Source: an uncultured Geminicoccaceae bacterium
GTDB lineage: Bacteria; Pseudomonadota; Alphaproteobacteria; Geminicoccales; Geminicoccaceae
Assembly (NCBI GenBank): GCA_964576715.1
Contig: CAZNWE010000004.1
Span: 13,681 to 77,680, forward strand
DNA length: 64,000 nt
Direction of reading: 5' to 3'
Shown piece by piece: positions 1-64,000 of the stretch; positions within the stretch are counted from its first letter, which is position 1, and every line of letters starts with the position of its first letter. The position numbers and the translations under genes were made by a program. Below the pieces are notes generated by a model. The model searched no databases. It had not been told where the DNA came from and saw only the letters and a list, made by a program, of their open reading frames with translations.

Positions 1-150
1 CACGCCAGGCAGGCCGAGCGAGGCGAAGAAGCCCGCCGTGCCGGCCGGCGTGAAGACGAAGATCTTGAGACCGGCATGGGCGAGGAACAAAGCCCCCAGC
101 GACAGGCGGAGCAAGAGGGCGGCATAAGGGGCGGTACGGTGGTCGATCAT
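1..150 (-). CDS. DoxX-family membrane protein (N-terminal 50 aa only; the gene continues past the window's left edge)
   Basis: Reverse complement from the ATG at 150..148 reads MIDHRTAPYAALLLRLSLGALFLAHAGLKIFVFTPAGTAGFFASLGLPGV. This is the typical DoxX helix-1/2 pattern (LR..LG..F..HG..K). It is divergent from the LysR gene. Confidence 0.6.
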   Translation of the reverse strand, partial: MIDHRTAPYAALLLRLSLGALFLAHAGLKIFVFTPAGTAGFFASLGLPGV

Positions 151-301
151 GATGGCTCTCCTGGGTTCGGTTGCTGACACCCGACCCGGCAGGCCAAAAG
201 CGGCTGCGTCTCGGTTCGGCGTCTGACCAGGACTTTGCCGATCGCCACGCCAACGATAAACAGCCGTTGTGAAGCAAGACTATCTACAATATGTTGATAA
301 A

Positions 302-1198
302 ATGGACAGGCTTGACAACATGCGCGCCTTCGCGGCCGTCGTCGCCACCGGCTCCTTCACCGCCGCGGCCAGACGCCTCGACACCACGCCGCAACTCATC
401 AGCAAATACGTCAAGGCACTGGAGGACGAGCTCAACACCCGGCTCCTCAATCGAACCACCCGCAAGGTGGCGCTAACCGATGCCGGCCGTGGCTTTCATG
501 ACCGCTGTGTCCGCATCGTCGAGGACTACGACGCGCTCCGCGCCACGCTGCGCCAGGAGCGGCTGCAGCCGAAGGGCCGCCTCACCATCGCGGCACCCGT
601 CACCTTCGGCGAGCTGCAGCTCGCCGCCGCCGCCCGCGCCTTCACCATGGCCTATCCCGAGGTCGAGATCGAGCTCCAGCTCACCGACCGCTTCGTCGAC
701 CTCGTCGAGGAAGGCGTCGATCTTGCCATCCGCATTGCCGAGCTCGAGGATTCCAGCCTCGTCGCCCGCCGCCTCGCTCCGGCGCCGATCGTCTGTTGCG
801 CCACGCCGGCCTATCTCGAAGCCAATGGCGACCCTCGAACCCCCGCCGATCTCGCCGCCCACAGCTGCATCATCGACACCAACTTCCGCGATCGCGACCA
901 TTGGCCCTTCCGCGTCGACGGCCGCCGCCAGCTCGTCCGGGTCCAGGGCCGGCTCCGCGTCAACAGCGCCATTGCCGTCCGCAGCCTCGCACTGGCCGGC
1001 GCCGGCATCGCCCTCATCCCCGCCTACGTGATCGAAAGCGACCTCGACCGCCGAGCCCTCACCCCACTCCTCGAGGAGCACAACGCCTTCGACCTCGCCA
1101 TCAACGCCGTCTACCTCGAAACCCGCCACCTCTCCGCCAAGGTCCGCAGCTTCGTCGATTTCTTGGCGAAGCGCCTGCAAGCCCGGCCAGCCGACTGA
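302..1198 (+). CDS. LysR-family transcriptional regulator
   Basis: N-terminal wHTH MDRLDNMRAFAAVVATGSFTAAARRLDTTPQLISKYVKALEDELNTRLLNRTTRKVALTDAGR, followed by a LysR substrate-binding domain. The ATG at 302 is preferred over the GTG at 269. Classical divergent arrangement with the DoxX gene. Confidence 0.9.
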   Translation: MDRLDNMRAFAAVVATGSFTAAARRLDTTPQLISKYVKALEDELNTRLLNRTTRKVALTDAGRGFHDRCVRIVEDYDALRATLRQERLQPKGRLTIAAPVTFGELQLAAAARAFTMAYPEVEIELQLTDRFVDLVEEGVDLAIRIAELEDSSLVARRLAPAPIVCCATPAYLEANGDPRTPADLAAHSCIIDTNFRDRDHWPFRVDGRRQLVRVQGRLRVNSAIAVRSLALAGAGIALIPAYVIESDLDRRALTPLLEEHNAFDLAINAVYLETRHLSAKVRSFVDFLAKRLQARPAD

Positions 1199-1302
1199 GC
1201 CCCGCAGGACGCGACATGAGAAGAGCGGGGGGAAATGACTCCCCGCGGCACACCCTCCGAGTTTCGCGGTGGTGAGGTTGGTGAGCCAGGATTGCTGGCG
1301 GG

Positions 1303-2310
1303 TCAGGCGGCACCCGGCCGCCGGGTCGTGGCCCGCCTGGCTTCCTGCAGGAGATTGGGCAGGAGCACGGAAAGGATCAGGAGGAGGCCGATGACCCCGG
1401 TCTGCAGATGTCCGGTGATGTTGGCGAGCGCCATGCCGTTCCTGAGGCTGAGCACGATGAGGATCGAGAGCAGCACGCCCCAGAGCGTGCCCTTGCCGCC
1501 GAAGATGCTGACCCCGCCCAAGAGCACCATGGTGATGATGTCGAGCTCGAAGCCCAGGGCCACGTCGCCGCGCACGGCGCCCACCCGGGCGGTGAAGAGC
1601 AGGCCGGCCAGCGCCGCCACACCGCCCGACGCGATGAAGAGGGCGGCCTTGACCCGACGCACATTGACCCCCGAGTAGCGCGCCACCTCGGCACTGTTGC
1701 CGATAAAGTAGACCTTCCGGCCGAAGCCCGAGGAATGGAGCACGAAAAGCAGCACGGCGAACAGGGCGGCGAAGACCAGGAGCGCAATCGGCAGCGGGCC
1801 CAGGAGCGGCTGCTGGCCGAGCGTGTTGAACCAGTCCGGAAAGCTGGTGATGCCGCGGTCCTCGACCAGGATGCGGGCGACGCCGCGAAAGCCGATCAGC
1901 ATCGCCAGCGTCACCACCAGCGACGGAATGCCGACCACGGCGATCCAAAAGGCGTTGAACGCCCCGCCGAGGAGCCCCAGGGCCAGCACCAGCGGCACGG
2001 CGAGCCCGGCCGGCACGCCCGCTTGGAACAACCAGCCAAAGGCGCAGGCGGCAAGCCCCATCATCGAGGCAACTGAAAGGTCGATCTCGCCGTTGACGAT
2101 CACCAGCGTCATCATCAACGCCACGATGATCTTCTCGATCGACAGCTGAAAGAGGTTGATCTGGTTGCCGACGGTCAGGAACATCGGCGACATCGTCATG
2201 TTCATGGCGATGGTGACCAGGAGGATCAGCAAGAGCAGCCCTTCCCAGCCGCTCAGCCGTCGGCACAATCGGCCGAAGAGCTGCAGTGCCCGTCGCCCGG
2301 TCGCCGCCAT
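1303..2310 (-). CDS. Sugar ABC transporter permease (RbsC/RhaQ-like)
   Basis: Polytopic hydrophobic 335-aa protein. Contains the branched-chain/ribose permease family segment [15 protein letters not shown]. The TGATG overlap with the upstream permease suggests translational coupling. Confidence 0.88.
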
Positions 2311-3383
2311 CAGCCGGTCCCCGGCCGGTGGCCGGTGCGCCCGGCCAGGGTCGGTGCCGGCGCCCCGGTAGGCGCCGCCAAGTGCCGGCGCCGGCGCAAC
2401 CGGTCGAGCGAGCGCGTCATCGCGGTGTCGACCGCGACCGCGATCAGGATCAGCCCGCCGAGCAGCGCATCGCGCCAGAACTCGCTGACCAGCGCCCAGC
2501 GGGTCAGGCTGTTATCGATGAGGTCGACCAGCGTGGTGCCGAGCACCACGCCGGCCACTGTGCCCGAGCCGCCGAAGATGTTGACCCCACCGACCACGAC
2601 GGCGGCCACCGACTTGAGCTCGAAGCCGAGGCCGGCCACGACCGTGATGTTGCCGAAGCGGGCGAGGAACATGAAGCCGGCGAGCCCGGCCAGGGCGCCG
2701 CTCAAGACGAATGCGGTAAAGACGACGCGCTGGGCGTTGATGCCGGCGATGGCCGCGGCGTCCGGGTTCGAGCCCACGGCATAGAGCCGGCGGGCGGCGC
2801 GCAGCCGGGTGAGCGCCAGATGGAAGACCAGGGCGACGCCCAGCGCCAGCGCCACGGTGACCCGGATATCGAGATCACCGATCGAGAACAGCGTGGCCCG
2901 CGGCAGCTCCACCACCCATTCCGGCAGCGAGCTCGTGGTGATCGACCGGCCCTCGGAGTACTCGACCAGCAGCGTGCGGTAGAGGGCGAGGGTGCCGAGT
3001 GTAACGATGATCGCCGGCACCCGGCCGTAGGCGACGAGCACGCCGTTGACCGCACCGAACACCGCCCCCATCGCCATCGCGGCCAGGATCACCGGCACCG
3101 GGTGAAGGTCGGGCAGGACGCCCAGCAGGTCGCCGGTCAAATAGGCGGTGAAGCCGACGATCGAGCCGACCGAGAGGTCGATGTTGCGGGTGATGACGAC
3201 CATCGCCTGGCCGATCGCGATCAGCATGATGATCGCGGCACTGGTCGAGACGCGGTTGAACATCCTGGGCGAGTAGTAATTCTCGATCTGGCTGCCGAAG
3301 AAGAGAACGACCAGCCCGAGCACCAGCGCCAGAGCCAGGACCCGCAAGGTCTGCGGCGAGGCCTGCCGGAGCCAGCCGGTCAT
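2310..3383 (-). CDS. Sugar ABC transporter permease (RbsC/RhaP-like)
   Basis: 357-aa polytopic protein with [15 protein letters not shown] and [18 protein letters not shown] motifs. Overlaps the ATPase gene by 4 nt. Confidence 0.88.
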
Positions 3384-4885
3384 GCCGCCTCGGCCGGCCG
3401 CTCACCGGTCGCCAGCGCCATGATCGCCTCGGGCGTCGCATGGGCGATGTCGAAGAGGCCCATCTGCCGGCCCTCGCGCATCACCAGCACGCGATCGGCC
3501 AGCGCCATGACCTCGGGCAGGTCCGAAGAGATGACGATGATCGCGACCCCTTCGGCCGCCAGCTGGTTGATGATGGCATGGACCTCGGTCTTCGCCCCGA
3601 CGTCGATGCCGCGGGTCGGCTCGTCGACGATGAGCAGGCGCGGGCCGGTCTCCAGCCATTTCGCCAGCATCACCTTCTGCTGGTTGCCGCCCGAGAGCTT
3701 GCCCGTCTCCAGGCCGACATCGGTGGTGCGGATGCTCAGCCGTTCCCGGTGCTGCTCGGCCATGGCCCGCTCGGCTCGCCGGTCGATGCGGCCGAAGCGG
3801 CCGAGCAGGCGATCGAGGCTGGGCAGCGAGATGTTGGCGAAGATCGGCAGGGCCAGGGCGAGCCCGAGCTTGCGCCGGTCCTCGGAGACATAGGCGATGC
3901 CATGGCGCATCGCGGCCTCTGGCGTGTCGATGACGACGCCCTCGCCGTAGAGCTCGATGGTGCCGTCGGTCGCCGGCTGGATGCCGAACAGCGCCAGGCC
4001 CACATCGGTGCGCCTGGAGCCCACGAGCCCCGAGAAGCAGAGGATCTCGCCTGCGTGGAGATCGAAGGTGACACCTTCGAACACCGCCTCGCGGCCGAGG
4101 CCGCGCACGCTCAGCAGGCGCGCGCCATGGGCGGCGGCCTTGGTCTTGGCAACGAAGTGGTCGACCGCCCGGCCGACCATGTCGCGCACCATGCCGTCTC
4201 GGGTCACCTCGCCGATCGGCCGGGTCGAGATACGGCGGCCGTCGCGCAGCACGGTGACCCGGTCGGCGAGCTCGAACACCTCCTCGAGCCGGTGCGAGAT
4301 GTAGAGCACCGCGACCCCCCGGCTCCGCAGCGTCCGGGCGATCTGCATCAGCCGGTCGACCTCGTGCGCCGACAGCGACGCCGTGGGCTCATCCATGATC
4401 AGCACCTTGACGTCGAGCGAGATGGCCCGCGCGATCTCGACCGTCTGCTGCTCGGCCAGGGTGAGGCCGCTCGCTGCCCGGCGGACGTCGAGCGTCACCC
4501 CCAGCCGCCCGATCAGCGCGGCGGCATCGGCGTGCAGCTTCTTCCAGTCGACGAGGACCCCCATGCCCTGGTGGCTGATGAAGATGTTCTCGGCCACGTC
4601 GAGGTCGGGAAAGACCATGGGCTCCTGGTAGATCGCGGCGATGCCGAGGGCCTGGGCGGCCTGCGGATCGGCGATCGTCAGCGGCTGGCCGGCGAGTCGG
4701 ATGGTCCCGGCGTCCGGCTGGTGCACACCGGTCAGGATCTTGATCAGCGTCGACTTGCCGGCCCCGTTCTCGCCGACCAGGGCATGGATTTCGCCCGGAT
4801 GGAACGCGACCGAGACGTCGGCCAAGGCCGCCGTCAGCGCGAAGCTCTTGGCGATGCCGTCGAGGGCGAGAATCGGCTCAGGCAC
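3380..4885 (-). CDS. Sugar ABC transporter ATP-binding protein (duplicated ABC domains)
   Basis: Walker [10 protein letters not shown], signature LSGGNQQKV, Walker [16 protein letters not shown]. 501 aa with two nucleotide-binding domains, as in RbsA/RhaT-type ATPases. Confidence 0.95.
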
Positions 4886-4921
4886 TGGCGCGCGCCCGGG
4901 CCGACTCCGCCCGGCCGTCGC

Positions 4922-5962
4922 TCACTGCGCCGCGGCCTCGACGTTGTCCTGGTTGTAGACGGTGAACGGGCCCATCAGCACCCTGTTGCCGGCATCGCGA
5001 GTCGGGTCCTTCTCGATGGTGAAGGTGCCCATCCGCCCGGCCTCGAACGCGTCGCCGACCTCGCCCGCGATGGCGCCCGTGGCGATCAGGTAGGACGTGT
5101 AGTAGGTGAGGTAGCCGAGATCGACGAAGCTCCAGAGCGCGAACTCGGGCGCACAGCCGTTCATGGTATAGCTGACCATCTCGGCCGGCACGCCGAGCCC
5201 CGAGACCTTGACCTGGTCGCAGAGATCCTCGTCCTGCATCGCCTTGGCGGCGGCGACGATGCCGACCGAGGTCGGCGCCATGATCAGGTCCAGCCCCGCA
5301 TGGCGGTCGACCAGGGCCAGCGCCCGGTTGTAGCTGAGCTCCGACTGGTCGTCGCCATAGACGATGTCGACGAGCTGCATGCCGCCATACTTCTCGTTTT
5401 CGAGTGCGCGCTGCATGGCGGCGATCCAGGCGTTCTGGTTGGCCGCGTCCGGGGTCGCGGAAAGGACCGCGAACTGGCCTTCGCCGTCCATGATGCTGTG
5501 CGCCATGTCGGCCATGACGATGCCGATGTCGTTGAAGTCGACCTGGGCGACGAAGACCGTCTCGCCCTCGGCCGACGGGATCGGCGAGTCCCAGGTGACC
5601 ACCTTGGTGCCGGCGGCCTGTGCTGCGGTCGCCGAGGGGACGATCTGGTCGCCGGAGTTATTCGACAGCATAACCACCTGCTGGCCCTGCGTCGCCGCGG
5701 TGGTCATGATCTCGATCTGCCCGGCGACGCTGTTCTCGGGCGTCGGGCCCACATAGAGCAGTTCGCCCTGGTTCTCGAGCTCGGCATGCGCCTCCTCGGC
5801 CCCACGATTGGCCTGGTCGAACGGCAGGATGCCGAGGAACTTCGGCAACAGCACCATGTTGACCGTCTCGCCCTTGGTCGCCGTCACCGGCTGGGCGAGG
5901 GCCGTGCCCGCGAGGAGCGATGCGGCCATGGCCGCAAGACCGGAGAGTCGCGTGCCGTTCAT
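4922..5962 (-). CDS. Periplasmic sugar-binding protein (RhaS/LsrB-like family)
   Basis: Signal peptide [25 protein letters not shown] followed by a type I periplasmic-binding fold. The gene order SBP-ATPase-permease-permease matches rhizobial rhaSTPQ. Substrate cannot be inferred from sequence alone. Confidence 0.85.
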
Positions 5963-6487
5963 GTTCAGGCCTCCCTTGTGCCCTGTTCGTTAGCGAAACC
6001 ATCCCTTCCGGCCGCCTGGGCACGGCCGAACCCGATCGGTTCCCGGTTTGGAGCGGTAGAAGTGGCCGACACCCCTGTCAAGCATCCGCCAACGGCGGGG
6101 CGGGAAACCCGGACTATCCCGGCCGTTGAGTGCGAAAACCGGACAACATCCGAGCCTTGTCGCAGCCGGACAGCCAGGGCTCGATGTTGCCCATGCGCCG
6201 ACGGAAGATGCGACGTCGGTGACGCCGCGACGACCGTAAGCCGCAGCGCTTTGGATCGCCGCAGTTCGCTGCATCCGCAAATCCGGTACGCGCGACCAAG
6301 TAAGGTATACGAGAACTATCGCGCCAAGGATGTCGTGCCGCGCCTGCGGCATCATGCCTGACGATGGCCGTTCGAAGCCGGTGGACGGCCGCGGGCGAGA
6401 GCCGGCGCGGCTTTGAGCCGTGGCAGCGTTGCGCTGCGACATTGCAGCACGGTGTCCAGGCACCTTGACGCTAGATCGCTCGGATAC

Positions 6488-7300
6488 ATGTCCCCGGCCA
6501 ACGGCTCAACAGCAGAAAAGGTGTCTGCCGTGGAAATGCTCTCTGTTGGTCAGTACCAACTGATCGCCAACGCGTTCTCGTTCACCCTCGCAACCATGGG
6601 TGCGGCGACCTTGTTCTTTTGGTTCGGGCGATCGCAAGTCACCGCAAACTACAAAACTGCGCTGACCATCACCGGTCTGGTGACGTTCATTGCCGCCTAT
6701 CACTACTGGCGGATTGGACTTAGCTGGTCTGAAGCTTACGAGATCGTCGATGGCGCGGTCGTTGCAACGGGCGTCGGGTTCAACGACGCCTATCGCTACG
6801 TGGATTGGCTGTTGACCGTGCCGCTACTGCTCGTCGAGCTCATTCTCGTCATGAATCTGGCGCGAGCCGAGACCATGTCGAAGGCGACGCGCCTGGGCAT
6901 CTTGGCAGTGCTGATGATCGTGCTGGGCTACCCGGGCGAGGTGGCCGACACGACCAGCGGTCGGCTGCTCTGGGGTACATTGTCGATGCTGCCCTTCCTT
7001 TGGATCGTCTACGAACTGTTCTACGGCTTGCGCTCGGCCATCGAGCGCCAGCCGGACGATGTTCGCGGGCTGGTCAATACGGCGAGATGGGTGACCGTCT
7101 TGTCCTGGTCGTTTTACCCTGTGGTTTATTTTGGTGCCCTGCTCGGGTTCGGCGGCGGTGGCTCGGAGACGGTGATCCAGGTCGGGTACACGCTAGCAGA
7201 TATCATCGCCAAGGCCGCGTTCGGCGTGCTCATCTACCTGATCGCGGTGCGCAAGTCGGCACATGACACCGGCTTCACCGGGGTTCCCTCGGCAGCGTGA
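6488..7300 (+). CDS. Microbial rhodopsin, xanthorhodopsin/Gloeobacter-rhodopsin-like light-driven proton pump
   Basis: Helix C RYVDWLLTVPLLLVE carries the D-T-E motif, with Leu at the spectral-tuning position. His is present in AAYHYWRI. The Schiff-base Lys is in YTLADIIAKAAFG. GQYQLIANAFSFTLATM, GYPGE and LLWGTLSMLPF resemble Gloeobacter rhodopsin. The ATG at 6488 is preferred to the upstream TTG at 6413; the start is uncertain. Confidence 0.9.
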   Translation: MSPANGSTAEKVSAVEMLSVGQYQLIANAFSFTLATMGAATLFFWFGRSQVTANYKTALTITGLVTFIAAYHYWRIGLSWSEAYEIVDGAVVATGVGFNDAYRYVDWLLTVPLLLVELILVMNLARAETMSKATRLGILAVLMIVLGYPGEVADTTSGRLLWGTLSMLPFLWIVYELFYGLRSAIERQPDDVRGLVNTARWVTVLSWSFYPVVYFGALLGFGGGGSETVIQVGYTLADIIAKAAFGVLIYLIAVRKSAHDTGFTGVPSAA

Positions 7301-7348
7301 TCTGGGCGGCGGCGCTGCGGCGCCGCCGCACCCCGTCTGGAGTTTGCC

Positions 7349-8944
7349 ATGTCCGCCCTTACCGATCAGCCTGCAGCGTCGCTGCCGTTTGCCCGAGGTC
7401 ATTTTGCGCGCAGTTTCTCGCATTCGGCAGCCGGGCGGACCAACGACACGCCGGCAAAACGCTCGGCGCCGCAGGCCGTGGTCTGCGGCGCCGGCTTCGG
7501 CGGCATTGCCGCCGCCTTGCGCCTGCGTGCCAAAGGTTATGCCGTCACTCTCGTCGACCAGTGTTCCCGGCTCGGCGGGCGGGCCCAAGTGTTCGAACGT
7601 GATGGCTTCCGCCACGATGCGGGGCCGACCGTGCTCACCGCACCCTTTCTATTCGAGGAACTGTTCGCGCTCTTCGGCAAGTCGCTCGGGGACTACGTCG
7701 AGCTGACCATGCCATCACCCTGGTACCGCTTCGCTTTCGCCGACGGCAGCGCTTTCGACTATGGCCCGACGGAGGCAGCGACAGAGGCCGAGATCGCGCG
7801 CATCGCCCCGGGTGAGGTCGAGGGTTACCGACGGCTCGGTGCAGCGTCGGCCGAAATCTACCGTGTCGCCTTCGATCGGCTCGCCGACCAGCCGTTTCAC
7901 CGCCCTATGGTGATGCTACGCCAGCTGCCGGCTTTCCTGAAGCTGCGCACCTATCAAACGGTCTGGGACTTCGTGAGCCGCTTCTTTCACGACGAACGCC
8001 TGAAGAAAGCGTTCTCCATCCAGCCCTTGCTGCTCGGCGGCAACCCGTTCACCACGACCAGCATCTACGCCCTCATCAATCACCTCGAACGCCGCCATGG
8101 CGTCTGGTTCGCCATGGGCGGGACGGGTGCCTTGATCGACGCTCTCGAGCGCCTGCTGCGCGAAGAGGGCGTCGAGATCCACCTGAATGTGGCGGTCGAG
8201 CGCATTCTGGTCGAGAATGGTCGTGCCACCGGTGTCCGGCTTGTGGATGGCAGGACACTGCAGGCGGCTGTCGTCGTCTCCAATGCCGACCCGGTGCACC
8301 TCTACCGGCACCTGCTGCCCGACGCCGCGTCATCCTGGCTGGCCCGGCGGCGCGCCGCCAAGGCGACCCTGTCGATGGGCCTGTTCGTCCTCTTCTTCGG
8401 GGCGAAACGGCAATGGCCGGAAGTGGCGCACCACACCATCTGGTTCGGCGAGCGGCATCGCGAATTGCTGGACGACATCTTCCATCGCCAGGTGCTCGCC
8501 GACGATTTCTCGCTCTATCTGCATCGCCCGACGGCCACCGATCCGAGCTTCGCGCCCGACGGCTGCGACAGCTTCTACGTGCTCTGCCCGGTGCCGAACC
8601 TGCAAGCCAAAGGCATCGACTGGTCGATCGAAGGGCCACGCTTGCGCGACCGCATCGTCAGCGCACTGGATCGCGGCCTGCTGCCCGGGCTCGGCGACAC
8701 GATCTGCGCGGATTTCTACATGACTCCTGAGGATTTCAAGCAACGCTACAGCAGCGTCGACGGTGCGGGCTTCTCGATCGCACCACTGTTCCGTCAATCG
8801 GCCTGGTTCCGCTTCCACAACGCCGGCGAGGGTATCGAGGGCCTTTATCTGGTCGGTGCCGGCACGCATCCGGGAGCCGGCATTCCGGGCGTCGTGCTCT
8901 CCGCCAAAGTCGTTGACCGCCTGATCGCGCCGGTGCGGGCATGA
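7349..8944 (+). CDS. crtI: Phytoene desaturase
   Basis: FAD-binding VVCGAGFGGIAAALRL, C-terminal LVGAGTHPGAGIPGV, size typical of CrtI. The N-terminus may be shorter; an in-frame GTG lies at 7478. Confidence 0.9.
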   Translation: MSALTDQPAASLPFARGHFARSFSHSAAGRTNDTPAKRSAPQAVVCGAGFGGIAAALRLRAKGYAVTLVDQCSRLGGRAQVFERDGFRHDAGPTVLTAPFLFEELFALFGKSLGDYVELTMPSPWYRFAFADGSAFDYGPTEAATEAEIARIAPGEVEGYRRLGAASAEIYRVAFDRLADQPFHRPMVMLRQLPAFLKLRTYQTVWDFVSRFFHDERLKKAFSIQPLLLGGNPFTTTSIYALINHLERRHGVWFAMGGTGALIDALERLLREEGVEIHLNVAVERILVENGRATGVRLVDGRTLQAAVVVSNADPVHLYRHLLPDAASSWLARRRAAKATLSMGLFVLFFGAKRQWPEVAHHTIWFGERHRELLDDIFHRQVLADDFSLYLHRPTATDPSFAPDGCDSFYVLCPVPNLQAKGIDWSIEGPRLRDRIVSALDRGLLPGLGDTICADFYMTPEDFKQRYSSVDGAGFSIAPLFRQSAWFRFHNAGEGIEGLYLVGAGTHPGAGIPGVVLSAKVVDRLIAPVRA

Positions 8945-9828
8945 GCGAGACCGTCACAGCGCACAGTATCCTGCGTCGCCGGGGCAGTACCTTCGCCCTG
9001 GCCGCGGGCCTCCTGCCGCAGCCGCAGGCGGTCCACGTGGCCCGGCTCTATGCCGCCTGCCGGGCGATTGACGACTTGGCCGACGAGGTGGACCCGGCCC
9101 TGGGCGGCCCGCGCCTGGCGGCGATCCGCCAGGAACTCGCGCAAGGGCAGCCGCACGATCCGATCGCACGGGATATCGTCGCCCTTGCGGCCGAATCCGC
9201 CTTCGACCTTGGCACCTCGGTCGAACTGGTCGATGGCGTGCGGGGCGATCTCGGCCCGGTCAGCCTCGCCGACACGGACGAACTGCTCCGCTACGCCTAT
9301 GCCGTCGCCGGTACGGTCGGCTGCATGATGGCCGACCTCCTGGGTGCTCGATCGACTGATGCGCGGCAATATGCGGTCGATCTCGGTATCGCCATGCAGC
9401 TGACCAACATCGCCCGTGACGTCCTCGAGGATGCACGCCGCGGGCGCCGCTACCTGCCGGGCAGCTGGGCTCCGTTCACTCCCGAGGAGATCGCGACGGC
9501 GGCCGTGGCCGTGCGCCCCCGTTGTGCCCTGGCAATCCTGCGCGTTCTCGCTCTCGCTGACCGCTTCTACGATCGCGGGCTTTTGGGCCTGTGCTATCTG
9601 CCGCTGCGCCAGCGCCTCGCCATTAGCGTCGCCGCCGCCGTCTACAGGGAAATCGGCACGCTCATCCGCCAGCGCCAGGCCCCCTACTGGGAAGGCCGGG
9701 TTAGCGTGCCGCCGGCCCGACGGCTGGCCGTGGCGGCCGCAGCCGGGCTGCGGGCTCTGCGCACGCCGGTTGTATGGCCGGCGAGCAGCGGCACGAGCCC
9801 GGGGAGTTTCGATCATGCCCGTGCCTGA
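8941..9828 (+). CDS. crtB: Phytoene synthase
   Basis: Squalene/phytoene synthase motifs YAACRAIDDLADE and MQLTNIARDVLEDARRGRRYLP. ATGA overlap with crtI. Confidence 0.9.
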   Translation: MSETVTAHSILRRRGSTFALAAGLLPQPQAVHVARLYAACRAIDDLADEVDPALGGPRLAAIRQELAQGQPHDPIARDIVALAAESAFDLGTSVELVDGVRGDLGPVSLADTDELLRYAYAVAGTVGCMMADLLGARSTDARQYAVDLGIAMQLTNIARDVLEDARRGRRYLPGSWAPFTPEEIATAAVAVRPRCALAILRVLALADRFYDRGLLGLCYLPLRQRLAISVAAAVYREIGTLIRQRQAPYWEGRVSVPPARRLAVAAAAGLRALRTPVVWPASSGTSPGSFDHARA

Positions 9829-10948
9829 CGTGGACGTCGCCATTCTTGGCGGTGGCTGTGCCGGCCTCAGCCTCGCCATGCGGCTCGCCGGCACCAAGCT
9901 GCGCGTCGCCGTCGTCGAGCCGCGGCATGCCTACAGCGACGACCGAACCTGGTCGTTCTGGCAAACGGCACCCCACCCGTTCGACGACTGCACCCGCCGG
10001 CGCTGGGACCGCTGGTCTGTCGAGGCGGGCGGCCGCACGGTGCAACGCATCTCGTCCAGCCTTCGCTACCAGTCACTGAGTGCCCTTGCCGTCTACCAAA
10101 AGGCGATACGGACCCTGGGCACCGCCGCCAATGTCCAGCTGTTGCTCGGTACCTCAGTCGTGGGCGATCCGCGCCGCACCGCCCTCGGTACCGCCCTCGA
10201 GATCGAAACGACGGCCGGCGCACTCAGCGCCGCATGGGTCGTTGACAGCCGACCGCGGCCTGCCGATCGCGGCTTCGGCCAATACTTCATCGGCCATGAA
10301 ATCGAGGTCGATGGCGCGGTGTTCGACGAGCGCGAGGTCGAGCTCATGGCTTTCGCCACGCCTCGGCGCGAGCGCACCGACTTCATCTACACCCTGCCCT
10401 TCGCCCGCGACCGGGCGCTGATCGAAGCCACGAGCTTCGCCGCTGCCGACCCGGGTGAGGCGGTGCTGGGCGCCGCCCTCACCGCCGCGATCGAGGCCCG
10501 CTCCGGCGGCCGGCGCGTCACCTGCCACCGCGTCGAGCGCGGCTTCATCCCGATGCGGTGCACCGGCGGGCAGCCGGCCGCGGCAACCCCGGAGCCGCGC
10601 TGGCTGCGAGCCGGCCTTGCCGGTGGTGCCGCACGACCGAGCACCGGCTACGCCTTCCAGCGCATCCAGGCCACCGCCGACGTTCAGGCAGCCGCACTCG
10701 TCCACGGCCGGCCGCTGGCACCTGTCGCCCTCGACAGCCGGTTCACCTGCTGGATGGACGGGCTGTTCCTGCGGGTGCTCCGGCGCTGGCCCGAACGCGC
10801 GCCCGGGCTGTTCCTCGAGCTCTTCGCGCAAGCGCCGCCGGACCGGCTGGAGCGGTTCCTGTCCGGCTCGACGGCACCGCGGGACCGGCTCGCCGTGGTC
10901 GGATCACTGCCACCGATGCCGTTCCTCCGCGAACTGCTGGCGGTTTAG
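9815..10948 (+). CDS. crtY: Lycopene beta-cyclase (CrtY type)
   Basis: MPVPDVDVAILGGGCAGLSLAMRLAG dinucleotide-binding N-terminus and FIGHEIEV-type core. The start is taken at the internal ATG 9815 of ORF 9416..10948, overlapping the crtB end by 14 nt. Confidence 0.85.
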   Translation: MPVPDVDVAILGGGCAGLSLAMRLAGTKLRVAVVEPRHAYSDDRTWSFWQTAPHPFDDCTRRRWDRWSVEAGGRTVQRISSSLRYQSLSALAVYQKAIRTLGTAANVQLLLGTSVVGDPRRTALGTALEIETTAGALSAAWVVDSRPRPADRGFGQYFIGHEIEVDGAVFDEREVELMAFATPRRERTDFIYTLPFARDRALIEATSFAAADPGEAVLGAALTAAIEARSGGRRVTCHRVERGFIPMRCTGGQPAAATPEPRWLRAGLAGGAARPSTGYAFQRIQATADVQAAALVHGRPLAPVALDSRFTCWMDGLFLRVLRRWPERAPGLFLELFAQAPPDRLERFLSGSTAPRDRLAVVGSLPPMPFLRELLAV

Positions 10949-10950
10949 TC

Positions 10951-11829
10951 GTGCGCGCGGCGGTGCCGGCCGAGACTTGGCTGTTCCTCGCGGTTGCCGT
11001 CGCGACGGTGCCAGCCATGGTCGTCTTCGAGCCGGGCCCGGCGGCACAGGCATTGGTTCTCGCACCTGTCGTGGCACTCCTCGGCCTGCCGCACGGCGGC
11101 CTCGACCTGCACTTGGCACGGGCACTTTGGCCGCTGCCGCACGCCCGCCAGCTCGTCCTGTTTGCGCTTGCCTACCTCGGGCTGGCGGCTGCCGTGCTAG
11201 GCATTTGGTGGCAGGCCCCGGGCATCGCACTCGCCGCGTTCCTGCTCTATTCGGCGCTGCACTTCGGCGGCGACTGGCGGGCGGCCCTGCCGCTTCCGTC
11301 GCGCTTCCTCGCCGGCTCGATGGTGGTCGGCCTGCCCGCCCTCGCCTGGCCTGCCGAGGTCGCCTTGATCTTCACGGTGCTGGCCCCGGCGGGCGCGGCG
11401 GAGGCGGCGATGGCCGTGATGCGCGGCATCGTCCTCGTGGCCGGCCCGCTGCTCGCCTTGGTGTGGTGGCGATCGTGCCGGCACCGACCGGCCGCGTTGG
11501 TCGCGGTGGGCGAATGGGGCACGCTCGTCGCAGCCGCCCTGCTTCTGCCGCCGCTGATGTACTTCCTCGTCTACTTCTGCTTCCTGCACGCACCGCGGCA
11601 CCTCAGGGACGCGTCGCAAGAGCTCGCTTTGACGCTGGGCCAGGCGATCCGCGCCGCCCTGCCACTGACCCTGGCAAGCTGGGCCCTGGCCGTCATCGCT
11701 CTCTATTGGCTCCGAGCGTCCGGCCTGGAACCCACCGCATCCACCCTCAATCTCGTCTTCGTCGGCCTCGCCGCTCTCGCTGTCCCGCACATGATCCTCG
11801 TCGAGCGCTTCTGGACCAGGTCCGCCTGA
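10951..11829 (+). CDS. blh: Beta-carotene 15,15'-dioxygenase, Brp/Blh family (retinal synthesis)
   Basis: Membrane protein with four conserved His boxes: LGLPHGGLDL, SALHFGGDW, FLHAPRHL, AVPHMILVE. The GTG start lies 2 nt after the crtY stop. Confidence 0.85.
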   Translation: MRAAVPAETWLFLAVAVATVPAMVVFEPGPAAQALVLAPVVALLGLPHGGLDLHLARALWPLPHARQLVLFALAYLGLAAAVLGIWWQAPGIALAAFLLYSALHFGGDWRAALPLPSRFLAGSMVVGLPALAWPAEVALIFTVLAPAGAAEAAMAVMRGIVLVAGPLLALVWWRSCRHRPAALVAVGEWGTLVAAALLLPPLMYFLVYFCFLHAPRHLRDASQELALTLGQAIRAALPLTLASWALAVIALYWLRASGLEPTASTLNLVFVGLAALAVPHMILVERFWTRSA

Positions 11830-12076
11830 CTCTGGCGCGCCTCATCCTGGCGCGCCGCACCGGCAAGATAGCTCCCTGGTCGCGCGACTTCGGGGCGGTA
11901 TCTGAACCAACCGTGGGGCCGTGCGCCGTCGGCTCCGGCCGATCGCCGAAGCCGGGCGACACGGGCCTGCCGGACGGCCGCCAGTGTGGCCACGGCAGTG
12001 GTCGGCGCCAGGTTGCGGCGCAGCCGACACCGTCCCCGACCAGCGGGGGAGAGGCGCGCTTTCCCGTCGCTACTCC

Positions 12077-14233
12077 CTACAGGCCACCGCCGGCCTTCTT
12101 CTCCAGCCGGCGCTTGTGCAGCACCGGTTCCGTGTAGCCCGACGGCAACTCGTTGCCCATGAACACCAGGTCGCAGGCGGCCTGGAAGGCGATGCCGTCG
12201 AACCCCGGCGCCATCGGCCGATAGGCGGGATCGCCGACGTTCTGCCGGTCCACCACCACCGCCATCTTCCGCATGATGGCCATGACCTCGTCGCGGCCGA
12301 CCACCCCGTGATGCAGCCAGTTGGCGATGTGCTGGGCCGAGATACGGCAGGTGGCACGGTCCTCCATCAGACCCACGTCGTTGATGTCCGGCACCTTCGA
12401 GCAGCCGATACCCTGGTCGATCCAGCGCACCACGTAGCCGAGAATGCCTTGCGCGTTGTTCTCCACCTCGCGGACGATCTGCTCCCGGGTCCATTTGCGA
12501 TAGCTCGCGGTCGGAATGTCGAGCAGCGCGTCGACATAGGCCCGTCGGCCGCCCTTGCGCAACGCCGTCTGCACCGCGAAGACGTCGATCTTGTGATAAT
12601 GCAGCGCGTGCAGCGTCGCCGCCGTCGGGCTCGGGACCCAGGCACAATTGGCCCCGGCCTTCGGATGCTCGATCTTGGCCTCCAGCATCGCCGCCATCCG
12701 GTCCGGCATCGCCCACATCCCCTTGCCGATCTGCGCCTTGCCCGAGAGGCCGCACTCGAGGCCGATATCGACGTTCTGGTTCTCGTATGCCGTGATCCAG
12801 GCCTTGCGTCGGATGAAGTCCTTGCGGCTGAACGGGTCCGCCTCCATCGAGGTGTGGATCTCGTCGCCGGTCCGATCGAGAAAGCCGGTATTGATGAAGG
12901 CACAGCGGTGGGTCGCCGCCCGGATGCATTCCTTGAGATTGACGCTGGTTCGCCGCTCCTCGTCCATGATCCCGAGCTTCACCGTGTGGCGGGGGAGACC
13001 GAGCACCGCCTCGACCCGGGTCAGCGTCTCGTCCGCGAACGCCACCTCCTCCGGCCCGTGCATCTTGGGCTTGACGACGTAGACCGAGCCGGTGACCGAG
13101 TTGCGCGACCCTTCGGTCTTTTGCAGGTCGTGCATGGCGATAAGCACGGTGATCATCGCATCCATCAGCCCCTCGAACACCTCGTTCCCGTAGCGGTCGA
13201 GAATGGCCGGGTTGGTCATCAGATGGCCGACGTTTCGTACCAGCATCAAGGCCCGCCCCTTGACCCTGACCTCGCTGCCATCCCGGGCGAAGAACACCTT
13301 GTCCGGGGCGAGGCTGCGGGTCAGCGGTTTGCCGCTCTTCTCGAACGTCGCCTGCAGCTGCCCACGCATCAGCCCGAGCCAGTTGCGATAGGCTTCGACC
13401 TTCTCCTGGGCATCGACGCAGGCGACCGAATCCTCGAAATCCATGATCGCGGTCACGGCACTCTCGAGCCGCAGGTCGGCGAGGCCGCACTGGTCACGCG
13501 CCCCGATCGGGTGGGTGCGGTCGAAAACGAGCTCGACATGCAGGCCGTTATTACGGAGCAGCACCGCATCCGGGGCGCGCGGATGGCCGCGATAGCCGAT
13601 GAACTTCTCGGGCTCCAGGAGCGGCAGCTCGTCGACCAAGAGCCCCTCGCGCCGCACGTGGTAGCGTCTGGCATCGGCGTGGCTGGTCCCGGACAAGGGG
13701 AAAGCCTCGTCCAGAAACACCCGAGACCTCGCGACTACCCGGGCCCCCCGCCCCCGGTCATATCCACCCGAGGGCGGCGGGCCGCCCATCGCATCGGTGC
13801 CGTAGAGCCCGTCATAGAGGCTACCCCATCGCGCATTGGCGGCGTTCAGGGCATAGCGCGCATTGGTGATCGGCACGACCAGCTGCGGCCCCGGCACGGT
13901 CGCGATTTCGGGATCGACATCGGCCGTCTGGATGGTGAAGGCCGCGCCCTCGGGCACGAGATAGCCGATCTCCGCCAAGAACGCCTTGTAGGCCTCATGA
14001 TCGTGCGGCTTACCGCGCCGCTCGATGTGCCAGGCGTCGATCTGTGCCTGAAGCGTTCCTCGCTGCCGCAGCAGCTCGGCATTCCTGGGCCCGAACGCAT
14101 GTACGAGGTCCGAAAACCCGCGCCAGAAAGCCTGCGGTTCGACCCCTGTCCCCGGCAACGCTTCCCCCTCGAGAAACGCCGCGAGCCCGGCCGCCACCCG
14201 CAGTTCGTCGCGAACCACCATCGATCGATCCAT
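12077..14233 (-). CDS. glcB: Malate synthase G
   Basis: 718 aa. Long collinear match to the GlcB pattern ([73 protein letters not shown]). Start at ATG 14233 (MDRSMVV), preceded by GGGGGGAAG. Confidence 0.95.
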
Positions 14234-14836
14234 GCTTCCCCCCAATCCTCGCCGGCCGGCCCGAACAAGCGCGCACCCGCCCGTCTGTTTTACCGTAGCG
14301 AGCCCGCCGTGGCGACCCGGGGACAGGTGGAGGCCAGTCCATGCCGCGTAACCGGCCTTGCCGAACCGCCATCGGAGGTGCCGGTCCAGCGGGTGACGGT
14401 GCATGGCTCGTCAGCAACGACTGATGGCAGCGTCGCCCAGCGTATCATGTTCACGTCGGCGATCTGGCCGAAATGGACCTGCCGGACCTCTGGCCGGGGC
14501 GCGATGCCGATTCCCTGTTGGCGCAAAGAGGCGATCGGCGACTTTCAGGAGGCTTTTGGCGATCGCCCGGCTGGTGCAGGAATGCCGGCGAAATACGATC
14601 GCGGGCAAGATCGCCTCGAGATCGGCTTTGATAGGATGACAGCTCTCAGCGATCAGCCTTCGCCAGTGAGCGTCAACGCTCGTCCCTGGTGCCAACAACC
14701 GACAGCACGGGCGAAATCATCTTGCTTCAGCCAACATCATCGGTGCCGCTCAAGGTCCGCCGGAGCCCGAGCAGGCCAGCCAATGCTCGAGATCGGGTTG
14801 ACGATACGGTAGAGATCGGACCAGCAGAGCGCCGGC

Positions 14837-15958
14837 CTAGGCGTTCGGGAAGAGGAACTCGCGGCCGACCTTGACCCGATTCTCCCCGTCATAGCTGACA
14901 ACATCGGCGGTGGCGTAGGTTTCACTCCAGCTCTCGGGCAGGTAGGAACCCGTGCCGATGACATCGATCGGTGCCTTCACGCTGGCCATGAGCTTGCATT
15001 TCGACGGGTTGAAGCCGGAGCTGGCGATCAGCTTGACCTCGTTGAAGCCGGCCTCGTCGAGCTTCTCGCGCAGGTGGAAGATGGCGGCGGCGGTGACGCC
15101 GGTTCCGGTCAGCCAGCGCAACTCGTCGTGGGTCCGGTAGGTGCGGATCGCCTCTGGCACATGGCGATCGAGGATGGCGTACGACCTTGCCGTATCGAGC
15201 CCTTCGACGAAGCGGCCGCCATGCGTGTCGAGTCGCACGCCGAGCCGGCCGGCAGCAGCGAGTTCGGGGAAGGCTGCGCAGACGGCCAAGGCATCGGTGA
15301 CCTCCCGACCGAAATAGTCGACCAGCACGTAGAGCGGGTCGTCCGGAAAGGTCGTGTGGTACATCCTGGCCGCCTCGACCGTCGAGTTGGCGTAGCCGAT
15401 CAGCGCATGCGGCATGGTGCCGAAGCCGTGCGCCTGGCCGAAAAAATGCGCGGTGGCGTCGGTGGCGTTGCCAATGAACCCTTTGGCGGCGCTCTCCCGT
15501 CGGGCCCGGGCTGAGCCCACGGAGGCGGCATAGGCCATCATCTCGGCCATCTCGGCACCGGCGCAGTGCCGGGCATCCATAGCGAGGAAGCCGACATAAG
15601 GGAGGTCGGTGCACATGGTGTAGGCGTTGAAGGCCGCAACGCAAGCCGGCCCAAGCTTCTGTAGGAACATCGTCTCCAGGTCGACCAGGTGGCGGAACGA
15701 GCCCTTCAGGTAGAGCATCGGCTCGCCGGCTCCCACCCAGCCGCCTTCGGGAAAGCGCTGGTCGATCTCGATCGCCGCGCCCCGCTCGGCCGCAACCGCC
15801 GCGAGCCAGTCTACGGCGAGCCGCGGCGTGCAGAGCACCGGCCGTCGCATGAACACGGCGTAGGTGACCATGGCGTCACCGAAGCGTTCGATAATCGCCC
15901 GCGTCTTGTCGAAGTATTTGTCGGTGAAGCGGGCGACGTCACTGTTGCTGGGGGTCAC
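14837..15958 (-). CDS. Nicotinate phosphoribosyltransferase-family protein
   Basis: 373 aa. N-terminus FTDKYFDKTRAIIERFG, mid region MPHALIGY, and LDTHGGRF and IASSGFN segments typical of the short (archaeal-type) NAPRTase/QPRTase fold. Confidence 0.72.
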   Translation of the reverse strand: MTPSNSDVARFTDKYFDKTRAIIERFGDAMVTYAVFMRRPVLCTPRLAVDWLAAVAAERGAAIEIDQRFPEGGWVGAGEPMLYLKGSFRHLVDLETMFLQKLGPACVAAFNAYTMCTDLPYVGFLAMDARHCAGAEMAEMMAYAASVGSARARRESAAKGFIGNATDATAHFFGQAHGFGTMPHALIGYANSTVEAARMYHTTFPDDPLYVLVDYFGREVTDALAVCAAFPELAAAGRLGVRLDTHGGRFVEGLDTARSYAILDRHVPEAIRTYRTHDELRWLTGTGVTAAAIFHLREKLDEAGFNEVKLIASSGFNPSKCKLMASVKAPIDVIGTGSYLPESWSETYATADVVSYDGENRVKVGREFLFPNA

Positions 15959-15959
15959 G

Positions 15960-17330
15960 TCAGGATGCTTTGCTCAGGGCCTGTCGTTCCTGCTTCAATG
16001 CCGCGGCCATCAGGAAGGCGAGCTCGAGGCTCTGCTGGGCGTTTAGCCTGGGGTCGCAATAGGTGTGGTAGCGATCCTGGAGCACGGCATCGGTGATCGC
16101 CTGCGCCCCGCCGGTGCACTCGGTGACGTCCTGGCCGGTCATCTCGAGATGGATACCGCCTGCATGGGTCCCCTCTGCCCGATGAACCGCGAAGAAGCTC
16201 CTGACCTCGGCGAGGATGCGATCGAACGGCCTCGTCTTGTAGCCGGTCGACGACTTGACCGTGTTGCCGTGCATCGGATCACAGGCCCAGACGACGTGCC
16301 GGCCCTCGCGCTTGAGCGCCCTGACGAGGGGTGGCAGGTGGCGCTCGACCAGCTCGTGCCCCATGCGCGCGATCACGGTGAGCCGGCCTGGCCGGTTCTC
16401 CGGATTGAGCACGTCGCACAAGCGCAAGAGGTCACTCTCCGGCATTGTCGGGCCGGCCTTTAGCCCCAACGGATTGGCGATGCCTCGGCAATACTCGACA
16501 TGCGCCCCATCGAGCTGGCGGGTGCGGTCGCCGATCCAGAGCAGATGTGCTGAGGTATCGTACCATCGTCCGGAGGTCGAATCGATCCGGGTCAACGCCT
16601 CCTCGAAACCGAGCAGCAACGCTTCGTGGCTGGTGTAGAGGTTGGTCCGGGTGATTTCGGGCGTGGTCAGGTCGGTGACCCCGCAGGCACGCATGAAACG
16701 CAAGGCCTCAGTGATCTGGTCGGCGAACGCGCGATAGCGATCGGCCTCTGGCGAGTGGTCGAGAAAGCCGAGCGTCCATTCGTGCACCCGGGTCAGCGCC
16801 GCATAGCCCCCTTGGGTGAAGGCGCGAAGCAGGTTGAGCGTGGCAGCGGCCTGGCTGTAGGCTTGCAGCTGGCGTGCAGGGTCGGGTACCCGATCCTTCG
16901 CCACGAAGTCGAGCCCGTTGACGATGTCGCCGCGATAGGCGGGCAGCTCGACCTCGCCAACCCGCTCCATCGGCGCCGAGCGCGGCTTGGCGAACTGGCC
17001 CGCGAGCCGCCCCACCTTGACCACGCTCATCCCGCCGCCATACGTGAGGACTACGGCCATTTGCAGCAGGACGCGGAGCGTGTCGCGGATCTTGTCGGCA
17101 TTGAAATCGGCGAAAGACTCGGCGCAATCGCCGCCCTGCAGCAGAAACGCCTCGCCCCCGGCGACCCTGGCGAGCTCTTCTTGCAGACGCCGCGCCTCGC
17201 CGGCGAAAACCAGGGGCGGGTAGCCGGACAGTGTCCGCTCGACCGCGGCGAGGCGGTCAACGTCCGGGTAGTCGGGCATCTGATGGCGCGTCATTCGCCG
17301 CCAGGATTGCGGTGTCCAGTTCTGGGTCAT
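15960..17330 (-). CDS. Class II 3-deoxy-7-phosphoheptulonate (DAHP) synthase
   Basis: [18 protein letters not shown]...[12 protein letters not shown]...HGNT...IHLEMTG, about 456 aa. Diagnostic of plant/actinobacterial-type class II DAHP synthase. The upstream part of ORF 15960..17936 is an Arg-rich artefact. Confidence 0.92.
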
Positions 17331-17353
17331 GCCCGTTGGTTCCTCGTCGACCG

Positions 17354-18751
17354 TCAGCGTTCGGCCGGCTGATAAAGCGTGACGAATTCCTCCGCGGCCG
17401 ACGGGTGCACGCCGACCGTTGCGTCGAATTGCGCCTTCGTGGCCCCCGCCGTCAAGGCAATGGCGAGGCCCTGAATGATCTCCGCTGCATCGTCGCCGAC
17501 CATCGCACAGCCGAGGACCCGATCGGTTTCGGCATCGACGACGACCTTCATGTAGGTGCGATTCTCGTCGCCGGTGAGCGTGTAGAGCATCGGCCGAAAG
17601 CGCGTCTCGAAGACTTGCACCTGGTGGCCGCGACGGCGCGCCGCCGCCTCGGAGAAGCCCACCGATGCCGCCTGAGGCAAGCCGAAAATGGCGGTCGGGA
17701 TGCTGGTGTAGGCGAGCTCGTGCGGGTTGTCGTTGAACAGCGTCTCGGCGATGACCCGTCCTTCGGCAATGGCGACGGGCGTGAGGTCGTGCTGGCCGGA
17801 ATCCAGTCCGGCACCGGTATGGTCGCTGCAGTCGCCGACCGCAAAAAGACCCTCGACATTGGTCTGGTAGGTCTTGTCGACGTGCACGGCACCGCTCGGG
17901 TCCATCGCCACACCGAGCTCGGCGAGGCCGAGCCAACTGGTGTTCGGCAACGGCGGCCGACCCGTGGCGTAGACTATCCGGTCCGCCGCGATCGACCCGC
18001 TCGAGGTGTCGAGGCGATAGCCGTCATCGGTCTTCTCGATGCCACTCACGGTAGTGTTTCTAACGAGTTCCAGGCCATGTCGCACGAGTTCGGCGGTCAT
18101 GTGCTTGCGAAGGTCCTCGTCGAAGCCCCGAAGCGGCATGTCGGCGCGCAGGATGATCCGGGTGTCGACGCCCAACGCACTCATGATGCTCGCGAGTTCG
18201 ACGCCGATATAGCCTGCTCCGACCACGGCTAGGCGCTTTGGCATCGGGTAGACGTCCTCGAGAATCTCGTCCGAGGTCACTGTGTGGTCGATGCCGAGGA
18301 TTGCCGGCCTGGCTGGCCGGGCCCCCACCGCCACCAGCACGCGATCGGCCGTCACCGTCTCGCCCGCGACCTCGACTTGAAAATGTCCATGTTCGCGACC
18401 GGTGATGAGCGCGCGGCCGGCATGGACGGTGACCCCGGTCTGCTCGAGCATTCCGGCATAGATGCCATTGAGCCGCTGGATTTCCCGGTTGCGCGCGTCG
18501 AGCAATCCCCGAAAGTCGAGCGTCGGCGAACTCGCCAACTGCCAGCCATAGCTCTTCGCCTGCCGAAAGGCTTCGGCGAAATGGGCACCATAGTGCATCA
18601 GCTTCTTCGGCACGCAGCCGCGGATGACGCAGGTGCCGCCTAGCCTACTGGCCTCGGCCAGCCCGACCTTGGCACCATAGCCGGCCGAGCGACGGGCACA
18701 GGCCACGCCACCCGAGCCGCCACCGATCACAAACAGGTCGTAATGGGTCAT
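17354..18751 (-). CDS. gor: Glutathione-disulfide reductase
   Basis: [12 protein letters not shown], redox-active [13 protein letters not shown], second Rossmann [13 protein letters not shown]-terminal [13 protein letters not shown]. Start at ATG 18751. Confidence 0.85.
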
Positions 18752-18880
18752 GCCCCGCCATCTTCGTTCACCAGGAGATCTTGGCACCTAGCGCGTTCGG
18801 TCGGTGCTGTCACGTCGGCGGGTGGTCACGGCTCAGTTTCGAGACGGTCCCGACAAGCGCCGGCGCTCGAAAAGGCTTGA

Positions 18881-18899
18881 CGCTCGCAATTTGCGAGCG
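18881..18899. promoter_or_regulatory. Perfect 19-bp palindrome CGCTCGCAATTTGCGAGCG overlapping a TTGACG -35-like hexamer (candidate operator)
   Basis: Read directly from the sequence. The arms CGCTCGCAA / TTGCGAGCG are exact reverse complements around a central T. TTGACG lies at 18877..18882. It sits in a lower-GC intergenic stretch after gor. Confidence 0.3.
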
Positions 18900-19015
18900 A
18901 ACGCGTGTCGATCCTTGCGTCACCAGACCGGAAGTTGACGCTGGCGTGCGCGCTGAATAGAGAGGCGCGTGCCAAGTCGGAAAAACACCGGAATTTGACC
19001 AACGCGTCCGAACTC

Positions 19016-19986
19016 ATGCTGTCGCTGTCGCAAGGCCTGAGGCGGCTGGCCTTGTCGAACAAAACCACCCTTCACGTCGCCACCGGCGCCGTCAATCTTG
19101 CCTATTTCGGGCACCGCAAGCTCGGTCTCGCTCGGGTTGGCAGCGGTGCGGCCGTGGTCGACGGCGCCGACGACGAGGCAACGCGCGGCTATCGCCGATA
19201 CCTCACCGAGTACGGGGAGATCGGCGGCTCGTTCTGGCCGGGAGCCATTGCGACCTAAGATGTGCTCCTGCGCTTTCAGTCCGGCGAAGGCGTCACCGGC
19301 CATCTGTTCGGGATCGGCGTGCTCAAAGTAAATCGGCGGCGATGCTGGCGCTGCATGCGCGGCCCGACGAGAGTCTCGCTCTGGTGGATTTGGCGCTGCG
19401 TCGCGAGGCGATAGACGTCGTCGAGTCCCTGCATCCGGCGCCCAACATCTACTTTCGAACGGTGTCACAAGAGATCTTGGCCGATCAGCGACTTGATGGT
19501 CTGCGTGGCGCCTGTCGTTGGGTGCACATTGACGGCGAGCACAGCGGCCCTGCCGTCGAGAACGACCTCGATCTTGCGGCCAGCCTGTTGGCGCCACGAG
19601 GCGTCATCTGTCTCGATGACTTCTTCACCCCTGCCTATCCGCAGATCACGCGAGCAACCTTCGATTGGCTGCACCGTCAGGGCGGCTCCTTCGCGCTTTT
19701 CCTGCTCGGCTATAACAAGTGTTACCTGTCTCGTGCCGACGACACGGCTGCCTATCTCAGTTTCGCCAAGGAGCGGATGTTGGTCGAACTCGAGCGCCGC
19801 GACTTCGCCGAGGTGACCATCTGGAAGGCCGCCGATCCCGCCGATATGAACGGCTTCGGGGTCACGCCACGTTTTCGCGGACAACGGTACAAAGGCCCCG
19901 ACTGGGCGCCGGACCGGATCGCCATCTCAAGGCAAGTGCTGCCGACCCGGTACTGGGAAGGAGCATGCCGCGAGTCAGGCGTATAG
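19016..19986 (+). pseudogene. Class I SAM-dependent methyltransferase (Methyltransf_24-like), apparently disrupted by an in-frame stop and a frameshift
   Basis: The intact ORF 19342..19986 carries the C-terminal two thirds (WVHIDGEHSGPAVENDLDLAASLLAPRGVICLDDFF). The glycine-rich SAM motif GHLFGIGVLK lies upstream in another frame (19298..19327). A 1-nt shift near 19328 would join it to KSAAMLALHA. That upstream frame also contains a TAA at 19256..19258. The 5' limit is uncertain. Confidence 0.4.
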
Positions 19987-20059
19987 CAGGGCTCGCCAAG
20001 GTCAGCCGGCTAGCGGTCATCGATTCACTTGGCGAATCTGTGGCGCGAGTCAGGCTGCC

Positions 20060-20230
20060 TCAGTTCGCCGCCAGTAGCCCCTCGACCGCGGGTGTGGCGG
20101 GGCGGTGCTGGGCGATGGCTTGCCAGCCCCGGCCCTCGTCGGCGCCGCCGAACACTGTCCCGCTCGTGTTGCCGAAATAGACGCCGGCTGGGTCGAACCG
20201 GTCGGTCGCCAGGGCCATGTGCAGCACGGA
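20060..20230 (-). pseudogene. Orphan 3'-terminal fragment paralogous to the BNR-repeat gene at 21064..22143
   Basis: The reverse strand reads ..SVLHMALATDRFDPAGVYFGNTSGTVFGGADEGRGWQAIAQHRPATPAVEGLLAAN*. The intact gene ends [55 protein letters not shown]. About 38 of 55 positions are identical by eye. There is no upstream coding continuation. Confidence 0.55.
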
Positions 20231-20256
20231 CGGGCTGCTACGCCTCGCCCTCCGGC

Positions 20257-20895
20257 TCAGTGGTCCGCCGGCTCACCGCCAAAATGCGCCCAGAACTCGT
20301 CGCGCGCATGGCTGCGCGGGAACGGGCCTTCGGGGACCGGGACCTCGAGGAACCGGCAGAGCGGTTCCCAGCCATCGGCCGGCGTGAAGATCAGCAGGCG
20401 ATCCGCAGAGATCGTAGCGCGCACCTTCTCGTTGTTGCGCCGATAGGCGGCGATGGCCGATTCGCGCTCGATGCGCGGGCCGAAGGTGTCATTGATGAGC
20501 CAGCGGTCGATGAGGTCGAAGAGGTCGGCGATGGGCGGCGGCATGGCCAAGGACGTGCGAATGTTGAAGACCTTGCCGATCGTCCCGGCGAAGCTGTTCC
20601 ACCAGTCCTCCTCGGGGCGCTCGTTGTGCAGCACCTTGGCCTCGGGAAAGGCGGTCATGGTCTGCTCCCAGACGGCGGCACCGGGCCAATCGACCTGTGC
20701 CGTGTAGCCGTCGAAAACCGCCTGCCAATCGACCGGCCCGCCTTCGGCGACGGCCTGCCAATGCGCCGGTTGCGCCGGATTGCTCATCACCTCGGTCATG
20801 TGATGGCAGGGGCCGAAGCCCAGCTGCTCGAGTGCCTGCTTGGTCGACATCGTGCCGGTCCGACCAAAGCCGGACCCGATAACCTTCAACGCCAT
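20257..20895 (-). CDS. Sulfotransferase-family protein
   Basis: N-terminal PAPS-binding-loop-like GSGFGRTGTMS, 212 aa. Overall pattern matches small soluble bacterial sulfotransferases (Sulfotransfer_4-like). Confidence 0.75.
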   Translation of the reverse strand: MALKVIGSGFGRTGTMSTKQALEQLGFGPCHHMTEVMSNPAQPAHWQAVAEGGPVDWQAVFDGYTAQVDWPGAAVWEQTMTAFPEAKVLHNERPEEDWWNSFAGTIGKVFNIRTSLAMPPPIADLFDLIDRWLINDTFGPRIERESAIAAYRRNNEKVRATISADRLLIFTPADGWEPLCRFLEVPVPEGPFPRSHARDEFWAHFGGEPADH

Positions 20896-21063
20896 GGCGA
20901 CAATCCCTTCGCGAGCTTCACCGCGCTATCACGCCGGCGCGAACCAACCGAGAGGCAGGCGGCTACTTGATCGGACCCGAAAGTGTCCGGCTCCCGGCAT
21001 CATTGGAAAAGTATCCGCGCCAATTGCCGTTGTTGTCAACGCGCCGGCCGATCCAGGGTAGCA

Positions 21064-22143
21064 TCAGGTCGCCGTCAGCAGCGTCTCCACCGCACGTATG
21101 GCGGGGAGGTGTTGGGCGATCGCCTGCCAGCTTCGGCCTTCGTCGGCACTCGCGAAGAGGGTTCCGCCGGTGGTTCCGACATAGACGCCGGCCGGATCGA
21201 GCCGGTCGGTTGCCATGGCCTGGCGCAGCACGCAGAGAAACGCTCCCGCCTGCGGCAGTCCGGCTCGGAGGTCGATCCAGCTCTGCCCGCCGTCGGTTGT
21301 GCGCCAGACGGCGGGCTTGCCGTCCGGGACGTAGCGCTGCTCGGCGCCGACCAGCGGCATCAGGTAGAGGGTGTCCGGATCACGCGGATGGGTGGCCGAA
21401 GCGAAGCCGAAATCCGAGGGCAGGCCGTTCTCGATGCTTTGCCAACTCCGGCCGGCGTCGTCGCTCCGGTACATGCCGCAGTGGTTCTGCTGATAAAGCC
21501 TTTCCGGCCGGCCGGCGGCCATGGCGAGGCTGTGCACGCACTGGCCGAACGCGGGATAGGTGGCGCCATGGCCCGTGAAGTCGCAGCGCGTCCCCTGGTT
21601 CCTTGGCTCCCAGCTCGTTCCGCCATCGGTGGTATGGAAGACGCCGCCGGTCGAGATGGCAACCCAGAGTTGATCGGCGTCCTCGGGATGCGCCAGTATG
21701 TGGTGGAGGATGAGGCCGCCGCCACCCGGCTGCCAGTGCCGGCGGCTGGGGTGGGCGGTAAGCCCCTCGACATGCGCCCAGCTCTCGCCGTCGTCCTCGC
21801 TCACGAACAGGCCGGCCGGCTCGACGCCGGCATAAAGACGCCCGTGCGCCCGGGCGAGCGACCACACGCACTTGAGCTTTTCTTCACCCTCGGGGTAAGC
21901 GAGACCCCGGTCGAACCGGGTCCAGCTCCGACCTTGATCGGTGGAGCGCCAGACGGCCGGGCCGAACCAGCCGTCGCCACCCCCGGCCCAGAGCGTACCG
22001 GTCTCGGCATCGGCGATGACGTGACTGACCGGCTGGGCATCGCAAAGCGGGCGACGGAGCGCCCAATCACAGCGCGCCGGGTCTCCCTCGAGGAAGAAAG
22101 CTCCTTTGCCGGTGGCGATCAGGATGACAAGCGGGCGGTTCAT
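21064..22143 (-). CDS. BNR/Asp-box repeat protein (sialidase-fold / Ycf48-like beta-propeller)
   Basis: Repeated Asp-box SxDxGxxW motifs: STDQGRSW, SEDDGESW, TTDGGTSW, SDDAGRSW, TTDGGQSW, SADEGRSW. Start ATG 22143 forms an ATGA overlap with the SRPBCC gene. Confidence 0.8.
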   Translation of the reverse strand: MNRPLVILIATGKGAFFLEGDPARCDWALRRPLCDAQPVSHVIADAETGTLWAGGGDGWFGPAVWRSTDQGRSWTRFDRGLAYPEGEEKLKCVWSLARAHGRLYAGVEPAGLFVSEDDGESWAHVEGLTAHPSRRHWQPGGGGLILHHILAHPEDADQLWVAISTGGVFHTTDGGTSWEPRNQGTRCDFTGHGATYPAFGQCVHSLAMAAGRPERLYQQNHCGMYRSDDAGRSWQSIENGLPSDFGFASATHPRDPDTLYLMPLVGAEQRYVPDGKPAVWRTTDGGQSWIDLRAGLPQAGAFLCVLRQAMATDRLDPAGVYVGTTGGTLFASADEGRSWQAIAQHLPAIRAVETLLTAT

Positions 22144-22613
22144 CGCACAGCCGCCGCTGCCATGAGGTCGCCGAGCCGGTCGAAGCTCGAGCTCCAACCC
22201 TCGTTATGGGAATCGCGGCTTTCGACGGAGGTGAAGGGGGCCTGGTGGAAATGCATGATGGTCTGCTCGCCGATCTCCTCGAGGCGGATCGTCACCAGCG
22301 ATTCGTAGCCGGTCGACTCCCAGGCGAAGGTCAGCGTCAGCCGGTCGGGCGGACTGATCTCACGGTATTCCCCGCCGACCCAGATCTCGTCGCCGCCGGG
22401 TGCCTGCAGGCAGGCGCGCCAACGGCCGCGGACGCGAAAGTCGACCTCGACCTCGCGCGCCGGATGGTCCCGGGGGCCGAGCCAGCGAGCGAGATTCTCG
22501 GCCTGGGTCCAGGCCCGGAACACAAGGGCGGCCGGGGCCGGAAAGCGCCGGGTGATGGTGAGCTCGGGCGCGGCCTGTCCGGCATCGCTCGTCCCGGGTG
22601 CGATGGTCGTCAT
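22140..22613 (-). CDS. SRPBCC/AHSA1-domain protein
   Basis: 157 aa. ELTITRRFPAPAALVFRAWTQAENLARWLGP is the typical Aha1/START-like N-terminus. Commonly paired with ArsR regulators. Confidence 0.85.
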   Translation of the reverse strand: MTTIAPGTSDAGQAAPELTITRRFPAPAALVFRAWTQAENLARWLGPRDHPAREVEVDFRVRGRWRACLQAPGGDEIWVGGEYREISPPDRLTLTFAWESTGYESLVTIRLEEIGEQTIMHFHQAPFTSVESRDSHNEGWSSSFDRLGDLMAAAAVR

Positions 22614-22700
22614 GTGCTCTTCTCCCTGATGGTAAAGCGGCGTCGGCTGGCTTCGGCGAGGCGGTGGCGGCTCAACGCTGGACGATGATCGTACCGGCGC

Positions 22701-23042
22701 TCACTGCTGCTCGTCGGTCAGCGGTTGCTGCAGCTCCAAGAGATAGTCGTCGAGGCGATCGAAGCTGTCGCTCCAGAACCGCCGATAGAATGCGAGCCAG
22801 TCGTCGATCGACTGAAGCGTCTTGGGCTCCAGGCGGCAGGGCCGCCATTGCGCCTCGCGGCCGCGGCTGATCAGCCCGGCGCGCTCGAGCACCTTGAGAT
22901 GCCGCGAGATTGCGGGCAGCGACATGGCGAACGGCTCGGCGAGCTCGGTCACCGTGGCCTCGCCGTGCGCCAGCCGGACGAGAATGGCCCGCCGTGTCGG
23001 ATCGGCGAGGGCGGCGAAGGTCGCGCTCAAGGGATCGGCCAT
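22701..23042 (-). CDS. ArsR/SmtB-family transcriptional regulator
   Basis: FAALADPTRRAILVRLAHGEATVTELAEPFAMSLPAISRHLKVLERAGLI is a canonical ArsR wHTH. Start taken at ATG 23042. Confidence 0.9.
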   Translation of the reverse strand: MADPLSATFAALADPTRRAILVRLAHGEATVTELAEPFAMSLPAISRHLKVLERAGLISRGREAQWRPCRLEPKTLQSIDDWLAFYRRFWSDSFDRLDDYLLELQQPLTDEQQ

Positions 23043-23052
23043 TGGCGGGCGG

Positions 23053-23433
23053 TCAGGGGTTGGCAGGGGTAATCCAGCCGATGCCGGCCCCACCCGGCTC
23101 CTTGATGATGGCGATTCGCCCGACCCCCGGCACGTCGAAGGCAGGATGCACAAGCGTGGCGCCCGCCGCGGTCGCCCTAGCGATACGCGTCTCGACGTCG
23201 TCGACCGCGATATAGGCCATCCAGGACTCCGGCACGCCTTCGAAGTGCGGCTTGCTCAGCTGGAACATGCCGCCGACTGTGGTCTCGCCGCACTTGATCA
23301 CCCAGTAGGTGCCGTCCGGCATCGCCATCGACTCGTAGGTCCAGCCGAGCGCCGTGGCGTAGAACCTCTTCGCCTGCTCGACGTCCCAGGTCATGAGCTC
23401 GTTCCAGTACAAGGTGCCGTGCGACCAGGGCAT
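23053..23433 (-). CDS. VOC (glyoxalase/bleomycin-resistance fold) family protein
   Basis: 126 aa. WNELMTWDVEQAKRFYATALGW...GRIAIIKEPGGAGIGW is the typical PhnB/VOC pattern. First gene of the VOC-ArsR-SRPBCC-BNR string. Confidence 0.82.
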   Translation of the reverse strand: MPWSHGTLYWNELMTWDVEQAKRFYATALGWTYESMAMPDGTYWVIKCGETTVGGMFQLSKPHFEGVPESWMAYIAVDDVETRIARATAAGATLVHPAFDVPGVGRIAIIKEPGGAGIGWITPANP

Positions 23434-23451
23434 CGTCCCTCACCCTTCTTA

Positions 23452-23483
23452 TTAACGTTCCCGTTAACTAACAACAACGTTAA
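23452..23483. promoter_or_regulatory. AT-rich inverted repeat TTAACG-N4-CGTTAA plus a third AACGTTAA element, upstream of the VOC-ArsR operon (candidate ArsR operator)
   Basis: Read directly: ttaacgttcccgttaa (23452..23467) and aacgttaa (23476..23483), 19-50 nt upstream of the VOC start codon at 23433. Confidence 0.3.
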
Positions 23484-23544
23484 ATACCCGCCGAGTCTCG
23501 GTGTCAAGCGGAACGATCGTCGATGAAGAGGGTTTGCGGTCCGC

Positions 23545-23781
23545 CTAGCGCCGTGCGGTCTTGCGGGCCTCGTCCTCGGCGAGCGCGCGGGGGTGCGGCT
23601 TGCCGAGCAGGCCCATAAGCCAGGAGGTGAAGATCGATTCCTCCTTCTCGCCAGGCAGTGGCGGCGGCAGAGCGCGGCCCCAGGCGCCGTGCACGACGAC
23701 GCGCGGCGGGCCGAGCCTGGGCTTGTCGCGGCCGCAGGTCGGGCGAACTTCGCCATTGATGGTGGTCGCATCGATCGGCAT
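23545..23781 (-). CDS. Hypothetical small protein (78 aa)
   Basis: Strong GC3 codon bias in this frame. It lies 5 nt downstream of the preceding membrane-protein gene. No family recognised. Confidence 0.5.
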   Translation of the reverse strand: MPIDATTINGEVRPTCGRDKPRLGPPRVVVHGAWGRALPPPLPGEKEESIFTSWLMGLLGKPHPRALAEDEARKTARR

Positions 23782-23786
23782 CGCGA

Positions 23787-24359
23787 CTACTCCCCTGCGG
23801 CCGTGATTGCCTGGGCCGCTGCGTCCAAGGTCTTGGCCAAGTATATCGTGCCGACGAGCAGGAATGCCAGCGCCAAGGCGGCGACGAGCCCGTTGAAAGC
23901 CTTGCTGCGCGCCCGCTGACGCCGCATGTTCTGCTCGCGGTTGTTGGTCGCGGCGGCGGCGAACTGCTCGATCATCTGCTGGCGAATAGCGTGCAGGGCG
24001 ATGGCCTCCGCCTCCTCGGCGGACTTGCTCTCGGTCTGATAGTACTCGAATGTGGCCTCCGCCACCGACCGGATGTCGATTTCATCATCGGGATGCCGGT
24101 ATTGACGCGGTCGCAAGGCCACGAACAGGAAGAACAGGACGTAAAGAAAAGCCCCGCCGATCGCGACGATCAGGCCGTGCAAGACGAAGGCGAGAAGCGT
24201 CCAGTCGAAACGCGGCACGCCATCGCCGAACTCGCGCAGGACAAGCAGGGTAACGCTCGCGATTGCAGCGATGATCGGCAGCGAGCGGACGACGTTCTCT
24301 TCCTGTTCGAGCTCCCGCTTGTAGGCATCGGCAAACAGCCTCTCGAGGTACTCGTCCAT
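23787..24359 (-). CDS. Hypothetical membrane protein (three predicted TM helices, long charged helical linker)
   Basis: Hydrophobic segments LPIIAAIASVTLLVL, LLAFVLHGLIVAIGGAFLYVLFFLFVAL and FNGLVAALALAFLLVGTIYLA. Coding-like codon usage. No family recognised. Confidence 0.55.
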   Translation of the reverse strand: MDEYLERLFADAYKRELEQEENVVRSLPIIAAIASVTLLVLREFGDGVPRFDWTLLAFVLHGLIVAIGGAFLYVLFFLFVALRPRQYRHPDDEIDIRSVAEATFEYYQTESKSAEEAEAIALHAIRQQMIEQFAAAATNNREQNMRRQRARSKAFNGLVAALALAFLLVGTIYLAKTLDAAAQAITAAGE

Positions 24360-24391
24360 CGAGACGCCATTCGCCGCGTTGGTCTAGCGCC

Positions 24392-25873
24392 TCAGCTGAT
24401 GCCGCCGAGGCTGACGTACTTGATCTCCAGGTACTCGTCGATGCCGTACTTGGAGCCCTCGCGGCCGAGCCCGCTCTCCTTCACGCCGCCGAACGGCGCC
24501 ACCTCGGTGGCGATCACCCCGTCATTGACGCCCAGGAGCCCCACCTCGAGCGCCTCGGCGACGCGGAACACCCGGCCGAGGTCGCGGGCATAGAAGTAGC
24601 CGGCGAGGCCGACATCGCTGTCGTTCGCCATCCTGACGACCTCGTCCTCGGTCTCGAACTTGAAGACCGGGGCCACGGGCCCGAAGGTCTCCTCGTGGGC
24701 GATCATCATGTCGGCATTGCAGTTGGCGAGCACGGTGGGCTCGAAGAACAGGCCGCCCAGCGCGTGCGGCTTGCCGCCGAGGGTCACCTGGGCACCCTTG
24801 GCCACCGCGTCCGCGATGTGCTCCTTGGATTTCTCGACCGCGGCCGATTCAATCAACGGCCCGACCTCGATGCCCTGGTCGGTGCCGACGCCGACCTTGA
24901 GTGCCGCCGTCGCCGCCTTGAACTTCTCGAGGAACTGGTCGTAGATGCCGGCCTGCACGTAGATCCGGTTGGTGCATACGCAGGTCTGGCCGCAGTTGCG
25001 GAACTTGCAGAGAATCGCACCCTTGACCGCCTCGTCGATGTCGGCGTCGTCGAAGACGATGAACGGGGCGTGACCACCCAGCTCCATCGACACCCGCTTG
25101 ACGGTGTCGGCGCACTGCTTGAGCAGGAGCTTGCCGACGTCGGTGGAGCCGGTGAAGGAGAGCTTCCTGACCGTCTTGTTGGCGGTCAGCTCGCCGCCGA
25201 TGTTCGACGCACTGCCGGTGACGATGTTGAACACGCCCTTGGGCATGCCGGCCCGCTCGGCGAGCTCGGCCAGCGCCAGCGCCGAGTAAGGGGTCATCGA
25301 GGCCGGCTTGACCACGAAGGTGCAGCCGACGGCGAGGCCCGGCGCGCATTTCCGGGTGATCATCGCATTGGGGAAATTCCAGGGCGTGATCGCCGCACAG
25401 ACGCCGACCGGCTGCTTGATCGCCAGGATGCGGCGCGAGCCCACCGTCTGCGGGATGACGTCGCCGTAGACCCGCTTGCCCTCCTCGGCGAACCACTCGA
25501 CGAAGGAGGCGCCGTAGACGATCTCGCCACCGGCCTCCGCCAGTGGCTTGCCCTGCTCGCGGGTCATCAGATAGGCCAAGTCGTCCTTGGCCGCCATGAT
25601 CAGGTCGAACCACTTCCTGAGGATCGCCGAGCGCTCCTTGGCGGTCTTCGCCCGCCAGGCGGGCAGGGCGGCCTCGGCCGCGGCGATCGCCCGCTTGGTC
25701 TCCGCCACATCCACGGCCGGCACGGTGCCGAGCGTCTCGCCGGTCGCCGGATCGGTTACCTCGAGGGTCTTGCCGCTGTCGGCCTTCACCCACTCGCCGT
25801 CGATGTAGCAGGACTCCTTCAGGAGCGAGGCGTCCATCAGCCCGTTGCGAATGTCTTTCAGTGCGACCGCCAT
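24392..25873 (-). CDS. gabD: NAD(P)-dependent succinate-semialdehyde dehydrogenase
   Basis: Aldehyde dehydrogenase motifs VSMELGGHAPFIVF (the catalytic Glu box) and FRNCGQTCVCTNR (Cys box). The overall pattern is closest to GabD/SSADH. Confidence 0.88.
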   Translation of the reverse strand: MAVALKDIRNGLMDASLLKESCYIDGEWVKADSGKTLEVTDPATGETLGTVPAVDVAETKRAIAAAEAALPAWRAKTAKERSAILRKWFDLIMAAKDDLAYLMTREQGKPLAEAGGEIVYGASFVEWFAEEGKRVYGDVIPQTVGSRRILAIKQPVGVCAAITPWNFPNAMITRKCAPGLAVGCTFVVKPASMTPYSALALAELAERAGMPKGVFNIVTGSASNIGGELTANKTVRKLSFTGSTDVGKLLLKQCADTVKRVSMELGGHAPFIVFDDADIDEAVKGAILCKFRNCGQTCVCTNRIYVQAGIYDQFLEKFKAATAALKVGVGTDQGIEVGPLIESAAVEKSKEHIADAVAKGAQVTLGGKPHALGGLFFEPTVLANCNADMMIAHEETFGPVAPVFKFETEDEVVRMANDSDVGLAGYFYARDLGRVFRVAEALEVGLLGVNDGVIATEVAPFGGVKESGLGREGSKYGIDEYLEIKYVSLGGIS

Positions 25874-25910
25874 GGTCTTTCTCCCCTAGGATTTCTTGGA
25901 TGTCGTGACG

Positions 25911-27821
25911 TCAGGCCGCGACCAGGCTCTTCGCCAGATAGCGGCTCATGCGCCTGGAGAAGGCACCCGGGTCCGGGACCGGCTCGCCCTCGACGATACG
26001 CGCCTGGTCAAGCAGCAGGAACGCCATTTCGTCGAGATCGGCAGCCGCGCCGTCCGCCTCGACCATGGCTTCGAGCCGAGTGATCAGCTCGTGTTGCGGG
26101 TTGATCTCAAGGATGGGCTTGCTCTGCCCGGCGAAGCTCTCGTGGTGCTTCAACAGCCGCTCGAGCCTCAGATCCATACCTTGGTCCAGGGCGACGAGGC
26201 AGACGGCACTTTCTTTCAGCCGCTTCGACGCGCGGACGTCCTGAACCTGCTCGGCGAGCGTCAGCTTGAGCTTGGCGATCAGCTTGTCGAGCCTAGCCTG
26301 GTCTTCGGGCGCCTGCTCGGGCTCCGGCTCGGCAGTCTCGCCCTTGATCTTCGAGAGATCCACATCGCTCTTGGTCAAAGATTTGAAGCCCTTGCCCTGG
26401 TAGGACCCCACCTCCGGCAACCAGAACTCGTCGACCGGGTCCTCGAACAGCAAGACCTCGATCCCCTTGGCCCGAGCGACCTCGAGCTGCGGGCTGGTCC
26501 GCAGCGCCGCCACACTTTCGCCGGTGATGTAGTAGAGCTCGTCCTGGCCCTCCTTCATTCGCCCGAGGTAAGCCTCGAGCGTGGTCCAACCGGTATCGTG
26601 GGTCGAGCGGAAGCGGGCGATCTCGAGCAGCTTCGGCCGGTTCTCATGGTCCTCGTAGAGGCCTTCCTTCAGGACCGTGCCGAAATCCGTCCAGAACTTC
26701 TCATAGCCTTCCTCCTTGCCCCTCTTCGCCAACTCGTCGAGGAGACGCTTGACCAGCACCTTCCTCATCTTGGCGACGATTGCCCCGTGCTGCAGCGTCT
26801 CGCGGCTGACATTGAGTTGCAGGTCCTCAGAGTCGACCACGCCAGCGACGAAGCGGAGATAGCGCGGCATCAGGGCCTCGACATCGTCGGTGATGAAGAC
26901 GCGCTTGACGTAGAGCTTCACCCCGTGCCGGCGCTTGGGGTCGTAGAGGTCGAAGGGGCGCATCGAGGGGACGAAGAGCAAGGCCGTGTAGCTGAGCTGG
27001 CCCTCGGCGGTGAAATGGACACGCGCGAACGGGTCGTCGAAGGCGTGCGCCACGTGGTGATAGAATTCCTTGTACTGCTCGTCCGTGATCTCGCCCTTGG
27101 GCCGGGTCCAGAGGGCCCCGCCCTCGTTGACCCGCTCGGCGCCCTTCTCGGCGGTCTTGGTGTCGCCGGCCTTGGCCTTGACGTCGAGCAGGATGGGAAA
27201 GGCGATGTGGTCGCTGTAGCGGCGGATGATCTCCTTCAGCTTCCACTCCGAGAGGAACTCCTTGGCGTCCTCCTTGAGATGCAGCGTGATCGCCGTGCCG
27301 CGCGGCCCGGGCTCGGGCGCCTCGCTGATGGTGTAGCCCTGCCGGCCGTCCGACGCCCAGAGCCAGGCCGTATCCTCGCCGGCCTTGCGGCTCTGTACCA
27401 CCACCCGGTCGGCGACCATGAAGGCGGCATAGAAGCCGACGCCGAACTGGCCGATTAGCTTGACGTCGCCGTTGGCCGGCTTGCTCTGCTGCTGCGCCAA
27501 AGCCTCGACGAATCGCGCCGTGCCGGACCGGGCGATGGTGCCGAGATTGGCCTTGAGCTCGTCCCTGTCCATGCCGATGCCGTTGTCGCGGATGGTCAGG
27601 AGCGCCGCGTCCGGCTCGGCGAAGATCTCGATCTTGAGCTCGGTGTCGGTGCCGAGCAGCTCGGGCTGCGACAGCGAGGCATAGCGGAGCTTGTCGCACG
27701 CGTCCGACGCGTTCGAGACGAGCTCGCGGAGAAAAATCTCACGCTCTTTGTAGAGCGAGTTGACCACGAGATCGAGTACGCGGCCGACCTCGGCCTCGAA
27801 GGGCTGAACCGTATCGCTCAT
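25911..27821 (-). CDS. htpG: Molecular chaperone HtpG (Hsp90)
   Basis: FEAEVGRVLDLVVNSLYKEREIFLRELVSNASDACDKLRY and GQFGVGFYAAFMVAD (GHKL ATPase). 636 aa from ATG 27821. Confidence 0.95.
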   Translation of the reverse strand: MSDTVQPFEAEVGRVLDLVVNSLYKEREIFLRELVSNASDACDKLRYASLSQPELLGTDTELKIEIFAEPDAALLTIRDNGIGMDRDELKANLGTIARSGTARFVEALAQQQSKPANGDVKLIGQFGVGFYAAFMVADRVVVQSRKAGEDTAWLWASDGRQGYTISEAPEPGPRGTAITLHLKEDAKEFLSEWKLKEIIRRYSDHIAFPILLDVKAKAGDTKTAEKGAERVNEGGALWTRPKGEITDEQYKEFYHHVAHAFDDPFARVHFTAEGQLSYTALLFVPSMRPFDLYDPKRRHGVKLYVKRVFITDDVEALMPRYLRFVAGVVDSEDLQLNVSRETLQHGAIVAKMRKVLVKRLLDELAKRGKEEGYEKFWTDFGTVLKEGLYEDHENRPKLLEIARFRSTHDTGWTTLEAYLGRMKEGQDELYYITGESVAALRTSPQLEVARAKGIEVLLFEDPVDEFWLPEVGSYQGKGFKSLTKSDVDLSKIKGETAEPEPEQAPEDQARLDKLIAKLKLTLAEQVQDVRASKRLKESAVCLVALDQGMDLRLERLLKHHESFAGQSKPILEINPQHELITRLEAMVEADGAAADLDEMAFLLLDQARIVEGEPVPDPGAFSRRMSRYLAKSLVAA

Positions 27822-27861
27822 CGTTAATCCGCACCCTGTTGCGTGGAAAATAGAGGAGCGT

Positions 27862-27891
27862 GACGTGGGCAGATGGACCGCGCAGTTCAAG
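27862..27891 (-). promoter_or_regulatory. Candidate RpoH (sigma-32) heat-shock promoter of htpG
   Basis: The reverse strand reads CTTGAAC-N15-CCCACGTC about 40-70 nt upstream of the htpG ATG. This resembles CTTGAA-N13-17-CCCCATNT. By eye only. Confidence 0.35.
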
Positions 27892-27967
27892 GTGCCGGCC
27901 CGGCTGCGACGGCTGGTGCTCACGCCCAATCTAGGGCATTATACCTACTCATGCTGGAGGAGAGGCC

Positions 27968-28972
27968 ATGCACGAGTTGGCGCAATGGGCATTCGGCTTC
28001 GTCGGGGCGGCGGTGGTTCTCGCCTTTGCCGTCGTCGTCTACCTGCGCTTCGACTGGCTGCTGCGCCCGATCGCGCCGGCGACGACCAGGGGCGAGGCGA
28101 TGGAGCGGGCGTTCGAGCAGGCGGCTGGGTCCGGCCTCGCCGCACCCTTCCTTGCCGCCAGGCCGACGGACGGCCCGTGGCGGCCGCTGCTCCTGCTCAA
28201 TGCGGCGCACCAGGAGACCGCTCGCCGGGTGATCGCCGGGCACGTGCAGATCGCTCGCGACCCGTTTCTCGACAGCTTCGATCCGCATCACCTGACCGGG
28301 ATCGACGTGCCGATGAGCAGCGCCGCGCACAACAGCGCCCGGTTCAGCTATGTCAGCCCTGCCGGCCGCCGCGCCGCCCACGCGGACGACGCCGATCGCG
28401 GCTGGGTCATCGACGGCGGGTACTTCGAGAATTTCGGCGCGCTCACAGCCCTCGACCTCGCCAATGCGGCGCTCGCGGCGATTGCCGAGGCAGCCGGCGA
28501 CACCGGCGCCGTCTTGCCGATCGTCGTGCAGATCAGCAGCGATCCGGGCCTCGGCAGCCCGATCGTCGATGCCGATGGCGCACCGGGCGAGCGTCGTAAT
28601 CTCGCCAGCGTCGACGAGTTCGCGGCATGTCGCGGCGCTGTCGAGCCATTGCCCTATGCGCCGGTGCAAGACAAGCAATCTGGGTTCCTCGACGGCAACC
28701 AGATCCTGGCGCCGTTGCGGGGCGTGCTTGGCAGCCGCGTCGCGCATAGCATCGCCGCCTCGAAGTCGCTGGCGCGCTTCGCCTGCCGCCGCGAGGCCGC
28801 CGGGCTGCCGGTCGCGAACGGGCATTTCGCCATGTGCGAGACGGCAGCACCGCCACTGGGGTGGGTCCTGTTGCCCGGTGCCGTGCGCGGCATCGAGGCC
28901 TACTGGGAGGCCTGTAAGAATCCTGCGGCGCTGGCCGCTTTGCGTGCGGCCTTCTCGACGGCCATCGACTAG
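27968..28972 (+). CDS. Membrane-anchored hypothetical protein resembling the C-terminal half of a patatin-like fold
   Basis: N-terminal TM WAFGFVGAAVVLAFAVVVYL. Then PLLLLNAAHQETARRV, SSAAHNSARFSYVSPAG and WVIDGGYFENFGA (a DGG Asp-box-like segment). No GxSxG nucleophile elbow or glycine-rich oxyanion loop was seen. Confidence 0.5.
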   Translation: MHELAQWAFGFVGAAVVLAFAVVVYLRFDWLLRPIAPATTRGEAMERAFEQAAGSGLAAPFLAARPTDGPWRPLLLLNAAHQETARRVIAGHVQIARDPFLDSFDPHHLTGIDVPMSSAAHNSARFSYVSPAGRRAAHADDADRGWVIDGGYFENFGALTALDLANAALAAIAEAAGDTGAVLPIVVQISSDPGLGSPIVDADGAPGERRNLASVDEFAACRGAVEPLPYAPVQDKQSGFLDGNQILAPLRGVLGSRVAHSIAASKSLARFACRREAAGLPVANGHFAMCETAAPPLGWVLLPGAVRGIEAYWEACKNPAALAALRAAFSTAID

Positions 28973-29078
28973 ATATTGTGGCACTTGCCGCAGTACCGTC
29001 ACGATCGTGATGTACCTGCGAGCCATGGCCGATGGTTTGCACTTGCCAAACGGCGTCCGCTCACGACATGGTCTGAGT

Positions 29079-31646
29079 ATGACGCGCCTGCCCGCCAACT
29101 CGTCGCGCGTGGCCGCGGTGTTGGGACCGACCAATACCGGCAAGACGCACTTCGCGGTCGAGCGGATGCTGGCGCACAGCTCTGGGGTCATGGGGTTTCC
29201 ACTCCGCCTGCTGGCTCGAGAGATCTACGATCGCGTCGTCGGGCTGGTCGGCGCGGAGGCAGTGTCGCTGTCGACCGGCGAGGAACAGATCGGCGGCGAG
29301 AATGCCCGCTACGTCCTGGCGACGGTCGAGGCGATGCCGGTCCAGCGTGACTTCGCTTTTCTCGCCGTCGACGAGATCCAGCTCTGTGCCGACCGCGAGC
29401 GCGGCCACGTCTTCACCGATCGTCTGCTGCACGCGCGTGGAGCCGAGGAGACGCTGTTCCTCGGCTCCGACACCATTCGGCCTCTCCTCAAGCAACTCGT
29501 GCCCGAGGCCGAGATCATCACTCGGCCGCGCTTCTCGATCCTGCGTCACAGCGGCGCGACCAAGCTGAACCGGTTGCCGCGCCGCAGCGCGGTCGTCGCC
29601 TTCACCGCGGCCGACGTCTACACGCTGGCCGAGGTGATGCGCCGGCAGAAGGGCGGCGCCGCTGTGGTGCTGGGTGCCTTGAGCCCCAGGACACGCAACG
29701 CCCAGGTCGCGATGTACCAGTCGGGCGAGGTCGATCATCTGGTCGCGACGGATGCGATAGGCATGGGCCTCAACATGGATCTCGGCCACGTCGCCTTCGC
29801 CCAGCTGCACAAGTTCGACGGCCAGGACACGCGGCGGCTGACCGCCCCCGAGATCGGGCAGATCGCCGGCCGCGCCGGGCGTCATATGGCAGACGGCACT
29901 TTTGGCACCACCAATGGCAGCGAGCCACTGGACGAGCGCATCGTCGAGGCGGTCGAAGCGCACCAGTTCCTGCCGCTCAAGCGGCTGCGCTGGCGCAACA
30001 GCGAGCTCGACTTCACCAGCCTCGAGCACCTCGCCGCCAGCCTCGACGGCGATCCGCTGCAGCCCGGCCTCGTGAAGGTCCGCGACGCGCTCGACGATCG
30101 CAGCCTCGCCATCCTCGCCCGCCGCGACGAGATCCGGGCTCGGGCGCAGAGCCCGGCCGGAGTGCGGCTGCTCTGGCAGGTCTGCCAGATCCCGGACTTC
30201 CGCAAGACCCTGACCGACGCCCATCTGCAACTCCTGGCGACGGTGTTTATGCATCTGACCGGCGATGCCGCGGTGCTGCCGGGCTCCTGGGTCGGCTCGA
30301 TGATCGCGCGGCTGGATCGCACCGACGGCGACATCGATACCCTGGTGGCGCGGATCGCGCATGTGCGGACCTGGACCTACCTGTCGCACCGCCAGCAATG
30401 GTTCGACGATCCGGCGCACTGGCAGAGCTTGGCGCGGGCTGTCGAGGATCGTCTTTCCGATGCCTTGCATGAGCGGCTGACCCAGAAATTCGTCGATCGG
30501 CGCACCGCGGCCCTGCTCAAGAGCCTGCGCGAGCGGGGTGAACTCGCGGCCGAGATCGAGCCGTCGGGCGAGGTGGTGGTGGACGGCCATCCCGTGGGCA
30601 CGCTCGCGGGCTTCGCTTTCACGCTCGGCGCCTCCGGCCTCGCCGCCGAGCACCGGCTGTTTGCCGGTGCCGCGCGGCGCGCGGTGACGCGCAAGCTCAA
30701 CCACCTTGCCGCCGATCTTGTGCGCGAGCCGGATGTCGCGTTCACCATCGCCGATCGCGAGCTATGCTGGCGGGGTGCGGTGATCGGCACGCTGCAGCCC
30801 GGCCACAGCCTGTTGCGCCCGAAGGTTTCGGTCACCGCCACGGACGAGCTTTCGGTCAAGGCCCGTCTCGCCATCGAGCGTCGCCTCGTGCAGCGTTTGC
30901 AGCACTGGCTCGACGAGCGCTTGCAGCCGCTTCTCGCACTCGATGCAGCGTCGCGTTCGGAGGCGCTCTCGGCTGCGGCACGCGGCATCGCCTATCGGCT
31001 GGTCGAGGGGCTGGGTTCACTCGCCGCCGCCGAGGCCGAGGCGCTGAGCGCCCAGCTCGACGGGCGCGACCGCCGCGATCTGGCGCGGCTCGGTGTTCGG
31101 CTCGGCGTCCACCACCTCTATCTGCCGGCCTTGCTCAAGCCGGCGGCGCAGGAGGCGCTGGCCCAGCTGGTGGCGCTGGCCAAGGGTACCACGGCCTGGC
31201 AGCCGACCGCCGGCCGGGTGGCGCTGCGCCGGTCCGAGTGGCCGCCCGAGCCCGCGGCGCTGACCGCCCTAGGCTACCGGCGCCTGACCGGCGACACTGC
31301 CTTGCGGGTCGATATTGTTGAGCGGGTCGCGGCACGACTGCGCGAGCTCGCCCGGAGCGAGACCAGCTTCGCCCTGCCGGAGGACCTGCTGTCGACCGCC
31401 GGCCTTTGTCGCGAGGAGTTCCTGGCGCTGTTGCCCAGCCTCGGGTTTCGCGTCGAGCGGCCGCCGACGGCGGGCGGCGAGGCGGGCAGGGCGTTGCCGG
31501 CGGCGGATTTGGCACCGATCCGCATCCGCCGGGCCAAGGCCCGGCGGATGCGGCCCACGGCCGATCATCGCAAGGTCCAGGCCCGCCAGGGGCCGAGCCA
31601 ATCGCCGTTCGCGGTGCTTGCCCACCTCAAGGCGGTCGGTGCCTGA
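29079..31646 (+). CDS. ATP-dependent RNA/DNA helicase, Suv3-like
   Basis: Walker A GPTNTGKTH, DEIQ box AVDEIQL, VATDAIGMGLN and QIAGRAGR helicase C motifs, and a long helical C-terminal extension. Start at ATG 29079. The upstream part of ORF 28350..31646 overlaps the preceding gene and is Arg/Ser-rich. Confidence 0.85.
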   Translation: MTRLPANSSRVAAVLGPTNTGKTHFAVERMLAHSSGVMGFPLRLLAREIYDRVVGLVGAEAVSLSTGEEQIGGENARYVLATVEAMPVQRDFAFLAVDEIQLCADRERGHVFTDRLLHARGAEETLFLGSDTIRPLLKQLVPEAEIITRPRFSILRHSGATKLNRLPRRSAVVAFTAADVYTLAEVMRRQKGGAAVVLGALSPRTRNAQVAMYQSGEVDHLVATDAIGMGLNMDLGHVAFAQLHKFDGQDTRRLTAPEIGQIAGRAGRHMADGTFGTTNGSEPLDERIVEAVEAHQFLPLKRLRWRNSELDFTSLEHLAASLDGDPLQPGLVKVRDALDDRSLAILARRDEIRARAQSPAGVRLLWQVCQIPDFRKTLTDAHLQLLATVFMHLTGDAAVLPGSWVGSMIARLDRTDGDIDTLVARIAHVRTWTYLSHRQQWFDDPAHWQSLARAVEDRLSDALHERLTQKFVDRRTAALLKSLRERGELAAEIEPSGEVVVDGHPVGTLAGFAFTLGASGLAAEHRLFAGAARRAVTRKLNHLAADLVREPDVAFTIADRELCWRGAVIGTLQPGHSLLRPKVSVTATDELSVKARLAIERRLVQRLQHWLDERLQPLLALDAASRSEALSAAARGIAYRLVEGLGSLAAAEAEALSAQLDGRDRRDLARLGVRLGVHHLYLPALLKPAAQEALAQLVALAKGTTAWQPTAGRVALRRSEWPPEPAALTALGYRRLTGDTALRVDIVERVAARLRELARSETSFALPEDLLSTAGLCREEFLALLPSLGFRVERPPTAGGEAGRALPAADLAPIRIRRAKARRMRPTADHRKVQARQGPSQSPFAVLAHLKAVGA

Positions 31647-31682
31647 TGCCGCCGCGGGCCACTGCCTGAGCATGGCTGCCGC

Positions 31683-31949
31683 GTGATGCGCGAGCCGGGT
31701 CTGCGCCTAGACAAGTGGCTATGGCACGCGCGCTTCATCAGACAACGGCAACTAGCGGCCGAACTCATCCGGCGCCGGCGCATCCGGCTTAACGATCGGT
31801 TGGTCGACAAAGTGCACAAGGCGGTTCGTCCTGGCGACGTCATCACGCTCGTCGTTCCAGCGGGCGTGCAGGTGCTGGAGGTGGTTGCGCTGGGCGAGCG
31901 AAGAGGGCCCGCAACCGAAGCGCAGGCCCTCTACAAGATCATAGTCTAA
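31683..31949 (+). CDS. RNA-binding S4-domain protein (Hsp15/HslR-like)
   Basis: LRLDKWLWHARFIRQRQLAAELIRRRRIRLNDRLV..KVHKAVRPGDVITL is the S4 alpha-L motif. 88 aa. Confidence 0.8.
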   Translation: MMREPGLRLDKWLWHARFIRQRQLAAELIRRRRIRLNDRLVDKVHKAVRPGDVITLVVPAGVQVLEVVALGERRGPATEAQALYKIIV

Positions 31950-31958
31950 GTCAGAGAT

Positions 31959-32330
31959 TTACTGCTTGGATTTCATGTAGGCTATCACGTCAGCGATCTG
32001 CTCTTCGCTGCGCAGTCCGGCGAACGCCATGCGGTTGCCCGACACATAGCCACGCGGGTTGGCGAGATACGCAGCGATTGTCTCTTCGTCCCAGACGATG
32101 CCCGAATTGGCCATGGCATCCGAGTATTTGAAGCCCTCGACGGCACCGGCCTCGCGACCGAAAATACCGACCAGATGCGGCCCGACCCGGTTCTGCTCCG
32201 TGTCGATCACGTGGCACGCTTGGCATTGCCGGAACACCCGCTCTCCGGCGGCAGGATCGCCCTCCGCCATGGCAGCGCCGGCGAGAAGGCCGGTCGTCAT
32301 CGCAGCGGCGATGGCGCAGTGCTTGAACAT
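31959..32330 (-). CDS. Class I cytochrome c (c2/c550-like)
   Basis: Signal peptide, haem-binding CQACH and distal Met in GNRMAFAG. 123 aa. Confidence 0.9.
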   Translation of the reverse strand: MFKHCAIAAAMTTGLLAGAAMAEGDPAAGERVFRQCQACHVIDTEQNRVGPHLVGIFGREAGAVEGFKYSDAMANSGIVWDEETIAAYLANPRGYVSGNRMAFAGLRSEEQIADVIAYMKSKQ

Positions 32331-32473
32331 TGAGATCTCCCGTTGGTCTCGTGGACACCCACCTCAGCGTTAATTGAAGTGGAACCCCCGGAACCGAAGC
32401 TATGCCATGCGCTGCCCCCGCCAACTGCGACGCTACCGCCCACGCGAAGCGCCCGCCGTTGCCTCAAAGCTAT

Positions 32474-33160
32474 TCAGCAGGGACGTGGCGGGCGTGGCCC
32501 GAAGATGGCGCTGCCGACCCGGACATGGGTGGCGCCAAAGCGGACCGCGTCCGCGAAATCGCCACTCATGCCGATACTGATCTGCTTGAGCCCGTGGCGG
32601 CGCGCAATCTTGGCGAGCAAGGCCGTGTGCAGCGCGATGTCCTCGTCGGCCGGCGGGATCGCCATCAGCCCCTCGAGGCTGAGCCCGTGCACCGCGTGGC
32701 ATTCCTCGATGAAGCGATCGGCGTCCACCGGCAGCACTCCGGCCTTTTGCGCCTCCTCCCCGGTATTGACCTGAACGAAGCAGCGCACCTGCCTGCCCTG
32801 CCTGGCCATCTCTTTGCCGAGCGCCGCTGCGAGGCGCGGCCGGTCGAGGGTCTGAATGACGTCGAAGAGGGCGACCGCCTCCTTGGTCTTGTTGGTCTGC
32901 AGCGCGCCGATCATGTGTAGCTCCAGGTCCAGATAGCGTTGCCGCAAAGTCGGCCAGCGGCCGGCCGCCTCCTGCACGTAGTTCTCGCCGAAGACACGCT
33001 CGCCAGCGGCGAGCGCCGCCTCGATCCGCTCAAGCGGTTGCGCCTTCGAAACCGCGATCAGCGTCACCGAGTTCGGCTCACGCCCTGCTTCCTCGGCCGC
33101 CCGGGCGATTGCCGTCCGCACGCGTCGCAGATTAAGGGCAATAGATTGCGTATCGACCAT
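32474..33160 (-). CDS. yggS: YggS-family pyridoxal-phosphate homeostasis protein
   Basis: LIAVSKAQPLE (PLP Lys), FGENYVQE, HMIGALQTNK, MSGDFADAVRFGATHVRVGSAIFG. 228 aa. Confidence 0.9.
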   Translation of the reverse strand: MVDTQSIALNLRRVRTAIARAAEEAGREPNSVTLIAVSKAQPLERIEAALAAGERVFGENYVQEAAGRWPTLRQRYLDLELHMIGALQTNKTKEAVALFDVIQTLDRPRLAAALGKEMARQGRQVRCFVQVNTGEEAQKAGVLPVDADRFIEECHAVHGLSLEGLMAIPPADEDIALHTALLAKIARRHGLKQISIGMSGDFADAVRFGATHVRVGSAIFGPRPPRPC

Positions 33161-33291
33161 AATAGTTCTCCTTAAAGGTGAAATCTTCAGCTCCTCGATG
33201 TTTCATCGCCAATTCATTCAAAACATGTTGAATAGCCAGGTGACATTGTCCAAGACACAAGTTGCGGGGCAGGAAACCATGAGGAAACGCC

Positions 33292-34113
33292 ATGCGCTTC
33301 GACGATCACCATGTGATTGATGTCAACAGGCGGCAGGCGGCCTTTTACGACAAATTCCACACCGAGGAGGAATACAATGTGCCGTCGCGGTTGTGGCGGC
33401 GGTTTCGGGATCGGGTCCGTGCCGCCGCCGACGTGGACGAGCGGGTCGATGCGTTCGAGCGCCGCGCCTTTTCGACCATCCGGCCGCGCCGCGTCCTCGA
33501 GGTCGGCTGCTACAATGGCCGCGAGCAGAGTGACTGGCTGCTCCGTTCGCCTTGGCTCGAGCGATATGTAGGTCTCGACCTTTCGCAGCGCGCGATCGAG
33601 CGCTTCGCTGCCCGGCTGGACCCGGCGGCGGCCGCGAAGGCGGAGCTGATCGTTGGCGATTTTCTCTTGCACGATCTCCCGGCCGGGAGCTTCGACGTCG
33701 TCTACATGCACAGCACTTTCCATCACTTTCCCGACCCCGCTCGTCCGCTCGAAAGGATTGCGCGCCTGCTCTCGCCGGGCGGTTCATTCATCACGTTCGA
33801 TCCGGTGCTCACCAATCCCATCTTCCGCGCCGCGCGCGCCTTGTACAGGCCTTTTCAGAGCGATCGCGATTGGGAGTGGCCATTGCGCCGGACCTGTTTC
33901 GAGCTGCTCGACGAGCGCTTCGAGTTGCGTCGGGTGCAGGGGTTCCTCGGCATTGAGATGTACGGCGCAATGCTCTATGCCGTCGCTCCGGTGGCGGCGG
34001 TCGATGCTTGGCGCAAGCGCACCCGAGCCAGCGACGAAGCCAGCGCCGATCGGTTGGGCGCCGGCCTCTACCGCTGCAACTCGGTCGTCATGTGGTGGCA
34101 GCTGCGGGGCTGA
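33292..34113 (+). CDS. Class I SAM-dependent methyltransferase
   Basis: Motif I RVLEVGCYNG, FDVVYMHSTFHHFPDP, and post-II LLSPGGSFITFDP. A low-GC promoter region lies upstream. Confidence 0.8.
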   Translation: MRFDDHHVIDVNRRQAAFYDKFHTEEEYNVPSRLWRRFRDRVRAAADVDERVDAFERRAFSTIRPRRVLEVGCYNGREQSDWLLRSPWLERYVGLDLSQRAIERFAARLDPAAAAKAELIVGDFLLHDLPAGSFDVVYMHSTFHHFPDPARPLERIARLLSPGGSFITFDPVLTNPIFRAARALYRPFQSDRDWEWPLRRTCFELLDERFELRRVQGFLGIEMYGAMLYAVAPVAAVDAWRKRTRASDEASADRLGAGLYRCNSVVMWWQLRG

Positions 34114-34185
34114 ATCGGCGGCTCACCGACCCCGTCGCCGGCATTGCCATGCCAAACCAGTGCTTGACGCGGGAAGTACGCCGGC

Positions 34186-35367
34186 ATGACCTTCGACGAT
34201 ATCATGGCACCGCTGGGCGCCGAGGCATTCCGCCGCGACTATCTCGGCCGGCGGCCGCTCCACATCGAGGGCGGCGCCGACAAATTCGCTTCGATCATGA
34301 GCTGGTCGATCCTCGAGCGGCTACTGGCCGTCAACACGCTCTGGGACACGACCCGGCTCGACCTCGTGCTCGACCGCGAGCCGATTGCCAAGACCGCCTA
34401 TGCCGGGGCGCAGCCGGCCATCACTGGCGCGGCGATCGCCGATCCGGGCAAAGTCAAGCGCTTCGTCCAGCAGGGTGCCACCATGGTGCTCAACGACATC
34501 GACCAGCTCACGCCCGAGCTCACTGCCTTCGCCAAGGCGATGGAGGAGGCACTCGGCGGCAAGGTCCAGGGTAACCTCTACCAGTCCTCCCGCCGACGCC
34601 AGGGCTTCAAGGTGCACTACGACACCCACGACGTGTTCGCCGTCCACTGCGCGGGCGAGAAGGTCTGGCCGGTGTTCGAGGGCCGGGCCGAGGATCCCAT
34701 TGCCCACACCATGTTCAAGGCGGTGCCGCAGGAGGCGCACGAGGAGGCCAAGGGCAAGCTGTGGAAGGAGGTGCGCCTCAAGCCCGGCGATCTGCTCTAT
34801 CTGCCGCGCGGCCAATACCACTATGCCGTGGCCGACGACGGCGGCTGCATCCACATCGCCTTCGGCGTCACCTACCCGATCGGCATCGACCTCGTCGGCT
34901 ATCTCTACGAGCGGCTGATTGCCGATCCGCTGTGCCGCAGGAACCTGCCGCAGGGCGATGCCGCGGCACTGGATCGCCACCTCGCGGCCTTGGGCCAACG
35001 TATAGCGTCGATCCTGACCGAGCCTGCGACCAGGGTCGACATCGAGCGCTTCATCGTCGGCTACCGATACGTTCGCGAGCCGTGGGACATGGCGCAGCTG
35101 CTCGAGCCCGCCAGCGTGGCCTATGTGGTCAAGGGCGACGGCATCAGGCTGGTCGAGCAGCAGGGCCGGCACGGCCTGGTCAAGGCCGGCAGCCGGCAGG
35201 CGGTGGCGGTGCCGGCCGAGGTGGTGCCGATGGTGACCTGGGTGCTGAACCGCCAGAGCTTCGAGCGGCGTGAACTCGATCGAGCCTTTGCCGCCGCTGG
35301 CCAGTCCGCGCTCGACCGCTTTGTCAAGGACATGGAACGGATGGCGTTGATCGCGGTTCGCGCGTGA
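34186..35367 (+). CDS. JmjC/cupin-4 domain 2-oxoglutarate oxygenase (RoxA/YcfD-like)
   Basis: FKVHYDTHDVFAVHCAGEKVW supplies the HxD iron ligands. PGDLLYLPRGQYHY and CIHIAFGV supply the distal His. Size (393 aa) and layout resemble ribosomal oxygenase YcfD. Confidence 0.78.
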   Translation: MTFDDIMAPLGAEAFRRDYLGRRPLHIEGGADKFASIMSWSILERLLAVNTLWDTTRLDLVLDREPIAKTAYAGAQPAITGAAIADPGKVKRFVQQGATMVLNDIDQLTPELTAFAKAMEEALGGKVQGNLYQSSRRRQGFKVHYDTHDVFAVHCAGEKVWPVFEGRAEDPIAHTMFKAVPQEAHEEAKGKLWKEVRLKPGDLLYLPRGQYHYAVADDGGCIHIAFGVTYPIGIDLVGYLYERLIADPLCRRNLPQGDAAALDRHLAALGQRIASILTEPATRVDIERFIVGYRYVREPWDMAQLLEPASVAYVVKGDGIRLVEQQGRHGLVKAGSRQAVAVPAEVVPMVTWVLNRQSFERRELDRAFAAAGQSALDRFVKDMERMALIAVRA

Positions 35368-36578
35368 GCGTCCTGCGCCCGGCCACCGGAGAGGCGCCGG
35401 TCGACGTCTTCTTCTGGGTCCAGCACTTGCTGGGAATTGGCCATCTGACCCGGGCCGCGACGCTGGTTCGGGCGATGCGCCGCGCCGGGCTCTCCGTGAC
35501 CCTCGTCTCCGGCGGGGTGCCGGTCGACGGCCTCGAACTCGAAGGCGCGGAGTTCTTCCAGCTGGCACCGCTGCAAAGTGACGGCATCGACTTCAAGGTG
35601 CTGCTCGACGCCGCCGGCCGTCCGGTGGAGGAGGGCTTCAAGGCGGCGCGGCGCGATGCCCTCTTGGCGGCCTTCACCGCGCGCCGGCCGCGCATGCTGA
35701 TGCTCGAGATGTTTCCATTCGGACGCCGCCAGATGCGCTTCGAGTTGCTGCCGCTGCTCGCCGCTGCCAAGGCAATGCGCCCCAGACCCTGGATCGTGAG
35801 CTCGGTACGCGACATTCTCGCGCGCCCGCCCAAGCCGGAGCGGCTGACTGAAATGCTTGGCTGGGCAGCCGATTTCGATCGCCTTCTGGTCCATGGCGAT
35901 CCGGACCTCGTGCCGTTCGAGCGCACCTTCCCCGAACGCCGGCTCCTGGGTGAGCGGCTGATCGAGACCGGCTACGTCGTCGAACTGCTGACCGACGCCA
36001 CCGCCGTCGATGCGACGGCCAACGACCGCGGCGAAGTCATCGTCTCGACCGGCGGTGGAAGGGTGGGCGAGCGGCTCCTGGAGATCGCCCTCGCGGCTAG
36101 CGCCACGTTTGCCGAGAGCACGGCGCTATCACTGCCCTGGCGCCTTTTGGTTGGCCAGCACCTCAGCGAGGAGCGCTTCGCGGCACTCGCGGCCGTTGCC
36201 GGATCCGGGGTCACGGTCGAGCGCGCGCGCCGCGATTTTCCTCAGCTGCTCACGCGGGCGGCCCTGTCGATCAGTCAGGGCGGCTACAACACGGTGATGG
36301 AGGTTCTGGCGGCAGGCTGCCCGGCCGTCGTCGTACCCTACGCCGGCGGTCTGGAGACAGAGCAGATGCTGCGCTGTCGGCTGCTCGCCGAGCGCGATCT
36401 GTTGACCATGCTCGACGAGGCAACCCTGGACGTCGCGAACCTTGTTGCTGCGGTGCAACAGCAGTTGGCCACAGCCGGCAAGGTAGCGGGCAGGAAACCG
36501 CGCATGGACGGAAGCGTGCGCACCGTGCGGTTGCTGGAGGATATGCTTGTTCAGCCCGATACGCGATATTGCCCTTAA
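35364..36578 (+). CDS. Glycosyltransferase (GT28 C-terminal-like, COG4671-type, unknown acceptor)
   Basis: VFFWVQHLLGIGHLTRAATLVRAM N-terminus and C-terminal SISQGGYNTVMEVLAAGCPAVVVPY (a MurG/GT-B donor-binding pattern). GTGA overlap with the JmjC gene. Confidence 0.72.
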   Translation: MSVLRPATGEAPVDVFFWVQHLLGIGHLTRAATLVRAMRRAGLSVTLVSGGVPVDGLELEGAEFFQLAPLQSDGIDFKVLLDAAGRPVEEGFKAARRDALLAAFTARRPRMLMLEMFPFGRRQMRFELLPLLAAAKAMRPRPWIVSSVRDILARPPKPERLTEMLGWAADFDRLLVHGDPDLVPFERTFPERRLLGERLIETGYVVELLTDATAVDATANDRGEVIVSTGGGRVGERLLEIALAASATFAESTALSLPWRLLVGQHLSEERFAALAAVAGSGVTVERARRDFPQLLTRAALSISQGGYNTVMEVLAAGCPAVVVPYAGGLETEQMLRCRLLAERDLLTMLDEATLDVANLVAAVQQQLATAGKVAGRKPRMDGSVRTVRLLEDMLVQPDTRYCP

Positions 36579-36580
36579 GC

Positions 36581-36606
36581 GCCTGCAACAAAACCTTGTT
36601 GCAGGC
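36581..36606 (+). terminator. Hairpin terminator candidate after the glycosyltransferase gene
   Basis: GCCTGCAACAA-aacc-TTGTTGCAGGC, a perfect 11-bp stem starting 3 nt after the stop codon. No clear U-tract. Confidence 0.5.
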
Positions 36607-36794
36607 CCGACACAGTAAATGCCGAATGGCCGGGCGCAAAATTGCTTCGGCTTGCACCGTGGCTTGGCAAACTGAATAACACATGGCCGGAGCACGGGGC
36701 GTCTTCCGCGTCCCATCCGCGGCATCTGGGTAGCGGTGCCGCCCGATGAACTCGAAGGCGACCTCACTTTTGGGGTGACGAGGAGAAAACTGAA

Positions 36795-37838
36795 ATGAAC
36801 TTGCGCACTGCACTGTTGGGCACGACCGCCATGCTCGGCGCCGCTGCCCTGCTCGTACCGTCGACCGCTTCGGCGTTCGATGTCAACATCCGCGGCTTCT
36901 TCAACTTCAACACCGTGGTTGGCGATATCGACGATGCCCTCAACGGCAATCGAGTCGACGACTACGACTTCACCACGGACTCGGAAATCCACATCGAGGG
37001 CGTGAACACCGACGACGAAACCGGTATCCGCTACGGCTTCTTGGTCGAGTTCGAGACGGATCCGCAGAGCAACGAAGAGATCGACGAGAGCTGGATCTTC
37101 GTCGACGGCGCCTTCGGCGGCTTCCGTCTGGGCAACGAGGACGGTGCGGTAGACAACTCGAAGATCGGTGCCTACAACATCGCGGCGGGCACCGGCGGCA
37201 TCGACGGCCAGGGCGTCGTCGGCTCGGTGCAGTTTGCACCGACCAATAGCAGCGACTCGACGAAGATCCGCTACGACTCGCCGTCCATTGCCGGCTTCAC
37301 CATCCACGGCTCGTTGACGCCGAACTTCGATACCCAGGGCAACAACGTCGCCCTCGAAAATGCTGCCAGGTCCGGCTACCAGAACTGGGTCGAAACGGCG
37401 CTCGTCTACACCAATTCGTTTGGCGGGCTCGATCTTCAGGCCGGTGGCACTTTCGCGACCAACAGCGGCGAGCAAGGGTTCGACGACTACACTGGCTTCA
37501 ACCTCGGCACGACGCTCGGTTTCGCTGGCTTCCAGGTTTCCGGCAGCTACTGGGAAGACCACGATGCGCCGACAGGCGAGGGGACCGATTCCGGCGATGC
37601 AAAGGGCTTCACTGCTGGCGCTGCCGCGACGCTTGGCCCGGCAGACCTCTCCGTCACCTATGCCCAGATCGTCGACGCGGACAATCCGATCGAGGAAGGC
37701 AGTAACGTTGTACTCAGCGGTTCCGTCGGCTTGCTTCCCGGAATGTCGCTGAACGGCGACGTTTCCTGGTTCGAGGACGCAACCACCACCGGTGAGGATG
37801 GTGTCACCGGCGTCGTCCGGCTTCGGGTGGCTTTCTGA
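36795..37838 (+). CDS. Outer-membrane porin (alphaproteobacterial general porin type)
   Basis: Signal peptide ...LLVPSTASA/FD, alternating beta-strand pattern, Gly/Asp/Thr-rich loops, C-terminal VRLRVAF ending in Phe. Confidence 0.8.
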   Translation: MNLRTALLGTTAMLGAAALLVPSTASAFDVNIRGFFNFNTVVGDIDDALNGNRVDDYDFTTDSEIHIEGVNTDDETGIRYGFLVEFETDPQSNEEIDESWIFVDGAFGGFRLGNEDGAVDNSKIGAYNIAAGTGGIDGQGVVGSVQFAPTNSSDSTKIRYDSPSIAGFTIHGSLTPNFDTQGNNVALENAARSGYQNWVETALVYTNSFGGLDLQAGGTFATNSGEQGFDDYTGFNLGTTLGFAGFQVSGSYWEDHDAPTGEGTDSGDAKGFTAGAAATLGPADLSVTYAQIVDADNPIEEGSNVVLSGSVGLLPGMSLNGDVSWFEDATTTGEDGVTGVVRLRVAF

Positions 37839-37886
37839 TCGACATTTGATCGGCGCCCGATCGACGATAGGGCGAAAAACTGGGAG

Positions 37887-37910
37887 CGGCGGGCTTCGGC
37901 CCGCCGTTTC
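37887..37910 (+). terminator. Rho-independent terminator after the porin gene
   Basis: CGGCGGGC-ttcg-GCCCGCCG followed by TTTCGCTT. Confidence 0.62.
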
Positions 37911-38053
37911 GCTTGACGGGGCGCAAATCTGGCAAGCGGGCAACAGCGGCGTCCGATGAGGCGCATGCCGGCGTCTTGCCGTTGCATCGCACAAGTCGAC
38001 GGCGCATATTGGGTAGAGCAGCTGTTATTCTCTTCATGGGTGTGTCGGACTCG

Positions 38054-38737
38054 ATGTGCGGTCGCGTAGTCACCAAAGCGCTCGTTGCTGGGGTTTTGCT
38101 TGCCGGGCTCGGTGCCGGCACGGCCACCGCCATGAATTTGGTGGCTGGCGGCTATGGCGTGGACGTCGAGCGCTACACACCGCCGGCGTCGCTGTCGATG
38201 CGCAGCATGGATTTCAGTTCCAGCGCCGGCGCGGGGTCGGCCGGCCTCACCTTCGATTTCACGCCGCGCAATAGCGGTTCGCTGTTCAATCAGCGGCACG
38301 GCGAGGCGGAACGTCCGTTGTCGCTTTCCTTCGGTGTGCAGGAAGGTTTCGGCGATGAATTGCGTCTCGACACCATCGGGCTCGGCGCCGAGACGGAAGC
38401 CAACAGTGGCGCGCGGGCGTCACTCGAGGGCTTGGCCGTCGGCGGTGCGTTGCAGTTGCGCGATTGGCAGGTCAACGGCAGCTTGGGCCGTACCAACCTG
38501 CTTGGCCGCGAGGCCGATGTGTTCGCCGCGGGATTGGGCTACGGTCGGCTCAATGCGCGGCTTGTCTATGGCTCCGTTCCGGAGACAACGACGGATGGGC
38601 CAGGCGATGTGTTGATGCTGAGCACCGATCTTGCCGCCTGGTCGTGGCTGACGCTGCAAGGCGACATCGCGGTAAGCGATACGCTCACCGACGAGCCTCT
38701 GACGGTGGGACGGATCGGGCTGCGCCTCAAGTTTTAG
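38054..38737 (+). CDS. Putative outer-membrane beta-barrel protein
   Basis: Signal-like ALVAGVLLAGLGAGTATA, alternating-strand composition, C-terminal GRIGLRLKF. The start is uncertain (ATG 38036 or 38054). Confidence 0.55.
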   Translation: MCGRVVTKALVAGVLLAGLGAGTATAMNLVAGGYGVDVERYTPPASLSMRSMDFSSSAGAGSAGLTFDFTPRNSGSLFNQRHGEAERPLSLSFGVQEGFGDELRLDTIGLGAETEANSGARASLEGLAVGGALQLRDWQVNGSLGRTNLLGREADVFAAGLGYGRLNARLVYGSVPETTTDGPGDVLMLSTDLAAWSWLTLQGDIAVSDTLTDEPLTVGRIGLRLKF

Positions 38738-38863
38738 ATTTGGTGAGGGCCGGCAAGGGTAGCCGCTCCGGGGGCGCCGCCGCCGGCCCTACGCCATCGA
38801 GCGCTGGCATTGGCTGCGAACCGTGCTAAGAGAGGGCCACCGTGGGGCTTTGCCCCGGACGCG

Positions 38864-39442
38864 ATGGCAACGCGGCAGTCGATGACCCACTTTTTTTCCG
38901 GTTTCAGAAGCCTGGTGATCGTGGCAGGCGCCATGGTCGTCCTTACCACATGCCAGAGCGTGCCGGTCGAACCGGCGCCGCAGCCGATGGGCGGGACAGC
39001 CCGCGACCAGGCGGAGCGCGAGCGCTTCGGTACGGTCTGGGGCGGTGATGGCATCACGCTCTTTTCGCTCGGCCGTTCGCGTCCGCAGGACCAGGACGGC
39101 GGCATCGGCGGCGGCATCGGTGTCAACGCCTTCCTCTGGCAGGCGACGTTGGACACCATCGACTTCATCCCGCTCGCTTCTGCCGACCCGTTCGGCGGGC
39201 TGATCATCACCGACTGGTTCCAGTCCGTCGACGCACCCGGCGAACGGCTCAAGGTGACCATCCAGATCCGTGACGCGGCGCTGAGGGCCGACGCCGTGCG
39301 TGTCTCGGTCTTTCGCCAGCTCCGCGACGAGGCAGGTGACTGGCTCGACGCCCCTGTCGAAGAGGCCACCGCGCGCGCGATCGAGGATCATATCTTGACC
39401 CGGGCGCGCGAACTGCGCATCGCCTCGGCGGCCGCGGGCTAG
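38864..39442 (+). CDS. DUF3576-family lipoprotein
   Basis: Lipobox-like VVLTTC. The conserved core GVNAFLWQATLDTIDFIPLASADPFGGLIITDW...RLKVTI is typical of the family. It occupies the usual position upstream of leuS in alphaproteobacteria. The start is uncertain. Confidence 0.7.
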   Translation: MATRQSMTHFFSGFRSLVIVAGAMVVLTTCQSVPVEPAPQPMGGTARDQAERERFGTVWGGDGITLFSLGRSRPQDQDGGIGGGIGVNAFLWQATLDTIDFIPLASADPFGGLIITDWFQSVDAPGERLKVTIQIRDAALRADAVRVSVFRQLRDEAGDWLDAPVEEATARAIEDHILTRARELRIASAAAG

Positions 39443-39488
39443 CCGCGGCAGGCGCTTCGGGCACTCGCTCACCTCGCAAGGCTCTTGA

Positions 39489-42047
39489 ATGTCGCGCTAT
39501 CCGTTTCGTGCCACCGAGCAAAAGTGGCGGCAGATCTGGGACGAGCGTCGCTCGTTCCAGGTAACGGTCGATCACAGCAAGCCAAAGTATTATGTGCTCG
39601 AGATGTTCCCTTATCCCTCGGGACGCATCCACATGGGCCACGTCCGCAATTATACCATGGGCGACGTGGTGGCGCGGACCAAGCGGGCCCAGGGCTTCAA
39701 CGTCCTCCATCCCATGGGCTGGGACGCCTTCGGCCTGCCGGCCGAGAACGCCGCAATGCAGAAGGGCGTGCATCCCGGTGTCTGGACCTATTCGAACATC
39801 GCCGAGATGCGCAGCCAGTTCAGGCAGATGGGTCTCGCCCTCGACTGGTCACGCGAACTCGCCACCTGCGACGTCGACTATTACCGGCACGAGCAGGCGA
39901 TGTTCCTCGACATGCTCGAGAAGGGTCTCGTCTACCGCAAGGAGAGCTGGGTCAACTGGGACCCGGTCGACCAGACCGTGCTCGCCAACGAGCAGGTGAT
40001 CGACGGCAAGGGCTGGCGGTCGGGTGCCGAGGTCGAGCGGCGCAAGCTGAACCAGTGGTTTTTCAAGATCACCGCCTTCGCCGAGGAGCTGCTCGCCGCG
40101 ATCGACGGGCTCGAGCGCTGGCCGGAGAAGGTCCGGCTGATGCAGGCCAACTGGATCGGCCGCTCGGAAGGGGCGCTCATCCACTTTCCGCTGGTCGGCC
40201 GGGACGACGAGCTGCAGGTGTTCACGACGCGCCCCGACACGCTCTGGGGGGCGTCCTTCATGGCGATCGCCCCTGATCACCCGCTGGCCCAGGCGCTCGC
40301 CCGTGACAACCCGGAGCTCGCCGCCTTCGTCGAGGCATGCCTCAAGGTCGGCACCTCGGAAGAGGTGCTCGAGCGGGCCGAGAAACAGGGCTTCGACACC
40401 GGGCTCCGCTGCCGGCATCCATTGGGCGCCACCCCGGACCTGCCGGTCTACGTCGCCAATTTCGTGCTGATGGGCTACGGCACCGGGGCGATCTTCGGTT
40501 GCCCCGCGCACGACCAGCGCGACCTCGACTTCGCCCGCAAGTACGGCCTGCCGGTCGCACCTGTCGTGCTGCCGCCGGATGCCGACCCCGCCGGCTTCAG
40601 CATCGGCACCGAGGCCTATACCGGCGACGGGGTGATCTTCAATTCGGACTTTCTCGACGGGCTCGCGGTGCCCGAGGCCAAGGCGCGCATCATCGACCAC
40701 CTCGAGACCCATGGCCTGGGTGAGCGGCAGGTGACGTGGCGGCTGCGCGACTGGGGCGTCTCGCGGCAGCGCTACTGGGGTTGCCCGATCCCGATCATCT
40801 ACGCCGAGGACGGCGAGATCGTGCCGGTGGCCAAGGCGGATTTGCCCGTCCGCCTGCCCGACGATATCGACTTCGAGTGTCCCGGCAACCCGCTCGAGCG
40901 CCACCCCAGCTGGAAGCACGTTACGTTGCCTGACGGCCGCCAGGGTATCCGCGAGACCGACACCTTCGACACCTTCGTCGAGAGCTCATGGTACTTTGCC
41001 CGGTTCTGCTCGGCCGACTACGACGACGGGCCGTTCGAGCGCGCCGCCGTCGACTACTGGCTGCCGGTGGACCAGTATATCGGCGGGGTCGAGCACGCGG
41101 TCCTGCATCTGCTCTACTCCCGCTTCTTCACCCGGGCGATGGCGGCCTGCGGCCATCTCGACCTCGACGAGCCGTTCGCCGGCCTGTTCACGCAGGGCAT
41201 GGTGACGCATCAAACCTATCGCGACGCCGCCGGAAACTGGCTGCAGCCGGACGAAGTCCGCCGCAACGGGGAGGGCTGGACGACCCTGGACGGCCGGCCG
41301 GTGATCCCGGGCCGAGTCGAGAAGATGAGCAAGTCGAAGCGCAACACGGTCGATCCCACGACCATCATCGAGGCCTACGGTGCCGATACGGCACGCCTCT
41401 TCATGCTCTCCGACAGCCCGCCCGAGCGCGACCTCGAATGGACCGACGAGGGCATCGTCGGTGCCTGGCGCTACCTCAACCGGCTGTGGCGGCTCGTGGA
41501 GGAGCGCCGTGCCACGTTGTCGCCGGTGACTGCGATCGGCGACGCGCCGAAGCCCGGACCCGGCATCGCGCTCAAGCGCCTCATTCACCGCACCATCGCG
41601 GCGGTGACCGCGGAAATCGATCGGCTCCATTTCAACAAGGTCGTGGCCCTCGTTCGCGAGCTTTCGAACGCCATCGAGGCATTCGAACCCTCCGACGCCG
41701 CCGACCGCGCCGTCCAGCGCGAGGCGATCGAAACCCTGGTGCAGCTGCTCGGGCCAATGCTGCCGCACCTCGCCGAAGAGCTTTGGCAGCGGCTCGGCCA
41801 TGCCACCATCCTTGCCGACAGCACTTGGCCGGTAGCCGATCCGGCCTGGCTCGCCGCCGACAATGTTACCCTCGCTGTTCAGGTCAATGGCAAACGACGC
41901 GGCGAGATCGAGCTGCCGGCGGGTAGTGACGAGGCTACCGTGCGCGAGCGGGCGCTGGCCGACGAGGCGGTGATCCGCGCCATGGCGGGCAAGCCGGCTC
42001 GGCGGGTCATCGTCGTGCCCGACCGGATCGTGAATGTCGTCGTCTAG
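39489..42047 (+). CDS. leuS: Leucine--tRNA ligase
   Basis: Class I HIGH motif [11 protein letters not shown] and KMSKS motif KMSKSKRN. 852 aa, collinear with LeuS. Confidence 0.97.
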
Positions 42048-42630
42048 GGTCCTGCAGCCTGCGTTCGGCCGTCGCCGCTCGCTGTTGCTCGGGGCGGCAT
42101 TGATCCTGCCCGCCGGCTCTGTCGGTTGCGGCTTTCGCCCGCTCTACGGCGGTGATCGGGGGGAAGTCGCGGCGACCGATCTTGCCGCCATCACGGTGAA
42201 CGCGCCGCTCACCCGGCTCGGCCGGATCCTCGAGAACCAGTTGATCGACGACCTCAATCCAGCAGGGCTGACGGTCGCCAAGCGCTACCGTCTCGACCTG
42301 ACGCTCGAGCGCAACCGAAAGGCGCTGGCAATCCAGCTCGACGACGCCGTCACCCGGTTCGACCTCACCCTCTCCGCCTTCTTCGCGCTGCTCCCGATCG
42401 ACGGCCGCGAACCGGGCGGAGATGCGGCGGCGACCGCAGCGGCAGACGATGGCGCTGCACCGTCGCCACTCTACCGCTCCGCCGTGCGCCGGGTTGCCAC
42501 CTACAACGTGATCCGCGAGCCCTTCGCCACGCTGATGGCCGAGCAGGATGCCGAGCGGCGGGCGGTGGTCGCGGTCAGCCGTGAGATCCGGACGCTGCTC
42601 ACCATCCATTTCGAGAACAACGAGGCGTGA
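42034..42630 (+). CDS. lptE: LPS-assembly lipoprotein LptE
   Basis: Lipobox PAGSVGC followed by GFRPLYG. Conserved position between leuS and holA. Overlaps leuS by 14 nt. Confidence 0.75.
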
Positions 42631-42640
42631 TGGTGGCTCC

Positions 42641-43681
42641 ATGAAGGTGACACCGCAGCGGGCCGACGCCTTCGTCAACAACCCGGATCCGGGGATCGGC
42701 CTCGTGCTCCTCTACGGCCCAGACCAGGGCCTCGTCGCCGATCGCAGGCGGCGACTAATCGCCGCACAACTCGACCAGCCGGACGATCCCTTTCGCCTCG
42801 CCGAACTCGCCGCCGACCGGGTGGCACAGGGCCCGGGTCTGCTGGTCGAGGAGGCCCAGGCCATGTCGCTCGTCGGCGGTCGCCGTCTGGTGCTCGTCCG
42901 CCAGGCGACCGATGCGCTGGCCAGGGCGGTCGAGTCGCTGCTGGCGATCGGTGGTCACGAGGCGCTGGTCATCATCGAGGCGGGCGAACTCGGCGTCGCC
43001 TCGGCGCTGCGGCGGGCCGCCGAGAGGGCCAGGCATGCCGCCGCCATCGCCTGCTATCGGGCCGACGGCCGCCAGCTCGAGGCCCAGCTGCGTGACCTGT
43101 TGCGGGCACAGCGGCTGACGATCGAGCCGGAGGCCATGGCCTTCCTCGCCGCTCATGTCGGCGCCAATCGAGAGGTGACGCAGAACGAGGTGGCCAAGCT
43201 CGCCCTCTTCAAGGGTGACGAGCCCGGTGGCCGGGTGACGTTGGCCGATGTCGAAGCGGTGATCGGCAACAGCTCGGCGCTGAGCATCGATCGGCTGGTC
43301 TGGACCGGGCTCGTCGGCGGACTTGCCGATGCCAGCCGTGCCCTGGAGCGGCTGCTCGGCGAAGGTCAGCCGCCGATCCGTCTGATTAAGGGGTTTGCGG
43401 CGACGTTCATGCGTCTGTTGCCGCTGAGTGCGAGAGTGGCGGAGGGCGAGGCGCCGGCGGCAGTGATCGATGGGCTGAAGCCGCCAGTCCATTTTAGCCA
43501 GAAAGACGCAATGCGCCGCGTCCTCGATACTTGGCCCGAAATGCGCCTCGAGGCCGGGTTGGCGCTCGCCATGGCTGCCGAGCGCGCCTGCAAGGCTACG
43601 CGTGCGCCCGACCGCCTGCTGGTCAATCGTCTTCTCCACGATTTGCGCCGCATTGGCGAAACCGACGATCGGCAAAGTTAG
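42641..43681 (+). CDS. holA: DNA polymerase III subunit delta
   Basis: 346 aa. LVLLYGPDQGLV N-terminus and helical domain III. Conserved leuS-lptE-holA synteny. Start at ATG 42641. Confidence 0.85.
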   Translation: MKVTPQRADAFVNNPDPGIGLVLLYGPDQGLVADRRRRLIAAQLDQPDDPFRLAELAADRVAQGPGLLVEEAQAMSLVGGRRLVLVRQATDALARAVESLLAIGGHEALVIIEAGELGVASALRRAAERARHAAAIACYRADGRQLEAQLRDLLRAQRLTIEPEAMAFLAAHVGANREVTQNEVAKLALFKGDEPGGRVTLADVEAVIGNSSALSIDRLVWTGLVGGLADASRALERLLGEGQPPIRLIKGFAATFMRLLPLSARVAEGEAPAAVIDGLKPPVHFSQKDAMRRVLDTWPEMRLEAGLALAMAAERACKATRAPDRLLVNRLLHDLRRIGETDDRQS

Positions 43682-43743
43682 CGGGTGGCCTGATCGGGCG
43701 GGCGCGCTAAACTCGGCTGCGTCACCGTCGCCCTGGAGGCCCG

Positions 43744-44742
43744 TTGCTCCGTTACGTCGTTCACCGCCTGTTCGTGATGATTCCCACGGTGATCGCCATC
43801 AGCGTGGCCACCTTCGTCATTATCAACCTGCCGCCAGGCGACTTCCTCTCGGCCCAGATCGGCGAGCTGCAGGCGCAGGGTGAGGGGGTGCAGACCGAGC
43901 GGATTGAGTATCTGCGTGAGCTCTACGGCCTCGACCGCCCGCTCTGGGAGCGCTACTTCCATTGGGTCTGGGGTATGCTGCACGGCGATCTCGGGTGGTC
44001 CTTCGAGTACGACCGGCCGGTTACCGACGTGATCGGGGACAGGATTTTCCTCACCGTCGTGATATCGCTCGCCACCGTAATCTTCACCTGGATCGTCGCT
44101 TTTCCGATCGCGATCTACTCGGCTACCCACAAATACAGCTGGGGCGACCACGGCCTGACGCTCCTGGGCTTTCTCGGCCTCGCCACGCCCAATTTTCTGT
44201 TGGCGCTGGTCATGCTCTATTTCGCGAATGTCTGGTTCGGCACGACCATTGGCGGACTGATGGAGCCGCAATACCTCGACCAGCCGATGAGCTGGGGCAA
44301 GTTCGTCTCGGTGCTGCAGCATTTATGGATCCCGGTCATCATCATCGGCACCAGCGGCACCGCCGCGATGATTCGACGACTGAGGGCCAACCTCCTGGAC
44401 GAGCTGCAAAAGCCCTACTACGTCACCGCCAAGGCGAAGGGCCTGCCGCCCGGCAAGGCGCTGGTCAAGTATCCCTTGCGGATGTCCTTGAACCCGTTCA
44501 TCGCCGATATCGGCAATTTATTGCCCGACCTGATCTCGGGTTCGGCCCTGGTCGCCGTGGTGCTGAGCCTGCCGACCACGGGTCCAGTTCTGGTCCGTGC
44601 CTTACAGAGCCAGGACATGTACCTCGCCGGCAGCTTCCTGATGCTCGAATCATTCCTGGTCGTGATCGGTGTGCTGATCTCCGACCTCCTGCTCGCCTGG
44701 CTCGATCCCCGCATCCGCTTCGGCGGCGGGCAGACCCGCTGA
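43744..44742 (+). CDS. ABC transporter permease, peptide/opine type (DppB/YejB-like)
   Basis: MLRYVVHRLFVMIPTVIAISVATFVIINLPPGDF N-terminus and EAA-loop region YYVTAKAKGLPPGKALVKY. TTG start. Confidence 0.85.
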   Translation: MLRYVVHRLFVMIPTVIAISVATFVIINLPPGDFLSAQIGELQAQGEGVQTERIEYLRELYGLDRPLWERYFHWVWGMLHGDLGWSFEYDRPVTDVIGDRIFLTVVISLATVIFTWIVAFPIAIYSATHKYSWGDHGLTLLGFLGLATPNFLLALVMLYFANVWFGTTIGGLMEPQYLDQPMSWGKFVSVLQHLWIPVIIIGTSGTAAMIRRLRANLLDELQKPYYVTAKAKGLPPGKALVKYPLRMSLNPFIADIGNLLPDLISGSALVAVVLSLPTTGPVLVRALQSQDMYLAGSFLMLESFLVVIGVLISDLLLAWLDPRIRFGGGQTR

Positions 44743-45965
44743 TGGCGACCCGCTCCCAACCGCCGGAAGATCCCGCGGACAACCGGCATCATCCGCCGCC
44801 GAACACGACCGAGGCCCCACCACCGCCGCACTGGGTCGATCCCGAGCCCTTTCAGGTCTACCGTGAGCCACCGCTCACACCTGAGCAGGAGCGGTTCTAC
44901 ACGGCCTCGCAATGGCAGCTGATGTGGTGGCGGTTCAAGCGCCACAAGCTGGCGCTGACCTCGCTCTGGTTCCTCGTCTTCTGTTACGTCGTAGTCGTCT
45001 TCGCCGAACTGATAGCGCCCTACAACCCGCACAGCCGCGACCCACAACACATCTACGCACCACCGCAACGCATCCACCTGTTCCATGACGGCCGCTTCGT
45101 CGGCCCGTTCGTCTATGGCTACCGGATGGAACTCGACATGGCGACGCTGCGCCGGGTCTACACGGCCGACGCCGAGCGGGTGCAGCCGCTGCGCTTCTTC
45201 TGCCGCGGCGATGGCTACTCGTTCTGGGGTCAGGTCGTCTTCGATTTCCATCTGGTCTGCCCGGCCGAGGGTGGCACGTCGTTTTTCTGGGGCACCGACC
45301 GGCTCGGCCGTGATCTCTTCTCGCGCATCCTCTATGGCGCGCGGGTCTCCCTGACGGTGGGCCTCGTTGGCATCGCCATCAGCTTCGTGATGGGCCTCGT
45401 CCTGGGTGGTATCTCTGGCTACTATGGCGGCTGGATCGACAGTGTCGTGCAGCGGCTGATCGAAGTCATCCGCAGCTTCCCGATGATCCCGTTGTGGCTG
45501 GCTCTATCTGCCGCACTGCCGCCGACCTGGCCGCCGCTCTGGGTCTATTTCGGGATCACGCTGATCCTCGGCCTTGTCGACTGGACCGGTCTCGCCCGGG
45601 CAGTCCGCTCGAAGATCCTGGCACTTCGCGAGGAGGAGTTCGCCCAGGCCGCGAGGCTGATGGGCGCAAAGCCGCCGCGCATCGTCGGCCGCCATCTGAT
45701 CCCCTCGTTCATGAGCCACCTTATCGCCTCAGCGACCCTCTCGATCCCCGGCATGATCCTGGGCGAGACCGCTCTCTCCTTCCTCGGCCTCGGTGTCCGC
45801 GCGCCGATGGTGAGCTGGGGCGTGCTGCTCAACGACGCGCAGAACGTCAACGTCGTGGCTCTCTATCCCTGGCTGATGCTGCCGGTAGTCCCCGTTATTC
45901 TCGTCGTTCTGGCTTTCAATTTTTTGGGCGACGGCCTCCGCGACGCCGCCGATCCCTACACTTGA
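44742..45965 (+). CDS. ABC transporter permease, peptide/opine type (DppC/YejE-like)
   Basis: GTDRLGRDLFSRILYGARVSL and EEFAQAARLMGAKPPRIVGRHLIPS EAA loop. TGATG overlap with the preceding permease. Long Pro-rich cytoplasmic N-terminus. Confidence 0.85.
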   Translation: MATRSQPPEDPADNRHHPPPNTTEAPPPPHWVDPEPFQVYREPPLTPEQERFYTASQWQLMWWRFKRHKLALTSLWFLVFCYVVVVFAELIAPYNPHSRDPQHIYAPPQRIHLFHDGRFVGPFVYGYRMELDMATLRRVYTADAERVQPLRFFCRGDGYSFWGQVVFDFHLVCPAEGGTSFFWGTDRLGRDLFSRILYGARVSLTVGLVGIAISFVMGLVLGGISGYYGGWIDSVVQRLIEVIRSFPMIPLWLALSAALPPTWPPLWVYFGITLILGLVDWTGLARAVRSKILALREEEFAQAARLMGAKPPRIVGRHLIPSFMSHLIASATLSIPGMILGETALSFLGLGVRAPMVSWGVLLNDAQNVNVVALYPWLMLPVVPVILVVLAFNFLGDGLRDAADPYT

Positions 45966-46234
45966 CGTGCCAGCCACTTGCGTTCGGCGATGGCGTTCAA
46001 ACACCGTCGGCGGGCGCGCAATGCGGCGATCGCTGATTGTTCGCTCCGCAGCGAGCTTGGCGGTGCTTCCGAGGCCATCGCGCGCATGCCGCATTGCACG
46101 GCAACGGGATGCGAGATCATCGTCATGCGGTCGTCAGCCGGCGGCAGGGCCTTGTCGGCCGCCCGCGGTTCTCGCCTGATGGCCAGCCCTGAACTGCACT
46201 CCATTTCTGAGACACGAAATTAGACACAGTCGGT

Positions 46235-46287
46235 GGCGAGTGACCCAGCTGCTGACCACTGTGCAGCCGGCAGCTGGGTCACTCGCC
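46235..46287. repeat. Perfect 18-bp inverted repeat (GC-rich hairpin, 17-nt loop) in a convergent intergenic region
   Basis: GGCGAGTGACCCAGCTGC (46235..46252) and GCAGCTGGGTCACTCGCC (46270..46287) are exact reverse complements. Confidence 0.6.
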
Positions 46288-46449
46288 TCGAACAGACCGG
46301 CACCTCGCCACCGACGGCAACGACGCGCCGGCCGCGGTGAAGACTGCGCCGCCGCCGGTCGGAAAAAGCTTGGGACGCCAACGAGCGGAGACCGGCTGGT
46401 CGATGTACCATTCGCTGTCGCGACCGCGCGAAAACAAATAGCTCCGCCG

Positions 46450-47547
46450 TCAGGGCGACGGCACGTAGATCTCTATCGTTCCGTTTGCCGGCAGCGGGCG
46501 AACATAGCTGAAATCCTGGATCACCCAGCTGCCATTGCGGGGCGGCTCCAGGTATTCTGCCAGGCTGCGAGCGGCTGCGGCGTCTTGCTCATAAAAGTAC
46601 CGAATGCGTGGTGCGGCGATCTCGAAGCCGACCTCGCGCAGCACTACCATCGGCAAGACACCGGTCTGCGACAGGGCGGCATAGAGTTCGCCGGCTTCTT
46701 TCGCCGGTTGCCCGCCGTTCGGGTAGAGGATGAAGAGGCGCAGCGTATTGCCGCTCAACGCAAGACCGGACGCTGGCGGTATCGTTTCTCGGGTGGATTC
46801 CGGGAGCGGTGGGCTCGCTGCCACGACTGCCGGGGGCTCCGCAGTAGTCGCCGGCACGGTCGTTTCGCCGGCTCCGGCTGCTGCCGTTCCGCGCTCAGCG
46901 CGACGGCGCGGCTCGAACGCCTCGAGTTGCATACCGTCGGGCACCGTGTCTATCGGCGGCGGCGGCACCGGCCGGGAGGCTTCCTGGGAGGGAAGCTGAA
47001 CGTTGCTCTCCGGACCGAACGCGAAACGCCATGTTGCGGCGACAACCAGCAGCAAAACCATCAGGGATGCGAGGACGATCCACCCGCGCGGCCGCTTGCC
47101 GCGGCGCTGCGGTTCCGGGGGAAAGTCGGTCGTGTTCTTGACCGCCAACGGCCGAGGCTTGCGACCGCTCGCTGCCTTTCCTCGCGTGCTGCCGGCGTCG
47201 TCCATTATGCTGGGCGCCGGCACCACCGGCGGCAATGAGTCGAGCACTGCTCGGCGTACCGTCCTTTCGAGGGCCTGCCGCGCGACCTCACGCTGGCTCT
47301 GGGTGGCCGCGCCGATGGCGCTGGTGACCAACTGATTCTGGTTGCGCATGATCGCCGTCACAAGGCGTTCGGCGGCGAACCGATCGGCGAGCGCCGGCTC
47401 AGCGATCGCCAAGAGTTCGGCCGCGAGTGAGGTCGCCGCCACGTCCTGGCCGGGCCCCATGGGCCGAACGGTGGCGGTCTGCACCGCGTCCGTTGACGGT
47501 GTCCAGACAGGCCGCTCGGCCCGCCGCTCGCCCGATGTGTCAGTCAC
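46450..47547 (-). CDS. Hypothetical single-pass membrane protein with Pro/Ala-rich linker and a C-terminal LytR_C-like domain
   Basis: TM GWIVLASLMVLLLVVAATW. C-terminal LRLFILYPNGGQPAKEAGELYAALSQTG...IRYFYEQDAAAARSLAEYL resembles LytR/CpsA/Psr C-terminal domains. Confidence 0.5.
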   Translation of the reverse strand: MTDTSGERRAERPVWTPSTDAVQTATVRPMGPGQDVAATSLAAELLAIAEPALADRFAAERLVTAIMRNQNQLVTSAIGAATQSQREVARQALERTVRRAVLDSLPPVVPAPSIMDDAGSTRGKAASGRKPRPLAVKNTTDFPPEPQRRGKRPRGWIVLASLMVLLLVVAATWRFAFGPESNVQLPSQEASRPVPPPPIDTVPDGMQLEAFEPRRRAERGTAAAGAGETTVPATTAEPPAVVAASPPLPESTRETIPPASGLALSGNTLRLFILYPNGGQPAKEAGELYAALSQTGVLPMVVLREVGFEIAAPRIRYFYEQDAAAARSLAEYLEPPRNGSWVIQDFSYVRPLPANGTIEIYVPSP

Positions 47548-47686
47548 CGTTCACCCTCGCTCAACAAGCACAATCGCCCGCCTCGACCCCACGCACTGCT
47601 GCCGCCGTCTGAATATCAGATCCCACCAAGAACTGTTGGATCCTTCAACTCCTCGCATCAACACGAACAGCGAATCCGGCACCCGT

Positions 47687-48724
47687 TCACCCGACCGTTG
47701 CGGCCGCGGCTGGCAGCGGCTGCTGCAGGGTGATGCAATGTATCCCGCCGCCGCCATGCAACAGGGCAGTCGCATCGAGCGAAACCAGCTCGCGATCGCC
47801 GAAGGCCTGAGCGATGATCTTTTGCGCCACGCCGTCTGCCGCATCCTCGAATATCGGCACGATCACGGCACCATTGCACACATAGTAGTTGATGTATGTC
47901 AGTGTCAGCAATCGACCATCGTCGCGCTGCTTCGGTTTCGGCAGCGGCAGCAGCATGACCTCGAAGGGGCGACCCTTGGCGTCGGTCGTCGTCCGCAAGG
48001 CTTCCAGGTTGCGCGCCAGACCGGGTCGGTCGGCCTCGCTCGCCGTGGCCGGGTCCAGTGCCAGGACCTTGCCGGGGCCGGTGAAGCAGGCGAGGTTGTC
48101 GACATGGCCCCTGGTCTCGTCGTCGGTCAAGCTGCCCTCGAGCCAGATCACCTGCTCGATGGTCAAGAGGTCGGCTAGTTCCCGTTCCACCTTCGCCCGG
48201 TTCCAGCCCGGGTTGCGCATGGGCTCGAGCACCGAGGCCTCGCACAGGAGAGCGGTACCCTCACCATCGACGTGAATGCCGCCGCCCTCCAGCACCAGCG
48301 AGCTGGCAAAGGCCTCCGCGCCCAAATGGTCCAGCATCCGCCGCGCCATGGCAGCATCCTCGGCGTGGTCCGGGTAGACCCCGCCCCAGCCATTGAAGGT
48401 CCAGGTGACGCCGCCGAGCCGCCCGTCGTCGCTCACCAGGAAGGATGGCCCGGTATCGCGTACCCAACTATCGTCCTGCGGCATCGGCAGGACCGAGATT
48501 CCCTTGCCGCAATGCAACGAGGCATCGGCAGTCAAGTCTGGGCGGGCCAGCACCGTGACCGGCTCGAAGGCGGCGATCGCCTGTGCGACCCCGGCATAGG
48601 CCAGCTTGGCGTCCTCGAGGTGCTTACCCCAGAGGCCGTCTCGGCACGGCCAGGCGAGCCATGTGCGTTTGTGCGGCTCCCATTCCGCCGGCATGCGAAA
48701 GCCGCTCTGTCTCGGTGTTGTCAA
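47687..48724 (-). CDS. aguA: Agmatine deiminase
   Basis: GFRMPAEWEPH N-terminal signature, DDSWVRDTGP, and catalytic Cys in GGGIHCITLQQP. TTG start at 48724 preceded by GGGGGAA. An alternative ATG lies at 48694. Confidence 0.85.
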   Translation of the reverse strand: MTTPRQSGFRMPAEWEPHKRTWLAWPCRDGLWGKHLEDAKLAYAGVAQAIAAFEPVTVLARPDLTADASLHCGKGISVLPMPQDDSWVRDTGPSFLVSDDGRLGGVTWTFNGWGGVYPDHAEDAAMARRMLDHLGAEAFASSLVLEGGGIHVDGEGTALLCEASVLEPMRNPGWNRAKVERELADLLTIEQVIWLEGSLTDDETRGHVDNLACFTGPGKVLALDPATASEADRPGLARNLEALRTTTDAKGRPFEVMLLPLPKPKQRDDGRLLTLTYINYYVCNGAVIVPIFEDAADGVAQKIIAQAFGDRELVSLDATALLHGGGGIHCITLQQPLPAAAATVG

Positions 48725-48857
48725 CGTTTTCCCCCAGGAGATTTCTCCCGTTCGACACCTTTGCGAAGTCGCAGCTTGCGGTATATGCAGCAGCGATGCA
48801 ACAGGGTCGGAGCCACGAGCTTGACCCTCAAATACGACTGTCACGGGAAGAGCGACC

Positions 48858-49325
48858 TTGGCCAGCCCAATCGAGCAGCGCCTCGCCGAACTCGGCCTCA
48901 GCCTGCCGGAGGCAGCGGCTCCGGCTGCCAATTACGTACCCTGGACGGTCAGCGGCAAGACGTTGTACGTCGCGGGTCAATTGCCGTTCGAGAACGGCAG
49001 GCTGGAGATTCTGGGGCAGGTCGGGGAGCAGGTTTCCGTCGATCGGGCTCAGCACGCGGCCTTGCTTTGCGGGCTCAACATCTTGGCCCAAGCCAAGGCG
49101 GCAGTCGACGGTGACCTCGGGCGTATCGTCCGCTGTCTCAAGCTTGGCGGCTTTGTCAACGCCGGGCCCGGGTTCGCGGACCATCCGAGGGTCATCAACG
49201 GTGCTTCCGACCTGATGGTCGCGGTCCTCGGTGACGCCGGTCGCCATGCTCGCTTCGCTGTCGGTGCGTCGAGCCTGCCGCTGAATGTGGCAGTCGAGAT
49301 CGACGCCATCTTCGAACTCGGCTGA
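48858..49325 (+). CDS. RidA/YjgF-family protein
   Basis: 155 aa. LYVAGQLP...GRIVRCLKLGGFVN...ASSLPLNVAVEIDAIFEL is the RidA/Rid fold pattern. Confidence 0.82.
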   Translation: MASPIEQRLAELGLSLPEAAAPAANYVPWTVSGKTLYVAGQLPFENGRLEILGQVGEQVSVDRAQHAALLCGLNILAQAKAAVDGDLGRIVRCLKLGGFVNAGPGFADHPRVINGASDLMVAVLGDAGRHARFAVGASSLPLNVAVEIDAIFELG

Positions 49326-49336
49326 GCGGGCGCGAC

Positions 49337-50548
49337 TTGACTGTGGAGTGGAGCCCTAAGCCCATTCAAGCGCGCGCTTTGCGGGCGATCGGTGACGAGC
49401 GCGATTTGGCGCCGTCACTTGAGGCGCGCTTCGCCGGTCCGATCGCGGGCATCGATGGTCGGCAATGGGACGCGCTCTGTCCCGACGACAACCCGTTCAC
49501 CCGCCACGCCTTCCTGCGCGCCCTTGAGGCTTCCGGCTCGGCCGTGGCGGGGAGCGGCTGGCAGCCCTTGCACCTGCTCTTGGGCGCCACGGAGCAGCCG
49601 ACCGCCGCTGCCCCATGCTACGTCAAGACCCATTCATATGGCGAATATGTCTTCGATCATGGCTGGGCCAATGCCTATGAGCGGGCCGGTGGTCGCTATT
49701 ATCCCAAGTTGCTTGTAGCCGTCCCGTTCACGCCCGTGCCCGGGCCGCGCCTTCTAAGCGCCGACGAGGTCAGCAAGCAGGTGCTGGCCATGGCCATCCG
49801 GACGGCGACGGATCAACTCGGTCTGTCGTCCGCGCACGTCAACTTCATCCGCGAGGACGAGGCGCGGATCCTCGAGGACGCGGGCTTCATGCTTCGGCAC
49901 GGCGTGCAATTTCACTGGCACAATCGCGGCTATCGAGATTTCGAAGACTTCCTGGGCACGATGCGCTCGAGCAAGCGCAAGGCGGTCAAGAAAGAGCGCC
50001 GCGAAGTCGAGCGTGCCGGCCTCGAGCTTCGCACCCTGACTGGTGCCGACCTGACGATCGCGGACCTCGAAGCCTTCTACCCTTTTTACGTCGCCACCGT
50101 CGACAAGCGGTGGGGCAGCGCCTACCTCACGGGCGATTTTTTTCGCCGGCTCGCCATCGATTTCGCCGAGCGCATCGTGCTCGTGACGGCGCGCCAGGAC
50201 GGCAAGCTGGTCGGGGCCGCTTTGAACCTGAAGAGTGGTGACACGCTCTACGGGCGGCTCTGGGGTTGCCGTCGGGAGTTCGAGTTCCTGCATTTCGAAG
50301 CCTGCTACTACCGCGCCATCGACTACGCCATCAGCTGCGGCATGGCCCGGGTGGAGGCCGGTGCGCAGGGCCTGCACAAGCTGCAGCGAGGCTATGAGCC
50401 GATCCTCACGCAGAGCGCGCATTACGTCCGCGACCCTGGCCTGGCAGCACCGATTTCGCGCTTTCTCGCCCAGGAGCGTCGCAGCATCGAGAACGAGATG
50501 GCAGAGTTGCGCCAAATGCTGCCATATCACCGCGAGCACAAGGATTGA
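49337..50548 (+). CDS. DUF482 / FemAB-like GNAT-fold protein
   Basis: NPFTRHAFLRALEASGS...YVKTHSYGEYVFDHGWANAYERAGGRYYPKL...KRKAVKKERREV is typical of the PF04339 family. About 400 aa. Confidence 0.78.
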   Translation: MTVEWSPKPIQARALRAIGDERDLAPSLEARFAGPIAGIDGRQWDALCPDDNPFTRHAFLRALEASGSAVAGSGWQPLHLLLGATEQPTAAAPCYVKTHSYGEYVFDHGWANAYERAGGRYYPKLLVAVPFTPVPGPRLLSADEVSKQVLAMAIRTATDQLGLSSAHVNFIREDEARILEDAGFMLRHGVQFHWHNRGYRDFEDFLGTMRSSKRKAVKKERREVERAGLELRTLTGADLTIADLEAFYPFYVATVDKRWGSAYLTGDFFRRLAIDFAERIVLVTARQDGKLVGAALNLKSGDTLYGRLWGCRREFEFLHFEACYYRAIDYAISCGMARVEAGAQGLHKLQRGYEPILTQSAHYVRDPGLAAPISRFLAQERRSIENEMAELRQMLPYHREHKD

Positions 50549-50717
50549 TCGCCAGCTTCTTCGTGTCGGTCAGCGTCGATCGACGCAGCGCGTCCTAGTG
50601 TGCATTCCGGCATGAGAGAAGGCCGGCGCGCTTTAGCGACGCCGGCCGGCTCTGGTCAGTTCAGGTGTGATCGCCGCGCCTCTAGCTTTGCAGGACGGCC
50701 GGCGTCGTGATCGCGGT

Positions 50718-50924
50718 TCAGTTCAAGGTGACCGACGCGCGGCTGGTCTCCATGTCTCCGTCGTCCTGCAATCTCTCGATCGCTTCCTTCAAACGCAGCT
50801 TCTCCCGCTTGAGCTTGACGAGAATGGTGTTGTCCGGCATCGGCCGGTGCTGCTCCTCGTCGATCTGCTGCTCGAGCCGCGCGTGCTTTGCACGAAGGCT
50901 GTCGACGTGCTCATGCAATGACAT
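50718..50924 (-). CDS. DUF465 (YdcH-like) small coiled-coil protein
   Basis: MSLHEHVDSLRAKHARLEQQIDEE...ILVKLKREKLRLKEAIERL. 68 aa from ATG 50924. Confidence 0.75.
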   Translation of the reverse strand: MSLHEHVDSLRAKHARLEQQIDEEQHRPMPDNTILVKLKREKLRLKEAIERLQDDGDMETSRASVTLN

Positions 50925-51104
50925 GGTCTGGAAACCCTCCCTTGCTAACTTCGGAGAGCGCCACTCTAAGGACGGTACGCAGCGAGGTTCAAGAGAAATC
51001 GGTTGCGTCCCGCAGGAAGCTGTGTAGTTTGCAAGGTTTTCAAGTGGGTGGGGGCTCCTCAACCTTTAGTTTTTTCGCAATGCCTTTTCATTTCCGATAA
51101 TCGG

Positions 51105-51632
51105 TCAACGTGCGGTGCGGCTTTTGGCGGTGGGTATAAGGGCGACGAACACCGCTTGCGCGCGCGCCGGTAACTGGCAGTCTGGATAGAGCGTCGCGAA
51201 GTTGGCGCCGAAAAGGGATTCGCTGGCAGCCGCCTCGTCGTCGGGCAACACCGATACCAACGCCGCGAGTTGAACCTGCTCGAGCCGCTCGAACTCAAGT
51301 TCGATTGCGGCCAGCGTACGCCGACGTTCGGCTAGAAACGGGACGAATTCCGGTGGCACCGATTGCGCCTTCAAGCCGCGGCGTGCTTGCCGCAGTGGGC
51401 GTATGACATTCGACTGGATGTGGTCGGCAAAGCACCGCAGCTGCCCCGCAAGTGCTCCATCCAAACGACGGCCACCACCACTCAGCCAGGTTGCGAGCAG
51501 GACGAGGTTGACGTCAAGCCCCAGTTCGTCTTGCAAGGTGAGGCAAGTGGCCTCTACTTCTGGCTGTCCATAAACCCGAAGCGAGAACTCCCAGAACGTC
51601 GAGTCCGGCCAGTCGGCAAAAGGTGCGCTCAT
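51105..51632 (-). CDS. TIGR02444/DUF2390-family conserved hypothetical protein
   Basis: FWEFSLRVYGQPEVEATCLTLQDELGLDVNLVLLATWL is the characteristic N-terminus. 4-nt overlap with glk. Confidence 0.62.
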   Translation of the reverse strand: MSAPFADWPDSTFWEFSLRVYGQPEVEATCLTLQDELGLDVNLVLLATWLSGGGRRLDGALAGQLRCFADHIQSNVIRPLRQARRGLKAQSVPPEFVPFLAERRRTLAAIELEFERLEQVQLAALVSVLPDDEAAASESLFGANFATLYPDCQLPARAQAVFVALIPTAKSRTAR

Positions 51633-52612
51633 GCGCTAAACACATACGCGGCCGCACCAAGCAGGCCGGTCCGCGGGTTGGTGACCTGGTAGCAGGGCAC
51701 GCTCGCGAGAAAGCTGCCGAGCCGGCCCTTGGCTTCGAAACGTTCGCGAAACCGGACGTGGTCGAAATGCCGACCGAGTCGGCCGCACAGGCCACCGCAA
51801 AGATAGACTCCGCCTTTGGCACCAAAGGTCAGCACCAGGTCGCCGGCCGCTGCGCCGAGCAGCCCACTGAACACCCTGAGCGCATCGATCGCCACCTCCG
51901 ACGAACCGTCGGCCGCCGCGGCGGTAATGGCTTCGGGCGATGTGCCGGCAAACGCCCGGTCGCTAATCTCGGCCATGGCATGGGTGAGGGTGACCAAACC
52001 TGGGCCCGACAGCAATCGCTCGTTCGATACGTGTCCGACGCGGGCGAGCAGCCGATGCAGGATCTCGATCTCGAGTTCGTCGTGCGGCGCAAAGGAGACA
52101 TGGCCGGCTTCGCTGGCAATGACCAGCGGTCCCGACGTCGTCGGCAGGAGAGCCGCGGCGCCCAGGCCGGTCCCTGGCCCGAACACCGCGACCGGCCAGC
52201 CGGCGAGCGCCGCACCGCCGCCGATGGCGATGCTATCGGCCTCGCTCAAATGCGGAATGGCCGCGGCCTGGGCGGCGAAATCGTTGATCACAGCAAGCCG
52301 CTCGACGCCGAGCCCGGCTTTCAGGTCGTCCCGGGTAAACTGCCAAGGACTGTTGGTGAAGCGGATAAGCTCGGCATCGACCGGGGTGGCCACGGCTATC
52401 ACCGCTTCGTCGATGCTTGGTTGGTCCCCCGGCAAATCCTCGAGATAGGCCAGCGCTGCTGCCGCGAGGTCCAGATGGTCGCGCACCCGCAAATGCCGCT
52501 CTTGCGTCACCGCCACCGGCGGCGCGCCGACCGCGCTGGCCGTCCGGCCGACAGCAGGTGCCAGCGCGAAACGGGCGTTCGTCCCGCCGATATCGGCGAT
52601 CAGTCGCAGCAT
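51629..52612 (-). CDS. glk: Glucokinase
   Basis: MLRLIADIGGTNARFALA ATP-binding N-terminus and GPGTGLG. About 327 aa. GGAGAG Shine-Dalgarno upstream of ATG 52612. Confidence 0.9.
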   Translation of the reverse strand: MLRLIADIGGTNARFALAPAVGRTASAVGAPPVAVTQERHLRVRDHLDLAAAALAYLEDLPGDQPSIDEAVIAVATPVDAELIRFTNSPWQFTRDDLKAGLGVERLAVINDFAAQAAAIPHLSEADSIAIGGGAALAGWPVAVFGPGTGLGAAALLPTTSGPLVIASEAGHVSFAPHDELEIEILHRLLARVGHVSNERLLSGPGLVTLTHAMAEISDRAFAGTSPEAITAAAADGSSEVAIDALRVFSGLLGAAAGDLVLTFGAKGGVYLCGGLCGRLGRHFDHVRFRERFEAKGRLGSFLASVPCYQVTNPRTGLLGAAAYVFSA

Positions 52613-52808
52613 TTCTCTCCCTTCAAGGCGCGGCAAGGTGGCGACCGCAGAGCATGTTCGTCAAGCTTTGTCACGAGTGGGCTGCTGTCGAGCCTGCCAT
52701 GAAGCGGCTGCACCGGACCGCCGGATATGGTAAAGGACGCGGGGAAGGGAGGGAACAGCGTGGCGACCTTCACCAAGAGTTCCCGATTCCCGATCTTCAA
52801 GGCCGGCC

Positions 52809-53018
52809 ATGAAGAACCGCGGCGACCATCTCGAGATCGATACACAGCTTGCCAGCTTGCGCGCCGCACATCGTTCGCTCGACTCCCGGATCGAGCAACT
52901 TCAGGGCGAAGGCTTCGTCGACCAAGTGGCCCTGCAGCGGCTCAAGCGGCAAAAGCTGCTGTTGAAGGACAAGATAACCCAACTCGAGCATGACCGCCTC
53001 CCGGACATCATCGCCTGA
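52809..53018 (+). CDS. DUF465 (YdcH-like) small coiled-coil protein
   Basis: LASLRAAHRSLDSRIEQL...VALQRLKRQKLLLKDKITQLE. 69 aa. Paralogous in pattern to 50718..50924. Confidence 0.75.
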   Translation: MKNRGDHLEIDTQLASLRAAHRSLDSRIEQLQGEGFVDQVALQRLKRQKLLLKDKITQLEHDRLPDIIA

Positions 53019-53349
53019 GGACCTGCAGACATCCTGGCGGTGCCGGTGCCGACTGTCGCCGGATCGACGCACCATCCGGTCGTATGTCGGCCGGGGTGGA
53101 GATCGCGCTATGTCGCGGCCCGCCTCTGGTGGCCCGTGGTGCCGAAATCCACCACTGTCCGCTAGAGATTGACCGAGAGCTCGCAAGCGGGTGCTTTGCC
53201 GAGTACCCCGACTTGAGGCCACCTTGTGTCAAGGACTGGGTCAGCCGAGCTGTCTCATTTCGCGCGCGTGTTCCGCGACCTGATGCGCCAAATCAACATG
53301 AAACTGCGGCTCTCGTCTCACCTAGCTGATCTTGCACCGCAGCGTGCTG

Positions 53350-53988
53350 CTACTGGCTGACCCAGACAATCCTCGTTATCCAAGCGATGTCCCTTGCCGG
53401 AAGCGTAAGCTCCTGCTCCTCGCCGTCGCGCTCAACGATCGTGCATTGCTGCGCCGTTTTGCGTTTGAGCGTGCCGAAGCGCACCTCACCGTTTCTGCTC
53501 TTGAGCATTACGCGGTCATGTCGACGGACACTGCTCGACGGCGAGATCACGAGCAGAGACCCTGGCCGGCAAAAATCCTGATCGATATCTTTGTCGAGCT
53601 CGACAACGTAGGCGCGAGGATCGTCAATCGACGGAAACTCGCACTCCTCCCATTCGCCGAGTCCCGGGAACCCGGACTTGTCGAAGCTGTCCTCCGTGAT
53701 CTTCGACAAGCGAATCGATTTGAGCCTCTGCTCCGACAGCCGTGGCTGGGGTGACGGTGCCTCGTCAATCAACGTCACGAACTCGGCCATGCTGGTTTGT
53801 GTCGCCTCGAGAATCTTCGACAGGCTTTCCGTTCCCGGCCAGCGTTGCTTGCCGTCTTGCGTAACCCGCTTGCTCTTGTTGAAGGTCGTCGGGTCGAGGC
53901 CGGCCCGCTTGGCGAGGCCTGACGGTGAAAGGCCATTGCGCAAGGCGAGACGATCAACGCCGCGCCAAATCTGGTCGTGAGTCAGCAT
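53350..53988 (-). CDS. CI/LexA-like repressor (XRE-type HTH plus S24 peptidase-like C-terminal domain)
   Basis: N-terminal HTH LSPSGLAKRAGLDPTTFNKSKR. The C-terminal beta domain PGSLLVISPSSSVRRHDRVMLKSRNGEVRFGTLKRK aligns with the LexA/CI GDxxxV....VKRL core. Lower GC than its neighbours by eye. Confidence 0.78.
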   Translation of the reverse strand: MLTHDQIWRGVDRLALRNGLSPSGLAKRAGLDPTTFNKSKRVTQDGKQRWPGTESLSKILEATQTSMAEFVTLIDEAPSPQPRLSEQRLKSIRLSKITEDSFDKSGFPGLGEWEECEFPSIDDPRAYVVELDKDIDQDFCRPGSLLVISPSSSVRRHDRVMLKSRNGEVRFGTLKRKTAQQCTIVERDGEEQELTLPARDIAWITRIVWVSQ

Positions 53989-54052
53989 GGCTTCGCTTCC
54001 GCTGCGCTTCGTTGCACTTTTTGAGAATGTCTTACTATGCAGTGGACGTCAC

Positions 54053-54069
54053 TAGGTCTATATTCTTAG
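54053..54069 (+). promoter_or_regulatory. Copy 1 of a 17-nt motif TAGGTCTATATTCTTAG (promoter -10 / operator candidate), 20 nt upstream of the 54090 start
   Basis: Direct reading. 16 of 17 nt identical to 54470..54486. Contains TATATT. Confidence 0.45.
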
Positions 54070-54089
54070 AAAAAGGATGGAGTACGCGG

Positions 54090-54455
54090 ATGATGGTCAT
54101 TGTCGGCTTTCAGGGGCGGGTCAATGCTGGTGGCCTCGCCTGGCTGAAGAAGGGTTTTCGCCATTGCTTCGCCTACCAGCGGGTCGACGGCGGCTGGGTG
54201 CTATGTGATCCGCTCGGCGCCGGCCTGCTGCTTCGCCAAGCTCCCGCCTTGCCGGAGCGGGCGCTGCTCACGTCAATGGCAGCGCTCGGCGCGTCCGTCG
54301 TCGCCGTTCGACGGATGGACCAGGCCGGGCGTATGCCCTGGCTGCGGCCGATGACTTGCGTGGAAATCTGCAAGCGCGTGGTCGGCACGCAGGCGTTTTG
54401 GCTGTTCACACCCTACCAATTGTTCTGCGAACTGCTCGGTCGCCGGGAGGCTTGA
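54090..54455 (+). CDS. Hypothetical protein, first gene of the phage-like operon
   Basis: 121 aa. GGAG lies 9 nt upstream of ATG 54090. Coding-like composition. Conserved-looking His/Cys (GFRHCFAY, MTCVEICKR) but no family recognised. Confidence 0.5.
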   Translation: MMVIVGFQGRVNAGGLAWLKKGFRHCFAYQRVDGGWVLCDPLGAGLLLRQAPALPERALLTSMAALGASVVAVRRMDQAGRMPWLRPMTCVEICKRVVGTQAFWLFTPYQLFCELLGRREA

Positions 54456-54486
54456 CGCGACGAATGAAGTAGGTTTATATTCTTAG
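54452..54486 (+). promoter_or_regulatory. Sigma-70-like promoter (TTGACG-N17-TTATAT) containing copy 2 of the 17-nt motif TAGGTTTATATTCTTAG, upstream of the portal gene
   Basis: TTGACG at 54452..54457, 17-nt spacer, TTATAT at 54475..54480. The motif lies at 54470..54486. Confidence 0.45.
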
Positions 54487-54513
54487 TGTAGCACAACACG
54501 ATTGGATCGGTGC

Positions 54514-55983
54514 ATGACGGACCCGTCACTGCCAACGGTGTTTCGACACTTCGCCAATGCCCGCGAGCGCCGCCTGGCCTGGGAGCAACTTTGGCGTGAC
54601 TGCTACGCCTATGCCCTGCCGATGCGCGGCCATGGCCTGTCCCAGGCGACCTTCGCCGGCAGCAACCACGCCGAACGACTGTTCGATGGAACGGCTCCCG
54701 ATGCTGTAGAGCAGCTTGCGGCAAGCCTGCTTGCAGAACTCACGCCGCCGTGGTCGCGCTGGTTCGGGCTCAAGCCCGGCCAAGACGTCGACCCCCGTGA
54801 CATCGACGAGCTCGCACAAATCTTGGATGCAGCGGCGGTTCGCGTGCAGGGGCATTTCGACCGCTCGAACTTTGCCGTCGAAATCCATCAGTGCTTCCTC
54901 GATCTGGTGACGACCGGCACGGCTACCTTGCTGTTCGAAGAGGCGCCGGTGGGTTGCTCCTCGGCTTTCCGCTTCTCCGCCATCCCGGCTGCCGAGATCT
55001 TCATCGACGGCGACGTGAACGGAGGCATTGAGCGCTATTTCAGGGTTACTTCAGCGACCCTTTCGGAAGTCCGTCGACGTTTTTCCGGTTGCGCCGAGCT
55101 GGCCCTGATCGCGACCGATCCAAGCGCGTCTTCCGACTCGAAGCTGGAATTGCTCGAGGCCGTCCAGGCGCGCGGCCGGTCCTTCGACTATCAGGCCATC
55201 CTTCCTGTGCAGGGCGACGCCGTCCGGGCGCCGGTGCTGTTGGCCCAGGGCGCCTTCGAGCAGTCGCCGTTTCTAACCTTTCGCTGGATGAAGGGCACCG
55301 GGGAGCTCTACGGCCGTTCGCCGGTGATGACTGCCCTGCCGGACATCAAGACGGCCAACAAGGTGGTCGAGCTGGTCTTGAAAAATGCATCGATCGCGGC
55401 CACCGGAATTTGGCTGGCCGAAGACGATGGGGTCTTGAATCCCGCCAATATCCGGCTCGTGCCGGGAAGCATCATCCCAAAAGCGGCCGGTTCGTCCGGC
55501 CTGACCCCGCTGCAGGCCCCAGGTCGGTTCGACGTGTCCGAACTGGTGCTGAGCGACCTTCGCGCGCGCATCCGTCACACCCTGATGGCCGATCGCCTAG
55601 GCCAGGTGAACGATCGACGCATGACGGCGACCGAGGTGCTCGAGCGCAGTGCCGAAATGACCCGCCTGATCGGCGCGATCTATGGTCGCCTGCAGGCCGA
55701 GTTGCTGACGCCCCTGATGCAGCGGGCGCTCGCCATCTTGCGACGGCGTGGCGAGGTGCCGCCCGTGGTTCTCGATGGCACCATCGTCGAAGCCAATTAT
55801 CGTGCGCCTCTGGCCCGCGTTCAGGCACGCGAGGAGATCCGCAACACCCTGTTGTGGCTGGAGACCGTCGGCAAGCTCGGCGCCGATGCGGCCCAGCTGG
55901 TGGACCTCGCCGCCACCACGAGTTGGCTCGCCGAGACGCTCGGCGTGCCGCGCGAGCTCCTCGCGCGGACGCCGGCGGAGTGA
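54514..55983 (+). CDS. Phage portal (head-to-tail connector) protein, T7 gp8-like
   Basis: N-terminal RHFANARERRLAWEQLWRDCYAYALPMRG is the typical opening of Head-tail_con family portals. About 490 aa. First large gene of the module. An alternative TTG start lies at 54502. Confidence 0.75.
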   Translation: MTDPSLPTVFRHFANARERRLAWEQLWRDCYAYALPMRGHGLSQATFAGSNHAERLFDGTAPDAVEQLAASLLAELTPPWSRWFGLKPGQDVDPRDIDELAQILDAAAVRVQGHFDRSNFAVEIHQCFLDLVTTGTATLLFEEAPVGCSSAFRFSAIPAAEIFIDGDVNGGIERYFRVTSATLSEVRRRFSGCAELALIATDPSASSDSKLELLEAVQARGRSFDYQAILPVQGDAVRAPVLLAQGAFEQSPFLTFRWMKGTGELYGRSPVMTALPDIKTANKVVELVLKNASIAATGIWLAEDDGVLNPANIRLVPGSIIPKAAGSSGLTPLQAPGRFDVSELVLSDLRARIRHTLMADRLGQVNDRRMTATEVLERSAEMTRLIGAIYGRLQAELLTPLMQRALAILRRRGEVPPVVLDGTIVEANYRAPLARVQAREEIRNTLLWLETVGKLGADAAQLVDLAATTSWLAETLGVPRELLARTPAE

Positions 55984-56258
55984 TCACCGTGGAACGGCAA
56001 CCATACGAGGACGATCGAGACGTCGGCTGGGCTTGGTTCGCGAGCGACGGCGCGAGTCCACTGCATGACGACGATCTCACGAGTGCGATGGCGGCGTGTT
56101 TCGCCGGTCGTCATGGCGAGATCGTCATCCAGCACCTGCGCAACCTGTTCCTCGATCGCCGCGTGCCGCCGACCGCCTCGGACGCCGAGCTGCGCCATGT
56201 CGAGGGCCAGCGCTTCGCCATCGCCTACCTCCTCCGCCTAGCCCGTCCAAGAGGTTGA
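55980..56258 (+). CDS. Hypothetical phage-module protein (92 aa)
   Basis: GTG start overlapping the portal stop (GTGA). Non-shadow amino-acid composition. No family recognised. Confidence 0.45.
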   Translation: MITVERQPYEDDRDVGWAWFASDGASPLHDDDLTSAMAACFAGRHGEIVIQHLRNLFLDRRVPPTASDAELRHVEGQRFAIAYLLRLARPRG

Positions 56259-56260
56259 CC

Positions 56261-57121
56261 ATGCAAAGCCATAGCAGTGCCGCCAAGGCAGATCCCGAGC
56301 CTCTCGATATCGTGGCCGAGATCGTACCAATGCCAGCCAATGAGGACGAGCCGATGCCCGACTTGCGGCCCGACTTGCGGGAGGAGACGATCGCGAGCTC
56401 CGACCCGGTGGGCCTGACCGACCAGGAGAGCCTGACCGCCCGGCCGCCGGATGTGCCGGAGAAGTTCTGGGACGCCGCGACCGGCACCGTCCGTACCGAT
56501 GCCCTGCTCCGCTCTTATCTCGAACTCGAGCGCCGCCTCGGCCGGTCGGTCGCCAAGCCGGCCAACGACGATGACATCGAGGGCATCAATCGGCTCTTCG
56601 CTCTGCTCGGGCGGCCGGACGCTCCGGACGGCTACGATATTGCTGCTCCACATCCCCTGGTCGCCCCCGATCCCGAGCTCAATGCGCTGCTGCACGAAGC
56701 CGGCTTCACGCAACGCCAAGCCCAGCTGGTCTACGAGCTCGCGGCCGATCGGCTGCTGCCCGTGCTCGAGGAAGCGGCGGGTGAGCTCGAAGCGACCCGG
56801 CAGATCGACCGCCTGCAGCAGCATTTCGGCGGGCCCGAGGCTTGGCGGACCATTGCGGCGCAGATCAAGGCCTACGCCGAAGCCAATCTGCCCGACGAGC
56901 TGCACAGCGCGCTTGCCGGCAGCTACGAAGGCGTCTTGGCCCTTCACGAGATGATGCGCAAGGCCGAGCCCGATATCGTTGGCCAGGCCGGCTCCGGCCA
57001 ACTGGCCGTGACCGAGGACAGCCTCCGCGAGTTGATTCGCGACCCGCGCTATTGGCGCGACCGCGATCCCGAGATCGTTCAGCGGGTGACTGCGGGCTAC
57101 CGCAACCTCTATCCGAGCTGA
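56261..57121 (+). CDS. Putative capsid scaffolding/assembly protein
   Basis: 286 aa, acidic and helical (EPLDIVAEIVPMPANEDEPMPDL, LLRSYLELERRLG). Sits between portal and capsid as T7 gp9 does. GAGG Shine-Dalgarno upstream. Confidence 0.5.
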   Translation: MQSHSSAAKADPEPLDIVAEIVPMPANEDEPMPDLRPDLREETIASSDPVGLTDQESLTARPPDVPEKFWDAATGTVRTDALLRSYLELERRLGRSVAKPANDDDIEGINRLFALLGRPDAPDGYDIAAPHPLVAPDPELNALLHEAGFTQRQAQLVYELAADRLLPVLEEAAGELEATRQIDRLQQHFGGPEAWRTIAAQIKAYAEANLPDELHSALAGSYEGVLALHEMMRKAEPDIVGQAGSGQLAVTEDSLRELIRDPRYWRDRDPEIVQRVTAGYRNLYPS

Positions 57122-57252
57122 CCTGCTGACGGGCGATCACTGCGGAGAACCGCGCGGCGGCCCGCCTGATCGACGACCAAACCCGCCCGAGCTTACGGCC
57201 CGCGAGGACAACCAGCGGCTCCCTTTATCGCGACAAGCAAACAAGGTGCGCG

Positions 57253-58071
57253 ATGTCTATCAACATAGATCAAGCTTTCTCGAAGCAGTTCGAACGGGAA
57301 GTCCACGAGGCTTACCAGCGCCAGGGCTCCAAGTTGCGGGCCACCGTTCGCGTCAAGAACGGCGTGCGCGGCAGCTCGACGACCTTTCAGACGGTCGGCA
57401 AGGGTGCCGCCGCCACCAAGGCGCGGCACGGCATCGTACCGGTCATGAATGTCGAATTCAGCGCGGTCGAGGCGGTGCTCGTCGACTACTACGCCGGTGA
57501 ATGGGTCGATCAGCTCGACGAGCTGAAGACCAATCTCGACGAGCGGCAGGTCCTGGCCAACGCCGGCGCCTTTGCGCTCGGTCGCAAGACCGACGAACTC
57601 ATCCTCGCCGCCTTGAAGAACGCCACCCAGGTCGCCGGCGAGGCGACCAACGGCCTGACCAAGGAGAAGGTCCTGCAGGCCTTCGAGATGCTCGGGGCTG
57701 CCGACGTGCCCGACGACGGCCAGCGTTACGCGGTCATCGGCTGGAAGCAGTGGTCGGATCTCTTGAACGTCGCCGAATTCGCCAATGCGGAGTTCGTCGG
57801 CGACGATCAACTGCCGTGGCGAGGGACCCAGGCCAAGGTCTGGCTCGGCACGCTCTGGATGCCGCATTCGGGCCTGCCGGGCGAAGACGGCGTGCGCCAC
57901 TGCTTTTGGTACCACAAGAGCGCCGTAGGCCACGCCATTGGTCAGGATGTGAAATCCGACATCACCTGGCACGGTGACCGTGCCGCCCACTTCATCTCCA
58001 ACTCGATGTCGCAGGGTGCCGTCCTGATCGACGACGACGGTGTCGTCGCCATGCCCTGCCAGGAGAGCTGA
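57253..58071 (+). CDS. Putative major capsid protein
   Basis: 272 aa. The position after the scaffold-like gene and the pattern MSINIDQAFSKQFEREVHEAYQRQGSKLR...FQTVGKG are typical of small podoviral coat proteins. Needs profile confirmation. Confidence 0.62.
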   Translation: MSINIDQAFSKQFEREVHEAYQRQGSKLRATVRVKNGVRGSSTTFQTVGKGAAATKARHGIVPVMNVEFSAVEAVLVDYYAGEWVDQLDELKTNLDERQVLANAGAFALGRKTDELILAALKNATQVAGEATNGLTKEKVLQAFEMLGAADVPDDGQRYAVIGWKQWSDLLNVAEFANAEFVGDDQLPWRGTQAKVWLGTLWMPHSGLPGEDGVRHCFWYHKSAVGHAIGQDVKSDITWHGDRAAHFISNSMSQGAVLIDDDGVVAMPCQES

Positions 58072-58073
58072 CA

Positions 58074-58343
58074 ATGGCTTATGAATCCAGTGGTCTCAGC
58101 GCCATCTCCTACGCCAACGGCTTCACCCTTTGGCATTACCGAACCAAAGACCTGATCGCCGATGTGGACAATGCCGGCTACTTCAATACCGCGAGCAAGA
58201 TGCTGCGGGTCGGTGACTTCATGTTCGTCAATGCCGGCCTCGACGACATGCCGACGCACGGCGTCGTCGTCGTGCTGAGCAACGAGAACGGTCTCGTCGA
58301 CATCAGCAACGTGACGGCATTCGGCGCCATCAACACCGACTAG
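58074..58343 (+). CDS. Hypothetical small protein (head decoration/adaptor candidate)
   Basis: 89 aa, 2 nt after the capsid stop. Coding-like composition. Confidence 0.5.
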   Translation: MAYESSGLSAISYANGFTLWHYRTKDLIADVDNAGYFNTASKMLRVGDFMFVNAGLDDMPTHGVVVVLSNENGLVDISNVTAFGAINTD

Positions 58344-58387
58344 TCGATCGAGCAGGTATTTCGCTTCAGCCAATGTTGCGAGATACC

Positions 58388-58417
58388 GGCGGACCGGTGG
58401 CCTGCCACCGGTCCGCC
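58388..58417 (+). terminator. Perfect 13-bp GC-rich hairpin downstream of the capsid region (attenuator/terminator candidate)
   Basis: GGCGGACCGGTGG-cctg-CCACCGGTCCGCC, 45 nt after the stop at 58343. No U-tract. Confidence 0.5.
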
Positions 58418-58487
58418 CCGCTCGGCGAGCGTCGTGCAACGCGCCCGCTCGCCGATCTTCAGATGCCAGCCAGAAGCGAACCGCACC

Positions 58488-59057
58488 ATGACCCTCTCCG
58501 ATGTCGAGATCTGCTCGGTGGCACTCGTCAAGATCGGGGCGAACGGCATCGTCTCGTTCGTCGACGATATGCTCGAGGCCGAAGTCGCGAGCCGTCTCTA
58601 CGAGGTGACACTTCGCGGTCTCATCACCAGCCATCCCTGGCACTTCACGCTGGCCGAAGCCGAACTGGAACCCATCGAAGAGCCGCTTCAGACCGGCTTC
58701 GCCAACGGCTTCGAGCTGCCCGGCGACCAGCTGCGGATCATCTCCGCCGGCGCCGGTCATCGGTCGCGCGGCCTCGATTACCGGGTCGCCGGCGATCGCC
58801 TGTACTGCAACAGCGCCAGGGTCGTGCTCAGCTTCCAGAGGCGACCGGCGACCGCAACGTTTCCCGCCTTCTTCGTCCAGGCCCTGGTCGCGCGACTCGC
58901 CGCCGAGTTCTGCCTGCCGCTCACCGAGGGCACCAGTCGGGCGGATGCGCTCTTCAAGCTGGCCACGGCCGAACTCAAGATTGCACGCCTGATCGACAGC
59001 CAGCAGGCGACGCCGCGTGCGGTCGAGGACTTCACCCTGATCGCGGCGCGCAGCTGA
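58488..59057 (+). CDS. Tail tubular protein A-like (T7 gp11-like)
   Basis: 189 aa, comparable to T7 gp11 at about 196 aa. The N-terminus MTLSDVEICSVALVKIGANGIVSFVDD follows the gp11-family opening pattern. Immediately precedes the gp12-like gene. Confidence 0.58.
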   Translation: MTLSDVEICSVALVKIGANGIVSFVDDMLEAEVASRLYEVTLRGLITSHPWHFTLAEAELEPIEEPLQTGFANGFELPGDQLRIISAGAGHRSRGLDYRVAGDRLYCNSARVVLSFQRRPATATFPAFFVQALVARLAAEFCLPLTEGTSRADALFKLATAELKIARLIDSQQATPRAVEDFTLIAARS

Positions 59058-61000
59058 TGACTAGGATCATCCAGACCAAGAGCAGCTTCACCTCGGGCGA
59101 GATCGATCCGGCACTCTATGGTCGCATCGATCTGCGCGCCTACGAAGACGGCGCTGCGACCTTGCGGAACGTATTGGTCCAGCGCACGGGCGGGGTCACC
59201 CGACGGCCGGGGACCGCGTTTGTCGCCATGGTGCCGAGCGGCGCGCGGCTGTTCCCCTACGATCAAGGCGCCATTCATGACCTGCTCGTCTTCGGCGACT
59301 ACGAAGCGCACATCGTCACCGACGGGGCACACCGGCAAACAGTCGACGGGCTCCCCTGGTCGATCGACGAGGTTGCGCAGATCGACGTAACGCTTGTCGA
59401 CGACGCAGTGCTCGTTTGCCATCCGTCTTATGAGCCGCGTCTTCTCGAGCGCGGGATCGACACGCAGTGGCGTCATTCGAAGCTCGCTTACGCTAGGTTG
59501 AGCACCGCCGACGCGGACGAGCGCCGCGCCCTGCCGTTCGCCAGATACGCGCCAGCAGATCTCAGCTTGCAGGTAGAGCGGCTCGAGCAAGGCGATGATC
59601 CCACGGCACAGGACACGGCTGGCATCGCAGTCAAGCTCTTGAGCTTCCACCCGCTGTTCGATCGCGGCTACACGCAAGGAACGGTTTTTCGCGTCAAAGG
59701 ACGCCAGGTTCGCCTCACCAACGTTGTGCCCGACCAGGACGGCAGGCTCGCCTGGGGCGTCACCCTGGAACCACTGGTCGACGAGCTCGCGACGTTCGAC
59801 TGGGACGAGCAGGCGTTCTCCGATGCGCATGGTTGGCCGATTGCGGCTGCCATGCACCAAAACCGCCTGGTGTTCGGCGGCTGCCGCGATCGCGCCGATT
59901 TCATCTGGTTTTCGAAGTCGGGCCGTCCCTTCGACTTCGACATGGGCGACGGCGAGGACGACGCGGCCATTTCGTTTCGCATCGTCGCCGAGCGACGACA
60001 CGAAATTCGCCACTTGTTTTCCGGCCGCGTTCTCCAGGTCTTCACCACGGCCGGTGAATGGACGATCGGCGGTTTCCCGTTGACGCCGAGGACGGCCCGG
60101 GTCGAGTTGCAGACGCGCGTCGGCTCGCTGCCCGAGCGGCAGATAGCGCCCGTCGATGTCGACGGTGCCACGCTCTTTGTCGGCAGCTCGGGTCGTGATT
60201 TGCGGGAGTTCCTGTTCACCGAGACCGAGCAGGCCTACCAGGCGGCCGACATCGCCATCCTGTCGCGGCACCTGATGCAGGAACCGGTCGACATGGCGTT
60301 CGATCAGCCGCGGCGGGTGTTCTGGATCGCGCGCGCCGATGGCCGGGCCTGTGCCGTCACCATCGACCGCAACAGCAATATCGTGGCTTGGACCCTGCAG
60401 GCGACGGATGGCGTCATTCGGGCGCTGACGATCCATGATCGCGCATTGGTGATGCTGGTCGATCGCGCGGCGGGGCTCTCTATCGAGCGGCTCGACGAAC
60501 AGACGACCCTCGACTCGCAACGGCGCCTGACCACGCCGGAGCCGACCGCCGCGTGGTCGGGCCTCGAGGCGCTGAACGGCCAGACCTATGTCGTGATCGC
60601 CGATGGCGAGACGCTGGGCGAGCAGTCGATCGAGGCTGGCCAGCTGCAGTTGCCTTCGCCGGCAAGCGTGCTCGAGCTCGGGCTGGGTTTCGAGCATACC
60701 ATAGCCGGCCTGCCGATCACCGGCGGCAGCGGGCGCGGTGTGGCCGCTGACACGCCTTACCGGCCGGTGCGGATCAGCCTGCGGCTCGGCCCGTCGAAAG
60801 ATCTGCTGGTCGATACCGGTGCTGGCCCGCGCGTGGTCAGCGTCGGCCGGCATGCCGGAATGAACGACATCTTTGATGTCGGCATCAGGGCCATGGGCTG
60901 GCGCCGGGGGACGGCAATGCCGCCCTGGCGTGTGGCGCAGGCGCAACCTGGCCCGTTTCAACTCCTCTCGGTAACTGTCGAAGCAAAGGTGAACGGCTGA
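59057..61000 (+). CDS. Tail tubular protein B-like (T7 gp12-like)
   Basis: 647 aa. N-terminal SSFTSGEIDPALYGRIDLRAYEDGAATLRNVLVQRTGGVTRRPGTAFV matches the conserved gp12-family opening. TGATG overlap with the gp11-like gene. Confidence 0.62.
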   Translation: MTRIIQTKSSFTSGEIDPALYGRIDLRAYEDGAATLRNVLVQRTGGVTRRPGTAFVAMVPSGARLFPYDQGAIHDLLVFGDYEAHIVTDGAHRQTVDGLPWSIDEVAQIDVTLVDDAVLVCHPSYEPRLLERGIDTQWRHSKLAYARLSTADADERRALPFARYAPADLSLQVERLEQGDDPTAQDTAGIAVKLLSFHPLFDRGYTQGTVFRVKGRQVRLTNVVPDQDGRLAWGVTLEPLVDELATFDWDEQAFSDAHGWPIAAAMHQNRLVFGGCRDRADFIWFSKSGRPFDFDMGDGEDDAAISFRIVAERRHEIRHLFSGRVLQVFTTAGEWTIGGFPLTPRTARVELQTRVGSLPERQIAPVDVDGATLFVGSSGRDLREFLFTETEQAYQAADIAILSRHLMQEPVDMAFDQPRRVFWIARADGRACAVTIDRNSNIVAWTLQATDGVIRALTIHDRALVMLVDRAAGLSIERLDEQTTLDSQRRLTTPEPTAAWSGLEALNGQTYVVIADGETLGEQSIEAGQLQLPSPASVLELGLGFEHTIAGLPITGGSGRGVAADTPYRPVRISLRLGPSKDLLVDTGAGPRVVSVGRHAGMNDIFDVGIRAMGWRRGTAMPPWRVAQAQPGPFQLLSVTVEAKVNG

Positions 61001-61419
61001 TGGGCGGAACGAGCAGTCTAGCGAGCTTGGGCCTCAACCTGGCGCTCGGCCAGGAAGCGGCCAGGCGCGAGAACAAGGACCTCGAGAAGGAGCGCGATCG
61101 GCAGATCGCCTCCATCATGCGTGATAATCGCGAGGCCGAACGGCAGCAGGCCACCGCCTTGCGACGCCGACAGGCCAGTGAGCGGGCGAGAGCCGGGGCC
61201 ACCGGCACGGCAACGACCGGCGGCTCGCTCGATGCCATTCTCCGCGGGCTCGAGCGAGACGCGGCCTTCGACCGCGCGGCCAAGCGTGACGCCACCAACG
61301 CCCGCGTGCAGCAGATCAACGACAGCTTCGGCACCCGGCGTCGCAACAATCTCCTGACCGCCTCCAACCGGCTCTTGGGCAGCAGTTCCGCGACCGTCGG
61401 CCGCAGCCTGCTCGGCTGA
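61000..61419 (+). CDS. Hypothetical Arg/Glu/Ala-rich protein (small terminase or internal virion protein candidate)
   Basis: 139 aa. ATGA overlap with the upstream gene. Coiled-coil-like EAARRENKDLEKERDRQIASIMRDNREAERQQ. It lies directly before the large terminase gene. Confidence 0.45.
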   Translation: MGGTSSLASLGLNLALGQEAARRENKDLEKERDRQIASIMRDNREAERQQATALRRRQASERARAGATGTATTGGSLDAILRGLERDAAFDRAAKRDATNARVQQINDSFGTRRRNNLLTASNRLLGSSSATVGRSLLG

Positions 61420-61430
61420 CCGGTCGATCG

Positions 61431-62972
61431 ATGACGGAGGGCGAGGACAGCAGCACGGTACCGTTCGGCCCGGGTTGCCGGGAGAGCGCAGTCGGCTTTC
61501 TCGGTTTCACCCAGTTCGTCATCGTCTGGAACAAGCTGCAAGGACACGGCACCCCGGCGCTCCACCTCACCATCTCGCAATGGCTCTACGAGCGGTGGCT
61601 CGCCGGGGACCGCCGGCTGCTGCTCATGGTGTTTCGCGATGCCGGCAAGTCGACCCTGGTCGGTCTCTTCGCGGCCTGGCTGCTCACCGGCAACCCCAAT
61701 CTCCGCATCCTGATCATCGCTGCCGAGCAGATGCTCGCCAACAAGATGAGCCGGAACATTCGGCGGATCATCGAGCTGCACCCGGCGGCAAGCCACCTGC
61801 TCCGGCATCGTGGCGACAGCTGGGCCGCCGATCAATTCACGGTTCGGCGCAGCCGCAGCCAGCGCGACCCATCAGTGCTGGCGCGCGGCCTCGCCGGCAA
61901 TTTTACCGGCACCCGTGCGGACATCGTCATTTGCGACGATGTCGAGGTGCCGAACACCTGCGGCACGACGGCCGCCCGCGACGACTTGCGTCAGCGCCTG
62001 ACCGAGCTTAACTTCGTGCTTGTGCCGTCCGGCCTGCAGCTCTTCATTGGCACACCACACAGCTACTATTCGATCTACGCGGACCGGCCGCGGGCCGAGA
62101 TCGGCGAAGAACGGGCCTTTCTCGATTCTTTCCGGCGATTATGCCTGCCGTTGGTCGGCTCCGGCGGTGCCAGCGCCTGGCCCGAACGCTTCCCAACGGA
62201 AATCATCGAGGACCTGCGGCGCAGCGCCGGACCCCAGAAGTTCCGCAGCCAGATGATGCTGGAGCCGATACCACCAAATGCGCTAACGCTCGATCCCGAC
62301 CGGCTGCTCGTCTATGCGGGCGAGTTGCGCAGCCACTGGGCCCACAATCGGCTCATCCTGTCGCTTGACGAGGCACCAATGGTCTCGAGCGTCTGCTGGT
62401 GGGACCCGGCCTACGGCCGCCCCGGCCGCGGCGATCGCAGCGCCATTGCTGTCGTCATGATGGATCGCTCGGGCCACTACTGGCTGCACGCGCTCCGCTA
62501 CCTGCAATTCGCCGTCGAGCGCCTCGACGAAGTCGACGAGGCGACACAGCTGGTGCGGCAGGCCATCGACTTCGCCCGCTCGGCACAGCAAATGCGTTTG
62601 TTCATCGAAACGAACGGTATCGGCCGCTTCCTGCCGGCCCTTGTCCGCCGTGAGCTCGGCCGGGCCGGCGGGCAGCTGGCGCTCGTCGAGCGACACTCGA
62701 GCAAGAGCAAGACCGACCGCATCCTGAACGCTCTCGATCCGATCCTGGCCGCCGGGCATCTGCACATCCATCAATCGGTCCTGCAGTCCGGGTTCATCGA
62801 AGAGATGCGCGAATGGTCGCCAGGCACCGCCGCGCTCGACGATGGCCTCGATGCCGTGAGCAACGCCATCCTCGAACAGCCGGTGCGACTACCGAGAACC
62901 ACCGGCACTGCCGGCGGATCATCATCTCTTGCAACCAGCAGCTTCTTGGCCGATGCGACATTCGCCGTGTGA
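61431..62972 (+). CDS. Phage terminase large subunit
   Basis: Walker A-like FRDAGKSTL, Walker B-like ADIVICDDVE and a C-terminal RNaseH-like nuclease region (AIAVVMMD, FIETNGIG, DDGLDAVS). 513 aa. Confidence 0.78.
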   Translation: MTEGEDSSTVPFGPGCRESAVGFLGFTQFVIVWNKLQGHGTPALHLTISQWLYERWLAGDRRLLLMVFRDAGKSTLVGLFAAWLLTGNPNLRILIIAAEQMLANKMSRNIRRIIELHPAASHLLRHRGDSWAADQFTVRRSRSQRDPSVLARGLAGNFTGTRADIVICDDVEVPNTCGTTAARDDLRQRLTELNFVLVPSGLQLFIGTPHSYYSIYADRPRAEIGEERAFLDSFRRLCLPLVGSGGASAWPERFPTEIIEDLRRSAGPQKFRSQMMLEPIPPNALTLDPDRLLVYAGELRSHWAHNRLILSLDEAPMVSSVCWWDPAYGRPGRGDRSAIAVVMMDRSGHYWLHALRYLQFAVERLDEVDEATQLVRQAIDFARSAQQMRLFIETNGIGRFLPALVRRELGRAGGQLALVERHSSKSKTDRILNALDPILAAGHLHIHQSVLQSGFIEEMREWSPGTAALDDGLDAVSNAILEQPVRLPRTTGTAGGSSSLATSSFLADATFAV

Positions 62973-63055
62973 AGCCCGGAGCATCGGGGACGTCACGCAA
63001 CCGACCGGGCAGGTCAACCGACATCTCGGCAGAGGTCCGTGCCCGCCACGCTCAC

Positions 63056-63289
63056 ATGTCTCTGGATACGACCTTGAGCGCCACCGCCACGCTGCTGCTG
63101 CTTGCTCTGGGTCTGGCTCTCGGCGGCTGGGCTGCCTGGCAGGAACGTCGACCGCGCGGGCTCGGGGATCTGCCGCTCATGCCACCGATCCCGGTCTTGA
63201 TCGTCGGGGTGCTGATCGTCCTGGTGAGCCTGGCACACTTGCTCACCATCTGGACCGGCATGCCGTTCAAGAGCCGATTTCTGCCGTGA
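63056..63289 (+). CDS. Small two-TM membrane protein (holin-like topology, unproven)
   Basis: 77 aa. TM1 ATLLLLALGLALGGWAAW and TM2 IPVLIVGVLIVLVSLAHLL with a short basic tail. Last + strand gene after the terminase. Confidence 0.42.
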   Translation: MSLDTTLSATATLLLLALGLALGGWAAWQERRPRGLGDLPLMPPIPVLIVGVLIVLVSLAHLLTIWTGMPFKSRFLP

Positions 63290-64000
63290 GCGCCAGCAAC
63301 TGATCGAGCAGACCCGCAATCGCCGCGCGTGCCTCCAGCTTTTCGACCAGACGGGGCGCAATGCCATCGATGCCGACCGCCGCACCCATGAGGGCGCCCA
63401 CGCATGCCGCACGGCTTGCATTGTCACCGCCGGCGCGCACGGTTTCGAGGACGGCGGTCGTGAAGTCGCCAGAATGCCTGATGCAGGCATGCAGGATGCT
63501 TGGAAAGGTGCACGGCAGGTAGCAGGAACGACCCACGAGCCCTGTCGCATCGATCACGGCATTGTCGATCATCGACAGGGCGTCACCCAAGCGGATCTTC
63601 ACGAGGTCCGCAGCAGGTCCCTGTTGCGCGCGGCAGCCGCTGTCGATAGCGCTCATCAGATCGGTGCCGTGCAACGCCGCATCCAGGATCCGCCCAAAAG
63701 CCTGGTTGTGGGCGACCGCCTCGGCATTGTCCTGCGTGACCCGGACAAAGCGCTCGATCACCGCATCACGATCCGATCGCCCGGCGTGCAGCACCGCGAT
63801 CGGCGCGACCCGGCACATCGACACGGTTTGAAAATCGTCGGCGCCGCTCTGGAACGCGAAGTTCGGATCGTCGAGATGCGGCTTCGCATTGTCGATGGTC
63901 AGGCGTGTGGGCTTGTCGCGATAGCCGGCGTACCCCGCATCGAAAGCCGCGACGAAGCGACGACCAAACCGCCTTTCGTCGAAGCCGCGATCGGTGACGA
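63267..64000 (-). CDS. ADP-ribosylglycohydrolase-family protein (C-terminal part; N-terminus beyond the window's right edge)
   Basis: C-terminal metal-binding motif AGGDNASRAACVGALMGAAVG (GGDTDT-like). The reading frame stays open upstream of the listed GTG at 63824, to position 64000, with no stop. Confidence 0.72.
   Translation of the reverse strand, partial: VTDRGFDERRFGRRFVAAFDAGYAGYRDKPTRLTIDNAKPHLDDPNFAFQSGADDFQTVSMCRVAPIAVLHAGRSDRDAVIERFVRVTQDNAEAVAHNQAFGRILDAALHGTDLMSAIDSGCRAQQGPAADLVKIRLGDALSMIDNAVIDATGLVGRSCYLPCTFPSILHACIRHSGDFTTAVLETVRAGGDNASRAACVGALMGAAVGIDGIAPRLVEKLEARAAIAGLLDQLLALTAEIGS

Follow-up and report, generated by a model that had tools for sequence, protein, structure and literature searches.

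The gene transfer agent RcGTA (Rhodogtaviriformidae) is encoded by a phage-derived head, tail and terminase cluster which is fixed in alphaproteobacterial chromosomes, lacks replication and integration genes, is vertically inherited under purifying selection and has a host-like composition, while accessory genes can sit outside the main cluster. Its structural genes are those of an HK97-type siphovirus, with a protease and tape measure, and it is controlled by CtrA/GafA. In Bacillus subtilis, the SOS-inducible defective prophage PBSX forms particles that package host DNA, while the capsid-forming phage satellites (cf-PICI) are small, mobile loci with their own capsid, portal and terminase. The T7-like podoviruses lacking sequence similarity to T7, among them LME-1 (Legionella), Carin-1 (Cobetia) and the HTVC010P/Hodr-type pelagiphages, are self-propagating phages of 30-35 kb with replication/early genes, large gp15/gp16-like internal proteins, fibres and lysis genes.

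A 9.6 kb module in a 64,000-nucleotide stretch of DNA from an uncultured Geminicoccaceae bacterium (the whole stretch being referred to as the window) shares the general features of RcGTA listed above, and its accessory genes may likewise lie elsewhere. Its structural genes, however, are non-homologous to those of RcGTA and of podoviral type, the portal, scaffold, adaptor, nozzle and large terminase (TerL) all being T7-type. Its hosts also differ, comprising Geminicoccaceae and Rhodospirillales- and Micavibrio-like lineages, from which large RcGTA clusters are reported to be absent (PMC5721377). The best sequence relatives of its portal, capsid, adaptor and nozzle are found in LME-1, Carin-1 and the HTVC010P/Hodr-type pelagiphages, at identities of only 30-47%. 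We estimate a probability of roughly 70% that the module descends from an LME-1/Carin-1/T7-type podovirus and is now a remnant fixed in the chromosome and passed on vertically, cut down to the building and filling of a short-tailed particle and kept by selection, and as such a GTA-like ('viriform') candidate. No description of an inherited module of podoviral origin was found in the literature searched.

Gene content of the module

The interval 53350-63289 contains a divergent HTH/S24-like repressor gene and ten tightly packed genes on the forward strand, in the order o121, portal, Bbp19-like, T7-type scaffold, capsid, an 89-aa protein, gp11-like adaptor, gp12-like nozzle, a weakly gp14-like protein and T7-type TerL. 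The succession of portal, small gene, scaffold, capsid, small post-capsid gene, adaptor, nozzle and internal protein is common to LME-1, Carin-1 and the pelagiphages, whereas TerL lies upstream of the portal in the closest phage relatives and at the far end of the module. Profile and structure-database searches confirmed the T7-type head, tail and packaging content proposed in a preliminary description of this locus, which had left o121 and the 89-aa gene unnamed. The close coupling described there was recovered at GTGA 55980, the 2-nt gaps 56258/56261 and 58071/58074 and TGATG 59055-59059, while the junction at 61000 is TGATG and not ATGA.

The portal, or head-tail connector (54514..55983; 489 aa; alternative TTG start 54502), matches PF12236 (E = 7e-123). 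Its best solved relative is the portal of Legionella phage LME-1 (2e-33), ahead of Carin-1 (1e-19) and T7 (~5e-12), and gene calling on Logan contigs yielded the identical protein. The stretch previously read as a single acidic scaffold-like protein contains two genes, coding for a Bbp19-like small protein (55989..56258; PF25181, 6e-12), whose alternative GTG start at 55980 overlaps the portal stop codon, and a T7-type scaffolding protein of 286 aa (56261..57121; PF05396, T7 capsid assembly, 1.3e-12; phrog_3742). The major capsid protein (57253..58071; 272 aa) is supported by PF19821 (1e-78) and the LME-1 major capsid protein (9eg4, 8e-28); its closest homologue in a cultured phage is that of pelagiphage Hodr (47% identity). 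Directly behind it, an 89-aa protein (58074..58343; phrog_18004, 2e-18) fills the slot of the LME-1 decoration protein and may, by position, be a head-decoration protein. Its homologues also follow the capsid gene in the phage relatives, and no solved relative was found by sequence. A conserved GC-rich stem-loop (58388..58417, + strand; 13-bp stem, -29.1 kcal/mol), with compensatory changes at 6/11 stem pairs among ten close relatives, separates the head from the tail genes.

The gp11-like adaptor, or tail tubular protein A (58488..59057; 189 aa), matches phrog_394 ('tail', 2e-37) and phrog_9239 ('tail tubular', 4e-15), and weakly the Carin-1 connector (0.046). The gp12-like nozzle, or tail tubular protein B (59057..61000; 647 aa), matches phrog_376 (2e-102) and the tail nozzles of Carin-1 (8ck1, 1e-40) and LME-1 (1e-19). 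TerL (61431..62972; 513 aa) exceeds the cut-off of NCBIfam termin_lrg_T7 (1.5e-108) and matches T7 gp19 (4bij, 2e-23); no small terminase was recognisable in the module. Between nozzle and TerL, in a position kept in the relatives, lies a 139-aa candidate for a gp14-like internal virion protein (61000..61419; PF24072 T7_gp14, 4e-5, below the cut-off; phrog_805, 2.5e-4; phrog_418, 'internal virion protein'). The earlier observation that ejection genes are missing therefore holds only for gp15/gp16-type proteins, none of which was found anywhere in the module family.

The first gene of the operon, o121 (54090..54455; 121 aa), is present in at least 75 loci and belongs to a family of 1594 clusters at 50% identity. 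It is possibly a small papain-like Cys/His enzyme: H25, C26, D40, C90 and E92 are invariant, the AF2 model has a pLDDT of 79.5, and a fold search against the PDB gave no significant match, the weak ones being mostly cysteine peptidases or amidases. Its homologues in the true phage relatives, which are 30-35 kb in size with TerL before the portal and internal proteins of 700-1400 aa, are located between TerL and portal.

Related loci carry a fibre, a SleB-like hydrolase (lysin) and a GTA_holin_3TM holin inside the locus, together with an autocleavable repressor; the holin belongs to PF11351, a Pfam family that takes its name from the RcGTA holin. In 43-46 of them the receptor-binding fibre or spike has a conserved T7-like N-terminal anchor. 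The locus of the window lineage lacks fibre, SleB-like lysin, 3-TM holin and autocleavable repressor, and no fibre or lysis genes were found elsewhere within the 64 kb, which counts against a GTA-like reading. A 77-aa protein with two TM segments is encoded 3' of TerL (63056..63289, + strand), in the slot of the small TM protein of the relatives' lysis cassette, although no homology between the two was found and family searches gave no match. It is conserved, along with the ADP-ribosylglycohydrolase flank, in the closest relatives (L003-L006) only, and its membership of the module is uncertain.

Regulatory features

The repressor-like gene (53350..53988, - strand; 212 aa) was found in 77 related loci (dN/dS 0.06-0.21) and codes for a conserved N-terminal HTH (weak HTH_26 match) and a C-terminal S24/LexA-like domain. 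The divergent CI/LexA-like repressor reported earlier is present as an HTH/S24-like gene, but in the window lineage its S24-like domain aligns without catalytic Ser, Lys and cleavage site. Where the repressors of relatives contain GxSMxP, the Lys and an AQAG site, that of the window reads DKDIDQDF and lacks an AG site; the autocleavage residues are intact in 31 loci.

A 17-nt operator-like motif, TAGGTCTATATTCTTAG, occurs in exactly two exact copies in the window, against none expected by chance. Copy 1 (54053..54069, + strand) lies in the divergent control region between repressor and o121, while copy 2 (54470-54486) covers the -10 element of a sigma-70-type promoter 5' of the portal (54452..54486, + strand; TTGACG, 18 nt, TATATT), the sole strong promoter-like site in 53000-63500. 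The motif fits the family consensus palindrome TAGGAATATATTCCTA; across 74 loci the two control regions show a 62-fold enrichment of the 16-bp palindrome, and the arrangement TTGAC(A), ~N17, palindrome is kept in the Geminicoccaceae and Tagaea-group loci.

This conserved architecture suggests that the divergent repressor would bind the palindrome over the -10 of two promoters, before o121 and before the portal, and so keep the operon silent. As the repressor of related lineages retains the LexA/CI-type Ser-Lys dyad and Ala-Gly site, RecA-stimulated self-cleavage would inactivate it there; in the window lineage, where the self-cleavage residues are absent, derepression would have to depend on another, host-side signal. 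Such predicted control, by a CI/LexA-like repressor encoded in cis and acting on operators of its own, is unlike that of RcGTA, and a phage-type regulator in place of a host regulon factor weighs against a GTA-like reading.

Distribution, inheritance and selection

A search of related alphaproteobacterial genomes, covering 80 species-level representatives from the Geminicoccaceae and from Tagaea-, Micavibrio- and Magnetovibrio-like lineages, recovered the module gene for gene in most of them, the 11 genes being arranged as in the window. The carriers are mostly MAGs, a point against the GTA-like reading. Portal identity is 60-88% for the Geminicoccaceae, ~57% for the Tagaea group and ~50-55% for the Micavibrio/Magnetovibrio-like groups. 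IMG/VR contains the same module only as fragments of 4-16 kb.

Within lineages the module has syntenic housekeeping neighbours: the closest clade has Der GTPase/BamB/ThpR beside it, the Tagaea group class-I LysRS, and 13-18 Micavibrio-group loci purC-NAD kinase-pyrE. The window locus is flanked by glk and an ADP-ribosylglycohydrolase gene, as previously described; the DUF465-like ORF (52809-53018) was recognised by eye and had no profile match. The left flank of the window is unlike that of its closest relatives, a point against the GTA-like reading. Neither integrase, replication, fibre and lysis genes nor tRNA or flanking direct (att-like) repeats were found at the window locus, in agreement with the preliminary description. 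No integrase, recombinase, transposase or replication family recurred among 265 flanking ORFs, although the Pfam list comprised the 25 most frequent families and sporadic integrases are therefore possible. A P4-type primase adjoins the repressor in one locus (L022).

All 11 genes have dN/dS values of 0.03-0.3, including in pairs with unsaturated dS. The capsid has the lowest dN/dS (0.03-0.10) as well as the lowest dS; dN/dS is ~0.08-0.18 for TerL and ~0.2-0.3 for the Bbp19-like gene. The synonymous divergence of the module matches that of flanking host genes: in the pair L001/L003, flank dS is 0.83-1.4 against 0.46-1.25 for most module genes, with o121 as an outlier (2.6), and flank and module identities are correlated (rho 0.34-0.96). 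The codon usage, judged host-like earlier, agrees with that of host genes (RSCU r = 0.98) as closely as one half of the host genes does with the other. Nearly every locus has kept its reading frames open, with intact copies of the portal in 78/78, of the capsid in 57/61, of the nozzle in 49/52 and of TerL in 39/41. Approximately seven of ~62 informative loci (L054, L058, L059, L062, L066, L074 and L076) appear truncated, on the basis of internal deletions or of capsid-to-nozzle genes missing from the ~8-9 kb retrieved 3' of the scaffold gene, which also counts against the GTA-like reading.

Taken together, the conserved order, syntenic flanks, matched divergence, low dN/dS and host codon usage indicate that the module is a vertically inherited, selection-maintained particle locus. 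Of the two possibilities raised previously, a maintained, repressor-controlled locus is thus favoured over a decaying prophage by synteny, dS, dN/dS and intact frames.

Alternative explanations

Purifying selection and intact genes are also expected of a functional prophage, and the selection and inheritance evidence would fit equally well a domesticated module kept for purposes other than DNA transfer, such as PBSX-like killer or altruistic-lysis particles, release of DNA or protein for biofilms, or interference with related infecting phages, with capsid and terminase retained and no productive DNA delivery. We regard this as rather unlikely, yet it is consistent with the lack of fibre, holin and lysin in the window lineage and of gp15/gp16-type proteins throughout the family. 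Like PBSX, the module is chromosomally fixed without replication or integration genes, and its relatives combine an SOS-cleavable-type repressor with a lysis cassette; unlike the contractile-tailed PBSX of Firmicutes, its genes are unrelated and the window lineage lacks both the self-cleavage residues and the lysis genes. The strong constraint on portal, TerL, adaptor and nozzle is, however, difficult to account for unless DNA is packaged and leaves through a working exit channel, and the anchored fibre or spike retained by the relatives likewise speaks against this alternative.

It is improbable that the locus is a minimal temperate phage or a satellite, 10-15 kb in size and self-transmissible, with unrecognised or borrowed integration and replication functions and repeatedly targeting the same chromosomal sites. 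The Tagaea and Micavibrio groups hold a full virion and lysis gene set, and the relatives' locus has all that a virion needs except replication and integration, which speaks against the GTA-like reading. Intact autocleavage residues, classification of the fragments as viral by IMG/VR, flanks that vary between lineages and, on the left side, already between the window and its closest relatives, and the primase beside one locus point the same way, while the conserved genes o121, cl11, cl14 and Bbp19-like could conceal integration or replication functions. However, o121 belongs to the regular head-module genes in phage relatives, mobility genes do not recur in the 265 flanking ORFs, and tRNA and att repeats are lacking. 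The same neighbourhood is also shared by loci with no more than 42-60% identity between their host flank proteins, flank and module co-diverging with equal dS, and codon usage is fully host-like. A search of 72,556 plasmids gave no match except LME-1. The module resembles the cf-PICI-type satellites in being a small locus with its own capsid, portal and terminase, but these lack tails and carry integrase, replication initiator/primase and helper-exploitation regulators, whereas the module encodes adaptor and nozzle, and satellite features do not recur among its flanks.

That the module is a neutrally decaying remnant, intact by chance, is very improbable, and the data on selection and conservation already contradict neutral decay: most phage functions are missing and a few related loci are truncated, yet low dN/dS extends to all genes across dS up to saturation, frames are intact in almost all loci, gene order persists at ~50% portal identity and operator and promoter are conserved.

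A candidate short-tailed gene transfer agent

In the reading favoured here, that of a GTA-like particle locus, the portal, scaffold, capsid and 89-aa protein would build a procapsid, with the conserved hairpin behind the head genes perhaps setting the head-to-tail expression ratio. The T7-type TerL would then fill the heads; as neither a recognisable small terminase nor functions for excision or replication are present, the packaged substrate is most likely chromosomal DNA. Homology suggests that adaptor, nozzle and gp14-like protein would close the head. Since the phages of this capsid family package 30-35 kb and LME-1 has a T=7 capsid, the head could, unlike those of RcGTA and other classical GTAs, hold the whole 10-15 kb locus, which counts against this reading. 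Fibre and lysis functions in the window lineage would have to come from outside the locus, or the release or use of the particle would differ. As a phage block with its own repressor and without genes for copying or moving itself, which appears to have been inherited and selected across several alphaproteobacterial orders, the module is, on its sequence, a strong candidate gene transfer agent of a new, short-tailed type.

Gene content of the module

The region between positions 53350 and 63289 of the window, which has a G+C content of ~65%, comprises one minus-strand gene and ten co-directional plus-strand genes. The former (53350-53988) codes for a 212-aa repressor-like protein with a weak match to Cro/C1-type helix-turn-helix (HTH) domains. 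The first gene of the operon, o121 (121 aa; 54090-54455, plus strand), has no match in Pfam, PHROG or NCBIfam. The remaining plus-strand genes code for a portal protein of the Head-tail_con family (PF12236, 7e-123), which matched the portals of LME-1 (2e-33), Carin-1 and T7, a Bbp19-like protein (PF25181), a T7-type scaffold downstream of the portal (PF05396, 1e-12), a major capsid protein downstream of the scaffold (PF19821, 1e-78; LME-1 major capsid protein, 8e-28), an 89-aa protein after the capsid gene (phrog_18004), a gp11-like adaptor (phrog_394; weak match to the Carin-1 connector, 0.046), a gp12-like nozzle (phrog_376; Carin-1 nozzle, 1e-40; LME-1 nozzle, 1e-19), a 139-aa protein weakly resembling T7 gp14, below the Pfam cut-off, and a T7-type large terminase (TerL) which scored above the cut-off of the NCBIfam equivalog termin_lrg_T7 (1.5e-108) and matched T7 gp19 (2e-23).

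Of the features of a T7-type virion, the module thus encodes a Head-tail_con portal, identified by both profile and solved-structure sequence matches, a scaffold, a capsid protein whose sequence places it in a predicted HK97-fold family, an adaptor/nozzle pair and a T7-type large terminase. The nearest solved structures by sequence are those of Legionella phage LME-1 and Cobetia phage Carin-1, while T7 proteins themselves were matched for the portal and TerL. The profile and structure matches agree with the portal, capsid-like, gp11/gp12-like and T7-type terminase genes named in the preliminary description, and the gene junctions are as tightly coupled as it claimed, except that the junction at 61000 reads TGATG and not ATGA. 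Independent gene calling gave the same ten genes on two metagenome contigs encoding an identical portal. FemAB-like, DUF2390, glk and DUF465-like ORFs, the last recognised by eye, form the left flank, and genes for a 77-aa membrane protein, an ADP-ribosylglycohydrolase and a glyoxalase the right. The 77-aa protein (63056-63289), directly after TerL and with two transmembrane (TM) segments predicted by eye, is kept solely in the closest relatives, which also have the ADP-ribosylglycohydrolase flank. Other relatives carry the TM protein of a lysis cassette at its position, and no homology between the two was found.

The o121 family comprises 1594 clusters at 50% identity (E<=1e-3), all without annotation, with invariant His, Cys, Asp, Cys and Glu residues. 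Its AF2 model gave no significant match to the PDB with Foldseek. Homologues lie between the TerL and portal genes in true phage relatives (L154:6071-6808, L155:570-1001, L157:5339-5767 and L160:6302-6787), for which reason a role as a GTA-specific regulator was dropped. o121 is possibly a small enzyme, as yet uncharacterised, belonging to podoviral head modules.

Distribution and organisation in related genomes

Relatives of the portal number in the thousands, many of them on megabase contigs. Scanning a single genome for each bacterial species gave 106 loci, and 80 of these were retained. Their portals are 60-88% identical to that of the window within the Geminicoccaceae, ~57% in a Tagaea-like group and ~50-55% in Micavibrio-, Magnetovibrio-, Marivibrio- and Pacificispira-like groups. 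When every window gene was searched by tblastn, the order repressor, o121, portal, Bbp19-like, scaffold, capsid, 89-aa gene, adaptor, nozzle and TerL was kept in most loci of sufficient length, so that the search for this locus in related genomes, proposed in the preliminary description, recovered the same genes in the same order in most of the 80 species-level genomes. Among cultured organisms, complete modules are present in Micavibrio aeruginosavorus HCB189, where the locus includes a spike gene (NZ_CP195303.1, ~1.424-1.446 Mb), and in Benzoatithermus flavus SYSU G07066, where it is of the stripped type. Furthermore, 80 'viral' contigs in IMG/VR are 4-16 kb pieces of the module, several of which begin exactly at the repressor.

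Single uninterrupted matches were obtained for the portal in 78/78 loci, the capsid in 57/61, the adaptor in 54/55, the nozzle in 49/52 and TerL in 39/41, with most of the exceptions in long-read MAGs; ORFs in the high-GC loci were called by a GC3-GC2 frame score. In about seven loci the genes from capsid to nozzle are missing from the downstream sequence fetched, or there are internal deletions, and these loci appear truncated. Apparent truncation after the scaffold gene or internal deletion was observed in L062, L066, L054, L059, L076, L074 and L058, and in L074 (13112-14644) the capsid and TerL matches abut inside one 510-aa ORF. Loci of this kind occur in the cultured Marivibrio halodurans and Pacificispira spongiicola as well, and the module is therefore not maintained everywhere.

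Outside the Geminicoccaceae the locus is longer, a layout read as ancestral, of which the window's lineage has lost part. It opens with the repressor, cl11 (141 aa; 51 loci, no known family), o121 and a 90-aa gene starting MG, continues with the portal, Bbp19-like and scaffold genes, often an opposite-strand PilZ gene, and then the capsid, 89-aa, adaptor, nozzle, gp14-like, fibre/spike and TerL genes, and closes with genes for a small TM protein (28 loci), a SleB-like cell-wall hydrolase (16) and a holin of the GTA_holin_3TM family (19). The fibre or pectate-lyase-like spike is encoded in 43-46 loci; its N-terminal domain is conserved and bears a weak resemblance to that of the T7 fibre. In a few lineages a spike-like gene is displaced, to the scaffold/capsid junction in some and to a site upstream of the repressor in others. 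In all Geminicoccaceae loci, that of the window included, TerL is the last gene and unrelated host genes come next. The proposal that cl11 is a displaced small terminase was unsupported, no homologue having been found in the phage relatives, and a phosphoribosyltransferase adjoining the repressor in nine loci, considered as ComF, was assigned by NCBIfam to pyrE.

Several loci carry additional genes. Three hot-spring Geminicoccaceae MAGs encode a 787-aa pectate-lyase-like spike and a 116-127-aa protein upstream of the repressor on the opposite strand (L023:5720-8635, L029:5721-8604 and L031:5727-8601, minus strand), and the N-terminus of this spike is unlike the T7-like fibre anchor of other lineages. 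The scaffold/capsid junction is an insertion hot spot in related loci (for example L064:12526-18428, L097:3236-9654, L136:948-7423, L138:4595-9206 and L026:12618-16186), occupied in ~20 Micavibrio-group loci by the opposite-strand PilZ-domain gene and elsewhere by beta-helix/pectate-lyase-like proteins or 3-6.5 kb of unrelated cargo, including an ODP metallo-beta-lactamase, a PG_binding_3 protein and large proteins without a family. An 876-aa P4-type primase/helicase-like protein, read by eye, is encoded directly upstream of the repressor in one Geminicoccaceae isolate (L022:5632-8262, minus strand) and in no other locus, and may belong to a separate island inserted beside the module.

Repressor, predicted operators and other control elements

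A cis-encoded phage-type repressor and predicted operators are retained in the module family. The LexA/CI-type GxSMxP serine, lysine and AQAG site are present in the repressors of 31 loci. None of the Geminicoccaceae has retained the self-cleavage Ser, Lys and Ala-Gly site, and a separate loss has occurred in the Micavibrio genus proper (L001-L031, L046, L048, L056, L061, L063 and L065, compared with L027-L051 among others). Despite this loss, the N-terminal HTH remains highly conserved and the operator palindrome is kept, and the residue pattern would be compatible with a shift to host control. The 17-nt motif pointed out in the preliminary description occurs in exactly two copies in the window, upstream of o121 and of the portal gene (0 expected). 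In related loci both intergenic regions contain a TTGAC(A) box followed ~17 nt on by the motif, centred on the -10 element, and the consensus is a perfect palindrome, TAGGAATATATTCCTA. With four mismatches allowed, this palindrome has 109 matches in the 56.6 kb formed by the two control regions of 74 loci versus 39 in the remaining 1.26 Mb, a 62-fold enrichment. Just one good sigma-70-type site was predicted in 53000-63500, upstream of the portal gene.

A GC stem-loop with a 13-bp stem (58388-58417; -29 kcal/mol) separates the head from the tail genes, in the 144-nt gap between the 89-aa and adaptor genes. Its pairing is kept in ten close relatives, with compensatory changes at 6/11 stem positions, and the main terminator of T7 lies at the equivalent place. 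A conserved CCAGCCAGAAGCGA box follows the stem-loop, right before the adaptor start codon.

Inheritance and selection

The genes flanking the module are housekeeping genes which differ between lineages and are common within them. The four closest relatives have both flanks in common with one another at 80-90% amino-acid identity (Der GTPase, BamB and ThpR), and the right flank in common with the window. A class-I lysyl-tRNA synthetase (LysRS) flank is common to 12 Tagaea-group loci, and purC, NAD kinase (NADK) and pyrE flanks to 13-18 Micavibrio-group loci, where the flank proteins are just 42-60% identical at the extremes. In the L001/L003 pair, dS of the flanks (0.83-1.4) agrees with that of most module genes (0.46-1.25), o121 being an outlier at 2.6. 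The identity of adjacent host genes correlates with that of the portal and capsid in the LysRS group (Spearman rho 0.88 and 0.96) and, with rho 0.34-0.65, in the purC and NADK groups, p-values not being meaningful for these correlations as the pairs are not independent. Across twelve pairs, some of which have dS values of 0.13-0.5, dN/dS (Nei-Gojobori) is 0.03-0.3 for all eleven genes, in line with the purifying selection (dN/dS below 1) that the preliminary description had proposed as a check. The host-like codon usage it noted by eye is borne out, relative synonymous codon usage of module and host genes in the window correlating at r=0.98, equal to that of host genes among themselves.

Vertical inheritance with selective maintenance is much the most economical explanation of these data taken together. 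The window's left flank is not common to its closest relatives, and two independent Logan metagenome assemblies with an identical module (L161 and L162; SRR7048221 and SRR7048223) break within the repressor at the same base, corresponding to window position ~53874 onward. Together, these two observations suggest strain-level variation or rearrangement at the left border.

Functions absent from the locus

Functions for autonomous replication, excision or integration were not found in the window. Neither tRNA genes nor direct repeats bracketing the module are present there, as had been reported earlier, and a search for inverted repeats across the borders gave nothing recurrent. The whole window is without a match in Rfam, and searches of a plasmid database gave no DNA match, LME-1 being the sole protein match. 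Two Pfam scans of 265 flanking ORFs from 75 loci revealed no recurrent integrase, recombinase, transposase or replication family among the 25 commonest families of each scan. Of the features of an intact temperate prophage, integrase/excisionase, att repeats and a replication module are absent, and a lysis cassette occurs in relatives alone.

Particle functions are likewise incomplete. Large internal proteins of the gp15/gp16 type are encoded neither in the window nor in any family member, the weakly gp14-like 139-aa protein being the sole candidate internal protein, and no small terminase was recognisable with Pfam, PHROG or NCBIfam. Neither the locus nor the 64-kb window encodes a tail fibre or a spike bearing a T7-like anchor at its N-terminus, and tblastn across the window also detected no homologues of the fibre, holin, lysin, PilZ, cl11 or cl14, another gene family conserved in related loci. 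A profile of the fibre N-terminal domain searched against 5.8 billion proteins recovered in-module fibres only, many of them split by frameshifts in long-read MAGs.

Comparison with phages, gene transfer agents and satellites

The nearest cultured phage is the pelagiphage Hodr (capsid 47%, portal 32% identity), and all phages with the same capsid family in the phage collection have genomes of 31-35 kb. LME-1 has a 30.4 kb genome, a T=7 head and the same gene order, in which the capsid gene is followed at once by a small head-decoration gene (PMC12407071), where the module has its 89-aa gene. In Hodr and three long IMG/VR contigs TerL, an o121 homologue and the portal are encoded in succession and proteins of 700-1400 aa, presumably the gp15/gp16 equivalents, follow the nozzle, whereas the chromosomal family has TerL at the distal end, is devoid of large internal proteins throughout and has no early or replication region.

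Homologues of the head-tail cluster of RcGTA-like GTAs (Rhodogtaviriformidae), with its HK97 protease-capsid and tape measure, were not found in the module, and none of its Pfam, PHROG and NCBIfam matches is of RcGTA type. The sole family in common is GTA_holin_3TM, and this in module relatives only. PICI and cf-PICI satellites encode an integrase and a replication initiator or primase and use the tail of a helper phage, whereas no integrase or primase recurs among the 25 commonest families of each flanking-ORF scan, and the module encodes its own adaptor and nozzle. As in GTAs and viriforms, the locus consists of chromosomal, phage-derived particle genes without self-replication, excision or integration, is vertically inherited as judged by synteny, dS and identity correlation, and is under purifying selection in all its particle genes. 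It differs from classical GTAs in that its regulator is a cis-encoded phage repressor and its capsid family is that of phages with 30-35 kb genomes. By general definition, GTAs package mostly random host DNA, and less of it than is needed to encode the agent. Given the capsid family and the T=7 head of LME-1, the capacity of the head might exceed the 10-15 kb locus, and by this analogy the criterion of less DNA than itself may not hold for the module.

Interpretation

The interpretation with the best support is that the locus represents a podoviral particle module that has been domesticated and has GTA-like genetics. Its GTA-like features are the missing means of self-propagation, vertical descent, purifying selection, host-like composition and the conserved repressor-operator switch. 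Domestication for another purpose, for example as PBSX-like particles or for lysis-linked release, is the main alternative, though an unlikely one. A cryptic self-transmissible mini-phage or satellite is considerably less probable: tRNA genes, border repeats and, among the 25 commonest families of each flank scan, integrase or replication families were sought and none was found. Neutral decay is excluded by the conserved order, synteny, flank-matched dS, dN/dS and intact frames together; of the two options offered in the preliminary description, the decaying prophage remnant is accordingly rejected on dN/dS and gene intactness, and the maintained particle locus is favoured.

The fuller proposal, that the domesticated module is the first genetically defined podovirus-type GTA, resulting from an ancient domestication independent of RcGTA, remains tentative, with a probability of about 0.35. 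Such an agent would be spread through deep-branching Geminicoccaceae and Rhodospirillales-, Micavibrio- and Magnetovibrio-like lineages, and would form T7/LME-1-type heads with, by analogy, a capacity like the 30-35 kb of its phage relatives. It would package the unexcised chromosome, either at random or in a lateral-transduction-like gradient from the locus, and move tens of kb of host DNA per particle. In the Geminicoccaceae the repressor would no longer be subject to SOS self-cleavage, and the genes for fibre and lysis would have left the locus, the latter paralleling the dispersed 'genome' of RcGTA. To our knowledge, only a handful of independent GTA lineages exist, and the siphovirus-like RcGTA family is the only one studied in the alphaproteobacteria. 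The full-text literature searched describes neither a T7-type or podoviral GTA nor a conserved module like the present one. Azospirillum lipoferum is reported to form mitomycin-inducible particles containing ~10 kb of random host DNA, the encoding genes of which were never firmly identified (PMC3899980). A podovirus-type GTA might explain these particles, which is a lead only.

Virus-prediction pipelines file loci of this module as viral contigs (80 IMG/VR entries), and prophage counts are inflated as a result. The complete modules in cultured organisms make experiments possible. The family forms a graded series, from a complete virion with a lysis cassette and an SOS-cleavable repressor to a core reduced to 11 genes whose repressor has a dead cleavage site, which renders the prophage-to-GTA question directly testable by comparison. 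If the podovirus-type GTA proposal is true, the alphaproteobacteria would possess, besides RcGTA, another widely inherited particle module unrelated to it, in the kinds of lineages from which large RcGTA clusters are reported absent (PMC5721377). Domestication of phage particles would then be recurrent within one class and short-tailed virions would be open to co-option, the same end state of replication and integration loss, fibre and lysis gene dispersal and rewired control having been reached twice.
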